64,000 nucleotides of DNA from Lingula anatina (lineage: Eukaryota; Animalia; Brachiopoda). The stretch lies in contig CM120640.1 in assembly GCA_051362555.1 (NCBI GenBank), positions 56,336,788-56,400,787 of the forward strand. The letters are read 5' to 3'. Position 1 is the first letter of the stretch, and each line of letters begins with the position of its first letter. Made by a program: the position numbers and the translations under genes. This document shows, piece by piece, positions 1 through 64,000 of this stretch. The notes beneath the pieces were generated by a model. It did not search any database. It worked only from the letters and a program-made list of their open reading frames with translations, and had not been told where the DNA came from.

Positions 1-2148
1 TTAACCTTTGGGAGTTTACAAGGAAATATCAACAAGTGTGCTTTATGTAATCTCATTTAATGGCCTATTAATAAGGCAAATGACTTTATAACTTTATAAC
101 TTAGCCTAGTGATACCCAAGGGAAATTTACAGACCGACCCTCTCAAAGGTCTTCAGGCCCATAAGTCACACCTTAAGAAGCACAAAACAATAATGCACAA
201 AATAGGAGACTATCAATTCTGATGCAATAATACATTATGTTTAACTGCACAGTCAACATCAAATTTTAATTATGCACAACAGGTAACACCGACGAAAGTA
301 GAAGCATAAGGCTTCAGGCCCATCAGAGTTCAAGTTTATACAGTTTAGAAAGTGCCAGAATGAGAAAAATGAAAATTTCACAAAAAATGCATAAATTTAA
401 TAAAAATGATAATCTAATAGAGCTGGTTTTCTAATATGAGCTGTACATGTATGTCAATCCTAAGAATCATTCTTGTAAGACTAGTTGAAAAAATAGAAAG
501 AAACAGTTTTCTTTCCATAACGTTAATGGTGGCAGTGCACAAAGTAGGTTTTTTGTCCATTTTGATGCAACATTACATAATGATTAACTGTATAAATACC
601 ACCTATTTTAAAATGTCTACTATTAAAAACATGGACATTAAAAAAATGTGATTACCACTGGGCTTCATGCCCAAGGGAGCTCTAAGTCCCACATTGAAAA
701 TTTCAGTATGTGAAAGAAAAAAATTTTCACAAAAAAAAAAAAAAAAAAAAAACTCTATAACTTCCAGAAAATTAACTAATGAGACAGATTTTCCAACTGA
801 AGCTGTATTTCAGTCCTATTTTTCTTTCCCTTAAGTGTAAAAAGAGCAAGTGACATGGTTTTCCTTTCACAGTCACTACGGAGGCAGTGCCCAAAATAGG
901 ATTTTGTTCAATTTTGATGCAATATTACACAATGCCTAACAGCATAATAACCATCAGTTTTTTAATGATAAAATAAAACTATCATGGATATTCACAAAAT
1001 GTGTCTAGCCAATAGAGTTCAGACACACTTTGAAAATCCCAAAATCTAAACAAGAGAAACTGTATTGAAAAGAGTTAATTTCCATTTTCAATACCTTTTT
1101 TTACATAAAAAAAATAATCGATTTACTGTCATTTTTATGTGATCAATTAAAATATGTTGTCAAAGAAAATTTTCAATAGAACAAATCTTAATGTCCAACT
1201 TGCTCCATTCTGAGATTCTTAACTTAGTGAATGATTGAGTCTGACCAACTGCAATGATATGAGTTCCTTTCCATTTTTGATACTTTATTAAACAATGCAC
1301 AATAAAAGGTGTACTGTCATTTTTATATAATCAACTAACAATATTTTTAAGAAGCAGAGAATGTCAAACAAACACTTTTACATGTCTAATTTGTTCCATA
1401 ATGAGACTTTTAACATGCCTAAAAATTAAATCTGAAGAAAAACCACTTATATACAAAAAGGCTAATAACTTCATCAAAACTTAACTGATCAACCTTATTT
1501 TCAAACTTGATCTGTATATTAGTCAGACTGATCACTCCTGTGAGTTTCAAGACAAAAGGCTGATTGGTTTTCCTTAAAATGCGTTATCAGTGTTGCATAT
1601 ATGCAGAATGGAAAAAAAAAGCATAACTTTTAATTTGTAAAAATAGTCCAATCAAGCCAATTTTCAAACTTGACCTGTGTATTATGAATATTCATCAGTT
1701 CTGTAAGTTTCAAGCCAAAAGGTAAAATGGTTTTCCACTTATCGTGTTATCGGTGCTGCATATATGCTGAAAAAAGTGAAAAACAGCATAAATTCCCTAA
1801 AAATGACCCGATCATGCTGATTTTCGAACTTGACCTGCGCATTATGAATATTCATCAGTTCTGTAAGTTTCAAGCCAAAAGGTAAAATGGTTTTCCACTT
1901 ATCGTGTTATCGGTGCTGCATATATGCTGAAAAAAGTGAAAAAACAGCATAAATTCCCTAAAAGTGACCCGATCATGCTGATTTTCGAACTTGACCTGCG
2001 CATTATGAATATTCATCAGTTCTGTAAGTTTCAAGCCAAAAGGTAAAATGGTTTTCCACTTATCGTGTTATCGGTAAAAGTGCACGGCGACGGCGACGAC
2101 AGACGCAGATGACGGCTATATGTACAGACACATCTGTGTCTGTACATA
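1..2148 (+). mobile_element. Helentron/HINE-like non-autonomous element, family A (5' part cut by window edge), with internal ~160-bp tandem repeats
   Basis: Ends in a hairpin TATGTACAGACAC-ATCT-GTGTCTGTACATA (2119-2148), preceded by CGA/CGG microrepeats. About four ~160-bp units (AACTTGA at ~1503, 1666, 1826, 1987). Related copies at 22378-24180 (-), 44591-46490 (-) and 38216-38850 (+). Confidence 0.7.
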
Positions 2149-2154
2149 ATAAAA

Positions 2155-5100
2155 ACTAGAGGATCAGAGAGGCGATACCGCCTCCGAATATTGTACCACC
2201 AGCTGGAGCAAGCGCATTCGTATAGACCCCCACATACACAAAATAAGGGACACAGCCACCAGTCTTATGCTTGACAAGCTATAAAAATGCAATCAACAAG
2301 AATTTTCAAAATACGCAAAAAATATATATAACTTAAAATGGTACAATCAAAGTTAAGTTCATCGTAAGGTAGGTCAAAGGTCAATTTCAAGGTCGCAGTA
2401 AATTGCCAGTATATGACTTCCTATTCAAGTACAATAGTAACTACGGACCTATCTCAGCCAGTTTTGGAGATAAAAGGAAAGCAAAATTTGCAAAGTTCAG
2501 TTCATGGTGAAAAGTAGGTCAAAGGTCAATTTTAAGGTCACATATAGATTGCCAGTATATGACTTCCTATTCAAGTCCAATAGTAACTACGGACCTATCT
2601 CAGCCAGTTTTGGAGATAAAAGGAAACCAAAATTTGCAAAGTTCAGTTCATGGTGAAAAGTAGGTCAACGGTCAATTTCAAGGTCACAGTAAGATTGCCA
2701 GTATATGACTTCCTATTCAAGTCCAATAGAAACTACGGACCTATCTCTGCCAGTTTTGGAGATAAAAGGGAAGCAAAATTTGCAATGTTCAGTTCATGGT
2801 GAAAAGTAGGTCAAAGGTCAATTTTAAGGTCACATTTAGATTGCCAGTATATGACTTCCTATTCAAGTTCAATAGTAACTATGGACCTATCTCTGCCAGT
2901 TTTGGAGACAAAAGGGAAGCAAAATTTGCAAAGTTCAGTTCATGGTGAAAAGTAGGTCAAAGGTCAATTTTAAGGTCACATTTATATTGCCAGTATATGA
3001 CTTCCTATTCAAGTTCAATAGTAACTATGGACCTATCTCTGCCAGTTTTGGAGATAAAAGGAAAGCAAAATTTGCAAAGTTCAGTTCATGGTGAAAAGTA
3101 GGTCAAAGGTCAATTTTAAGGTCACATTTATATTGCCAGTATATGACTTCCTATTCAACTTCAATAGTAACTATAGACCTATCTCTGCAAGTTTTGGAGA
3201 TATAAGGGACTAAATGTTATAATTTTGGAGTTACCATAATGTGCCTTAAATTTCGTACAGAAAAAATTAATCAAAATAAAGAAAATGTCATTTTGGTCAA
3301 AATTCTTGAAATAGGAGGTGCTCTGAAGTTTCAAAAGTTCAAGTTTGATGAAATAATGTCATTTTTGAACACAAGTTGTCTGCTTTGCCAAGCCTAATGT
3401 TTTATTTTTCCAGAATTCAAAATTTATTATCCATTACCGTACTGCACATTTTGCTTTTACCACCAATATGTACTTTTTGATACAGCGTAACTCGAAAACC
3501 GTATGGAATACAAAAAAACCGAGACCACCTCCAGTATTGGGCTTTACATGCAAAGTTCAGTTCATGGTGAAAAGTAGGTCAAAGATCAATTTTAAGGTCA
3601 CATTTAGATTGCCAGTATATGACTTCCTATTCAAGTTCAATAGTAACTATGGACCTATCTCTGCCAGTTTTGGAGATAAAAGGGAAGCAAAATTTGCAAA
3701 GTTCAGTTCATGGTGAAAAGTAGGTCAAAGGTCAATTTTAAGGTCACATTTAGATTGCCAGTATATGACTTCCTATTCAAGTTCAATAGTAACTATGGAC
3801 CTATCTCTGCCAGTTTTGGAGATAAAACGGAAGCAAAATTTGCAAAGTTCAGTTCATGGTGAAAAGTAGGTCAAAGGTCAATTTTATGGTCACATTTAGA
3901 TTGCCAGTATATGACTTCCTATTCAAGTTCAATAGTAACTACGGACCTATCTCAGCCAGTTTTGGAGATAAAAGGAAAGCAAAATTTGCAAAGTTCAGTT
4001 CATGGTGAAAAGTAGGTCAAAGGTCAATTTTAAGGTCACATTTAGATTGCCAGTATATGACTTCCTATTCAAGTTCAATAGTAACTATGGACCTATCTCT
4101 GCCAGTTTTGGAGATAAAAGGGAAGAAAAATTTGCAAAGTTCAGTTCATGGTGAAAAGTAGGTCAAAGGTCAATTTTAAGGTCACATATAGATTGCCAGT
4201 ATATGACTTCCTATTCAAGTTCAATAGTAACTATGGACCTATCTCTGCCAGTTTTGGAGATAAAACGGAAGCAAAATTTGCAAAGTTCACTTCATGGTGA
4301 AAAGTAGGTCAAAGGTCAATTTTATGGTCACATTTAGATTGCCAGTATATGACTTCCTATTCAAGTTCAATAGTAACTACGGACCTATCTCAGCCAGTTT
4401 TGGAGATAAAAGGAAAGCAAAATTTGCAAAGTTCACTTCATGGTGAAAAGTAGGTCAAAGGTCAATTTTAAGGTCACATTTAGATTGCCAGTATATGACT
4501 TCCTATTCAAGTTCAATAGTAACTATGGACCTATCTCTGCCAGTTTTGGAGATAAAAGGGAAGAAAAATTTGCAAAGTTCAGTTCATGGTGAAAAGTAGG
4601 TCAAAGGTCAATTTTAAGGTCACATATAGATTGCCAGTATATGACTTCCTATTCAAGTCCAATAGTAACTACGGACCTATCTCAGCCAGTTTTGGAGATA
4701 AAAGGAAAGCAAAATTTGCAAAGTTCACTTCATGGTGAAAAGTAGGTCAAAGGTCAATTTTAAGGTCACATTTAGATTGCCAGTATATGACTTCCTATTC
4801 AAGTTCAATAGTAACTATGGACCTATCTCTGCCAGTTTTGGAGATAAAAGGGAAGAAAAATTTGCAAAGTTCAGTTCATGGTGAAAAGTAGGTCAAAGGT
4901 CAATTTTAAGGTCACATATAGATTGCCAGTATATGACTTCCTATTCAAGTTCAATAGTAACTATGGACCTATCTCTGACAGTTTTGGAGATAAAAGGGAA
5001 GAAAAATTTGCAAAGTTCAGTTCATGGTGAAAAGTAGGTCAAAGGTCAATTTTAAGGTCACATATAGATTGCCAGTATATGACTTCCTATTCAAGTTCAA

Positions 5101-7325
5101 TAGTAACTATGGACCTATCTCTGCCAGTTTTGGAGATAAAAGGGAAGAAAAATTTGCAAAGTTCAGTTCATGGTGAAAAGTAGGTCAAAGGTCAATTTTA
5201 AGGTCACATATAGATTGCCAGTATATGACTTCCTATTCAACTTCAATAGTAACTATAGACCTATCTCTGCCAGATTTGGAGATATAAGGGACTAAATGTT
5301 ATAATTTTGGAGTTACCATAATGTGCCTTAAATTTCGTACAGAAAAAATTAATCAAAATAAAGAAAATGTCATTTTGGTCAAAATTCTTGAAATAGGAGG
5401 TGCTCTGAAGTTTCAAAAGTTCAAGTTTGATGAAATAATGTCATTTTTGAACACAAGTTGTCTGCTTTGCCAAGCCTAATGTTTTATTTTTCCAGAGTTC
5501 AAAATTTATTATCCATTACCGTACTGTACATTTTGCTTTTACCACCAATATGTACTTTTTGATACAGCGTAACTCGAAAACCGTATGGAATACAAAAAAA
5601 ACGAGACCACCTCCAGTATTGGGCTTTACATGCAAAGTTCAGTTCATGGTGAAAAGTAGGTCAAAGGTCAATTTTAAGGTCACATTTAGATTGCCAGTAT
5701 ATGACTTCCTATTCAAGTTCAATAGTAACTATGGACCTATCTCTGCCAGTTTTGGAGATAAAACGGAAGCAAAATTTGCAAAGTTCAGTTCATGGTGAAA
5801 AGTAGGTCAAAGGTCAATTTTAAGGTCACATTTAGATTGCCAGTATATGACTTCCTATTCAAGTTCAATAGTAACTATGGACCTATCTCTGCCAGTTTTG
5901 GAGATAAAAGGGAAGCAAAATTTGCAAAGTTCAGTTCATGGTGAAAAGTAGGTCAAAGGTCAATTTTATGGTCACATTTAGATTGCCAGTATATGACTTC
6001 CTATTCAAGTTCAATAGTAACTACGGACCTATCTCAGCCAGTTTTGGAGATAAAAGGAAACCAAAATTTGCAAAGTTCAGTTCATGGTGAAAAGTAGGTC
6101 AAAGGTCAATTTTAAGGTCACATTTAGATTGCCAGTATATGACTTCCTATTCAAGTTCAATAGTAACTATGGACCTATCTCTGACAGTTTTGGAGATAAA
6201 AGGGAAGAAAAATTTGCAAAGTTCAGTTCATGGTGAAAAGTAGGTCAAAGGTCAATTTTAAGGTCACATATAGATTGCCAGTATATGACTTCCTATTCAA
6301 GTTCAATAGTAACTATGGACCTATCTCTGCCAGTTTTGGAGATATAAGGGACTAAATGTTATAATTTTGGAGTTACCATAATGTGCCTTAAATTTCATAC
6401 AGAAAAAATTAATTAAAATAAAGAAAATGTCATTTTGGTCAAAATTCTTGAAATAGGAGGTGCTCTGAAGTTTCAGAAGTTCAAATTTGATGAAATAATG
6501 TCATTTTTGAACACAAGTTGTCTGCTTTGCCAAGCCTAATGTTTTATTTTTCCAGAGTTCAAAATTTATTATCCATTACCGTACTGCACATTTTGCTTTT
6601 ACCACCAACATGTACTTTTTGATACAGCGTAACTCGAAAACCGTATGGAATACAAAAAAACCGAGACCACCCCCAGTGTTGGGCTTTACATGCTCTACAA
6701 AATGCAAAAAAGAATGGGTCTCTAGCATTAACGGTTCCCGAATTAGAGACAGTTTTCAGTTTCGGTATCTTATGGCCGCTACTCCCGTGAAAATGCACCG
6801 ATTGACCCAAAATTCATGGAGATGAAAGATGACCTGAAGGGTAACACTTTCCAATAATATTATTGGTTAAGTCTGTGTGGTGTCTGAATAACAGGGCAAA
6901 AAAATTTTTTTTCGTAAAAAATTTCATTTTTTTGAAAATTTTGGCCCGTTTGACCTTGAAGTAAAGGTCAAAGGTCAAATCCAAGGGTATATTTGAAATC
7001 TACACATATGACTTTTGGAAAGCCGTCTATAGAAATTTTTCCCATAACTCCTTCCGTAGGGTAGATAATTAGCATTTAATTTTGCCATTTTTAGACAAGG
7101 GTGCATTGCAATGAGTGCCACACCCAGACCCCAATACCGACAAAGCCCAAATTTTACGTGGAACGAGTTGAGATTATAGGTGACCTAAATCCATGAGATG
7201 GGTATGGGGGGCCTTACCGTCTAGGAGGAGAAGCGGTAACGGTAGCCGTCCGGCGGAGCCGGCGGAACGATCCGGACGAGACCGAAACCATGTGTACCGC
7301 CAGCGCTAACGCTGGTGGTACAATA
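2155..7325 (+). mobile_element. Helentron/HINE-like non-autonomous element, family B, carrying a satellite array
   Basis: Starts ACTAGAGG. 5' subterminal motif TGTACCACCAGC (2192-2203) is the reverse complement of GCTGGTGGTACA in the 3' terminal hairpin TGTACCGCCAGCG-CTAA-CGCTGGTGGTACA (7293-7322). No coding capacity. Confidence 0.7.
2350..6350 (+). repeat. 146-bp tandem satellite, 23 units in blocks of 6+12+5, each block followed by a ~330-bp spacer
   Basis: Anchor AGGTCA at 2371, 2516, 2662, 2808, 2954, 3100 | 3576...5182 | 5658...6242. Period is 146, and 476 across spacers. Spacer copies at ~3205-3550, ~5287-5632 and ~6347-6692. Confidence 0.95.
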
Positions 7326-7458
7326 ATTCAATACAATCTGTATCCCTTTTCATTAGAAGAATAAAACAATCATTATAGCATGTTCCACTCAATATTGTTA
7401 GGTGTAACAAATACAAAAAAAACATTAACTACTTAATATGAAATGATCATTGGCATAC

Positions 7459-10400
7459 CTGTGTGGTGGTTTCCAGACAGTTTTACCTCCAATAAATGCC
7501 CATACAAACACCCTGTCAGGTAGTGGAGCAGGCAGTTTCTTGAATAAGGCTGGCCAGTTGTCCAAGTCCAGAAATACTATTTGATGCATGGAAGACAGAT
7601 AATTTGGATCAGGGTCTTCATCGGCTAAGGGCACTCCCTTAGGACTTCCAGGATTTGAAACAATTGTGTTTATTGATGTCACTGGCTTCTGGGCACCTTG
7701 TCTTCCCTTGCTGTTGCTCTTTTTCACTAATGTTGCTGAGGAATGTGAAGTGGTTCTGCAACTACTATTGCTTACACCACTGGCACTACTATCAGTATCA
7801 GGCACAAAGAGAGATGTGCAAGGCCTAAAGAAGTCACTTTGCTGGACTTTACATTTTTGTACATTTTCCAGCTTTTTCTGCAAGAGTTCTTGAGAATTGG
7901 GTGAAAAATCTCTAACGGAGAACCCTTTTGGCAGACCTAATGTGTCAGTGAGTGATTGAGACTTTGATACACTAGGAGTTTTTGCTGTTAACTGTGCTAC
8001 CTCCTTGTCTTCATCATTTGGATTTGATTCAGAGCTTTGAATCACAGTGGAACAGGCTGTTGTGGCTCTACTTTCTGCTGTTGTGGCTCTTTTGCACTCT
8101 GATGAGCTGGCTTTCTTGGCTACAGTATGGAGAATCTTTGCAACTTTTTGGTCCTTTTCCTCATTATCCAACTTCCTCTTTGTTCTCTTTTCAGAAACCC
8201 TTGCAGATGTCTCATCTGAGTACACTGATAAAGCCACTGGGTTGGAAGCTGTTGAAGACTCATTATTATATCTCGTAGCACCAGGTGGGTAATTAAACCA
8301 AGTTCTTGTGGAGTTTATAAAGTGAATTCTGTCTTCCAAAGTCATTTTTTCTTCATTTTGCTTTCTTTTGAGAGTGAAATCCCTCACACCTTTGTGATAG
8401 ATTATTTGCTTGGTTAGAGAAATTCTTCTTACAAACTCGGTGAAAGATGAACAGTTGGCATCTATAACATTTCCTGGTTTCTCAGGATGGCACTCATGTG
8501 ATACACCATCCTCTGGATCAAATAACCGCTGGCAGAAACTGCAGGTAGACCCCTTCAAAAATGTGGAGAATAATTCTGCCTGTAAAAATGAAAGTTGTGT
8601 ACTTCAATAATCATCTTGTCATATATATAAGACATCTTTCTCACCAACTCTTTTTCACACACAAATGCACTAAAACTAGAGCACAATCCTTACAAAATAA
8701 TGTAAATAACACAAACAGTAGAGCTTCATTTACCAAGGTAGTCTCCGAAGATGCAATACATTTCCCAGTGGGGCATTCAGAAATACTCTTTCTAAACTCT
8801 TTGTCACTATTGACTTCTTTCCCACAGTCTACACAGTGAACTCTGGTGCGAACCTGAGCCACCTTATCCTGCATACACATGTATACATAAGCTGGGTAGG
8901 GAAAGGGGTCAGCAGATGGGGATATGTCATCTGAATATAGAGAAAATTTTGATAAATATAATATATTTATTCTATATAAACATATTTATCAATTTTACAC
9001 TAAAAAATACAAAAACAATATCAAGACACTTAGTCACAAGTAAGCAACAACTCAAATGCATCAAAACTTTAATATAATGGCAATATTCAATTTCCACAAC
9101 TGATATAATTTCGTTATATATACTAGCTTCCAAAGAGGCTTGATATATGTTTAATACTTTGATTTCTGTTTTTGGAACAATGTGAAAAAAAAGGTTCACC
9201 TACAGCTGTACAATTTTCCATAACATGTTACATTGAAAGAAACCAATAATTAAGGCACCCTTACCTTGAAAAGCATAGTAATGCTCCTGATGATTCATGG
9301 TTTCTATGTGGTCTTTGCATAGCTCAGAGCTTTGGAATATCTCAAAGCACTGAGGACAGCCATATCCCAGCACAAGAACTGGAGCAGTGTACAGTGTGTG
9401 GCCCACAGTCTTCATGTGCTCTAGACAATTTCTGCACCTCTGTATATTTACAAAATAGATCAATCAAAATAAAACAGTAAATTAAGCAAATGTATTCATG
9501 AAAGAACTTCAAAGACAATTTAAAAGCTGATAAATATCTTGCACAATAAAATATGGACTATACAGTAATGTGAAAAGCTGCAACCCCCATCAATGACTTT
9601 TAAATATTTTTTACCACTCTGCAAGACTTGATATCAAAGGCCTTTATGTAAAATTATAGACAAATGATTCTGTGGGAAAACAAATATATCACCTTAAATA
9701 AAACACCACATTCTGGGCACATATAATGTGAACGTTTAGGTGTGAAGTTCATGAAAGTCTTAAAAGCAACATGTTGAAACTGTTGCATATGATGTGAAAA
9801 CTCATTCTGAGGACTTGAATAATTGGCAAAGGTCATCTCACAGTCAATAACAGGGCATTCCAAACTTTCTGTGGGAGTAGGATTGTCAGTGGAGTCATCA
9901 AGGTTTATGCATTCTATGGCATTAGAAATAGAGGTTTGTGATACTGTTTCAGTTACAGGGTTTTTTCCATCTCTGGAAGCTGTTTCCTTATGTGCTTTTA
10001 ATGAAAGTTTTATTGCAAGTTTAAGAGCTTCATCTTCTCCATCAGAAACATCACCTTCTTCTATAAGCCTAAGGCGAGTCTGGTCATTGTCCCTTAAAAA
10101 TGTGGACATTGTTATGCTAGAGTTTTTTGGTGTTTGTCCCTGCTCTTCATTGTCTTCAAAAGTGATTGTACCAGGAGTTGAAGGCTCAAAGCTACTTGTG
10201 GTGGGTCTTACTTCATCATAAACTGGAGGTGGGATATGTCTTTGTTCTTCCACTTGCCTGCGAGTTATTTCTTTCATCTTCTTTGCCATTCCAGCTTAAA
10301 AATTATTGGTAATGAAATCAATAAAATTCTACAGACAAAATCACCTTCTACATCAATATCATACATGCTAATTTACGGTCACATAAAGAATCAAAAGCAT

Positions 10401-13400
10401 TTTGAAAGAAACCTGTAGCACAGGCAAATGCCTATGACTGTTGCTCCACATTGTATCTCAAGGTCTTATTAAGCACCCCGCACACGGTAAGCAATTGGCA
10501 AGCGCCACTTGCGCTGAGCCAGATGCTTGTGCTCCTCAGCTCCCCGCAAACGCTGCGCTCTTTGCTCAGCAGAGGTGCCTCCCGGCCTGCCCCTAGCGGA
10601 CGCACTGTGAACTGAGAGATCATGTGTTTAAGGAAACATTACATATTGTTGTTTTTTCTGATAGTAATGGAAAATGGTGACCACGTTAATCAATCAGACT
10701 AACTATAACTGTGTACATTTTGGTTGACTTTGCTGGGGGCTGCCATTTTTGTTTGTTTCCAGCTACCGGCACATGCGCATTGTTGGCATGACTTGAGCAA
10801 TCGGCGCCTGCACCCCGCACACGCTGAGCCATTTGCCTCAAGAGACCAAAAATATCAAACACGTGAGATATTTTGCTCAGCCGCGCGAGAGGCAAAAATC
10901 TCACCAAAATACCCCCACAAACGATGAGAAAACGGCGCAGCGCAAGTGGAGCGCGCCAAATGCTCACCGTGTGCGGGCCCCTTAAGATAACAATTTTAAG
11001 CTTAGACAAATCTCAAGACCAACCTGAATTTGAGAGCCAAGTTTGAACATCTGTCCTCGCTTGTACCAGTTCTGGGTTATTTGCCACTGAATTTGTTATA
11101 TAAGCACTGTGGGCAAGTTCTACCTCTCTTTGCACTTTTCTTCTCTTAATCTATTAGGATAGAAAGGAAACCATTTATGAAACTACATTGATATTTCAGA
11201 GCATTCAAAATAGAGTTTTAATCAGGACAGGAAAAAACATCCCTTTTGTGGCGTGATAATGTATTAACTAAAGTTATAAATTAAATGGTGTTAACAACAT
11301 ACCTTAAAATTATTTTACAATTAAAGAAACACAAACCCATTTACTTTGGTCTATTTTTGGATTTACTATTAAGACTATGAAGACCATGAATATGAAATGT
11401 TACATCCTCACATGTGCATACCTTCAATAACTGAACTTAAAATCAATCTGAATGAAAACACAAACATCACTTTGAAGTAACACTTAGATATGACTTGTGA
11501 GTGAATGTTTTTATTGTCTAGTAGAATTATGTAGAATGAGAAATATGAATAACTCTGATACTGGAACATACATTATCCATTTTACCTACACTGTGGTCTC
11601 AACCCGAGAGCTTTCATTATGCAGGTAATGACCTGGATGGATTAGTCACCTGACCTATTGTCATACAGCTAGGGAAAGTCTCCTAGTAATCAAGATCTTA
11701 CACCTTGTAAACATACATTAAAAAGCCACCCATAAATTTAGGATATCCTGAATAGAGGTTTATGAAAGCCAACAAAAAGAAAGTCAAAAAGCGCATTCAC
11801 CAACTCTGGAATGAGTGTAATGTACCTCACATATATAAGTGTGTATAAGTAACTACTCCATACATAACTGCACTACATGACAAACTGAAAGGCCATTTTA
11901 TATCATTTGGGATCTCAATATCATTCAAACCCATAAACACACTCTGAGAAAAAAAAAGTGAAGACAAACCCTGGAAAGGAAATAAATCCAATGTTGTGTA
12001 TGATGCTGTATGTGATGCTTCGGAAAGCTCTGAAACATACACTGGAGGAAAAAAATATTCTAAAGCATCAAAAAAAGAGGTTTGTGATACTGTTTCAGTT
12101 ACAGGCATTAAAATAACACAGAAGGTGAACTCCAAAACAGTGATTTTTCCAACACATCAGAGACATTGGTCACTTAATAGATGAGAAGGACTTCACCATT
12201 CAGGAGGGAAACTGGAGCAAACATGGCATCAAAGAAGCTATCCAGGAACAGGTGGAAAACACAGAAATGAGGCCTTAGGTTTTACATGTATGAGCGCATT
12301 CTCAACGAATTAAGCCAGGCTTTACAAAGCCGGTGACCTAAAAATGGCGGACGTACATGAAAGAAAAACCGCCTAATCTTTTAATAGTCTCTCCGCCTCC
12401 CCACACGTCGTCCCTGCGGGGTACAGTAATTAAATCTCGGCTCCGTTCGCCATGCGGAAGCTACCTGAGAAATATTAAGTGCGCATGCTCATCAGTTAAA
12501 CTCGTGGTGAAGAAGGCATAGCGGCTGAAGGCGATCGAAAAAAAAAGCTCTTCTGTTCTATTATCTTTGAAAACAGAGACGAAAAAGGAATAATTTGGCC
12601 CGTAGAGCAGCAATGAATCGACTATCTAAGGAGATAATATCACCAGAGATATTCACGGAAATATTAATGTTCGGAGCCGAGATTTAATTACTGTACCCCG
12701 CAGGGACGACGTGTGGGGAGGCGGAGAGACTATTAAAAGATTAGGCGGTTTTTCTTTCATGTACGTCCGCCATTTTTAGGTCACCGGCTTTGTAAAGCCT
12801 GGCTTAATTCGTTGAGAATGCGCTCTATCTCTTGCACACATGGAACAGGGTGCTAGAGATTATCCCTAGTCATATGCCAATAGATCATGTGACTAGTCTA
12901 TCCAGGTCATTACCTACTGAAGGTCACAGGTTGAGACCACCACTTTGGTCAGTTGCTAATGTAAGTTCCAGTATCAGAGTGATACATTTCTCAAACTTCA
13001 CAAATAATAAATTGTGATGCCCAGAAGGGGATTCACAAAATGCCAGCATATCACAGTTTGTATTCATCTTGTGCATGTATCCTCCAGATATCCAATAATA
13101 TGGTCAAATTTAAGCTGAACACATAAACATTTTAAAGTTTATCTTTAAAAATTAAAATTTACAGTGCCTTAATTGATTCAAAGAAAGCCCTGTCATACAT
13201 ACATGTACATAAGCTGATATGCAGGTACTAGTATAAATAGGTTGGTCCAGCACAAAGATTTTCTAACTAGGCTGACACGCCGTGTTAGTACAGTGACAAG
13301 CAAGGTAAGGCCTTTAAGTTTAAGTGAGCTTGAAGCCATATAAGTTTAACCAGTACCCTTTCTTGCATATCCCTTTTCTGCCGACTTACTGTCTCGGCAG

Positions 13401-13443
13401 ATTTGTCAAAAGCAGATTGCTGCTCTTTTCCTTGTCCTGACAT
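7459..13443 (-). CDS. ZNF451-like protein (C2H2 zinc fingers, UIM-like motif, C-terminal PIN-like domain); 3' exons lie outside the window
   Basis: Phase-compatible GT-AG exons: 13443-13390 (or -13357), 11150-11024, 10294-9693, 9439-9265, 8930-8734, 8579-7459. Fingers CPECGVLFK|RCRNCLEHMKTVGH and CPQCFEIFQSSELCKDHIETMNH. HQIVFLDLDNWPALFKKLP...VFVWAFIGG resembles the ZNF451 C-terminal PIN-like domain. ARTDVQTWL resembles the ZNF451 N-terminal region. The first coding exon is the least certain. Confidence 0.75.
10473..10981. mobile_element. GC-rich MITE, probably PIF/Harbinger-like, in a ZNF451-like intron
   Basis: Imperfect ~45-bp TIRs GCACCCCGCACACGGTAAGCAATTGGC... / ...GCCAAATGCTCACCGTGTGCGGGCCCC, with TTAA on both flanks. 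Sharp GC increase relative to the flanks. Confidence 0.8.
11552..12980. mobile_element. Old degenerate inverted-repeat element enclosing a younger MITE
   Basis: 11552-11690 (ACTCTGATACTGGAAC...GTGGTCTCAACC...GGTAATGACCTGGAT...CTAGGGA) is the diverged reverse complement of ~12850-12980. Confidence 0.6.
12292..12825. mobile_element. Young 534-bp MITE with 154-bp terminal inverted repeats (GAG...CTC termini; superfamily uncertain, Sola-like termini)
   Basis: 12292-12445 reads as the exact reverse complement of 12672-12825. TAT on both flanks. Confidence 0.9.
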
Positions 13444-13747
13444 AAAGCCTTTTTATTCCTGAAAGTGAAAAAAACTGAAAGTTATAAACTGAAGAGATTG
13501 TATGAACAATTAACGTACTACTATTCAAACAAGCCTTACACTTGCGTTTCCCTCCTTACTGTGCGTTTTAATTTTACTTTTTTTAGATCAAGATAGATCA
13601 GTGTAAAATCAAAGCAATATTTTCTTTAGTAAGCGCTATTTATTATTTATATACGTCTAACTACTGAATCTTCCCATTAGAACAGTAATTAAATATTCGG
13701 TCCTTCTTTTTTTCGAACTTTTATCGAACTTAAACACAGCACTTACT

Positions 13748-13913
13748 TTCCAACTTGAAATCTTTTTTACATTTCGCTCTTCTGTTAACTCTCGTGTAAG
13801 TCTCGATTGCGAGACCTTCCCAATTTGCGCCAATCACAGTTGTTTGCGACTGTCAGTGCGAGACTGTTGTAAATGTGAGAGTGCAGTTTTGCAAGTTGGG
13901 GGAAAAGCACAAA
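13748..13913. promoter_or_regulatory. Compact bidirectional promoter region shared by ZNF451-like (-) and PSMB2 (+)
   Basis: Putative minus-strand 5' UTR exon donor (GTAAGT) at ~13747; PSMB2 ATG at 13914. CCAATCA at ~13830 and local CpG enrichment. Confidence 0.55.
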
Positions 13914-16602
13914 ATGGAATGTTTGATAGGTATTCAAGGCAAAGATTTCGTTGTCGTCGCGGCAGATATGAAGTCTGCACGAAGTATACTGACAATGAAA
14001 CACGGTAAGCGTTTAAGTGTCACTGGAATGGCATGCGTAAAGCACCTATGAGGCTAATGGCTTAGTTCCTTTGTGAATTTGGTCGTTGTCAAAATATCGA
14101 ATATCGCAGTGTCTGTAACTATGTACTATAGCACATTTCTGTTTTATGAGTCTGGAAGATTTCTGAAATTTAAATAAAATATCATTCCGATACTCTCTGA
14201 CTCATGAATTAGTGAGGTCAATAACTACATATCTTTAAAAATCCCAACTATTTCATACCTCAATCTTGATTTATCTAGACCAAGACAAGATGTTCCAGTT
14301 AAGTAGCAAACTGATGATGTTAGTCTGTGGGGAATCAGGAGACACAGTACAATTTGCAGAATATATTGCTAAAAATATACAGCTTTATAAAATGAGGAAT
14401 GGTAAGTACATATTTTTTAAAGTTAATCCAATAATTAGCCTTCATCTCCCCTGTTTACTTTTTTTATTAACTGTTAGACTACAATCTAATGGTAAAAGTA
14501 AAGGGAGGGTAAGAGTACTTATCTGTTTACACCCTTACTGTACTGTAGAGCCCTTTCAAGTTTTTCCCATACTCCCAACCATCTCACTATGTCACTCACT
14601 TCTATATTTCAGCAAATAAATGCAATGAATTGATGTGTCAAAAGTAATCAAGTTTACCCCTTTCTGATACCAAATGATTTTCGCACTTTTTGATTGTGAT
14701 AATTTTGAGAAAATCTTTCAGCTTGTTGTTTCACTTCAATCCCTGGCATCCATCTGCCTAGCACAAAATTCATGTTTGATTCTAGCAAACTTAAAATGGA
14801 CAAAACCAGACTAGAAGGTCATTCAGAGAATTAAGGGAAATTGTATTGACTTAACCATGTGTTATAACTGAATACTAGTTCATGAGTGTTTATTTATGTA
14901 CATAATTTTTTTTTCTAAAGATCTTTAGTGATTTAATTTGCTTGTAATGTTTTTTCTTTTCAGGATATGAATTATCACCACATGCCGCAGCTAATTTTAC
15001 AAGGAGAAATTTGGCAGAATATCTCAGGAGTCAGGTATGTAGATGCTGAAATTATGAGAAGTTTGATAGGTATTGTGTTGAAAGATGATGTAATTGTAAT
15101 AGATATTTGTTGAGTTCAGACAATAAGAAAATCTATCTAAAAGCATAATTTTAATCAGTTTCCCTCCATTAAGATATACTTCTACAAAGCAGGGTGTAAT
15201 AAATGTATAGTGAAAAAAAATTAGCATGAGAATTGCACTGTGGATTTTAGTTAATTGATAAAAATTCTTATTATTAATTATAGACTCCATACATGGTGAA
15301 TCTGTTGCTGGCAGGTTTTGACGAAGAAAGTGGACCTGCTCTGTACTACATGGACTACCTGGCCTCCATGAACAAAGTGCCTTTTGCATTACATGGTTAT
15401 GGCTCTTTCTTTGCTCTTAGTATCATGGACAGGTATTACAAAGAAGGTGGGTAGTTATCTCTATTCATGTGCTCCGCATTTGACATATATAAATCAACTA
15501 TTTCATTTCCCTATTTGTGTATTTTTTGTTGTTTATCATCAATTTAGACAAATGAAACGTAAAATAACTTTGTTTTTATTTTGTCATGAAAAAGTTACAC
15601 CCTTTAGTGTATTAAAGTTAAAGACTGAAGGAAGTTGGATATAATTATATTTTCAGATCTCACACAGGAAGATGCAGTAAAGCTTGTACAAAGATGTGTT
15701 AATGAGGTAAATTGATTAAGAGACTGAAAAATTAATTTCAGCAAGTTATAGTGATGCTAAATCATAGGGACATGTAATGATATTTTTTGTTATTTCAAAT
15801 CCTGTGCATCATGGGCTCGAAATAGGACATAACATTTTTGACTTACTTAGCGGATAACAGTTTGTGTCAGATTTATTAAAGGTTGCGCAAAGTCCACATA
15901 ATGACCTGTTAAACGATTTATTCGTCGACGTTAGGTATCTACATATTATAAGTAAAGTCTTTAACTCTCCAAAACTACGTCCGTCTCCATGCTCCGTCTA
16001 TCTCAGTCTCCTTCTCTTCTCCCTTTCTTCTCCCTCTCTCTTCCTCTTGGCTCCCTAAGTATCAGTTCCAATTGCTTATATACTTATATATTTCTTATCT
16101 ATGGTCGATGCACACAAACTTTAATTACTTATAATTGTATAATTAATTTCTTTGCCTCAGCGTTATACAAAGAGGCCACAACATTACCCAAAAACTATTG
16201 GACCACAACACTTTACATCATATGACCTCATAAGATATCTTTTTTTATCTTTATGTTGGACACGACATATTGGCCTCAAAAGATTGTCTGTATCTTCAAA
16301 GACACCTGTAGGGCTTACAAAATTTTTGGGAAATGGCAGGTTGGTTGGTTGGACTTGTTTGGGTTGAACTCCCTGCAAATCGATGACCAAATTACAGATT
16401 CACATTTTGGATTCCCTGTACCCCGAATCTTGGGGAAACAACTGCCTTGGATGAATGATTTCACTTCTTTTGAAGTGTCTTTTGTGTCTTTCAGATCAAC
16501 AAAAGGTTTCTTGTAAATCTACCAGCATTTAAAGTCAGAGTGATCAACAAGGATGGCATTCAAGACCTACCTGATGTGAAACCAGTGCTGTCAACATCTT
16601 AG
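13914..16602 (+). CDS. PSMB2: Proteasome subunit beta type-2 (beta4), 201 aa, 6 exons
   Basis: Exons 13914-14004, 14279-14401, 14964-15034, 15284-15446, 15657-15706, 16495-16602 (606 nt, all GT-AG). [18 protein letters not shown]...[59 protein letters not shown]...[21 protein letters not shown]. Confidence 0.97.
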
Positions 16603-16932
16603 TAACCAAATGTGGAATAATAAACTTTAAAGCAACAGAAAATTAAATGCAACAACATTGCAGATGACACCCAAAAAACTGTTCGACTGTAGTTGTTTAT
16701 TCATGATGTTCATATGGTTATCATGTTGAATGATGAGGACTAGACTGCACAGTCAGATTGAAGTTCATCTTGTACATGGACCAAACAGTTAAAAGGACTA
16801 TGTTCAGTTTTATGTGTACAAGTCAGAAAAATGTGACAAATTTATTGTAATCAACTATGGTCATGACTAAAAGAAGCATCTTGTAAAAACTAATGAGATA
16901 TTTATGTCAACTGTACAGTCATTTTCATTCAC

Positions 16933-16963
<31 letters not shown>

Positions 16964-17929
16964 AAAATAAAATGTATTATTGAAAACAAGCTTTGAGAGT
17001 TGAAAAATTAAATTTGATAATATGCCTGCAAACAAGAAAACTTATTTAATGCTTAGCATTGCAAATATAAAGTTATCCCAAATAGGAATAAGAAAAAAAA
17101 ATCAAACATTGAGATTTTTTAGGTACAAAACATTTTCATCCCCCGACAATACCTGTGTACATTAGGTCACCCACTAATATTAAGTTTATTGTGCTTTCCA
17201 TGGATAATGTATTAATATTCCTGGTTGACATTTTAACCATTGTCACAATGTCCCATGAGGCCATGATGTATTACATGCACTGCCAGTGCAAGTCTGGTCA
17301 GCTACTAATTTAGCAGTTGTTAATAAAACTCATGATATTGTGATTACTTTTTGTTGAATGTCTGGCCATTATCGCACTGTTCAAACAGAACGAGGGTTCA
17401 TGGAAGTAGGCTTCTAATAAAATACCAAGATATAATTTTGCTAGGGGATAAATAATGCAAGTAGAAGTGGGGGTGAAATGCTCTATTTTGACCCAGTATC
17501 CTTGACCTTATGCCTCCTAACCTTTCCCCAAACTTTAAAAAAGCTTATTTTAGATAATGAGGTTCCCTAGAATACTGGAACCCATTAAACAGCTGTAGTG
17601 CAGATGCAGACAATGCAAAAGTAACCTACAAGGTTTGAGATGATATTTTGAGTCTATACTCTCGTAATATAGCATAAGTTTTACATTTTAATGAAAAATA
17701 ATTTCCCAAATCAGCATGTCTCTGTGAAGGTCTGTGGTTTTCGTCAGTTGTTTGGTTTTCGGGGTTGATTTTGCAGCACTGAATATGTGAAAGGCGTTTT
17801 ATTGAGCCCAAATGAGTATCGTTTGGGAAAGCGAAATAATCATTTTGTTTGAAGACACCCCACCAAGCCCAACATGAGATCATGAGGTTCAACGAAAACG
17901 AGGGCATGTGGTGGAGAAAAGTACACGTT

Positions 17930-18028
17930 TCATTTGATTGGATAATTTAGGTCATATGATACCTTTTTGAAAGACTTCCGTCGACGAACAGACAGACTGG
18001 CACAGGTCTCATTGAATTTTACGAGCCG
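17930..18028 (+). promoter_or_regulatory. Probable promoter and non-coding first exon of the EB1 gene
   Basis: Reverse CCAAT (TGATTGG) near 17935, local CpG enrichment, and a strong donor CG|GTAAGT at 18028/18029. The coding exon has an acceptor at 20214, upstream of its ATG. Confidence 0.45.
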
Positions 18029-20234
18029 GTAAGTTTTATTGCAGATCATTGTTGAATTAAAAATGTAGAGTCACCCATGACCGATGCTTATACAGAAAGA
18101 ACAGTGACCTAATAAATATCACAAAGTGAAAGACATTGTACACCATTTGGGCATTTTAAATGCGACTTCATTCCTGGGGATCGGACTTCACACAGTCATC
18201 TCTGCGTTTTTTGTATGAATTTATTTGTCACACATGTATTCCGATTGCTCTCAATATACCATGCCAGCATAATATCACAGCGCTACAAGTAAATGTTTTT
18301 CAAGGTTTTATAAAATTTATTTAATGTTCCATTTCATTTTAACATACTCTGAAATCGGCGAAAATGAATGCAGAGGGAGTGACATTGACAACTCTTGTCG
18401 ATAATGTGTAAATTCTGAATCATCAGTGCCAATCGGAAAATCTTAACTCTCACAACATGCATTTAGGGCAGGCAATTTTTGTTTTTCAATTTAAACACAC
18501 TTAGAAGGTCATGTATTTCTTGCGTTTTTATTTTTGTGATTTTAGTGAAGGCGAAACTGACCTGCTCCTGTGTGGGAGTGCCCCTACAATGTCATCCCCA
18601 CATTTCCTTTTACTTGTACTACTAACTCTGCACACTGTTAAAAACAATGAGAAAGTTTGTACCCTGATATGAGAGCTCTCAAATATTTTTCTTACTACTC
18701 AGTTGCAAAATCACATTGTTAAAAAAGCAAACCAATCTTTCAAGGCATCGTCACTAGAATGAATGGGAACTCTTTTGATTATCATAGAGAAGCTATTTTA
18801 TGCATGTACCCATGCACTAGACATATCTCCTGAAATAATTTTTTATGACGTTTAAAGGGTAACATTGTCAGTTAAAAACATTTGTTTTCTCCTCCACAGT
18901 GTATCATCTCGAGTCCATCCAATGTCTGCTGGGAGTGACCCACACGTGACCCACTTACAATCATTATTTCTATTTTGTGTAGCCTCCTATCATCATAGGG
19001 AACATTCCCATGAAACTATCATTCTATGAAGATTCATCCAACTTTGCAGAGCCTCTTGCTGAATGCAATCAGATTAACTGAATGACATGTGACGTCTCCT
19101 TTGGTAGCTAGGGGGAACACTTGGCTTCTGGAAGATTTTTTTACTTCATTTTGAATGCAACCAAGTGCACATGAAAGTTATTTGCTTACCCCTCAAACTG
19201 CTTGAGGAAGCATGTCACTCAATTTTTATTAATATTTGAAGACAAAAAAAAAAAATAGCATGCCCTACCAAGTCCCTGTCAGACATAGTTCAACTTAAAA
19301 TTAGCATATATACAGCATGTGGCAATCCTGTCAAGTAATTAGTCAGCATGATTATTATATGCCAAGTATTATTGTTGTATACCAAATTTTATTTTTGACT
19401 CAGGCATTTATCTGATAGATAACTTAGGACGTTTTACTCTAGGCAGATATTTCTTGTGGAAAAAGCATTGATTGAATGTGATTATATAATTATCATGTTA
19501 CCAGTACCACTGGGTCATGGGAATATATGACCATCTCTTGTCCTCAAGGTAGCTCTACAATCTAGGCAAGGTGTACAGTAATTGACACATTCCATAAAGA
19601 TATGGTATATCTGAGTTTATAGTTTAAACATGATGTTATTTTGTTCCCACCCAGAATGACTACCCACTGGCAGCATTACTTTTTGTTTCACTCTATAGTT
19701 TGATTACTGCTAGAATGGATCATTTCTTTCAAACTTCAGTTTTAAACTTGTTATTACTTGCTAAATATATGTAATGGTTAACATGTCATCAGTTTTACAA
19801 TCAGATGTTATTATAACTTATTTAGGAAGGCCATTTGACTACAAGCTGTCGTGAAATGTAGCAGGAATGACTAGAAGCTAGAAAATAATTGTTGTGAAAG
19901 CGAATTATTATGTGCAGTTAAGTTTGTAATGCCTGTTTTGAGGGGATGTGATAATGTAGGTTTGAAAATTACATACACTGCAGTTAACTGAAACAGCATG
20001 TTTACATATTATTTGAGAAGGCAAAAAAATGTACAAGTCTAATAAATCGTCAAAACAGAAAATGTCATGGATAGGAAGAAAAAAACGCATTTACAAAAAA
20101 GGAAGATATGTGTTTGAGAATGTCAATGGTAAGTTATGCTCAGTCATTTCAAACAAATTTTTCTGGTAAGTCTTTCTTCACAATTACTGATCATCTGATT
20201 TTTCACATTTTCAGGAAAAGATCCAGCAGAAAAA

Positions 20235-23200
20235 ATGGCGGTTAATGTGTACAGCACAAGTGTCACATCAGACAATATGAGCAGAAATGACTTGATAGCC
20301 TGGATAAATGACAGTTTGGATGCCAATTTCTCGAAAATTGAAGAATTGTGTACAGGTAGATAAATATAGTCCATTGTTATTTATTGTTGTATTTTATTTT
20401 TTTTAACCATTTAGATGCAACTTTACCACGTTTCATAAGAATTTCCCTATTCACTGGTCATCCCAACTTATCCACTTGCACTATTGAAGAAATGTGATAT
20501 AGAAAATTTTCTTGCGTAACTTCAGAGTGCTGTTGCTTGACAATTAAATGCCCCCTACACTGGATTCAATGAAAATTACTTTGGTGCATATTATATGTCA
20601 AATGCATCATAACCATTTTATTCTTTTTGGTTTATCAGTGGATTTATGTCCAAAAAGACATGAGCTGTGTTGCCCTTTTTGCTGTTCATAGGCACTGTTG
20701 TCATCCAAATGTATGGTGTCATTGAAGGTCTTGTAAAACAGACAAAATGTAATATAGATATTGATATAACATACACTTCAACTGGTGGATTGATTAAACA
20801 TAGTCATCCTCTTGTTAAATGCACATATTTTGGTCTCTTTATAGGTTCAGCCTATTGTCAATTTATGCACATGCTTTTCCCTGGTAAGTTATTGTTTTAC
20901 TAATTTTTAAAACAAATAATAATTTGACCATTAAAGTGATGGCAACTTTACCAATTTTTCAAAGTTTCACTCCATTTGTAGATTTTCAATGAATGGTAAC
21001 ACCCAAGGGGGAGTTTGTTAGATGTTTATGTTCAGATGCTTATTCAATACCATATGGCGAGTTTAAAAAGTGTGTAGATGCTTTGTTAAAGAGAAAATTG
21101 TAAGTATTGGCCATAGTAACAATATGGTTTTGCAGTTAACTAGCTGACCGCTCCCCTTACAGGCTCTATTTCTTTGAAAAAAGTCAAAATGAACACCAAA
21201 CTGGAGCACGAGAAAATAGCTAACTTCAAGGTGCTACAAGACAGCTTCAGGAAAATGGGGGTAGATAAGGTGGGTTGGAGGGGACCACGAGAGAAACCCC
21301 CAGAGAGAAAGACAAAAAAATTGGAGGTTTTGATTTCTGGTTGCCATTTCATCAATAAATTGGAAATTTGACCTTATGACAGAGATGTTTTCTGAAATGC
21401 TCCAGTTGGCAAAACCTCTAATGCTGATATTGTGTTGTTATGTACATGCAGCTGAAAGTATTGTAAAAAAAACAACCATGGCATTATCTATATTTAATAC
21501 AGTCTGGTTGACATATTTACAATATTATCAGTTATGGAGGGAGAAGAGAGGGAGCACGCTATTGGTACTAACTCCTCTTACAAGAAAGGTTAACACAAGA
21601 GGGACTCCTCTTACTTTCCAAACACTGCTTACTCAAAGTCAAGTGTGGAGTTAGTCAAGTGTGTGGTCCCTCTCTTTGAATCCATGTTTAAACAGCTGAC
21701 TGCCAGTGCAGGATGCATGTCTCAGATCCACTGAGGGGAGGCTTCAGAGGGACATACTCAACTGTTATCCTTTCTGTTCAACTTCTATTGCAGGTTCTAT
21801 TTCCTTAAGAAAAGTCAAAATGAATACAAAATTAGAACATGAGTATATAAATAACTTCAAGACTCTCCAGGCCTCCTTCACCAAAACGGGGGTTGATAAG
21901 GTGAGTGCGGTGTGCACTGGGGAGTGGACTGGGTGACAATGGACACCATCCTTTCTGGACTCTGGACAGTGTGGAAACATTTGTGAGAGACTGGAGTTAT
22001 CCTTAATATTATATATTATAGGCTGTATTTTGGAATTAAAAAAAAGCCAAACAACAGTCATGTTAGCCCCCGCTTTATTATTTTGACACCACCCCATATT
22101 CCATCCTCTTATGCTGGAAGTTTATTAAGCAACAAGTGTATTTTAGGACTTATAATCTAAAATGCATGAATACAACAGAAGCATTGTTCACCTGTATCTA
22201 GGTTCAAAGCATGGGTCCAAGGGATAGATGTCACCAACCCGGTTCAATTTTCTGCCACTGCTTGCCTCACTAAATTGGTGATAATTGTTGTGCACAGTTT
22301 TTCTAATCATTTGTAATAATTTGTTTTTCAGTGCTGTGTCTGCTGTAGTTAGTGCTCAGTAAAGCTTCACTTCTTTTTATGTACAGACACAGATGTGTCT
22401 GTACATATTGCCATCACCCGCGTCTGTCGTCGCCATCGCCGTCGCCGTGCACTTTCAGCGTTAACACCATAAGTGGAAGACAGTTTTGCTTTTTGGCTTT
22501 ATATTTACAGAGCTGATGAATATTCATAAAACACAGGTCAAGTTCGAAAATCAGCATGATCGGGCCATTATTGTAGAATTTATGCTGTTTTTTCACTTTT
22601 CAGCATATATGCAACCTTGTAAACACATTTCAAGGAAAACCGTTAGGCTTGTTGTCACGAAACTCACAGGAGTAATCAATCTTACTAAAACGCAGATCAA
22701 GTTCGAAAATCAGCATGATCGGGCCACTATTTTAGTAGTTATGCTGTTTTTTCACTTTTCAGCATATATGCAACACTGTTAACACATTTCAAGGAAAACC
22801 CATAGGCCTGTTGTCATGAAACTCACAGGAGTAATCAATCTTACTAAAATGCAGGTCAAGTTCGAAAATCAGCATAATCGGACCATTATTTTATAAGTTA
22901 TGCTGTTTTTTCACATTTCCTCAGATTCAATTCTTAAGCATGTTAACAGTCTCATTATTTAATTAATAAGATATGTAAAAGTGTTTGTTTGACATTTCCT
23001 GCATCTTTACAACATTGTTAGTTGATTACTTAAAAATGATGGTAAACTTGTAATCGTGTATTGTGTAATAAAGTTTCAAAAATGGAAATAAACTCATATC
23101 ATTGCAGTTTGTAAGATTCAATCATTCACTATGTTCAGAAACTCAGAATGGAGGAAATTGGACATTAAACACTTTTCTATTGATATTTTTCCCATCTCAT

Positions 23201-25602
23201 CAATTTTCTTAGTTGATCATATATAAATGGCAGTAAATTGTTAATTTTGTTATATGTTAAAAAATTGTTAAAAGTGGAAAAAATAAACACATTTCAGGAC
23301 AGTGCTGTCTTGTTTACATTTTGGCATTTTCAAGTTGTGACTTTGAAGTTCCATGGGCATGAAGACCTTTGCTAGTCACATTTTCTGAATATCCATAATA
23401 CTAATATTTTATTATTAAAAATTGATGGTCATTATGCTGTTAAACGTTATGTAATATTGCATCAAAATTTGGAAAAAAAATATTTTGGGCACTGCTCCCA
23501 TGATGACCATTTAAGAAAAATCATGTCACTTACTGTTCTCAAACTTACAGGAAAGAAACATGGGACTTAAATACAGCTTCAGTAGGCAATGCAGTCTGTT
23601 TGGTAATTCTTTCTGCTAGTTAAAGTTTTTTTTTTTTTTTGTGAAAATTTAATTTTTCACTTATTGGCATTTTCAAGGTGTGACTTTGAAGTTCCATGGG
23701 CTTGAAGACCCATGCTAGTCACATTTTCTGAAAATCCATGATACGTATATTTTATTATTTAAAATTGACGGTCATTATGCTGTTAACCATTATGTAATAT
23801 TGCATCAGAATAAGAGAAAACACAATTTTGGGTGCTGCTGCCATGATGACCATTATGGAAAACCATGTTACTGATGATTGCCAAACGTTCAAAAAAGAAA
23901 TACAGGACTAAAATGCAGCCTGAGTTGGAAGAGCAGTCTAATTGGCTTCTTTTTCTGGAAGTTATACATTTTCAAAGTGTGAACTTGAACTGCCATGGGC
24001 CTGAAGCCTTATGCTTGTTACACATTTTACTTACATTGGTATTACCTGTTGAGCATAATTAAAATTTGATGTTGAATTTGCAGTTTAACATAATGTACTT
24101 TTGCATCAGAATTGACAGTAGCCTATTTTGTGCATAGTTATTTCCGCTTTTTGTCTGTACATTTGACAGCTTTGCTGCCTTGTTGTATTCCCTGTTCCTA
24201 TTTTTACCTTAAGTTTTTTTTTTCTTCTGTATTTTTCAATATGTATCTTGTGACAAAAATTAACATTATGCAGCAAATTGTTCCTTGTATGGGCAGGCTT
24301 TGTTTAGATGTTGCTCGGTTGTTGGTGTTAGCATGTGCTGTAATTTTGCATTAATGTCACAGTCCTATAATATGTGACATAATTGAATGAGGCAAACAAA
24401 ATTTTCCAGGTAGTTGAAATTTTATTTTTGTTAGTATGATAATCTATTATCTTATAGACTAGAAAATAATTTATTACTGCTTAGCACTTTTTTTAATCAG
24501 TGCACCCTGATTTTGTAGAGTTAGTAGTTGCTAATAAAATCCCATGTGAATGCAAGATACAGTATAACCAATTAACAGTTAGTATTTTATGAAACAATGA
24601 CTTCTCTTATAAGTTCTTATTTCTCATTAATACATCTTTGACTTAAAATGTACTTTTTCTTTTTTCTGTGAAACTTTCTAGATTGGTTTTATGAGTGTTT
24701 TAAGTTGTTTTTATGTTAACCTACACGTTGGCTTTTTTTACTATCACAGGCATGAATGCACATTCTCTTAATTTTATTCATTAATGACCTTTTTCATGGA
24801 TATTGTTCTTTCTGGTATAAGCAAGATATAAGAGAGGACAAAAAAATGAAAACTACCTTTTACAGGTCAGGACTTGTCACCTTGTAATGTCATGATGAGA
24901 GGTCTTTGATTACTAAGCAGTATGTTGAAATTACTTTCACTGGAAATTCTACTGTAGTTTAGTTATGAAACTTAAATTCAGCATGTTGGACAAAAAACCT
25001 GCATGTAATGAAATTACTTATTTGAAAGTATATGTCTTTTTATGTACCATAAAAAATAGACATTCTGTGTGTTATAGATCATCCCGGTGGAGAAGCTAGT
25101 CAAGGGTAGGTTTCAAGACAACTTTGAGTTTGTTCAATGGTTTAAGAAGTTTTTTGATGCCAACTATGATGGCCAGGAATATGATGCCCTCAATGAACGT
25201 GGAGGTGAGCCACTAGGTGGTGCAGGAGGAAAAGGTCCAGCAAAAGCCATGCCCAGGTCTATGGCAAGCAGGCCCACAAAACCTGTTGGAGGTAGGATTC
25301 TGTGAAGTAGCAAAATATAATTTGGAATGGTTTAATCTCTGGTCTTTGAAGCAGCTGTCAAGTAAGGGTAAAAGTTGCTATATGACTTCATGACTTGGGG
25401 GTAGGTGACAATATGTAAAAGAGGTTAAGCTGTTCAATCTCAAATTTGCTGCATGTCCTATGAGATGATGAGAGGTTTCCGTTTTCCAAATTTAGGAGTG
25501 CTAGCCTGCCCCAACCCTTTCTCCTGTTAAATACTCATGCAGACACTGACATGTGAAGACCATTGTCAATAAAGATACATTTTATAAAGGAAAAGGCTGT
25601 AT

Positions 25603-25641
<39 letters not shown>

Positions 25642-27055
25642 TTTGATCACCAAATGCCTATCAATCAATTGTTATGTTGAAATATATCCAGGCTGAAATC
25701 TGAAATACCCTATTTAAAATTTAATGTTGCCAGTATCAGAAATGTAATTCCTCTTTTACTGCATTTACAGTGGTGAAAAGTACACCAGCAAGGGGTGCAT
25801 CTGCAGGAATGAAAACGGCACCAAAAGCAATGGGAGATCAGTCACATAAAATAATAGAATTAGAAAATGAGGTATCCAGTAAAAACATGCAAGATTGTTA
25901 CATGTTAAGAATGTAATTTCATTGTAAATACTTGAATACTGCCTTTAAATAGTTACTGTACATGTACATATTTTCAAATGAAATTGTCTGGACTTCTATT
26001 TAGGGTTTGACAAGTCCGTGCAATTTTCAATGTAGATAATGGTCCATATTGTCGTGTTATTTAAATATTGTTACTTTCAATTTAGACAATCTAACATTTG
26101 CAGATTAAGGAGCTGGAAACAACAGTCGAAGGCCTAGAAAAGGAGAGAGATTTCTACTTCGGCAAACTTAGGGACATTGAAGTGTTGTGTCAGGAGCATG
26201 CAGAACTTCCTTTAGTAAAAAATATTATGGATATTTTATATGCGACTGAGGTGAGTTCACAGGTCAAAGTTCCAAAGAAAGGATGTTTTTTTTAAAAGCT
26301 AAATCCCTCTACTTTTGTTTTTGTAAAAAATTGGAAACATGTCAAAAATGTCCATGGTTTTCTGAAAAGGAAAAAACGTTTGAAAAATAGTAGTGTGATG
26401 GTCCCAGAACTGAAATTAAAAGAAGAAAGTTGACAGCTCTTAACCCCCCCCTTTCAAGAAGCCTAAATTATGATCATATTTTGTGGCAGAAGTTAAATGA
26501 AAATGTGGAAGAGATACTTGCCAATATGAGGAAAAATGGGTGTTGAGACTAAGTTAGAAATGTTGGAGAGGAGGGGTTTAAGAAATTATCAGATCTGCTG
26601 GACTTTTGTTGAATTTAAATTTGACATAAGAAAACCAATTATTATTATTTTTAATCTGCCCGACTTTATATTGTACATTATTTTAGTGTTCTGAAAACTT
26701 GGAAACCTTATTCATATTAAAATTAAGTTAGATTGAATTGCATTTTATATGTATATTCTGTGTATACAACATTCTAAATAATGCATAGAAAATCAGTAAG
26801 AATAGAGATGGCATTTTTGTTCAGAACAAGAGGTTAAGCTCACAAAGGGAAGAGTATAGAAAATGCTGCCAAGATTGGTTTCAGTGAGCGTATTGTTCCA
26901 ATAATTTGTTCCTTGTGTCTTTGGAAATTTTTTGTCCTGATTGCTAAGGAAAAAATCTTTCTATCCATGTAATATCTGTATATCAAACAGTATGTTCCAT
27001 TCTTCAGGATGGGTTTGCACCTCCAGAGGGTGAAGCAGGAGAGGAGGAATATTGA
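20235..27055 (+). CDS. MAPRE1: Microtubule end-binding protein EB1 (RP/EB family), 258 aa with either exon 3A or 3B
   Basis: Exons 20235-20355, 20845-20883, [21163-21269 or 21794-21900], 25078-25291, 25771-25871, 26104-26250, 27008-27055 (777 nt). [17 protein letters not shown]..., CH domain [25 protein letters not shown] domain [18 protein letters not shown]-terminal EEEY. Invertebrate gene, not a specific orthologue of one vertebrate paralogue. Confidence 0.97.
21163..21269 (+). CDS. MAPRE1: EB1 alternative exon 3A ([36 protein letters not shown])
   Basis: 107 bp, CCTTACAG acceptor, AAG|GTGGGT donor, phase 1 to 0, open frame. Confidence 0.85.
21794..21900 (+). CDS. MAPRE1: EB1 alternative exon 3B ([36 protein letters not shown])
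   Basis: 107 bp, TATTGCAG acceptor, AAG|GTGAGT donor, same phases as exon 3A. Confidence 0.9.
22378..24180 (-). mobile_element. Family A HINE-like element in an EB1 intron
   Basis: Same terminal hairpin (22378-22407), three 160-bp units (~22534, 22694, 22853), and a body that is reverse-complementary to ~150-2148. Confidence 0.75.
25600..25644. repeat. (ATTT)n microsatellite
   Basis: About 11 direct copies. Confidence 0.9.
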
Positions 27056-28887
27056 CCACACAGACACTAGCTGAAACTGCTCCTTCCTCTCTGTACTTAT
27101 AAGCTTGGACAATATATACATTCTACCATCAATTCTCCATTGTTGAAAGTGAAATTACAACTTTAATGGTACAAAGGGAGAGATTGGCATCATTGGAGGC
27201 ATGGGATCTAAATTCCAACAAAGAGCTTGGCTGTCTTTCTATGTTGTAATCAGATTTGCTGGAAAAAGTGGAACAGAAATGGATTTTATGTGTGAGCAAG
27301 TGCTATATATTGAACAATGTTTATTTATTTACTTATTTATTTATTTATTTGAGGCATGAAAATTTTTGGTTTTGATTGGAGCTATATTTATCAGCAGCAT
27401 GGTACACTGGATAATGAATATTCAGTCTACACTAAATAATTATGTCCCAAAGCTGGCAGGTGAATAGTTTCTTACATTATGCTTTGTCTTGGATGGATGA
27501 GTGTGAAATGAATAAGAACTATTGCAATTACAAGGTTCTAACAGAGGAACTCGTGATGGTACCTGGTTTTTGAGCAGAGAAAAAGTGAGAGCTTAAGACA
27601 ATCAAAGACCATGTTTCTCTGTAAATGGTAAATCTGAAAGTTGAAAAGTGGCCTTGAACAACAGGTTTTCCTGTCTTAATCCCTTACATTTTAATCTATA
27701 TTATTCATTTATTTATTTTTCAGAATATTGAAAGATAGATTTACAAATTTGCCAATAAAAAAAAAGCATATAATTGGTATTTGTAAAAAATCTCGTACCC
27801 GATGTCTTCCGTACTATCTGTGGCATTTTTCTCATTGGTGTAATCATTACCTATAGCGTGTAGTTTTCCATTATAAATAACACTTTTGTATAAATCTCAG
27901 AGAGATCAATTTGTTGCTTTAATCTGCGATTAAAAATATTGTAGTACTGGGTCTCCCAGCATTTTACATGCGACTATTTATGTTGACCTTGCTTTACTTT
28001 TTGAGAAAAAAAGTAATCTGTTGCTTTTATTTCTTTAAATTTATTTTCAGTAAATATCTGAATTTGAAGACCAGTGTTACAGTTTGTTTGTGATTACCAA
28101 TTATTGCCAAGCATAATCCCATCATTGGTAGTTCTTCATTTACAATGTGCATATCGCATGTGTATTTATTAGGCCACAAACCAATGTACAGTGTAAAAAG
28201 TTTATTTGCAATTAAAGTACATCTTATAATCTTATTCATGACTTTTTCATAATTGATATGCAAACTTTACAAGATGTAACATAATTGTAGAAAGAGTCCT
28301 CATGTTATCTAGTTACTGCACTACCTATTTAAAAATTTTTACATGCTGCTGCCAGGACTTTAATGACTTGCCACTTTCATTTGCTGTTTCCTCATAGCAC
28401 AGATATGACTATTAGCAATTTAAACTAAAATAATGAATCTTAATCACTGATACAATTAAAGCATTAGGTTCAAGAGGGTGTGAAGGCCTCTTCACTATCG
28501 ATAGCAGCCAGTAAAAAGCAATACACTCCATAACCAAATATTTCTTCTGAATTTGTAGACATCTTGCATCTGCTCAATGTCACAGGCTAGGCTGTAACAG
28601 CATGCATTAAATGTAATGCATTTCCATTAACAGCGCTAAAACCACATTTTTCACTCTTTTTCATTTTAGATATTAAGTCCATTTGTAAGCATCCAAAGAA
28701 CTTGAGCAAATGTAATTTTAACTATTGCATGATTTTTCAACTGTCCACATTTTACAAGGTGATAGAACATTTAGTTTTATTGATAAAGTTTGATTTATAA
28801 ATAAACACACTTTATTTTTATTCATAGTGACAGTCCTGTAAACTTTGCAACAAAACTGAACATTTATTTAGCAAATGTGTATCAATA

Positions 28888-30012
28888 TACTAGCAAAAAA
28901 AAGAAACGCAAGACTTTTTTTCTGTTTGTCTATGGTTTTATGAGTCTATTCTTCCACCAGTGCAGCTCTTAACTGTATGATGGTGGTACGTTGTGGCTGG
29001 CATTTAAGAAGTAGTCTGCCCAGTTCATCCCAGACATGCTCAGGCGCTCCTGCTAGGGCAAGTGTAATGTTGGGTGTTGATGCTTGATTGCCACAATCAT
29101 CACAAGTTCTGTCTGGAAACAGCCACACATGCCCAACCAAACCACATCACTATGCCAATGGCACATCCACTGTCCAGATCAGACACTGTGGTATAATATC
29201 AGCATGGAATGCAATCTCATAAACTTGGATTTCTGATTCCAGTGTCCACTAGCATTGATTGTAGACAACTGAATTATGTAAGACTTGTCCCAATTTGTAT
29301 CCAGATGTCTGAAAATCTAAAGCCAACCAATGTCTGGAATCATTCTATTGTAGGATTGAAATGTTGCACTGTTACTGAATACAGTGACCATACTAACATG
29401 TGCACATTTGAGCATTTTAAGGGTATTGTGACCCTTTATTATCATCCAGATACTGAAAATGAGTTTTTCCTTGCACCTAATTATCTTTGTGCTGATTCAA
29501 AAAGAAAATTTGAGGGGAGATAGCAAACGGTATGGGGTGTAACTTCATCCCTGAACAAGATTTTATCACAAAAGTTGGCAGAGTTGACCATGGGTGTAAG
29601 GGCTACAATCCCGTGAGATCATTTTGGTTTAAATGTTTTTGTTTAAGAGTTATGAGACCCTTATTACAGATTTGCATTAAAGAAATACATTATTTTGCTT
29701 TATCAACAATAAAATCTGAACCAAGACTTAAAAGAAAAATGCTGGCAGTATTCTGGAGTACTTAGTGGTGTCATTAAATCGGCATTGAAACAGTGTTCGT
29801 GGGTGGGGGGGGGTGAAATTTTAGAAACCGATTTTTTAGTTTTTACCCCAAAATCACAATTATGACGTCACCTGTAAGATGGCATGTGTAAATGTTAATT
29901 AATTTAGTCACTGAACACAGAATACTTATCTATTACCCAAAAGAATATATAATGTAAGGCTGTGGACAAAGGCTGATGATATCCTTAAAGCACTGAGGTC
30001 AAAACAAAAACT

Positions 30013-30043
<31 letters not shown>

Positions 30044-30046
30044 GTA
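28888..30046 (-). mobile_element. Decayed Tc1/mariner element
   Basis: TA-flanked degenerate TIRs TACTAGCAAAAAAAAGAAACGCAAG / CTTGCA(T)nAGTA. The minus strand encodes PEHVWDELGR...LRAALVEE, typical of the Tc1 transposase C-terminal region. Frame is broken. Confidence 0.75.
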
Positions 30047-30070
30047 TATTTACATCACCCAGTATAAATG

Positions 30071-33000
30071 TCACTGTAATTCTTCGAGCTGTATGTAGGA
30101 TGTTACTGTCACTGGTGGTAGTGCCTGCCCTTCAAGATAACATGACTGTTGGCTTTTGCCATTTGTATTCATATCTTCTTCATGCAATAGTGTCTGAGAA
30201 CATACATGTACATGTGCACTCTTCTTGTAATTTATTAATGGTAGCTGCTGCAGAGGGTCTTCACAAATCTGAGTTTCTTCATCCTTTTTTATTTTTTGAA
30301 CTGTCTGCCCAAGGGCCAAAGTCAGCTCTGGTTTGAATGCAAATTTGCTGTAATAGTCATTGTGTGCCTTTGTTGGGATACTCTCATTGACTGCAGCTTC
30401 AGCTCGTGTGTTTGAGATCAGCTGCTTATTACTGGAACAAACAATAAAACTTACTGAAATGTATGATGTTTCTCCTCTCTTTTCTTCATCCCATTCAGGC
30501 ATATTTAAGTGTCATTTTATATAATTGTGCATTAACCAGTTGTACACAAAATACCAAATGGGTAACTGATGAAAAGTATAACTTAATATCTAATCCAAAC
30601 TACGATATATTAAGTGTATTGGTTGTTCCTAAATAAACCCTCACCTTTCATCAAACTGATCAGAATTCAAATCATTAATATTCTCGTCTGACTTGGCCTC
30701 AACAACCATCAAAGTGTCAGGGTTGCCAGATGAACTGCTCTCCTTAGAGTACACATGGTATGGTATACCATAAGTGCTATTTTGCCTTGAAGGAAAAGTT
30801 TCTTCACTCACATGTCCACTGTCCACACTGGTCTGCCTGATCACTTGGAGGGCAGGGTTCTGCAAGGAATAAAACCACAGGCATATGTTTTGTGCCATGC
30901 CATGATACAAGAAATGAAGTCTCTTCATGTGTAGTAAGACTAACACCCCATTTCCATAGATTAGATCGACCTACTTTGGATCGACCTAACTCCCTGGGGG
31001 TTTGCGCTGAATAGCTGTCAGCCAGGCGGACACGAAAGTTAATTGCCCCTTACGGCTTGTAGTGGGCGGGGACGGACACTTAAAGGGATAATAACTCTTC
31101 GTTTTGGCCAAAAAATGAATTTTCCTGGAGTAAACAACAATTTTCCCATACTTACCAGTGGTTAATGAATCCATTTTTACATTCAAAGTTAGTCCCTGGT
31201 TTTTTTCTAAAAGGTTTCGTTTTTTTGTTAAAATCTCTTAAAAGAGATAATAACAGAGTATAGCCATCAATGGAGGTCACGTGATCTAAAGACAAGCTCA
31301 GATATCAGAATAATAGCTATAACTGCTGTTTTTGTCGTAAAACAGAATATATTATATTTCTATGAGTTATTCACAATGTTTTTATTGTGAAATATAGATC
31401 TCATACGAAGAGTTATTATCCCTTTAAGGGGGATTATCTGACGGTAGTCTGGTGAGACTCCCTGCGGTGATAGATCGATCTAAAGTTGTGGGAATAGACC
31501 CTAACAAAGGTGACAATGAAAAATACTGGAAAACATACAGTAATTCAATTCAATTTAGATTACGTTAATATTCCTTGTTAATATTACAATTTAATGGTAC
31601 AAATGGAGATTACCTCAGAATCTTGTCCATATTTTTTCATTTCTCCATCAAAAGATGCTTTCTCTTTATTACACTTCCCTTGCTCAGCATTCTTCAGTGT
31701 GAAAGCAAAGAACACACTGTCACTGTTAATTGTAGCATCATCAAAATCAAACATTTTCTCTTTCAGTAAGTCTGGAGAGGAGGGAATGCCACAACCTGAA
31801 TCTGGGCGAATTTGTTTCCTGTCCAGTAAGAAATATTTGGTATTATCTTCCTGTGAGAGGTAGAAAGGGCTTGCCACCTATAGAAGATAGAGATGAAATT
31901 TTGTTAACTCACTCATTTTCAACTCTGTTATAAGGTTTAGTCATATTTTATACTTGGACCTAAAAACAAGAGTTATTTTGTCCATGTACTTTACAAACAT
32001 TTTTAATTAGATTAAAAAGCATTTCTCACTATAAATATTTACAAAAGTATTTACCTCATTTTCTTTTAAACATAATTCCACAGGTTCTATTGGATCATCT
32101 GGCAATGTTATCACAATCTTAGAATACACATACTTGAAACAATGATGCCAGTACCTAGATATAATCAGCAAAAAAAAAAAAAAAATAAATAAATAAATAA
32201 AATTGAATTAAAGATAAATATTAACATTTTTTGTACAATGCACTGATGGAAAATCTGCCCCCCCCCCCCCCCCCCATAAATTGGGATAACTATAAGACTG
32301 ATGTATTCTTGTGAACTTTATTTTTTAATGATGGTAACATGATTTTTAACACCTGAATTTAAAAATACATTTAAACATAAATATTATCAATAGTAAAATT
32401 ATGGCAAGCTGCATTTTCCCCTTTTTCCCAGCATCACCTAAAACATGAGTAAATCCCAATCCCCACCATGGTGATGGCTACAATAGTTCCCCCTGCAAGT
32501 CCACCTATCTCTGAATTGGTCAGACCTAGGTAAAAAAAACTGAATCAGTTTAAGGCATACAATATGCATATAATGCATGCTGGACCTTCCTCTAACAAAA
32601 AAAAGGGGAGACTTGGAAACTTGTGCAGCTTTTCTTTTATCAACAAGGTTTAAAGAAAGTTATGCAAAATCCATTTAATTTACCCATGGTCATAGCCTTC
32701 TGAGGGGGCCGGCTAAAAGGACCTTTCCCAGCCTCCGAGACTGCTTGTATTCTGACACAGTAGGACTGCTTAGGAGACAAACCTCTCAGGATATATGAGG
32801 TAGTCAATTCTGACAGTACCTTAACAGTTGTCCACTTAGTCAAATCTGGAATGGTTCTCAAGGATTTTTATAAGATATTCTTCAAATGAGTGAGTGCTGT
32901 TATTACCACCTAAATTCCAATAAAACTGATAGATTTCATATCCAAAATTGATGTTATGTTAGTGATGTTTAAGGAATTCTGAATACTGCCTTTGGTTCAC

Positions 33001-34525
33001 ATCTTTAAGTGTTGTAAAACAATGAAATAAATTTTGAATAATTTTGGTTGTTACTGGAAAAGTATTACTTTCTCTATACATGATACTTTTTGAAATCATG
33101 TTTTCTTTACAGAATATAATTTGTTGATTTACAAGTAAAACAATCAGCTCTATGTACAGTCTAATCCCTAAAGATGATGTAACATACCACACATACTCCT
33201 ATCTTTGATTCCATATTGAAGATTATACCCAGTCAACTGAGCATGTCCCAACTCCTGACAAGATGGAAGTTTCCATTCCAGATACAACTGGCCAGGCATG
33301 TGGCTCCCCCAAACCTTCAGTTGTGGACTTGAGGAAGGAACTGGCAAAAGGCAAGTGTTGATATAATTTTAAAAAATGTTAGTCACAAGAAAAATTTGTT
33401 TCCCAATCCATTACCTAACTGTGATAATCAATAAGAATTTAGACATTTCATTTTAACAGGGATAGTGTACCAGATTCCCAGTCTTAAGATTTTAATAAGT
33501 GGCCCACAACTATTTCAAATATTCAGAGGTTTACACTGATGCATTATATGTTTAATCTGTTCCTTTTTTCTACCAGAAAGGCATACATGCAGTTGGTAAA
33601 ATGTACCTGCCATATAATGATACAGACAATCTGTCCACTGTAACCCTGCACTTCTTCCTGCCCTCTCAAGTGATGCAGCATACAGGATATCATCAGGGAC
33701 TTTGGTATCCAGTGGAACTTCATAATGGCCCCTTGAGGCAGGCAGTGTTGCCCAACTCATTTCTTCCTATAACAATATTATCTAACACATAGAACACAAT
33801 GGGAATGTTTGCAAAAACAATTGTGTTGTTTAAAGAAAAATAAAAATAGTGACTTCTCTTTTTAAAATTCCAATTATAATTGAATTTATCTGATTAATAT
33901 TACAAAGGTAATGAATTGGGCAACATCTCTATTTCTTTTATTATTAAAGTAACTTGTTGCCATCAGTCTAATTTTTAAAACTTTTTCAGATGGTTGCTAT
34001 TAACATAGCTAGGCTCATGATAAAAAAAGAAACACTGTTTGAAAATAGTGATTATTTTCTTTTTTCAATTTTTCTGTCAAAACAGGATATACATTTTGCC
34101 TTTTGCTGTGAATGCTGATAATTCCAAATATTTAATTTAGTCTCAAAACTCCAGTTATTTGATTTTTAATGTTGAAATTCTTTTAATTGTAAATTGTAAA
34201 CAGTATTATTGAATCAACAACCAGGACTGAGATTACGCTTAATCTATACAATTTGTGTTAACCAACCAACATACTTTACACATGTGGTCCGCTCCCCCTC
34301 TGCACCAATATACAGTCACGTTTCCTACAGTGGGGGACCATCTCAACATAACACTGCCATTCTTCAACATAGATGCTATGTTCTTCACGTGCAGAGAATC
34401 TGAAAAAATGTTTGAAATATTCAGAAATGTCAAATTTTTATAAGGTAATTTTAATTAAAATGCTTAAACTCAAGATAAACTAAAGAAACTTGAGAGATAC
34501 ATGTATGGATAACTTTTCAACTTGA

Positions 34526-34556
<31 letters not shown>

Positions 34557-37500
34557 TTGGAACGATCACCTTAGTATATAGACAGACAATTACAAAGAAT
34601 GGCAGATCGATTCAATAAATATCTGCAGAAAGCACCAGAATGAAAAGAAAAATTTAATTTGTTACATATATATGTAAATAGTTACCATTATTGTTAGTAC
34701 AGTGAACTGGTTAAGTGAAAAAGATATCCATTATCTTCCTTTCAATTTCTATGAAAAAATATATACATGTATATTATATATTTCAATATACTTACTTCTC
34801 CTCAGAGGTAGAACAGCCCATGATGCCTGTGGTGAAGGTCCTGCCTTGGTCCAAGCCTTCAGCAGTACAGTGTAGTGCAGCTCCGTGGATAGGTGCTTTA
34901 CAGTGGCTTGAGCACCACTCCCAAAAACTTTCAAGGTGATGTTTCCTGGATACAACTCTAAGGTATACCTAATTATCCTGTTTGTGTACTGTTCTTCCAT
35001 TCTCTGAATTCAGAATAGAGATATGTTTACTTTCTTTTTGACAACTATGGCTATTCTGTTTTTTAAATGACATTTTTTGGTAAAATCACACATCATTACT
35101 TCATTAACTGAAAAATTTGATGACTGTTGATTTCAAAACATGTAACAAGCATTGCCATAAGGCTAATGTAAATTTTGCTGTTTGGAAAAACAGCAAAATA
35201 TGGGGATAGGTCAATTTAAATCAGTTATAAAAACACACAGTTATGCAATGCCTTGTTTCCTTTGGAACGATCACCGGGAAGTTCACATGAAAACTAGTCA
35301 ACCAAAAGTGTTTTTTTAACAATTCAAGTACTAGAATGACAATTCCATCCATCAAATGTCTATCAGAAGTCATGCAAGCTATTAAATTAAGTCATGAAAG
35401 TCACATTTTGCTCTGATTTACTAAAAGGCTGGTCTATTTTGCCCACACCATTCACAATTATCCATACATTTCACTGCAACTTAACAGCAAGTGCCAATTT
35501 AAACCAATGTTTACACATAGTTTGTTCTGACACATAATGTCATCTTCAGTTTCACTGCACTCATTTGGCTCCTCAAGGTGATTTAAAACACAAACTTCTA
35601 TTATAAATTCCTGAAAGAGTTTACCTTCCAAAAAAAAGTTATGTGTCTGCACTTGGCACCACATCTGGTGTTGCTGTAACTCCCAGAATTAACTACAGGT
35701 GGCTCAGTTGGAGCTATAGAGAAAAGACCAGCACAGGTCAGTTTTGGTGACCCTAACGCCTCGTATCTCAAAAGTCAAGCATGCACAGACATTAGGTTGT
35801 TGATCTTGTGACACTGTGAAGTTTTCTAAATAATTTGTGAATCATTTTTTGTTTTACTTCTTTATTAAAAGATTTGGTGTTTATACTAGAAGTTGGACAA
35901 ACTGGAAACTGCATCCTAAGTAAACTTGACTTAATTTCTGTACTACATCACTGAACAATTTGAAACCTTTTTCACCAAAATAAGATATTTTAAACTAAGC
36001 CTTTGAATAAATTACTACTGAATATTTTTTTACATATTATAAATGTACATTCTATTAAGACCAGTAATTAATGCCAGCAAGTGAAGATTGTAAAATGTGT
36101 CCACATAGTTTCACTGAAGTCTTTCCTGTAGGTAAAATGCATAGTGTAAACAAATCAACTGGCCTTCATCTAGTGTGACTGCACTGAGTATGGCCTCATC
36201 ACTGTCATATCCCCCACAAGATGGCACTGCTATTACAAGGATAGTGTACCTCACAGCAGGGAACAAGTTGCGGATAACCACACTGGTAGTATTCACTGTT
36301 AAAACCTGTTTATCACAAAAAATTTAGTTAAATTTTTCAGCTCTCCAATAAAATGGAAGGAGGCAATTCAAAACTAATAATCAAACACACTTACAAGTTA
36401 TGTATATTTCTTGTAAATTATCAGTTAGCATGTGTAGATGGTGTATCATGAAATATTGCTATAAATTTCCCACTAATTGAATGTGCATATTATAATTATC
36501 TATTCAATAATATTAATAATACTACCTAAAATCCACTCAATTTAACCCAGAGGTAATATACTCCATTATAACCTACATTAGATGTCCTGGGAAGCCAGTT
36601 TGCATGCCCAGTATAAGAGATCCTGAAGTTGAAACTGAGGAGTGTTGCCAACTCCATTTGTGGCTTTTCCCAAGTTAGTGATATCTTTCTGGATTCTGAA
36701 ACTGCTTTCAAGTTCAGCACTTTAGATGGTTTAACTGAAAAATGAAACATAATTGGATTCTAACATTATCCATAAAACTAGACAGAAAAGCTGACAAAAA
36801 TACAGATATTCAACAGAAAAAAGTAACTCAAATTGCTATATTTCAACATAAACAAGACCATCCCAGTAAACACAGAAACAATCCAAATTTGCAATGATTA
36901 CTGATACTTCCAAACCATGACTACACCTCTTGTACTGAGCTTGTTATTTCACACATTGATTCTCTATCTGAAGCATGTGTATAGATACAGTTCTTTGCTC
37001 TTATTTCACATTTCAGTTCATAAGAAAAAAAAGCTGCAAGTACAATATTCAAGTTAACAAGTAAAACAAAATGTGATCCAAGTTTAACATGCCACAACCC
37101 CTTACATATTGGCAATATACTGGATAATAGAAAACACTAGACAACAGGATTATGAATAAAAGAAACATGTATTTTTACCAAAGCCAATCTGTAAATGTGA
37201 AGTAAAAAACATGGTATGGGCCAAACATTGCACAAAAATCAGAAAGACAAAATGCAAAAACAAAAGATTTTTAATAACTTTCATAACAAGGCAGCAAAGC
37301 TGTCAAATGTACACACACACACAAAAAAAAACAGAAAATAAAGATGCAAAATAGGTCATTTTGTCAATTTTGATGCAATAATAAATAATGCCTATAATAG
37401 CACTGTCAGTCAACACTGAATTTTAATCATGCACAACAGGTAACATGGTCAATAACAGGAGCCAACCCAGAGATATTTTCTGACAGTATTCCAAAGTATC

Positions 37501-40500
37501 TATGTTGATCCATCCTCCATTTTGATGGTCTTCCAACAGAAAAAAATAGATACTGGTCAATATAAACTTAAAAACCTGCCCGTCTTCCGGAAGACCCAGA
37601 AGATGGTCTCAATCCACCCCTTCAATAAGATTACAGTTTCAGGACCATAAGAGTTCAAATTCACATGATGAAAGTCCCAATATTTGAAAAATGATGACAG
37701 TGCATAAAATAATATTACATAATGTTTAAAGACATAAAAACCAATACAACTGCTTATGTGGAAATACAGAAAATGTGCAGAGCCTCAGGCGGGTGGGAGT
37801 TAAAAGTCATAAATGCCAGTGTTTGAGAAAAAATTAAACATAACATAACACAACTAGGAAAGCACTCCGAGAGTGCAGACCTCTGCCAAGGCAGCAATTT
37901 TTGATTATTATTGATTATTGATTGATTATTGATCCGAACCACCACCAAAAACTAATCATAGTCCTCCTTGACCCACTTCTGACAGTTCCTGAAAATTGCA
38001 TCAAAATCGGTCCATAACTTTTTGAGTTATGTTGATGACAGACAAACAGGGGTGAAAACATGGCAGAGGTAAATATAATTCCAATGAAGCTGCTATTCAA
38101 ACTTTTAATCTTTGAGTTTGATATTTATATATATATTAAAAACTTATTTGCAATATTAAACAAAATTTACCTGCATAATTATCACTGCTTCCTTATTATT
38201 AATCTAGCAGAGAGCTTAACCTTTGGGAGTTTACAGGGAAATATCAACAAGTGTGCTTTATGTAATCTCATTTAATGGCCTATTAATTAGGCAAATGACT
38301 TTATAACTCTGAACTTAGCCTAGTGATACCCAAGGGAAATTTACAGACTGACCCTCTCAAAGGTCTTCAGGCCCATAAGTCACACCTTAAGAAAAGCACA
38401 AAACAATAATGCACAAAATAGGAGACTACCAATTCTGATGCAATAAAACATTATGTTTAACTGCACAGTCAACATCAAATTTTAATTTTGTACAACAGGT
38501 TATACCGACAAAAATAAAAGCATAAGGTTCAGGCCCATCAGAGTTCAAGTTTATACTTAGAAAAAGCCAGAATGAGAAAAATGAAAATTTCACAAAAATG
38601 CATAAATTTAATAAAAATGATAATCCAATAGAGCTGGTTTTCTAATATGAGCTGTATGTCAATCCTAAGAATCATTCTTGTAAGACTAGTTGAAAAAATA
38701 GTAAAAAAGTAACAGTTTTCTTTCCATAATCCTAATGGTGGCAGTGCACAAAGTAGGTTTTTTGTCAATTCTTTGTCAACATTACATAATGATTAACTGT
38801 AAAAATACCACCAATTTTTAAATATCTACTATTAAAAACATGGACATTACACTATATTACCCGCCTTTTCCTGTTACACATTCTACAATAATTTTGTCTT
38901 TTTGTTCATAATAACTATATTTGCCTATATTATAAAAAGTACGAGACCTGCCACTTTACTTTGGATTATCATAACTGGGTTTTGGGCTGCATGTTCAAAA
39001 ACTTGTATACACCAAAACTTACTCAGTTTTCCCACATCTAGTCGATGCTGAACCTCAAGCTGTCCATAGCTGTTGTTGACCACCAGCACAAACTGATATA
39101 GCTGATTTGGTTCAAACATCCAGCCCATTCTCTCCTTAGGCTCATTACGTACCCAGCGGCAGCCATTAACAATAGGATTGGGGCAAGGATGGCTGTCTTT
39201 CCTGGAACTGACAAAAATTAAAAATCTAAGGTCATACATTAATTTCATTTTATCATTTAATATGAGGCCAGCATCTGGATAAAAATCTTTTGTGTAATGT
39301 AGAAGTTTAGAAGTTAAGGTGTATTTTATATCTTATATGTAAAGTTTACGTCATCAATTATACACTTGAGTTAGTAAAGACAGAATAAAGAGCACATGGT
39401 CTCTCAAGCCACCAGCTTCTCAAGTCAATTATATTTTGTTTTCCCCAAAAAAGTTAAATGTAGCTGATATTTAATCAAGTAAAGAAAAAGAACTTAATTC
39501 AAAACAAAACAAAACAAACTGTAGTCAAGCTTTCTACATTAGGACTGCATGCATACAGTTTGCTTAATTCACTTAGCACAGAAAATGATTTTCTTCTTTT
39601 TTTTTTTTTTCAAAATTTAAACAGCTTTGTGTCAATTTTGTCACTTCACCATCAGAATACAAGCACCTCACACTAAAAGTTAACAGACAGAATTTGCCTA
39701 AACATCACTTATATATGTGACATTTTTATAATGGCTGTTTTCACTCCAGCAGAGTTATTTAATGGCTGTTCAGTAACAAGAAAAACACTTCAGGAAACAC
39801 TGGAAGGTTCACAGTGTGAAGAGTTTACAACAAACAAGTACTAATCATTCTTTATAGTTTACAAATGATAGTGGCACATTAACACATTAAATCAAAGTAT
39901 TTCCTACGTTTGAAAATTCTTGATTTAACATTTAACACAATTAAGCACTATGCACTTATGTGAAAAAATCATCAAAGGCAAGTTTTTTGGTTCTAGCACT
40001 CATGCACCATGTTATCTAAAACTTTGGGAGCTATTTTTACATCATAGATGCAGAAGTTAAAAGTGAAGAGGTACTTTATCCCCAGATTAAACATCTGTTA
40101 TGAAGAATCTGTATCCGGTAAGCCTCATACAGTAACTTTATATTTGTAAAAGAAAAAAAAATGTTCTTTAGTCTTAATTTTTCTTAAATGTTGATTTTAA
40201 AAACTGAAACATTTTGAAGGATATAACACTTACAGGTCTCATTTATTTTCAGTTGCCGTGGAGCAGTTGCAATATATATATATACTAAAGACAAAAAAAT
40301 CGAAAATTGTTTCTCAATTTTAAAATGAAACAAACCAATTTGGAATTTAGACATCTAAGTGCTGCAAAAATACAAACAGATAGTAGTTAAAAACTTTCAA
40401 CCAATCAGGTAGTATTTCAGCATTAGACTGATCATGTATACACCTTGCATTAAGTAAAACAATAGAGGGGTAAAGTACTGGTGTGAAATACTCCCTGGAA

Positions 40501-43500
40501 ATGGGTTTTGTATTTTCAATAATTTTTCCATCATTCCTGATTTACCTCTTTTATTCAAAACAGTACGAAACAAGGCAATGCCCATGATGGCAGATGAAGT
40601 TTATAATGACTAGCCAGTCATTTCAACTAAAGTATTAAACCTAAAATAAAAAAAACACCGAATCCAAGTGCAGAAAAATCTATTTTGGCGGGAAAATCTC
40701 ATGGAGTGTCCCTTTAAGGCATGCAGTAGGTGTTGTAGGAATTAGATGAACAGTGTATGGCATAAACATTCAAGATTCACTCAAACATTTAACACCAAGT
40801 CAACCTGAAACCCAAAGTTGAAGGTAAATAAATGTAAGGTTGACAATAGGAAATTAAGGTTTGAAGAGGTTTTCAAAGATAACAAACAGCAATGTGATTT
40901 GCCTGCTCATGACCAAAAGTTCTAACATATTAAATACAATATAAAAGCACAAATGTGTCAAATCAGACCAATAGCTTGAAGTGTGCAGTTAAAAAAACGC
41001 TGACATTAAAACATGCAATAAAACATCTGTTATGCCAACATGTATCATCATCAGGAGCATTTCATCACTGGGAAAACGTATGTGCAATGTACCGAAATAA
41101 ATTATCAAGTGTGAAAACCCTTTCACCAGCTCCACCTTTAGATGCCATACATAAATATTCTGGTTAAATTCCTTGCATTAAAGCTATAGGCCACCATCAC
41201 TCGATTCTGACTCTGAAGGTTGGCTAAAACAATTCCACCTAATCACTTAAGCAAACAAGCACTATTGGCAGGTTAGTTAAGCAGAGAGTAAATGCCCAAG
41301 CCGAATCAATTACTTGGTTTACCAAAAAGCATGCTAAGCAGCAGACTTAAATTACTTCAATGGAATTGACTTACATACTGAGAAAATTTGCTCATGCAGA
41401 TACTGATGCAGCCTAAAGCAAGGTGGATTTTTTTCTGTATTCTTATTCTTTCACAAGTTCTCAGGCAAGCAAGAAAGCAAAATGCTCGAACTTTTAACAT
41501 TTCACATACAGAGCAACAACCTTACGTTCCCTGAATCTCATCTTTTTACCCCACACACGTATTGTACTTTCAGAATGAGAATCATCTGAGATAGCCCAAA
41601 TTCTCAAAATTTAAAGTAAAAGCAAGATTTTGTGGGATTTGGAGAAAAGTGGGCTCAGAAATAGGGGCAGACTAGTATTTGCAGTGCTGCATGGATAGAA
41701 GCCTCTGACTTTATCCATGAGTATTATTCTCATTTTCTTATCTTTTTCCACATTTTTCTGATTGTTTTTTTTAAGTTTGTAAAAGAATGGCCTTTTGCAT
41801 AACAGAACTCATTACTTTTGCAATATGTTTGAAGACAACATTAAAGGGATAATAACTCTTCGTATGAGATCTATATTTCACAATAAAAACATTGTGAAGA
41901 ACTCATAGAAATATATTATATTTTGTTTTACAACAAAAACGTCAGTTATAGCTGTCATTCTGATGTCTGAGCTTGTCTTTAGACCACGTGACCTCCATTG
42001 ATGGCTATACTCTGTTATAATCTCTTAAGAGATTATAACAAAAAAAAACTTTTTAGAAAAAAAACCAGGGACTAACTTTGAATGTAAAAATAGATTCATT
42101 AATCATTGGTAAGTATGGGAAAATTGTTGTTTACTCCAGGAAAATTCATTTTTGGGCCAAAACGAAGAGTTATTATCCCTTTAATTCCCAGTGCATAGAG
42201 TTTCAGCCTTATTGCTAAAAGGTTAGCCACACTTTGTGTGGATTCTCATGTTTTCTAGTCTGAAATGACATCACACAGCGCTGAATGTCTCGTTCTAGGA
42301 TATCTCGAATTATTTTCTATTAGGGAGCCCTGCTTAGGTGAGGGTGAAAGATAATCTTCTTACTATGGATACATGGTCCAAATTAACTTGACATCATCTT
42401 CCTCGCTATGTCTTCTTTCCCAGGTACAAACCATTTCAACTTGAGCATAAACAGTACAGGTAAAATTACTGGGAGGGACAGGTGGATCTGAAATGCGAAA
42501 AGTTAACTTGAACACATTCAAAGTCAATAAAATTACAGTATCACCTTTCCCATCATACTGCTTTCAAATGTATGTCTATTTTTTTCTTTTCAATTTTCAA
42601 AAGATCTTCAAAAGGCATTTTCAATCTCTTTTTGTGACCTTCAGTGTTATGCTTATCTACAACTACGTAAGTCAATAATTTACTTTATTTTGGTGCAAAA
42701 TATTTACCTCCTCTACCTCTTATCGATATACATTGTACATCAGAAAATTCAATGTTAAATGCAGATGTCAAGGTGTAAAGGTCAAAGAGTGAAAGCCAGA
42801 TGAGGGCGATCTAAAAAGACATCAAAGGCTGAATTGACAAGAGGTCAGTAAATGTTGTCTAAAAAGGTCAAAGAAAGCCTAACTGTGAAGGTCAGGTGCC
42901 TTAAATAGTGGGCTAGGGATGACCTGAAAAGGAAGTTTACAGGACAATGGGAGTAGAGATCAAACAGTGGCCTAAAATATTTTGACCAATTAAAATAGAT
43001 CTGTGGTACGTACATCATATTGGGCTAACTTTAACGGAAGGGTCATTTTTGGAGGGTAAAAGCTGAATGCATGGCTTTTAAGAGCTTTAAAATGCTAAAC
43101 ATTATGATTAGTTTCATACCTCCAATATGAATAGTTGTGTATGCAAAATTTTGACAGTCGTCACTTGGCATTTTCCTTTCCTCTGCTGACACATTTTGTC
43201 TGCACTCATAGATCCCAGAGTCTGCTTTGGTTAAATTGCTAAATGTCTCAGTCAGGTGTCCCGTGTCTGAGCATATGTGACGTCTCTTGTCATCAACCCT
43301 GCTTACACATAAAGGCTTCTGTCCAATAGTATCATTTGCAGTGCATGTCAGAGTTAGATTGGACATCACTGGTAAATAGGGGTCAGTAGGGGTAAGATCT
43401 GTAATGTATTAAATCATTATTAGCATAAGGACCACACCTTAAAGACCATGTGCACATTTGCAAAACATCAAAAATTAGATGAAGATATATTTTGACTTTA

Positions 43501-44021
43501 AACACCTACAAAGTTGTAGGTTTTATCTCCATATGACATTTTGTAAATGAGCAATTTCTGCTGGAGGTTCTATAAAGATCGGACTTTGTTTGTTTTGAAA
43601 ATATCCCTGCACGCTGCTTAAACTATCCAAATGAACACTCCTTAAAAACCATTCTGATTATCCTTGAAAAAAAAAAAAACAGTTCTCAGCAAAACAATCT
43701 ACATGCAATCTTGCAGCAGATTGTGGGCAGTATTTTGTCATTTTCAAGCTGCCACAAGATTCACTGGCACAAAAGGACGTAATAAACTATGTTAGTGTTA
43801 AAGATACTGTATAAGTATAAAGCCCTGGAAGGCTTTTTCTTAGCCTTTTTCAAAAAAATACATTGAGCATCTCTTGATTCTATATATGTTTTGTAGTATA
43901 TAAAAAGTATTGAATTCATTAAAATAATTGGAAATAAAATGCACTTACAAACACAAGACCACACCTCTGACACTAAAGCACTGGCAACCATTGAAACCGT
44001 GTAAATCAAAAGTGGCATCAT
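30071..44021 (-). CDS. Type I cytokine receptor, gp130/domeless-like (signal peptide-Ig-CHR-3xFN3-TM-cytoplasmic tail), ~958 aa, 17 coding exons
   Basis: Phase-consistent exons: 44021-43949, 43398-43120, 42487-42364, 39207-39023, 36734-36577, 36305-36164, 35713-35625, 35003-34796, 34399-34275, 33766-33607, 33340-33197, 32845-32684, 32525-32438, 32154-32055, 31877-31614, 30859-30645, 30431-30071 (2877 nt). Ig motif DSGIYEC; CHR motif PPVPPSNFTC...MVCTWE; FN3 motifs LFPAVRY and LSPKQSYCVRIQAVSEAGKGP; TM IGGLAGGTIVAITMVGIGIYSCF; Box1-like IVITLPDDP. Confidence 0.85.
30944..31501. mobile_element. Harbinger-like ~215-bp MITE (TAA target duplication) interrupted by a Kolobok-like MITE
   Basis: TAA at 30941-30943 and 31502-31504. 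An uninterrupted reverse-orientation copy lies at 49490-49704. Confidence 0.8.
31084..31423. mobile_element. Kolobok-like MITE (TTAA target duplication)
   Basis: TIR AGGGATAATAACTCTTCGT / ACGAAGAGTTATTATCCCT, flanked by TTAA. Second copy at 41845-42180. Confidence 0.88.
34529..34556. repeat. (CT)n microsatellite
   Basis: Direct dinucleotide run. Confidence 0.9.
37853..38072 (+). mobile_element. Short HINE-like element, family C
   Basis: Starts ACTAGGAAAGCACTCCGAGAGTGCAGACCTCTGCCAAGG. Subterminal inverted motif ACCTCTGCCA (37879-37888) / TGGCAGAGGT (38061-38070). GACA microrepeat near the 3' end. Confidence 0.65.
38090..38850 (+). mobile_element. Family A element fragment
   Basis: 38216-38850 is nearly identical to 1-640. 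38090-38215 matches the reverse complement of ~45860-46070. Confidence 0.8.
41845..42180. mobile_element. Kolobok-like MITE, second copy, opposite orientation
   Basis: TTAA at 41841-41844 and 42181-42184. Same TIRs; body is the reverse complement of 31084-31423. Confidence 0.88.
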
Positions 44022-44590
44022 GGGCTGGAGCTGATCAGCACTTTACATCATGTGTCAAGCATCGTTACACACCTGTGAAGACAAAATTAACACATGTCAA
44101 ATTCAAGAAGATAGCACATTAATATCAGGGAAAGTTGTACTTCAAGACTCAATTACATAACAGAATCATCATATTGGGGAACAATTTTTTAAATTAATAA
44201 TTTTCAGTAATTCTTAGTAAATGCTTCTACAAAAGAAACAAATCATGGAGTTTGCATGACCTAACCTTAAAAATGAATGCATGTACCTCACTCAATTTGG
44301 CCCATAAATGAGCGCAGCAGCCTTGTAAACAGGTACAGGAGCTGAGCCACCATGCATTTTCAACAAATGCCAGATATATATGCCTTAAAAGTTTTCACAA
44401 ACAATTGATACATGTATGCAAACAAACTTGAAAAAAAAAATGTATTTCAGAAAATTTTTCCTGGAACATCTCAAGTAGCACATAAACACAAAAAGATAAA
44501 GTTTAAGCAGGGAATGAGATGATGACATAATATAACTATTTTGAAAGATTTTGTTCACATAATTTTCCTTACAATCCAGTGTCAACTTTT

Positions 44591-46194
44591 TATGTACAGA
44601 TGCAGTCTGTACATATAGCTGTCACCTGCGTCTGTCGTCACCGTCGCCTGTCGCCGTGCACTCAGCGATAACATGATAAGTGGAATACCGTTTTACTTTT
44701 TGTATTCAAACTTACAGAACTGATGAATTATTATTATAATATGCAGGTCAAGTTAGAAAATTGGCATGATCTTGCCATTTTTATAATAGTTTGCTGTTTT
44801 TTTTCACTTTTTCAGCATATATGCAACACCTATCACACATTTTAAGAGAAATCGATAGGCCAATTGTCTTGAAATTCACAGGAGTGATCAATGTTACTGA
44901 AATACAGATTAAGTTTTGAAAATAAGCTTGATCAGTTAAGTTTTGGTGAAGTTATGCCTTTTTTTGTAAATAAGTGTTTTTTCCTCAAATTTAATTCTCA
45001 GGCATGTTAACAGTCTCATTTTTGAACTGATTAGATATGTAAAGTTGTTCTTTTGACATTTTCTGCATCTTAACAATATTGTCAGTTGATTATTTAAAAA
45101 TGATGGTAAACCTGTTATTGTGTATTGTGTAATAAAGTGTCAAAAATGGGAAAAAAACTCATATCTTTACAGTTTGTCAGATTCAATCATTCACTATGTG
45201 CAGAATCTCAGAATGGAGCAAATTGGACATTTAAAATTGTTCCATTGATATTTTTCTTATGTCAACAGTTTTTTTAGTTGATCATTTAAAAATGACAGTG
45301 AATTGATTATTTTGTTTTATGTTTAAAAAAAAGGTGCTGAAAATGGTAAGAAAATCATTTCAGTACAGTTATCTCTTGTTTACATTTTGGCATTTTGAAG
45401 GTGTGACTCTTAACTTCCATGGCCTTGAAGACCTTTTCATGTCACATTTTCTGAATATCCATGATACAGTACTTTTATTTTATTATTAAAAATTGATGGT
45501 CATTATACTGTTAAGCATTATGTAATATTGCATCAAAATGGAAAAAAAACTATTTTGGACACTGATGACCATCAAGGGAAAACCATGTTACTTATGGTAC
45601 TTACTGAAAAGTGCAGCTTGTGTTGGAAAATGGTGTGATCGTTTTTCTGTTTTGTAAGCAATGCAGTTCTATAGAGTGCTATATGATGGTACTGTATGGA
45701 TGGCAGTGAGTATGAAATTGTCCCTTGGGTGATCACTAATTAAATTAAGGTCTATACAGTCACTTGCCTAGTAATTAATTTTCAATTGGCCATTAAATGA
45801 GATTACATAAAACACTCGTTGAGATTTTCCTGTAAAGTCCCATAGGTTTATCTCTCTTAACTGTGTCACATAATTAGGATTTGGGGATAATTATGCAGGT
45901 AAATGTTGTTTGATATTGCAAATAAATTTACAACAGAAAAAAATTTGTGTTATGCCAACATTAATGCTATAGATGAGTAACAGTGCCTTATTTTTCTCAA
46001 ACTCAGTGGGGTTATTCATATCATGTCAATACAGCTAGATTAAAAGTTTGAATAGCAGCTTTATTAGAATTGTTTGTTACATTTTTATTAAATTTTTTTA
46101 AAATTATTTTTCAAATACTAGTTTTTAACTTACAAGAATGATTCTTAGGATTGAAATACAGCCCAAATTAGAAATACAGCTCTATTGAATTAAT

Positions 46195-46225
<31 letters not shown>

Positions 46226-46490
46226 ATTGAGTTTAAGCAATTTTTTGTGTGAAATTTTCACTTTATCTCATTCTGGCATTTCCAAAGTATGAACTTTAAC
46301 TCTTATCAGCCTGAAGCCTTAGGGACCATTTTCAGACCCTATCACGCTAACTGTGGATCGCTTTTTCCAAGGGAATTCTCGCTAAATGCAGTTTAGCATA
46401 ATACATTAGTGCATCAGAATTGACAGTATCCTATTTTCTGCATTTTTATTTTCTGGTTTTTGTCTGTATATTTGACAGCTTTGCTGCCTT
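44591..46490 (-). mobile_element. Family A HINE-like element, older copy
   Basis: Shortened terminal hairpin TATGTACAGA-TGCAG-TCTGTACATA; body homologous to 1-2148 and 22378-24180. Confidence 0.7.
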
Positions 46491-49489
46491 TTTTTTTTTT
46501 TTTTTCTTTTTTTTTTTTTTTGCAAAACACTGAATATAAACTTTTTCTAGTTTTCAGGGTTTTAATTTTGGTCAAATTAAACAAAACCAGATCCTTACTA
46601 AGTCTATGTGCACGATCTCAAATCAATGTTAGTACATTTGTACTTCTTGATCAAATAACATGGTTTAAAAGATGCAAACATGCATATCCTGTTCAAGTCA
46701 TGAGACATCATCATAAAACTTTGATTCTCAATTTCTGATACAGAAAATCTGCAACTAGTTTTTTTCTTGTTATAATACATTTCAGATATACTATATAGCT
46801 TTAATCTCCCATCAAAGTGAACTATTGGACTTGATATACTGACAAAGACTGCAGGCGTGATAAACCATTTTCCCAGGAAAAACTTCATATAGTTTTCATG
46901 TCATAAAATTACTTTTGAAAAGGTTGTAGTGCATACATGCTTTGTTGATTACCAGCTCTCCTGATAGGCATTCAGTTGTCACATTCACATCCAGGCAAAC
47001 TGAAATCAGACTAAATATCATGAAAGCATTGGTTAATGAAATCAGCACAAAATGTCTCATCTCTAAGATTCAACCTATTTTATAGTGGGAAATAGAGCAC
47101 AGTTAACACAGCAAGATTAATTACTGTGATGAAATTCAGATCAATTAGTCTGGTGGGAAGGAGGGGTTCACGTGCAACCCCGTGAAAAACAGTGGATACC
47201 TATATTTTCTTAACCCTTGATGTCTAAATTTTTTATTTTTAGATGTTCCCAGAGTGAAAAAATGTCCCATGGGGTTTTAATTTAATGATATGTAACACCC
47301 TGTGGCTCAAATAACCACATTTGAAATAATGGGGGTAGAGGAAGAAAATTATCTATAATTTGCAATTTAAATAAGATATAAGAATGGTTTATATATCATT
47401 ATGTAGGTAAAGGGTTGCTCTAAAAACACAAGTAATAAAAGTTATGTAATACCAAACCATGTCAAAGTAAAATGGTGTCAAAGGTCAAATGAGGTCAAAT
47501 TTGAGACATTTTCAGAAAAATAAAGTAATAAAGTTTATCTGTATAGAGAATGTGAGCCAACAACATACTTTTAAGGGTATATTTCATAAATCCCATCTAT
47601 ATTACAAATGTTTAATGGTCTATTGTGACTTAGTTTTACAGTTTGTGAGAATTATGATGGATATGATTTGGTTATGGAATATCCGTTAAATTTCAGATCA
47701 GTGGGGGTAGGGGAAGAAAATCACTCATAACTTGAAATTTAAGTAAGATATAACAATGATTTATATATCATTGCATAGCTAAAGGCTTGTTCTAAAAACA
47801 TAAGTAATAAAAATTATGTAATGCTAAACGATAATGGAGTAAATGGGGTCAAAGGTCAAATGAGGTCAAATTTGAGAAATTTTCAGGAAAATAAGCCAAT
47901 ATAGTTTACTTATTTAAAGAATTAGAGCCCACAGTATATATTTGGAGTAAGTTGTGCAAATCCCATTTATATAGCAAATGTTTTATGATCTATTGAGACT
48001 TAATTTTACAGTTTGTGGAAATTATGATATATATGATTAACATATGGGTACGGACACTATCAGTTCAATTTCAGATCAATGGGGGTAGGGGAAGAAAATC
48101 ACCCATAACCTGAAATTTAAGTAATATATAACAATGATTTGTATATCATTGCATAGCTAAAGGGTTGCTCTAAACATAAAAGTAATAAAAAATTATGTAA
48201 TACTGAATTATCTCAAAGTAAAAGGGGGTCAAAGGTCAAATAAGGTCAAATTTGAGAAAATTTCAGAAAAATAAAGTAATATTTTATATAGAAAATGTGA
48301 GCTAAAAATATACTTTTTAGTGTATGTTTGGTAAATTCTATCTATATGACAATGCTTAATGGTCATTTATAACTTAATTTTACAGTTTGTGATAATTATG
48401 ATGGATATGATTAGCATATGGGAGTATCCGTTAAATTTCAGATCAGTGGGGGTAGGGGAAGAAAATCAATCATAACTTGAAATTTAAGTAAGATATAACA
48501 ATGATTTAAATATCATTGCATAGCTAAGGAGTTCCTCTAAACATATAAGTAATTAAAATTATGATATACTAAACAATTATGGAGTAAAATGGGGTCAAAG
48601 GTCAAATGAGGTCAAATTTAAGAAAATTTCAGGAAAATACGCCAATAAAGTTTGTTCCTTTAGAGGATAAGAGCCCACAGTATATATTTGGAGTAAGTTG
48701 TGCAAATCCCATTTATATAGCAAATGTTTATGGTCTATTGAGACTTAATTTTACATTTTGGAAGATTTATCAAATTGAATGATACAATAAAGGTTGGGGG
48801 GGGGGTCAGTTCAATTGCCAAAAATGGGGGTAGGGGAAGGAAATCATTATTAGTATAGGATTTGATTAAGATATGACATTGAGTTATATATCATTATGTT
48901 GCTGAAGGAGAGCTCTAAAACATCAAATAAATAATAAATAATAAAAGTTAAGTAACATTGAAACGTGACTGAGTTAAAAGTGGTCAACGGTCCAATAAGG
49001 TCAAAACTGAGTCATTTTCAAAATAGAATTTTCATTTAATCAGAAATTTTGAATGTAGAAAATGTTTCTTTAGAGTATGATTGGTAAATACAGTTTAAAT
49101 CTTAGTTCTTTAACAGGGTTTTGGGAATTCATTTTACAGCATTTAGATCTATGTCTGATACCAGTACTTCAGAAGTGTTCAGTTAAATTGCCATAAAGTG
49201 GGGGCGGGGAAAGGACATCACTCATAGGAGGTATTGTAAGTAAGGTATGACTGTGATTTGTATATCATAATATACCTGAAGGGTTGTTCTAAACATTTAA
49301 ATTGCAAATATTATGTAAAATTGAATGATGTCTGTGTAAAAAGGGGGCAACTGTCAAATGAGGTCTCATATTTGAAGCAGTCAAGTTTCTTTATTTAGAG
49401 AACATGAGTTCAACTTAGGATTTTTGAATATCTTTGATAAATTAAATTTTTGTTACAAAAATTTCATGGAGTTTAAATACTTTATTTTA

Positions 49490-49704
49490 GGCTGTATTCC
49501 CAGAGCTTTTAGATCGATCTATCCCCGCAGGGAGTCTCACTAGATTACTGTCAGATAATCCGGCTTATATGTCCGTCCCGCCTACTACAAACTGTAAAGG
49601 GGTAATTAACTTTCGTGTCCGCTCGGCTGACAGCTATTTAGCGTGAACCCCCAGGGAGTTAGGTCGATCTAAAGTAGATCGGTCTAATCTCTGGAAATGG
49701 GGTC
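49490..49704. mobile_element. Harbinger-like MITE nested in the foldback element
   Basis: TTA on both flanks; homologous to 30944-31501 minus its insert. Confidence 0.8.
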
Positions 49705-50082
49705 TTAGAGTCTCTGATTTATGAATGATACAACTTATTAGTATATGTACTGTAGGGGGATCTTAGTTCAATTGGCCACAAATGGGGGCAGCTAGGAGAA
49801 GGAAATCATTAATAGTAAGGGAATTAAGTAAGATATAACTATAGTTTATATATCATTGTGTTGCTGAATGGTCCCTCTAAACATTTAAGTAATGTAGGAG
49901 TATAATGTATATTTTGTTTTAAAAATAAATATCAAATGATATGGATTTTTCTCCCCTACCCCTGTTTTTTTTCGACAATTGAATTAAACCCATCTGCAGT
50001 GCTTGTATAGGTTTTATATCTCACCTACTGTAAAATAAACTCTCATACCCCCATCAAATCATTGTAATACATATGAACTTAA

Positions 50083-50086
<4 letters not shown>

Positions 50087-50143
<57 letters not shown>
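50087..50143. repeat. (TA)n microsatellite
   Basis: About 28 TA copies. Confidence 0.95.
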
Positions 50144-50145
<2 letters not shown>

Positions 50146-50764
50146 TAGTCTACAAATCATATTCTTCTCTGTAAAATTTCACTGCTATATTTAATTTGTT
50201 TTCTTACAAATGCCTCAAAGTTGACCTCATTTAGCATTTGATCCCATTTTATGAACACATATGGTTTACTTTTACAAAAAATGTGTTATTTACATGTTAT
50301 GAGCAACATTTTGGCTGCACAGTGATATATCTAAGGTAAATCTTAATTAAATTCCCTGCTTTGAAGGGTGTCCTTTCGATTCCCTGTCTCCATTTTTTAT
50401 GCAATTGAACTGATCCCATCTGCAGTACTCACTTATTGTAAAAAATCCAAATATTCCATCAAGTCCTTGTAATAGGGATGGACATGTGTCTAAAAAACAT
50501 ATTTTAAGTTCAAGTCAAGTATAAATAATATAAATTTTATTGGTTTACATTCCTAGAAATGCCTACAAATTTACCTAGTTTGATCTTGGACCCCATTAAG
50601 CCTCACCATGTCTCAATTTTATATAACATTTATTTCTGATATATTTTGAACAACCCTTCAGCTTCAGAATGATATATAAATCATAGCTACATCTTACTTA
50701 AATTTCCCTACTATGAACAGATTTTTTCCCTAGCCCCAATTTTTGGCAATTATGCTGAACCCCT

Positions 50765-50941
50765 CAGGGCTTGACACTAACTTTTTTCGATACTGGCCCG
50801 AAATATTGGTAAATATTGCAAGGATGATTTGACACATGACATTTTACTTGCTCTTTGGGCCAGTGACCCCAGCGTTTTAATGGCCCCAGGTTGGTTTTCA
50901 GTGGCCCAGGGCCAGTGGGCCACCCTTAATGTCAAGCCCTG
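50765..50941. mobile_element. 177-bp hAT-like MITE nested in the foldback element
   Basis: TIR CAGGGCTTGACAYTAA; CCCCT directly repeated on both flanks. Confidence 0.8.
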
Positions 50942-53354
50942 CCCCTCTGCTGTAAGAATTGCATTTTAAATTTAACAAACTTTAAAATAAATTCCCATGA
51001 AATAATTGAAACAGACAACTTACCCTAAAGAAACATAGTTCTATGTAAAATAATTAGCTTTATTGTTTTTTTTTCAGAAAATGTCTCAAATTTGACCTCT
51101 ATTCTACTTTCCTGATGATGTCTCAATTTTGACCTTATTTAACATTTGATCTCTTTTAACTTAGCCATGATTCAATGTTGCACAACTTTTATTGCTTAAA
51201 TGTTTAGAGCTCTCTTTTATCAACACAGTGATATATAATCAATGTCATATCTTAAATAAATCCTATAATATTAATGATTTTCTTTCCCCTACCCCCATTT
51301 TCGGCAATTGAACTACACCCCCCACCATATTGATAAATCTCAGAAAATGTAAAATTAAGTCTCAAAAGATTATAAAACATTTGCTATAAAGATGGGATTT
51401 GCACAACATACTCCAAAAGTATACTGTGGGCTCTGACCCTCTAAATAAATAAATTTATTGCTTTATTTTTCTGAAAATTCCTCAAATTTGACCTTATTTG
51501 ACCTTTGACCCCATTTTACTCCATAATTGTTTAATATTACATAATTTTAATTACTTATATGTTTAGAGGAACTCCTTAGCTATGCAATGATATTTGAATC
51601 ATTGTTATATCTTACTTAAATTTTAAGTTATGATTGATTTTCTTCCCCTACCCCCACTGATCTGAAACTTAACTGATACTCCCATTCGCTAATCATATCC
51701 ATCATAATTATCACAAAATGTAAAATTAAGTTACAAATAACCATTAAGCATTGTCATATAGATAGGATTTACCAAACATACACTAGAAAGTATATTGTTA
51801 GCTCACATTCTCTATACAGATAAACTTTATTGCTTTATTTTTCTGAAAATTTCTCAAATTTGACCTCATTTGACCTTATTTGACCCCCTTTTACTTTGAG
51901 ATGGTTCAGTATTACATAACTTTTATTACTTTTATGTTAAGAGCAATGCTTTAGATATGCAATGATATACAAATCATTGTTATATATAACTTAAATTTTA
52001 GGTTATGGGTGATTTTCTTCCCCTACCCCCATTGTTCTGAAATTGAACTGATAGTGTCAGTACCCATATGTTAATCAAACCTATCCTAATCCATTATAAT
52101 TTCCACAAACTGTAAAATTAAATACCAATAGACCATTTTGCATTTGCTGAATTGATGGAACTTACACAAAATACTCTAAAATTTACTGTGGGCTCTAATC
52201 CTCTAAATAAGTAAACTATATTGGCTTATTTTCCTGAAAATTTCTCAAATTTGACCTCATTTGACCTTTAACCCCATTTACTCCATTATGGTTTAGCATT
52301 ACATAATTTTTATTACTTATGTTTTTAGAACAAGCCTTTAGCTATGCAATGACATATAAATCATTATTATATCTTACTTAAATTTCAAGTAATGAGTGAT
52401 TTTCTTCCCCTACCCCACTGATCTGAAATTTAAATGATACTCCCATACGCTAATCATATCCATCATAATTCTCACAAACTGTAAAACTAAGTCACAAATG
52501 ACCATTAAACATTTGTAATATAGATGAGATTTATCAAATATACCCTTAAAAGTATGTTATTGGCTCACATTCTCTATACAGATAAACTTTATTGCTTTAT
52601 TTTTCTGAAAATTTCTCAAATTTGACCTCATTTGACCTTTGACACCATTTTACTTTGACATGGTTCAGTATTACATAACTTTTATTACTTGTGTTTTTAG
52701 AGCAACCCTTTACCTACATAATGATATATAAACCATTCTTATATCTTATTTAAATTGCAAATTATAGATAATTTTCTTCCTCTACCCCCATTATTTCAAA
52801 TGTGGTTATTTGAGCCACAGGGTGTTACATATCATTAAATTAAAACCCCATGGGACATTTTTTCACTCTGGGAACATCTAAAAATAAAAAATTTAGACAT
52901 CAAGGGTTAAGAAAATATAGGTATCCACTGTTTTTCACGGGGTTGCACGTGAACCCCTCCTTCCCACCAGACTAAATCCTGATGTTCTCTTTTGAGTTTC
53001 ATAGCATCAGACCAGACAACTTCACTGGAATGCATGCACACTTACTTTTACAAATTTTACAGGAGAGTACATTATCAGCTCACTGGAGTGGTTGAATTCT
53101 GTGGTTGGAGCCAACATCCTGTATTTGTTACTTACTAAATGACTTTTCAATTTCTAAATGAAAACTACATTTGAAAACAGGGTGCCAGTATGAATGATCT
53201 CCACAAACTGTGCATAAATTTCATTTGATTTCTTTTATGAAACAGAAAACCTCTTTCCATAGCTCTCTTCATTTTTCTGTAAAATAATAATTGTTTATCC
53301 TTATGCAAACTGCCTTATCTAAGGCCATGTTTGGTCTGTTATTAATTCATAAAA

Positions 53355-53602
53355 CAGGGGCGGATCCAGGAATATTTGAAGGAACGACAGGCCTCAATTG
53401 TGCAGCCGACCGTCGCCCCCTGGGTGTGGGATTCAGGGCTGGTTCAAGGGCCCCGAAATTTTTTTGGTGTTTTAAGAGAGCAAATAGTGCCCTTTGGTAT
53501 AGCTTAGAACTATGATTTAGCTAGTCAAAATTTTAATTTCAAGAGGGGAATATTGGTGTGATATATTTTTCAGAAACCGAAGGGGGTGTCAGGACCCCCT
53601 GG
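53355..53602. mobile_element. Degenerate GC-rich hAT-like MITE fragment
   Basis: Begins CAGGGGCGGATCCAGG, a common MITE terminus. Right end is eroded and no target duplication was seen. Confidence 0.45.
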
Positions 53603-56449
53603 TTATTAAATAAGACCACAACTGTCCTTTTGGAGACGACCTGACCTTTTGGGGGTAAAAAACACCTGTTCAGTGTAGTTGAAAGTTAACTTCCAGTAGG
53701 GAGCCATTTAAACATCAGTGTTGAAGTATCAAATGAGTTTGAGGAAGAAAACTTTAGTTCAGTTGGAGGCAAACCAGCTGAATTGTGCATGCAAGCTAAA
53801 AAAGACTGCTACTTCAGTTTACAGTTTTTCACTGAATTTTTTAAAAAGACATGAAGCATGGGGGCAGCCTTAACTGACTAAATATCAATCAATCTATCCA
53901 TTCTGTTCATCATTTGATATTGTTTATGAATCTCTTACTCCTAAGGATAAAGAAGATATGGTATAGTATAAAAGCATTCAACTGCATGAATTATCCACTG
54001 AGTACATTCATAAATAGCATATACCCTCTGAGAGTTGACAGTTAATGGACATTCTATATTTTTGAACAAGTTTAATGCACATCAGTAAAATATGATCCTT
54101 CACCAAAACTTCAGGATACAATTACCATGTCCAGACACTGTATACCGACTGTACATGTATATTATACTAAGCCTTCAATTATCAGAGAAAAAAGGAAATT
54201 GCGCATTAAATTACATTTGCTGAACTTGGATCTGTTTTCAATTTGCAATTAAGAAACTGTTTTCTCTCCTTTTTGTATATAGAAGACTTAAAAATAAATA
54301 CTAATATAAAACAAAGTAGCAAAGCTATCAAATGGACAGACATAAAAATGATAAATCTGACAGAAGCATGTGCAGTAACAGTAAACCTGAATGTTACTGT
54401 CTAAATAATGGAGAATGTGCAGAAATAAACTTGCCAAGCAAAAATGTTGATTGGTATTAAACGGTAAATAATTCAATTGGAAAATTACATCATCTTCAAA
54501 GTTCATGAAAACTGCACTATGATATGGTGGTGGTGAAAGAAGGGGTGGAAGTACGAATGTATACCATCCACACTTGCTCACATATGAGTGGGACTACATT
54601 ATCAAATTGATCCGAATCTTGTTAATAAGCAAAGGTAAGCCAAATGAAATTAACCAAAAAGCTATTTTAAAAATATGTTAAACCTTCATTTTTGAATGCA
54701 ACAATAATACCTTTTATTGAATTCTGCTATCAGGTTCCTGGGACATACAACTCCAGCTTAATTGCTGCAAGCTAGTATTACAAATGTAAATAATGAAATT
54801 TAAAGTTACATTTTAATGATAAAATTTTTAAATAGCAATAAAAGAAAATACCTCCATAGCACAATCTACTAGGATCAAGTTTATGGAAGTTCCATATGTC
54901 TAACACATGCACCATTAAATGATTTGTTTAAATATAAACTAGAATAAATTTCAGATCTCCAGGGAAAGCTTTCTCCTTTTTGTTCTTTGACTTAATTCAA
55001 GGGTTCAAGACCCCTAAAGCAATCAGCGAATAATGAAATTCAATTATTCATAATCTTCCCATAATAACATTTTTTATCTCAAGGGGTCTCTTATCTTTTC
55101 ACTTAAACCTCCAAATGGGATTAACTGCATAATAAGGTAAAGCACTCCACACATTTCATGAGGCATAGATGAACTATTTTACACAGTGACGGAAACTGAA
55201 ACATTAGTGGTTTTCATCAGAACAATCTCCTTACCTTATCAATTTGCATAAAAATGTAAGAAAATGCACAACCAATATGTCATGACTTGCAATAATAGAT
55301 AAAACTGTTTTCTCCTGGCCTTTAATTGTCCGTATAAAGGACATTTAAAAACCATTTGTGCCCTATCAACTGCTCCACATCAAGAAAGACAAAAATCAGA
55401 AAGTCCTTTGACATTTCACTCTTAGAAAGGAACTCGCTTTCAGTGTTTCCATGAAAATCACTCTTTCAGGATGCAGGTGACATTTACTTAAGGAATGTAA
55501 TGAATAAAGTTCACAGTGATATGCACTCACTGCAACTTTTATGCAAATACTTAGTAGCAGATATTTACAAACGATTAACAAGATAATTATTTATCATACT
55601 TATACAAGTATATAATGAAAATTCATGCGATATGTTGATAAATCAATATAATGAATTTAATTGTGCTAATTAAAAAGTTGTGTTGCCGTTGGATAAAAAC
55701 TGGTTTTGCTCCATGTAAAGGTTGCTGTTGTTGTGGCATTGATGAGACAGGCATGTACAAACTATTCACTGGATGTCCAACTAGACAGTGAAGCTGAGAA
55801 ATATACAGACACCAGGCAGAAAAAAACCATCCTCATTGCTCCATTTTAATATAAACAGGCGAAAATCCAGAAAACATTCACGGGTTAATTTCATACAATT
55901 TTGCAAAAACACATTTAAAAAAGTTCCAATAACTTCCATAAATATGATCTGATCATGCTGATTTTTTAACTTAACCTACCTTTTTATCAAATAATGCCCC
56001 CTAATAAATTTGAAGTAGAATTATGAATTCAGTTTGGCAGTCATTATGGTGAATATGGTGAGAAGGTGGCAAAAATGATACATGTACATAAGACTATGAT
56101 GACACATACCGAAATAGGTAACCAAAATGTACATGTACAGACACTGTGAGAGCTATCTATCTATCTATCTATCTATCAATATCCTCTTGTTTCCAAAGTA
56201 CTCGTATAATCACCAGCTTTTCTGTATTCTTACTCAGTCAGGAAGTGGAATGTTAATCTGTTTAATTGACTGCATTCAGCAAGAGTCCCCGTGGACTTGG
56301 ATCGATCTACATAGACCAGGTTTCTTAATATGAAAATAATATTAATTGAAAATTTCCACCCATTCAGTTACAGCAACTCCCACTATCTTTATTCAGACAC
56401 AAATAGAACTCTTCATGTCAGTCAAACATATGCCAACATATAAATTGAG

Positions 56450-57550
56450 GTTCACTGCAAAATAATAATTTTTATTAAATTGAAATTTATGTTATATCAT
56501 CTTCACAGGAAATTCACAGCCAACCATGCCTATGTAATAGACCTCAAACAGCCATTCAAGTTGTTCACCATGGCATTAAGGCAGATCCGTCCCAGCAGGG
56601 AGCCCTTGAGAATAAACAGACTGAGGATTCAATTTAATGCACTTACGTCTATGCTCAGATGTTACAAAGAAGTAAGAACAACAACCATATTTTTCATGCT
56701 AAAGGAAAACACCAGGGGTTAACCAACAGCTATAATAAATATGTTTTTTATTGCTTTTTATGTCAAAGAAGCTAAAACATTTAGGATCAACTAAGTTCAA
56801 TTTTATTATCTCTCTTACATTTAAGTAATTTTGGCAACTTCTAACAAGTTATTTAAGAGGAATTTGAATGGAATACATAATGAGTTGTGGGACATTTGGC
56901 ACAACACCACCAAAGTCATGGTGATTAAATTGTATTTGAGTAAAAGCTAGATTCTGATTGTGTGTTGGAGGACCTTAAATATCTCACTAGTCAATCCTTG
57001 AGGGCAAACAGATCCCAAAAGGAGTGCATGTTTTTGTCAATTAACAATTATTTTAATACCTACATAAAATCTGCTAATACTTCCAATCAGTTAACCAAAC
57101 TCTCTGCAGCACATTCACTTATTTCTTGAATATTCCATAACTCCAGGGTAAAGAGCCATCATTGTAACAAACACAAGGAAGATTAGAAGTTTGTCTTTGG
57201 GTTAGGTATTATTCACTGATTGCATGACTTCTGAAGTTTATATCCTATCAAACTTATCAAAAAATTATTTATCATAGGAAAAATACCCACTTTGACAGTA
57301 TTACCTTATAAAATCATTAAGCTTGAACAACTGAGTAATATGTCTTCATCAGTTTTTTTCATTTTTTTATTGTTTCAATTCACTGTTCTAGGGCATGCTG
57401 CCAATATGATGTCAGACCATCTGCTTCCAATCATGTTTGAAAGAAAATTATATAGTTTCGATTCTTCCATAAGACTATAACTTCCACCAAACAGACTGCA
57501 AAAGAATCATTTGAGCCTAAACAACTTGAATAGAAAATAGAAAGACTAAA
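56450..57550 (+). mobile_element. Highly decayed non-LTR retrotransposon remnant (possibly I/Nimb group)
   Basis: Broken-frame peptide relics VKEAKTF (56762) and KLY...KLDSDCV (~56930-56965) resemble post-RT LINE motifs VKEAKFLG and RSKLDYGC. Many stops. Confidence 0.4.
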
Positions 57551-59144
57551 AATAAATTCCATTTTAAAACCTCAGCTTTTTCAAATTAATTCCATTAATT
57601 AAGATACCTAAATATCTAAAAAATATCATTATAATATATAATTAGGCTTTCTTTGAGTAAAGATGGGATTAATACTTTGAAACATATCAGTTACTGAGTT
57701 ATGTATTTTCATCACACCACAAATGTCTTAAGTAGTGGTTTCCCGCAACTAATTGTCACCATGGGTGTCAGGTCTTCTCCACCAGAGGCCAGCTGGGTGA
57801 TGATGAACTTGCTATGCAAAAACCCTCACACAAAAAAAGAAATGTGCTCAGTTAATGAGAAATATCTATGAATATCTACCAGTAGTAAGTTATTTGTGAA
57901 ATGATGGTACCCTCTACCTTCAATATTTGTGTTGGTTTTTGTGGGTCCTGAAACCTTAATGTTGCAGCACAGTAGCTGGGGACAAAGTAATATTTACATT
58001 GTACTCCCTGGAGAACTGAGCCGTGCCTCTATGTTAGTAGCATGATAGTGGAATGTATTTATTACCCCTCCCCTACACCCACCCCTCAGTAATAACAACA
58101 ATAAATAGTATTCAACATAACACTTCAATTAACATTTCACTTATAATTTGGAAGATCACTTAAGACTTTAAAAAATGATCATAAAATATTGTTCGTTGAC
58201 AAAACTTCACTCTCTGAACCCCGATGAAATCTATTTATTTATTTAAGTCCAAAACCAATAATATAAATTCCTCTTTAAGCTTCTGACATGAACCTGAAGA
58301 AAAATCATTGATGATACAATGTAGCATAAGTTTACTCTCAGGTAGTAGAACCTAGCTTGAAAATGCCAATGCACGTATAAGTAATGAAGAACATATTTTC
58401 TTGTATTGTAATCATCACATCGTAACAATTTCTCCATCTTTTCCTGGCAACATCCCACCCAGTAGGATGATGTGCAAATAGCTAGCACTGTGGATTCTAA
58501 AGCTGGTCTTCCTGCATGAGGATGACATTTATCAAAAAAATCAATTTCTTTTCAGTACAACTAAGTTTGATCAATTAACCAGCAGTCATATATATTTTTA
58601 CACTATTCAAAATATAAAAAGATTCCAATAAGAAGGGAAATGAAGAAAGAGGAAAACCATCAGTCAAACATGTTATAATTAACTTACTCTTGATGTAAGA
58701 GAGCTCAGCTAGTGTACAACAGCAATAAGAGAAAGTAAAACCGGAAACAATCACAATGATCCGTTGAGTAATGCAAACTATTTAAACATGCAACTTTCTT
58801 TCCCAGTGGAGATCAGCAAGAGTTCTTTTTGGCTTTTGAAATAGAACTTGGTGGTGTCTTTGCCCTTGGGATAAATCAATCCCAGTAATAGTGGTCTCTT
58901 GGGATAGTTAGGGTCTCAAGGTAGCAGATGTATTAAAAAGAGTTGTAACAGTTTGGTACATCCTACTAACCCAGTGACCAACCTATTCAATTATTGTGTA
59001 CTACTAATTTTTGGCAATGCCCTCCAACTTCAGGTGTGTTATTCTTTTGTTAGAAATCTGTTGATTGGTGTTTTATCAACAGATTTGCACAACTACCTAC
59101 CCAAATAATCTGAAATATTTTTTCATATTTTTATTCATTATATA

Positions 59145-59146
<2 letters not shown>

Positions 59147-59180
<34 letters not shown>
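59147..59180. repeat. (GT)n microsatellite within a degenerate ~310-bp tandem duplication (~59100-59600)
   Basis: GT run. The flanking TATTTTTTCATATTTTTATTCA...TGCAAATCAAATAA...AAATGTAGGAAT recurs at ~59435-59600. Confidence 0.75.
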
Positions 59181-59182
<2 letters not shown>

Positions 59183-62100
59183 ACCTTTGTGTGTGATTTT
59201 AGGTGAGTCTGCAAATCAAATAAGTATCACTATTATCAAAACTGATTATGCTATTAATAAAAATCTTTTTTTAAAGACAATATATGTTGCAACTTCTTTT
59301 TAAAACAAAATAAATGTTGTAATTTCCAAATACAATCAAATGTAGGAATGTAACTCGATCCAGAAAAAACAAGGTTTGCAGGATAAAGTATGACCACATG
59401 CACTAAATTATCTCAAATAATAATTAAATAATACTATTTTTTCATATTTTTATTCAGTGTGTGTGTGTAATTTAAAATGAGCATGCAAATCAAATAACTA
59501 TCATCTTAATCAAAAATGATTATGATGTAAATCAGAATCTAATGTTAAAACAATATAATGCTGTAACTTTCAAATGAAATTAAATGTAGGAATATAACTC
59601 TGGAGAAATGATAACATGATAATAATTTTAATGTCATCAGATGCTTTTTAGTTGACATTAAATGTCACTTTGAAGAATGGAAATGTTGTTGACATTATAT
59701 TGTTACAGACACACTGTATTTAATAACTTTTCCTTAATAAAGATTAAAGGTATCCTGCATGCATTTAAAGATGTCCAAAAGTCACACTTTATCTTTTCTT
59801 TTAATCCACCCCTCAAGACCCTTGATACCTCCAAAAATAATTTTTCATAAAAAATGTTTATATCTTAAAATATCCTGTTTACCTATATGAATACCCCTTT
59901 TGCTAAAAACAAAAGTGTGGCTCTGACTGATAAGTTTTAGGTAGGTTTATATTTTCAAAAATGAGATCACTCAGACTCTAAGAATTGCATATTGGCTATA
60001 ATTTAGAACAGGTTGACATTAATTGAAGAAGTATGCAAAATATGATTAAAATGTTTTAAGTATTTTAGTATTTCATGATCAAATTAGGAAATCAAGTAAA
60101 AATATAAAACTACCTCAAACTCAAAATTGACAAATATGTTAACACTTAAAACTTTTATCATACATATTGCATTCATGGTAACTAGCATGACATGCCTAAT
60201 TATATTTAACATTGAAATGGTTTAAGGCCAATAAGCAGGTTTGAAAAAGTCTTCAATAATCTTCATAGTTTAAACAGCAATTAAAGACACTACAGAAACA
60301 TGCGGCCACTGGCCTCAGGAATGCAGTAATTTTGTTTACGCAAACAGCATTTACTATTTACCAGATGGATGTTTACAGCTACCTCAGCCAAAATTTTTTA
60401 AACTTTTTTTTTACTTCAGTCTAGGATAATTAACTCTTGCCAGTGAACAGTATGTCACAAATTAACCAAGTGGTGTTAATGCACATGTATCGACAATCTC
60501 CAACTATTGTGATATATGTTCTGAATCTCATTGTACATCACAAATCAACCCCATTCAACCACATGAAAAGTCACTTACCAACCACAGGCCAGAATGCACA
60601 GAAAACTTTCTTGCTAAACCACAAAATTGTTTCTGAACCAGCATCTGTTGATCTTTGCCCTTTGCAGAAAGATATCTCTGAAAACACTTAACAGTCGACT
60701 TAACAGTTCTCCCCTTTGTGCTTTCTGTTTGGAAAACGTGTCTATCCTGTCTATTGATCTAATCACAATGTCCAGTAAAAGCATATGTTGCCATTATATT
60801 ATGGAACTGGTCAGAAGAACCGTCCCTGTGTATCAGCTGCTGCAGCAACAGCCTACTTGTTGGTTTCCAACTCCTTACTCATCTAGACTTCCAAATTCAC
60901 TCTAAAGCCTCTGCTCAACCTGGGTATCTTGTTTCAGTTTTTTTTTCCCTTTTTTTTCAATTATTTAAAAGAGCTCAGTTTTAGGTATGCAGCAAGATGC
61001 TTGAAGTCTACAAGTTCTTATGGGTTCTTAATATTGCTTTTCCTCATTATGCTTCATTTACATTCTTTTACTAAGTTATATGAACTATGTACATCTGGGT
61101 CAAGTTATTATGGACATGGAGTGTGGTAGTCATGTAATATTGCATGTCATGTCCACTAGTGCAAACAACAAACTGATCCCAACTTCTTCAGGCACAATCT
61201 GGGGAACCTGCTGGGACACTACAGCTTTTCTCTATGATAACTCATGAAACATGACATCAGATCTCAGTGAGCTCAATTGGAGGACGCCCAATTCTTTACA
61301 TTTATATCAAAACGATTTCTCTGCAGTATGAATTAGATTACAATTTGTTCCGTCTGTTGACTGCACATCAATTCCAGACAACCTTTCCACATTTTCTTCC
61401 TCAATAACCCAATCCTTGAAAGGCCAGTGCAGGCTTGTTTACCACAGTTCATTTATCCATATCTTCTCAGAAAATATTTTCCAAAAGGAGCCTTTTTCAA
61501 GAAAAGAATACCAAAAGGAACAAACATTCTAGGTGGCCTTGCATTATTACATTGACTGGAGTAGTCAATTCTGACTAAAGTTATTTTTCTAGTTAATGCC
61601 ATCAGTGAACAACCCTAATATGGACACTGAATAACATATGTGTACAAATTAGTTATTCTTCTTGGTAAGTTGTCAAAAAACTGTTTTGGCTTGCGCATAT
61701 CTTACCAAGGTGAAAATATTAATTTAGCCACTGTGAGAAGTAAAAAGGACTACATATAACACTCTGGCATGTAAGAAATACAAATAAGAACTCAGCAGAT
61801 TTTTTATACTTACAGGCCCCCACTTTTTTTTAGTTTTACAATAGGAAAAAAACTATAAATCAATGAGCAGCTAAGAATATGAGGTGTGTTGCGAGACATT
61901 GAAATATTAGACTGGTAATAACTATAATTTTAACTGTTGGAATTTCTCGTTATAATTTCAGTGCAGAACACAGCTGATAAAATTCTTTGCTAAATCTATA
62001 AGAGTTGTCAAAAAATTTTGACTCACTTTTTTGAGCAGAGTAATTCATTCATGGAACATGCCTTAGGCCATTATAACACTCATGTCACACCCCACACCCC

Positions 62101-63609
62101 TACACAAAAAAAGGGAAAAAGAAAGAAAAAAGGAAAGAAAAATGTAACAGTTTAAATAATTTAAAATTCAGTATTCTTTTGTTTAAACAAACTGAGGATT
62201 TATACAAAACTTCACTATTTTTTCATGCACTACTCTCTTGAACAGTCACACTCGCTGCTGATTTAATAAAAATGGCTGTAAAACACTTGTAATAATCAGA
62301 GCCCTGACAATGAAGGATTTTTAGTGCAATCAACCCCCCAACCTCATCTAATCTAGGGTAAATTTTATATACTTGCAACATATACCTACTTGTGCTACTA
62401 ATTAGTCCCACATCATGCAGTCCACCATTCCAATTTCTAAAGCCATTGGTGCATGCTATACATGTCAACCTGATTTTACCACAACTCCTGCTCCTTTTTT
62501 ATTTGTTTTCCCACTGCAAAGGACTTGCAATGTTGATTCCTTGCTCTGCTGGGATTGTAAAAGATTTCCTCCTGTATTTGAATTCTTTTCATGTTGTGTT
62601 AGATGTTCTGAATAGCTCTGCAACTCCATTCAACCACTTCAGGCTGTGGGGATAATTTTTTAGCCCATTGCCTCATCTCAAGCTTGTTTATCAAAAATAT
62701 GTGTTATGTGCTGGAATTTTCGCTACCATTCAAAGACATTTCAAGTTTGGAAAGTGTGAGAATGTTTTTTATGATGTCATTTTTACAATCCAAGCTGTTT
62801 GCTATCCGTATACTGATAATCTTATCGAATATCTTATCCAATCAAATATTATATCACCCAGTTTTTAATAAGAATAGTAATTTAATAATTATTCAAATAT
62901 TAAGGGGTCTCTTTCAAAAAAACCTTCTTAGTCTTTATAAATTCATCTAAAGCTGCCTCTGTTAGTCTCTTGCATTACTAGTCAGGTAACACTAAATGAA
63001 AAATTTGATCCAAACTAAGTAACATTCTAAGTGCCAAACATAGTGTCTTTGATTGTTAAATTTTATGTAAAAGATAAATGACTCAATATAGCAAAAAGTA
63101 AACATTACACATACAGTCCAATAAAATTTATTGTTTAATAAATTAAACTTTAAAATATGACTGCCAATTGACGAGGGCAGTGTATCAAATGCTATACCTA
63201 CTCTCATTTGGCCGATGAAAGACTCATCACACAATGCACTAAGAGATACAGAATATGCATCTTTCACATAAAATATTCTAAAATCTGCTACATGTACACA
63301 TATCAGCACACAGCAGATGTGATCAAAACTCTGTAATGGTATGTTCATGACACAAAAGTTACACGATATTACATGCCTGCTCTGAAATGATCCACAATGC
63401 ACAGATGGAGTCAACAGCTGTCAATTCAAGCACTGTACAACTCTACGCCTTCAGTTTTAACTATTACCCTAAGAGACATTCTAACATAGTTTTTAATCTG
63501 TCAATAGGACATTGGTAAAAATTAACAATTTATTTGCATACAATGCAATTCATGTATTTTATTACAAGTAAACACTTAACATACTTGAGTGAACTCTGGT
63601 GTAGGTTAA

Positions 63610-63614
<5 letters not shown>

Positions 63615-63673
<59 letters not shown>
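63615..63673. repeat. (TA)n microsatellite
   Basis: About 29 TA copies. Confidence 0.95.
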
Positions 63674-63677
<4 letters not shown>

Positions 63678-64000
63678 CACAATTGAATACAGGTTTTCCC
63701 TTATGAGTAAACAATAATATTTTCTATTCGATAACTTACAAAATCAGTCAAAAATTACACAGCCCAAACTTCAGATTGTAATCACAATTTTAGAGAAAAT
63801 TATTTCAGGAAAAATAAAAATAACACAATAATGTTAAAATTTCTTTACATACTAGTTTCTTTGATGACTTTTTTTGAGTCAGTCCTCAGTACCTTAGGTT
63901 CACCATGTACACTGTGCAATATCAAATATGCCACATGCATTTTTCCTGTATACTGAGACTCGTGGTAAAATATCCCTTTCTGTTTTTCTTTACCAAATCC

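What the first reader, a model, noticed from the sequence alone, without database searches (positions are those of the whole stretch)
21163..21900. Tandem duplicated, mutually exclusive exons in the EB1 microtubule-binding CH domain
Seen: two homologous 107-bp exons with identical phases and intact splice sites. Many differences are synonymous (AACACCAAACTGGAGCACGAG vs AATACAAAATTAGAACATGAG both encode NTKLEHE), which points to purifying selection on both. Because 107 is not a multiple of 3, including both or neither shifts the frame, so exactly one must be used. The variants differ as [18 protein letters not shown] (3A) vs [18 protein letters not shown] (3B): 3A replaces the Tyr of the conserved LEHEYI motif with Lys and is more basic. 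Established: the CH domain mediates EB plus-end tracking, and vertebrates diversify it with three paralogues. Inference: this animal obtains two EB variants with different microtubule affinity or phospho-regulation from one gene by exon switching. I do not know whether this has been described in this lineage.
Basis: partly seen in the sequence, partly recalled or inferred. Interest (0 to 1): 0.85.

Follow-up and report, generated by a model that had tools for sequence, protein, structure and literature searches.

The report
Two-version microtubule-binding exon in lophotrochozoan EB1
A brachiopod gene for the microtubule tip-tracking protein EB1 carries two side-by-side versions of one exon of its microtubule-binding domain, as do mollusc and tubeworm relatives; the RNA read here uses the first version, and the pair likely lets one gene make two slightly differently tuned proteins.

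Summary
Two 107-nt AG/GT exons (21163-21269, 21794-21900) are 81/107 identical, with dN/dS about 0.13. Using both or neither gives an early stop. Their products equal RefSeq Lingula anatina EB1 isoforms X1 and X2, so the pair is already annotated. In 8 RNA runs only 3A junctions were listed (E2-3A 261 reads); 3B is at best rare there. The pair is not Lingula-specific: 18 of 31 named lophotrochozoan entries examined show two versions of this exon. Two genomic contigs (clam-like, tubeworm-like) have both in tandem. In all three genomic cases the downstream copy has Thr83 in place of the usual Lys and a TGCATG (RBFOX-type) motif 80-139 nt upstream. This favours one old duplication, but the tree is unresolved. 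The Tyr71-to-Lys change is lineage-specific, not the conserved difference, and tested tubulin contacts are essentially unchanged. Arthropods instead duplicated the next exon, and Drosophila Eb1 is already listed as such a gene. Verdict: a new, apparently undescribed, phylum-spanning member of a known kind (tandem mutually exclusive exons). The function is untested.

The parts
17998..18028 (+). 3' end of a 5' UTR exon spliced to 20215 (its 5' start was not mapped)
   Evidence: Loose read ends before 20214 in 4 of 4 runs match the window at 17998, followed by a GT donor
20215..20355 (+). Exon 1 (ATG at 20235; 121 coding nt)
   Evidence: junction 20355-20845 read in 8 of 8 runs
20845..20883 (+). 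Exon 2 (39 nt), common upstream exon
21163..21269 (+). Exon 3A, 107 nt, residues 54/55-89 of the CH domain; K71, V77, R83; the form found in RNA
   Evidence: E2-3A joints 47, 15, 35, 52 and 39, 7, 26, 40; 3A-E4 joints 44, 20, 24, 40; equals RefSeq X1
21270..21793 (+). 524-nt GT-AG intron between the two copies
21714..21719 (+). TGCATG (RBFOX-type motif) 80 nt upstream of 3B; same motif at -115/-136 and -139 before the downstream copy in L020 and L073
   Evidence: binding not tested
21794..21900 (+). Exon 3B, 107 nt; Y71, T77, T83; intact, no junction listed in 8 runs
   Evidence: equals RefSeq X2
22163..22168 (+). Second TGCATG, 263 nt downstream of 3B
25078..25291 (+). Exon 4, common downstream exon (rest of CH domain plus linker); single here, doubled in arthropods
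25771..25871 (+). Exon 5
   Evidence: loose ends behind 25291 listed for runs X1 and X3
26104..26250 (+). Exon 6 (EBH coiled coil)
27008..27055 (+). Last coding exon, acidic tail ending EEEY-stop

Best explanation
The EB1 gene holds two tandem versions of the exon for CH-domain residues 55-89, the RNA read here uses 3A, and the pair is likely a mutually exclusive switch inherited from one duplication in an early lophotrochozoan. Shown: either copy alone gives a full-length EB1; both or neither give an early stop, which nonsense-mediated decay would likely clear. Inferred: 3B is a minor, tissue- or stage-restricted form, likely held down or switched by an RBFOX-type protein binding UGCAUG just upstream of it. 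Inferred: the two proteins keep the same core tubulin contacts (H69, K76, K89) and differ on the same face of helix 68-84, chiefly at residue 83 (basic upstream, Thr downstream in Lingula and the tubeworm; Asn versus Thr in the clam contig). This would fine-tune, not switch, microtubule tip binding. Loss of the Tyr71 phospho-site in one copy is a later, recurrent overlay.
For: Exon anatomy and frame penalty. Two versions of exactly this 35-residue block, with the following exon-4 segment shared, in 18 of 31 named lophotrochozoan entries: 1 brachiopod, 16 molluscs, 1 annelid. Both copies in tandem with AG/GT ends and 107-nt length in contigs L020 and L073. Downstream copy has T83 in 3 of 3 genomic cases, against K83 in 49 of 49 arthropod models and T in 2 of the other 78 loci. 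Same-position copies are more alike in DNA across the three lineages than a codon-swap null (score 23, p 0.022). TGCATG within 180 nt upstream of the downstream copy in 3 of 3, of the upstream copy in 0 of 3, of single-copy exons in 0 of 12; background 6.8% of 355 windows. B-type full-length ORFs lie on Logan contigs of 2 kb or less, hence spliced, in oyster and clam clusters (P0226 12 contigs, P0221 4, P0110, P0238, P0242). A single B clade is not rejected (p-AU 0.55). Helix 68-84 is predicted; residues 69, 73, 76, 80, 83 lie within 80 degrees on a helical wheel.
Against: No 3B junction was listed in 8 Lingula-labelled runs. The exon tree is unresolved and joins Lingula 3A with 3B (85/77, weak). 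Their synonymous sites look less than saturated (16 of 27 same codon vs 11.4 expected, p 0.047), which needs gene conversion or a younger duplication. The protein-level two-class signal vanishes when column 83 is removed (transitive triplets 0.567 vs null 0.565). My A/B labels for species without genomic order were set by eye using that column. The direct Lingula-tubeworm orientation score is -3. TGCATG was noticed after looking, is one of 12 hexamers shared by the three introns, and also occurs downstream of 3B and before exon 4. No paper I read names residue 83 as a tubulin contact.
Confidence: 0.6

Rival explanations
1. The exon was duplicated several times independently (brachiopod, mollusc, annelid lines), and the downstream copies converged on Thr83 and an upstream UGCAUG.
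For: Lingula 3A and 3B are sisters in the tree (85/77), share 28 of 35 residues including the unusual M63, and are not saturated at synonymous sites. Class signal depends on one column. Arthropods show that EB1 CH exons can duplicate independently. Convergent tandem exon duplication is common (PMC9741552, passages).
Against: Same exon, same boundaries and same order of T83 in three phyla. The shared TTA versus CTN codon at L67 also follows position, though it is a single column. The UGCAUG has the same position. Within oysters and within heterodont clams copies group by class, so the pair predates those radiations.
Confidence: 0.25
2. In Lingula 3B is no longer a productive alternative. It is either a silent relic or a poison exon whose co-inclusion with 3A sends the mRNA to decay and tunes EB1 dose.
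For: No 3B junction; depth over 3B (0-3 per column) is like the neighbouring intron. A+B gives a stop at codon 94.
Against: 3B keeps an open frame, consensus splice sites and dN/dS about 0.13 at dS above 1, and 30 of 35 residues would not stay EB-like without protein-level selection (28 of 35 equal 3A). No 3A-3B joint was listed either. B-type isoforms are full-length in mollusc assemblies. RefSeq models X2.
Confidence: 0.1
3. The point of the switch is to include or omit the Tyr71 phosphorylation site.
For: Human EB1 Y71 is phosphorylated and the phospho-deficient mutant lowers microtubule growth (PMC4180461, passages). 11 of 17 pairs have Tyr71 in exactly one copy, against Tyr in 49 of 49 arthropod models.
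Against: 5 of 17 pairs keep Tyr in both and 1 in neither. The Tyr-less copy is upstream in Lingula and L020 but downstream in L073. It differs even among oysters.
Confidence: 0.15

Closest known systems
RefSeq Lingula anatina EB1 isoforms X1 and X2 (XP_013405034.1, XP_013405035.1)
   Same: Identical proteins to the 3A and 3B forms: the pair is already in automatic annotation, as in many mollusc RefSeq sets.
   Different: Annotation only; I found no paper on it.
Drosophila Eb1 tandem duplicated exon substitution (listed in supplementary table S4 of PMC9741552)
   Same: Same gene family and same kind of event in the CH domain (gene name only seen).
   Different: By my data the arthropod duplicate is the next exon (window exon 4: end of CH domain plus linker), with the LEHE exon single. 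The table does not say which exon, so this match is inferred.
Vertebrate EB1/EB2/EB3 paralogues
   Same: Small substitutions at the CH-tubulin interface tune tip position and nucleotide preference (PMC6398475, passages).
   Different: Separate genes. The EB2-defining residues named there (90, 100, 105, 106) fall in window exon 4, not in 3A/3B.
RBFOX-regulated mutually exclusive exons (C. elegans egl-15 5A/5B, vertebrate FGFR2 IIIb/IIIc)
   Same: UGCAUG upstream of one exon of the pair, where RBFOX represses (PMC2777236, passages).
   Different: Here only the motif is seen; binding and direction of effect are untested.

Membership tests
EB/RP (MAPRE) family | N-terminal EB-type CH domain, C-terminal EBH domain, acidic tail ending in an aromatic residue | tested here: met
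   PF00307 and PF03271; E 4.8e-92 to human EB1; 3B model matches EB1/EB3 CH structures, rmsd 1.5-1.8 A over about 130 residues; tail EEEY
Tandem duplicated, mutually exclusive exons | Adjacent homologous exons of equal length and phase with intact splice sites | tested here: met
   also L020 and L073
Tandem duplicated, mutually exclusive exons | Never both, never neither, in stable mRNA | tested here: met
   No 3A-3B joint in the complete joint table (4 runs); no 3A-3B or E2-E4 joint among the 15 joints shown (46 hidden); both forms are out of frame
Tandem duplicated, mutually exclusive exons | Each copy is used in some mRNA | tested here: inconclusive
   3A yes; 3B not listed in 8 runs. B-type spliced ORFs exist in oyster and clam assemblies
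Steric-hindrance exclusion (branch point too near the upstream donor) | Very short distance from upstream donor to downstream branch point | tested here: not met
   Intron 524 nt with a candidate branch site 37 nt before 3B; a distant branch point was not mapped
U2/U12 incompatibility exclusion | One copy with minor-spliceosome sites | tested here: not met
   Donors GTGGGT and GTGAGT, both ordinary GT-AG; U12 consensus recalled
Docking-site/selector RNA pairing (Dscam type) | Conserved, competing long-range pairings | tested here: not met
   Folding z -0.57 and -0.12. Of 6 duplex tests in the window one reached 9/300 and did not recur in L020 or L073 (35/200, 171/200)
RBFOX-regulated exon pair | (U)GCAUG in the flanking intron at a conserved position | tested here: met
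   -80, -115/-136, -139 before the downstream copy; 0 of 3 upstream copies; 0 of 12 single-copy exons; post hoc
RBFOX-regulated exon pair | RBFOX binds and changes the ratio | not testable with these tools
   needs minigene, knockdown or CLIP

The most novel reading that the evidence does not exclude
The two great protostome branches each invented a splicing switch in the EB1 microtubule-binding domain on neighbouring exons. Lophotrochozoans did so on the helix 68-84 exon over 500 million years ago, under RBFOX control, and arthropods on the next exon. Each would be a one-gene equivalent of the vertebrate EB1/EB2/EB3 paralogues that sets tip-tracking behaviour by cell type.
Probability: 0.35. 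Interest if true: 0.7.

Novelty: new member of a known kind. Interest (0 to 1): 0.5.

Why it matters
EB proteins organise microtubule plus ends, and vertebrates tune them with three genes. If confirmed, molluscs, annelids and brachiopods get a second EB by swapping 35 residues in the binding domain, while arthropods swap the next exon. That gives natural, evolution-tested variant pairs for asking which CH residues set tip versus lattice binding; residue 83 is a candidate that I did not find discussed in the papers read. It also means that EB probes and knockdowns in oysters, snails or annelids may see only one isoform. The event type itself is well known and the isoforms are already in RefSeq.

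Tried and rejected
No whole genome is held for this window, so other EB genes in this animal were not counted. The run search listed no RNA holder; 9 runs came by species label and I laid 8 of 9. A first exon script was off by one base (only its 81/107 identity is used) and was corrected. RNA-structure explanations were tested and dropped. An apparent conserved sequence after the downstream donor was not significant across phyla; only the two bivalve-like contigs matched, p 0.005. The exon tree has 2 of 37 branches starred and cannot date the duplication. The first AlphaFold model (6 sequences, pLDDT 48) was too poor; the second (71 sequences, pLDDT 72) gives only fold and helix limits, no contacts. 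Searches for residue 83 in EB papers gave nothing relevant. The supplement of PMC6398475, which maps contact residues, could not be read and may bear on whether residues 73, 80 and 83 touch tubulin. PMC5727398 passages named no usable residues. Earlier scan findings: none. Assembly or haplotype duplicate rejected: 24% divergence, unlike flanks, present in other phyla.

Full report
Observation. The window holds an EB1 gene on the + strand with coding exons at 20235-20355, 20845-20883, 21163-21269 (3A) or 21794-21900 (3B), 25078-25291, 25771-25871, 26104-26250 and 27008-27055. 3A and 3B are each 107 nt, flanked by AG and GT, 81/107 identical. Of 35 codons 17 are the same, 11 differ silently and 7 change the residue (K59R, K71Y, A73N, V77T, D80A, R83T, M85T); NG86 dN 0.17 and dS 1.24. 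Including both stops at codon 94, including neither at codon 64. The two clean forms equal RefSeq Lingula anatina isoforms X1 and X2 letter for letter. The animal is therefore very likely that brachiopod, and the pair is already in automatic annotation.

RNA. I laid 8 of 9 runs offered by species label; tissues are not given. E2-3A joints numbered 47, 15, 35, 52 and 39, 7, 26, 40, 261 in all. 3A-E4 joints numbered 44, 20, 24, 40, and loose ends behind 21269 read into exon 4 in all four runs. No joint into or out of 3B was listed. One search's table is complete down to 3 reads, so 3B is under about 7% there (at most 2 reads a run against 112). One search showed 15 joints and hid 46 weaker ones. 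Depth over 3B is at intron level. So 3A is the default; use of 3B in Lingula is not shown by my data.

Relatives. Protein searches and cluster look-ups gave isoform sets that differ in this 35-residue block and share the following exon-4 segment. Two versions appear in 18 of 31 named lophotrochozoan entries examined: Lingula, 16 molluscs (bivalves and gastropods) and the annelid Lamellibrachia, whose gene model runs through both copies. The 13 entries with one version include four Mytilus entries and Ostrea; five of the 13 were seen as single proteins whose clusters I did not list. Four insect species (10 proteins) showed one version. A metagenome scan gave 80 loci; 2 of 80 are genomic contigs with both copies in tandem, each 107 nt with AG/GT ends: L020, most like heterodont clams, and L073, nearly the Lamellibrachia sequence. 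B-type full-length ORFs lie on Logan contigs of 2 kb or less, so they are spliced mRNA: P0226 on 12 contigs against 51 for the A-type P0225, and P0242 on 1 against 22 for P0241. One Saccostrea-cluster B-type ORF is on 4 contigs with no A-type Logan member listed, so A is not always the commoner record.

What differs. Numbering is colinear with human EB1. Mal3 Y56, K63, K76 and Q89, shown to matter for tubulin contact (PMC3368265, section 8 read), correspond to H69, K76, K89 and Q102 by an offset of 13 that I inferred from the match ranges. H69 and K76 are invariant in all 34 copies of 17 pairs and K89 in 33 (one Arg). Residue 83 is Lys in human EB1 and EB3, in 49 of 49 arthropod models and in 72 of the other 78 loci. 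In the 17 pairs it is basic in one copy in 12 and never in both. In all three cases with known order the downstream copy has Thr (upstream Arg, Asn, Lys). On the predicted helix 68-84 residues 69, 73, 76, 80 and 83 share a face by helical-wheel geometry; this is inference, not a measured contact. Tyr71 is a phospho-site in human EB1 (PMC4180461, passages; PMC5354776, passages). It is present in exactly one copy in 11 of 17 pairs, but which copy loses it varies, so it is not the founding difference.

One origin or several. For one origin: same exon, same boundaries and same order of Thr83 in three phyla; a DNA-level position signal (p 0.022, codon-swap null); and a B clade that is not rejected (p-AU 0.55). 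Against: the tree is unresolved and weakly joins Lingula 3A with 3B; their silent sites are not quite saturated (p 0.047); the protein class signal (best labelling reached by 11 of 1000 shuffles) disappears without column 83. Gene conversion between neighbouring copies would reconcile these. I put one origin at about 0.6-0.65.

How one copy is chosen. Steric hindrance and U12 sites do not fit. RNA pairing did not exceed shuffles or recur across species. TGCATG lies 80, 115/136 and 139 nt upstream of the downstream copy in 3 of 3 genomic cases. It is absent before 3 upstream copies and 12 single-copy exons, against a 6.8% background. A lone B-like exon on L005 has GCATG at -150 and -173. RBFOX proteins repress exons from upstream sites and activate from downstream ones (PMC2777236, passages), so this site would favour 3A. 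The motif was noticed after looking, and more copies lie downstream of 3B, so direction is uncertain. The frame shift would let nonsense-mediated decay remove double or empty products (established pathway, not tested here).

Arthropods. 49 arthropod gene models carry the next exon twice and this one once, as do 8 of the 80 loci. [quoted passage not shown] So the two protostome branches appear to have duplicated neighbouring exons independently.

Novelty. The event type is well known and the isoforms are in RefSeq. Ten literature searches (listings and abstract starts seen; open-access papers only) found no description of this exon pair in brachiopods, molluscs or annelids.

Noticed in passing
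L021:2697/3317, L024:6221/6672, L036:1003/1394, L047:3434/6675, L050:3240/6480, L052:2726/3852, L057:2543/3907, L079:2339/2812; proteins P0057, P0061, P0084, P0088, P0039: Arthropod-like EB1 genes carry the exon equal to window exon 4 (end of CH domain plus linker) twice in tandem with AG acceptors; a Culicoides model has it three times.
   Followed up: partly
window 22370-24185: Repeat cluster in the 3B-E4 intron with about 160-nt tandem units; attracts hundreds of 95-99% identical RNA reads from other copies, so a widely transcribed interspersed repeat.
   Followed up: no
L005:514-620: A lone B-like exon (G83) in a 1.4-kb genomic contig whose first 30 intron bases resemble those after the L020 downstream copy (p 0.005), with GCATG at -150 and -173.
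   Followed up: partly
proteins P0134, P0117, P0135, P0153, P0104, P0136, P0072, P0142: Unnamed transcript-derived EB1s also replace Tyr71 (K, S, W); P0134 combines K71 with T77 and T83, so Tyr71 loss recurs in either class.
   Followed up: no
window 14239-14616 (+): Open frame containing a stretch that resembles a proteasome beta subunit exon (recalled, not searched).
   Followed up: no
window 7428-8603 and 9657-10295 (-): Long open frames of 392 and 213 codons, the first with Cys/His pairs; not searched.
   Followed up: no
window 3369-3713 and 5451-5795 (+): Near-identical direct repeat about 2.1 kb apart.
   Followed up: no
window 43046-43408 (-): Open frame with an immunoglobulin-like Cys pattern (recalled, not searched).
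   Followed up: no
window 20288, 20315, 20327, 20333, 20879: Runs differ from the window at several exonic sites in a run-specific way, consistent with population alleles; none was listed inside 3A.
   Followed up: no

What the first reader, a model, noticed from the sequence alone, without database searches (positions are those of the whole stretch)
21277..21675. Competing RNA base-pairing elements between EB1 exons 3A and 3B (docking/selector-like)
Seen: GTGTGGTCCCTCTCT (21661-21675) can pair with AGAGAGGGAGCACGC (21545-21559; 14 of 15 positions counting one G-U). Alternatively it can pair with GGAGGGGACCAC (21277-21288), which starts 7 nt after the 3A donor, or with AGAGGGAC (~21598-21605). 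These purine-rich blocks stand out in AT-rich introns. Established: competing pairings control mutually exclusive exons in insect Dscam1, 14-3-3zeta and Mhc. Inference: pairing next to the 3A donor could loop out ~375 nt, masking that donor or bringing it too close to the 3B branch point to allow 3A-3B joining.
Basis: partly seen in the sequence, partly recalled or inferred. Interest (0 to 1): 0.7.

Follow-up and report, generated by a model that had tools for sequence, protein, structure and literature searches.

The report
Swappable EB1 exons with intron hairpin
The gene for the microtubule-tip protein EB1 in a lamp shell carries two either-or copies of one exon, an arrangement shared with molluscs; the intron between them is predicted to fold into a very stable hairpin, but the choice of exon is more likely set by splicing-protein binding sites that relatives keep than by the competing RNA pairings first proposed, which relatives do not keep.

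Summary
The gene is brachiopod (Lingula anatina) EB1; exons 3A and 3B rebuild RefSeq isoforms X1 and X2 exactly, and the same swap shows in 7 mollusc clusters. Dock/21545 is part of a 154-nt hairpin, more stable than all 798 grid windows of the 64 kb (z -5.7). The donor-side pairing extends over the 3A 5' splice site itself (22 bp, shuffle p 0.01-0.04) but costs about 18 kcal/mol and is predicted only when both other partners are blocked. Four other tandem loci keep no comparable pairing, and a divergent allele shows no compensation. What all five loci keep upstream of 3B is UGCAUG (RBFOX motif; 5 of 5, 0 of 5 before 3A) and ACURAY. RNA reads show 3A dominant, 3B rare, no 3A-3B joint; joining or skipping both gives an early stop. 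Best reading: an old mutually exclusive pair, likely protein-regulated with NMD clean-up, plus a lineage-specific hairpin of untested role. No earlier scan note or paper on it was found.

The parts
20845..20883 (+). Constitutive exon 2 of EB1 (39 nt)
   Evidence: AG/GT ends; spliced reads E1-E2 and E2-3A
21163..21269 (+). Exon 3A (107 nt), CH-domain residues 54-89; major form in the RNA runs laid
   Evidence: Rebuilds P0001 = XP_013405034.1 exactly; E2-3A joints 47, 15, 50 reads
21270..21289 (+). 3A donor plus 'selector A' (core 21277-21288); can pair over all 20 nt with the extended dock
   Evidence: Duplex -30.2 kcal/mol, p 0.01; predicted occupancy 0.000 unless B and C are blocked; 0 differences in the divergent allele
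21533..21686 (+). Predicted branched hairpin, about 154 nt, in the intron between 3A and 3B
   Evidence: no Rfam match; one contig only at 85% likeness in DNA run X10
21533..21559 (+). 'Selector B', 5' arm of the hairpin (core 21545-21559)
   Evidence: Pair probability 0.999 with the dock; one G-U to A-U allele at 21558
21566..21572 (+). TACTAAC, STAR/QKI- and SF1-type motif, predicted paired with 21647-21655 inside the hairpin
   Evidence: Sequence; unpaired probability 0.05; ACTRAY within 300 nt before 3B in 5 of 5 tandem loci
21598..21605 (+). 'Selector C', second-choice partner of the dock, inside the hairpin
   Evidence: 8 of 8 pairs; takes the dock at 0.95 when B is blocked
21661..21688 (+). 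Dock (core 21661-21675) with its 3' extension; 3' arm of the hairpin
   Evidence: one allele at 21661 breaks the end pair with B
21714..21719 (+). TGCATG, RBFOX-type motif, 80 nt before the 3B acceptor
   Evidence: Only hexamer shared by the 280-nt stretches before 3B in all 5 tandem loci
21794..21900 (+). Exon 3B (107 nt), tandem copy of 3A; minor form in the RNA runs laid
   Evidence: Rebuilds P0139 = XP_013405035.1 exactly; 3B-E4 in 3 reads of X17 only
21905..21920 (+). Sequence after the 3B donor that can pair with 21703-21718 (overlapping TGCATG) and enclose 3B
   Evidence: Probability 0.9 in one fold but 0.09 with other window ends; p 0.08: unstable prediction
25078..25291 (+). Constitutive exon 4
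   Evidence: Joints from 3A in 4 of 4 RNA runs

Best explanation
Exons 3A and 3B are tandem copies of one EB1 exon that are used one at a time; the choice is likely set by RBFOX-type and STAR/QKI-type proteins binding the intron between them, which would favour 3A and hold 3B down, and transcripts with both or neither exon get an early stop and are likely removed by nonsense-mediated decay. It would hide the ACUAAC motif and hold the dock away from the 3A donor, so at most it likely tunes the ratio; it is probably not the core switch. Shown: exon pair, frames, isoform records, junction counts, motif conservation. Predicted: all structures. Inferred: protein binding, direction of regulation, decay.
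For: Both isoforms rebuilt exactly from the window. The same 36-residue swap in 8 of 10 clusters looked up: Lingula, Mya, Patella, Pomacea, Biomphalaria, Crassostrea virginica, Saccostrea, Sinanodonta; not in Priapulus or Tribolium. Two genomic copies in 4 of 80 metagenome loci and in gene models of Lamellibrachia and Brachionus. Residue 83 is T/A in the 3' copy and K/R/N in the 5' copy in 6 of 6 ordered pairs, K in 7 of 7 comparison proteins; same-order identity beats cross-order in 13 of 15 pairs. TGCATG 80-199 nt before 3B in 5 of 5 tandem loci, 0 of 5 before 3A, joint shuffle chance 6.5e-5; ACTRAY 5 of 5, chance 9e-4. GCAUG downstream of an exon usually enhances and upstream represses it (PMC11874969, passages); QKI represses exons through ACUAA (PMC13004596, abstract). 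3A dominates and no 3A-3B joint is listed in 3 of 3 RNA runs. Both or neither exon stops translation 554 or 430 nt before the last junction; in C. elegans 14 of 19 non-3n clusters lean on NMD (PMC4165533, passages).
Against: The motifs were noticed after looking; the chance that any hexamer is shared by all five stretches is 0.063, and TGCATG is common in some of these loci (5 of 15 and 5 of 19 tiles). At least two of the four loci are close to Mya and so not independent. No binding or knock-down data; tissues of the RNA runs are not known. No E2-3B joint reached 3 reads, so 3B use rests on RefSeq-type models and 3 reads. The tree of 35 columns does not resolve one origin. PMC11874969 itself reports that upstream repression is not a clean rule. 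The hairpin is far stronger than chance and the dock's match to the donor is not trivial, which this reading explains only as a later addition.
Confidence: 0.55

Rival explanations
1. A decoy-gated RNA switch runs exon choice in Lingula: by default B (then C) holds the dock and the 3A donor is free; when a protein covers the purine-rich B and C elements, the dock would pair over the 3A donor and 3B would be used.
For: The dock pairs with intron bases +1 to +20 of the 3A donor; with B and C blocked this pairing reaches 0.9 and donor accessibility falls from 0.49 to 0.16; the default state predicts 3A dominance, as seen; the A duplex is unchanged in the divergent allele (-30.5 vs -30.3), and the alleles at 21558 and 21604 keep pairing with the dock.
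Against: 18 kcal/mol penalty and two elements to be blocked at once; no equivalent in four other tandem loci; no compensatory pair, and differences in B and dock are as dense as in the intron (2 in 54 nt vs 13 in 524); the donor is transcribed 390 nt before the dock, so U1 could bind first (inference).
Confidence: 0.2
2. The hairpin is a neutral relic (local duplication and inversion, or a decayed small transposon) and the extra complementarities are by-products of its purine-rich repeats.
For: Internal direct repeats (11 nt identical at 21571 and 21604); an allele breaks a central pair of the inner stem and the hairpin loses 8 kcal/mol; no drop in polymorphism; all four splice sites find partners in this intron at p 0.02-0.09, as blocky composition would give; L001 has an unrelated strong stem with transposon-like ends.
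Against: Single contig at 85% likeness, so no recent repeat family; the sense strand folds 10 kcal/mol better than the antisense; a second partner of the same 27-nt arm falls exactly on a splice donor.
Confidence: 0.2
3. The hairpin is a small stable intronic RNA processed from the intron, unrelated to exon choice.
For: Sense-strand depth in X17 peaks at 9-10 over 21542-21647 against 3-5 on either side.
Against: No Rfam match at E<=5; no pile-up of read ends; about ten reads in one run; absent from X14.
Confidence: 0.05

Closest known systems
Docking site/selector pairing in insect Dscam1, 14-3-3zeta, Mhc, MRP1 (PMC6071210, introduction and passages read)
   Same: One element complementary to several others in a gene with tandem mutually exclusive exons.
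   Different: There the dock lies outside the cluster, each exon has a selector, pairing loops out exons, and elements are conserved. Here dock and all partners lie between the two exons, no exon is looped out, one partner wins by 18 kcal/mol, and conservation was not found.
Human ATE1 exons 7a/7b, R1/R3/R4 competing helices (PMC7797038, passages read)
   Same: Two exons; two elements compete for one; pairing works by covering a splice site. Closest in logic to the rival reading.
   Different: In ATE1 both competitors overlap splice sites (3' sites), are conserved and were proven by compensatory mutants. Here one competitor covers a 5' site, the other two cover no splice site, and nothing is proven.
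C. elegans RBFOX/STAR-regulated exon pairs egl-15 5B/5A, let-2 9/10, unc-32 7a/7b (PMC4165533, passages read)
   Same: Two-exon clusters with UGCAUG or STAR sites in flanking introns; fidelity helped by NMD when exons are not 3n.
   Different: Those were shown genetically; here only motif conservation. Different gene, and the site lies in the intervening intron before the second exon.
Distant-branch-point steric pairs such as OGDH 4a/4b (PMC7969005, passages read)
   Same: A branch-point-like TACTAAC far upstream of the second exon.
   Different: It lies 297 nt from the 3A donor and many AGs follow it (last AG-free stretch only 46 nt), so no steric block and no AG exclusion zone.

Membership tests
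Tandem-duplicated mutually exclusive exons | Homologous adjacent exons of equal length and phase with canonical splice sites | tested here: met
   107 nt each, same phase, AG/GT ends, 76% DNA identity
Tandem-duplicated mutually exclusive exons | Each exon used alone; joined form absent | tested here: inconclusive
   3A alone well shown; 3B-E4 in 3 reads, no E2-3B joint at 3 reads; no 3A-3B joint; RefSeq X2 has 3B
Tandem-duplicated mutually exclusive exons | Pair kept in relatives | tested here: met
   8 of 10 clusters, 4 of 80 loci
Docking site/selector system | One dock complementary to several selectors | tested here: met
Docking site/selector system | Dock in a flanking intron, a selector for each exon, pairing loops out exons | tested here: not met
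   All elements in 21270-21688; the partner after 3B (-17.3) has predicted occupancy <=0.001
Docking site/selector system | Alternative pairings of comparable stability | tested here: not met
   Ensemble penalty 18.5 (A) and 16.9 (C) kcal/mol
Docking site/selector system | Conservation with compensatory changes | tested here: inconclusive
   Not found in four distant loci nor in one divergent allele; no genome of a close relative was available
Docking site/selector system | Disruptive and compensatory mutants change and restore exon choice | not testable with these tools
   Needs a minigene
RBFOX/STAR-regulated exon pair | Conserved UGCAUG and ACUAAY-type motifs near the exons | tested here: met
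   5 of 5 tandem loci
RBFOX/STAR-regulated exon pair | Protein binding and a splicing change on its loss | not testable with these tools
   Needs CLIP or knock-down
Steric (distant branch point) pair | Branch point within ~50 nt of the upstream donor with a long AG-free zone | tested here: not met
   TACTAAC 297 nt from the donor; AGs up to 46 nt before the acceptor
Known structured RNA family | Rfam match | tested here: not met
   0 matches in 20300-25100 at E<=5

The most novel reading that the evidence does not exclude
A decoy-gated RNA switch in a brachiopod: a central intronic arm that can seal the 3A splice donor is parked in a hairpin by two decoys and released by a protein, layered on an RBFOX/QKI-controlled EB1 exon pair shared across molluscs, annelids and brachiopods. 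That would be a new geometry of competing pairing and a switch between two microtubule-binding domains of EB1.
Probability: 0.2. Interest if true: 0.68.

Novelty: new member of a known kind. Interest (0 to 1): 0.42.

Why it matters
EB1 is the hub of microtubule tip tracking and the swapped exon encodes residues 54-89 of its microtubule-binding CH domain (PMC3368265 passages for the domain's role). An old either-or pair with a consistent charge change at residue 83 and a conserved RBFOX motif suggests a tissue-specific EB1 in a large part of the animal tree; the literature searches run found no description. The pair sits in databases as isoform models, so it is undescribed rather than unseen. 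If the hairpin switch were real it would add a spiralian case and a new geometry to RNA-structure control of splicing; on present evidence that is the minority reading.

Tried and rejected
No whole genome is held, so copy number of the hairpin could be judged only from run X10. Rfam: nothing. No RNA holder listed by the index; raw-read runs were laid instead. Short-protein search for exon 3B: nothing. Viral contigs: nothing. A first sliding fold (150 nt, step 40) missed even the Lingula hairpin and was replaced by a local-fold test: Lingula 0 of 100 shuffles as low, L001 0, L007 2, L033 10, L028 19, L019 42, L026 47. The L001 stem shares the 9-mer GTGGTCCCT with the dock; rejected as homology because some dock 9-mer turns up in the four shuffled introns 9% of the time, the same 9-mer occurs in L022, L028/L036 and elsewhere in L033, its best partners are not at the 3A donor, and its ends resemble a Tc1/pogo-type miniature element (recalled). 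A by-eye dock with selectors after both donors in L026 did not pass shuffling (p 0.08 and 0.24; 0.34 and 0.33). A-to-I editing in the hairpin: no A>G difference in RNA that is not also in DNA run X10, at depth 10 or less. Which CH residues touch tubulin was not resolved. Earlier scan notes: none on this place or protein; 8 notes on other duplicated exons did not bear on it.

Full report
What the locus is. The finding lies in an EB1 (RP/EB family) gene on the + strand. The top protein hit is named Lingula anatina RP/EB isoform X1, and its cluster holds one other member, isoform X2. Joining the window's exons with 3A (21163-21269) or 3B (21794-21900) reproduces these two proteins exactly. The exons are 107 nt each, in the same phase, 76% alike, differ at 7 residues and encode residues 54-89 of the CH domain. 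Using both or neither gives a stop 554 or 430 nt before the last junction.

The observation. The four strings and their pairings are as stated. The dock/B pairing is the base of a branched hairpin, 21533-21686, with pair probabilities near 1 in four different folding windows. It is more stable than all 798 grid windows of the 64 kb and than 500 of 500 shuffles. C is an ordinary 8-9 bp match. A caution: this intron is built of purine- and pyrimidine-rich blocks, and all four splice sites find partners in it at p 0.02-0.09.

Do the pairings compete? Not on equal terms. Forcing A costs 18.5 and C 16.9 kcal/mol of ensemble energy. Free, B holds the dock at 0.999; with B blocked C takes it at 0.95; only with B and C blocked does A reach 0.9, and donor accessibility then falls from 0.49 to 0.16. 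The layout also differs from the insect model, in which the dock lies outside the cluster and pairing loops out exons (PMC6071210, introduction and passages; PMC4691838, passages). The nearer precedent is ATE1, where competing helices cover splice sites (PMC7797038, passages). The steric idea fails on distance (PMC7969005, passages).

RNA. In three runs laid on 20800-22365 (6, 6 and 30 in 100 of each run read), E2-3A joints number 47, 15 and 50 and 3A-E4 reads 41, 15 and 39; 3B-E4 shows in 3 reads of X17 only; neither E2-3B nor 3A-3B reached the 3-read listing threshold. 3A-E4 joints were seen in 4 of 4 runs. So 3A is the main form in these samples and 3B is rare; tissues are not known.

Alleles. 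DNA run X10, largely matched by RNA run X22, differs at 13 places in the 524-nt intron. A has none in 20 nt; B has one that turns G-U into A-U; the dock has one that breaks the end pair; C has one that keeps pairing with the dock; the inner stem has one that breaks a central pair. No change is compensated, density is not reduced in B or the dock, and the hairpin weakens from -64.3 to -56.3 while B still wins. One allele gives little power either way.

Relatives. The same 36-residue swap appears in 8 of 10 clusters looked up (Lingula and seven mollusc clusters; not Priapulus, Tribolium), and both copies in tandem in Lamellibrachia and Brachionus models. Of 80 metagenome loci kept (of 193 confirmed), 4 hold two genomic copies: L001, L019, L026, L033, with introns of 2800, 952, 567 and 1406 nt; many others are transcripts or short, and several show a single copy between E2 and E4. 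Residue 83 separates 5' from 3' copies in 6 of 6 ordered pairs, which fits one old duplication, though the tree does not resolve it. In the four loci, 1 of 16 splice-site pairing tests reached p<0.05, a strong local stem was found only in L001, and shared words with the Lingula intron are at chance level. These loci are very distant, so this shows that the pairing is not an ancestral part of the pair, not that it is idle in Lingula.

What is conserved. TGCATG lies 80-199 nt before 3B in 5 of 5 tandem loci and in 0 of 5 before 3A; it is the only hexamer common to all five stretches (any-hexamer chance 0.063; named-motif shuffle chance 6.5e-5). ACTRAY is there in 5 of 5 (2 of 5 before 3A). Among 16 single-hit loci TGCATG is upstream in 2, one of them inside coding sequence. 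In L019, L033 and L007 the two motifs are adjacent. These are the RBFOX and STAR/QKI motifs (PMC11874969, passages; PMC13004596, abstract), and both families control two-exon clusters in C. elegans, where NMD also backs up non-3n clusters (PMC4165533, passages). A site after 3A and before 3B would, by the usual positional rule, favour 3A, as observed.

Verdict. A real and old mutually exclusive exon pair, likely protein-regulated with NMD clean-up (0.55); a Lingula-specific RNA switch (0.2), a neutral hairpin (0.2) or an intronic RNA (0.05) remain open. Searches for EB1/MAPRE1 or Lingula with mutually exclusive exons found no description (listings only; the library lacks most subscription papers). 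New member of a known kind; interest 0.42.

Noticed in passing
P0022-P0039, P0042; L022:4218-4905; L064:2540-4161: Arthropod EB1 gene models and two genomic loci carry two copies of the next exon (exon 4 equivalent) instead of exon 3: an apparently independent duplication in the same CH domain.
   Followed up: partly
window 22374-24184: High-copy, heavily transcribed repeat with 158-nt tandem units in the intron after 3B; read depth in the hundreds to over a thousand.
   Followed up: no
window 21807-22365: Poly(A) run X14 has sense reads at depth 1-8 running through the 3B donor unspliced, with none at 21277-21806; possibly an intron-ending transcript or 3'-biased pre-mRNA.
   Followed up: no
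window 21144-21158 with 21006-21021 or 21731-21747: The 3A branch-point/pyrimidine tract has two alternative partners of equal strength (-20.9, -21.1 kcal/mol), an ATE1-like layout; p 0.09 for the downstream one.
   Followed up: partly
window 21769-21792 with 21530-21553: The 3B pyrimidine tract can pair with element B (-20.8 kcal/mol, p 0.02, one of 20 tests).
   Followed up: partly
L008, L039-L047 group; L015-L018: These loci show only one exon 3 between E2 and E4 (L015-L018 by combining contigs), so the pair is absent from some lineages with the same intron positions.
   Followed up: partly
window 21831: Run X10 has a K-to-N change in 3B while 3A has no difference; one contig only.
   Followed up: no
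L019, L026, L033, L007 after the 3' copy: The 3B donor reads GTAGGTGG or GTAGGTAG in these four loci, while the 3A donors of L001, L019, L026 and L033 read GTGAG.
   Followed up: no
window 15284-15454: An exon resembling a proteasome beta subunit (label recalled) lies upstream on the same strand.
   Followed up: no
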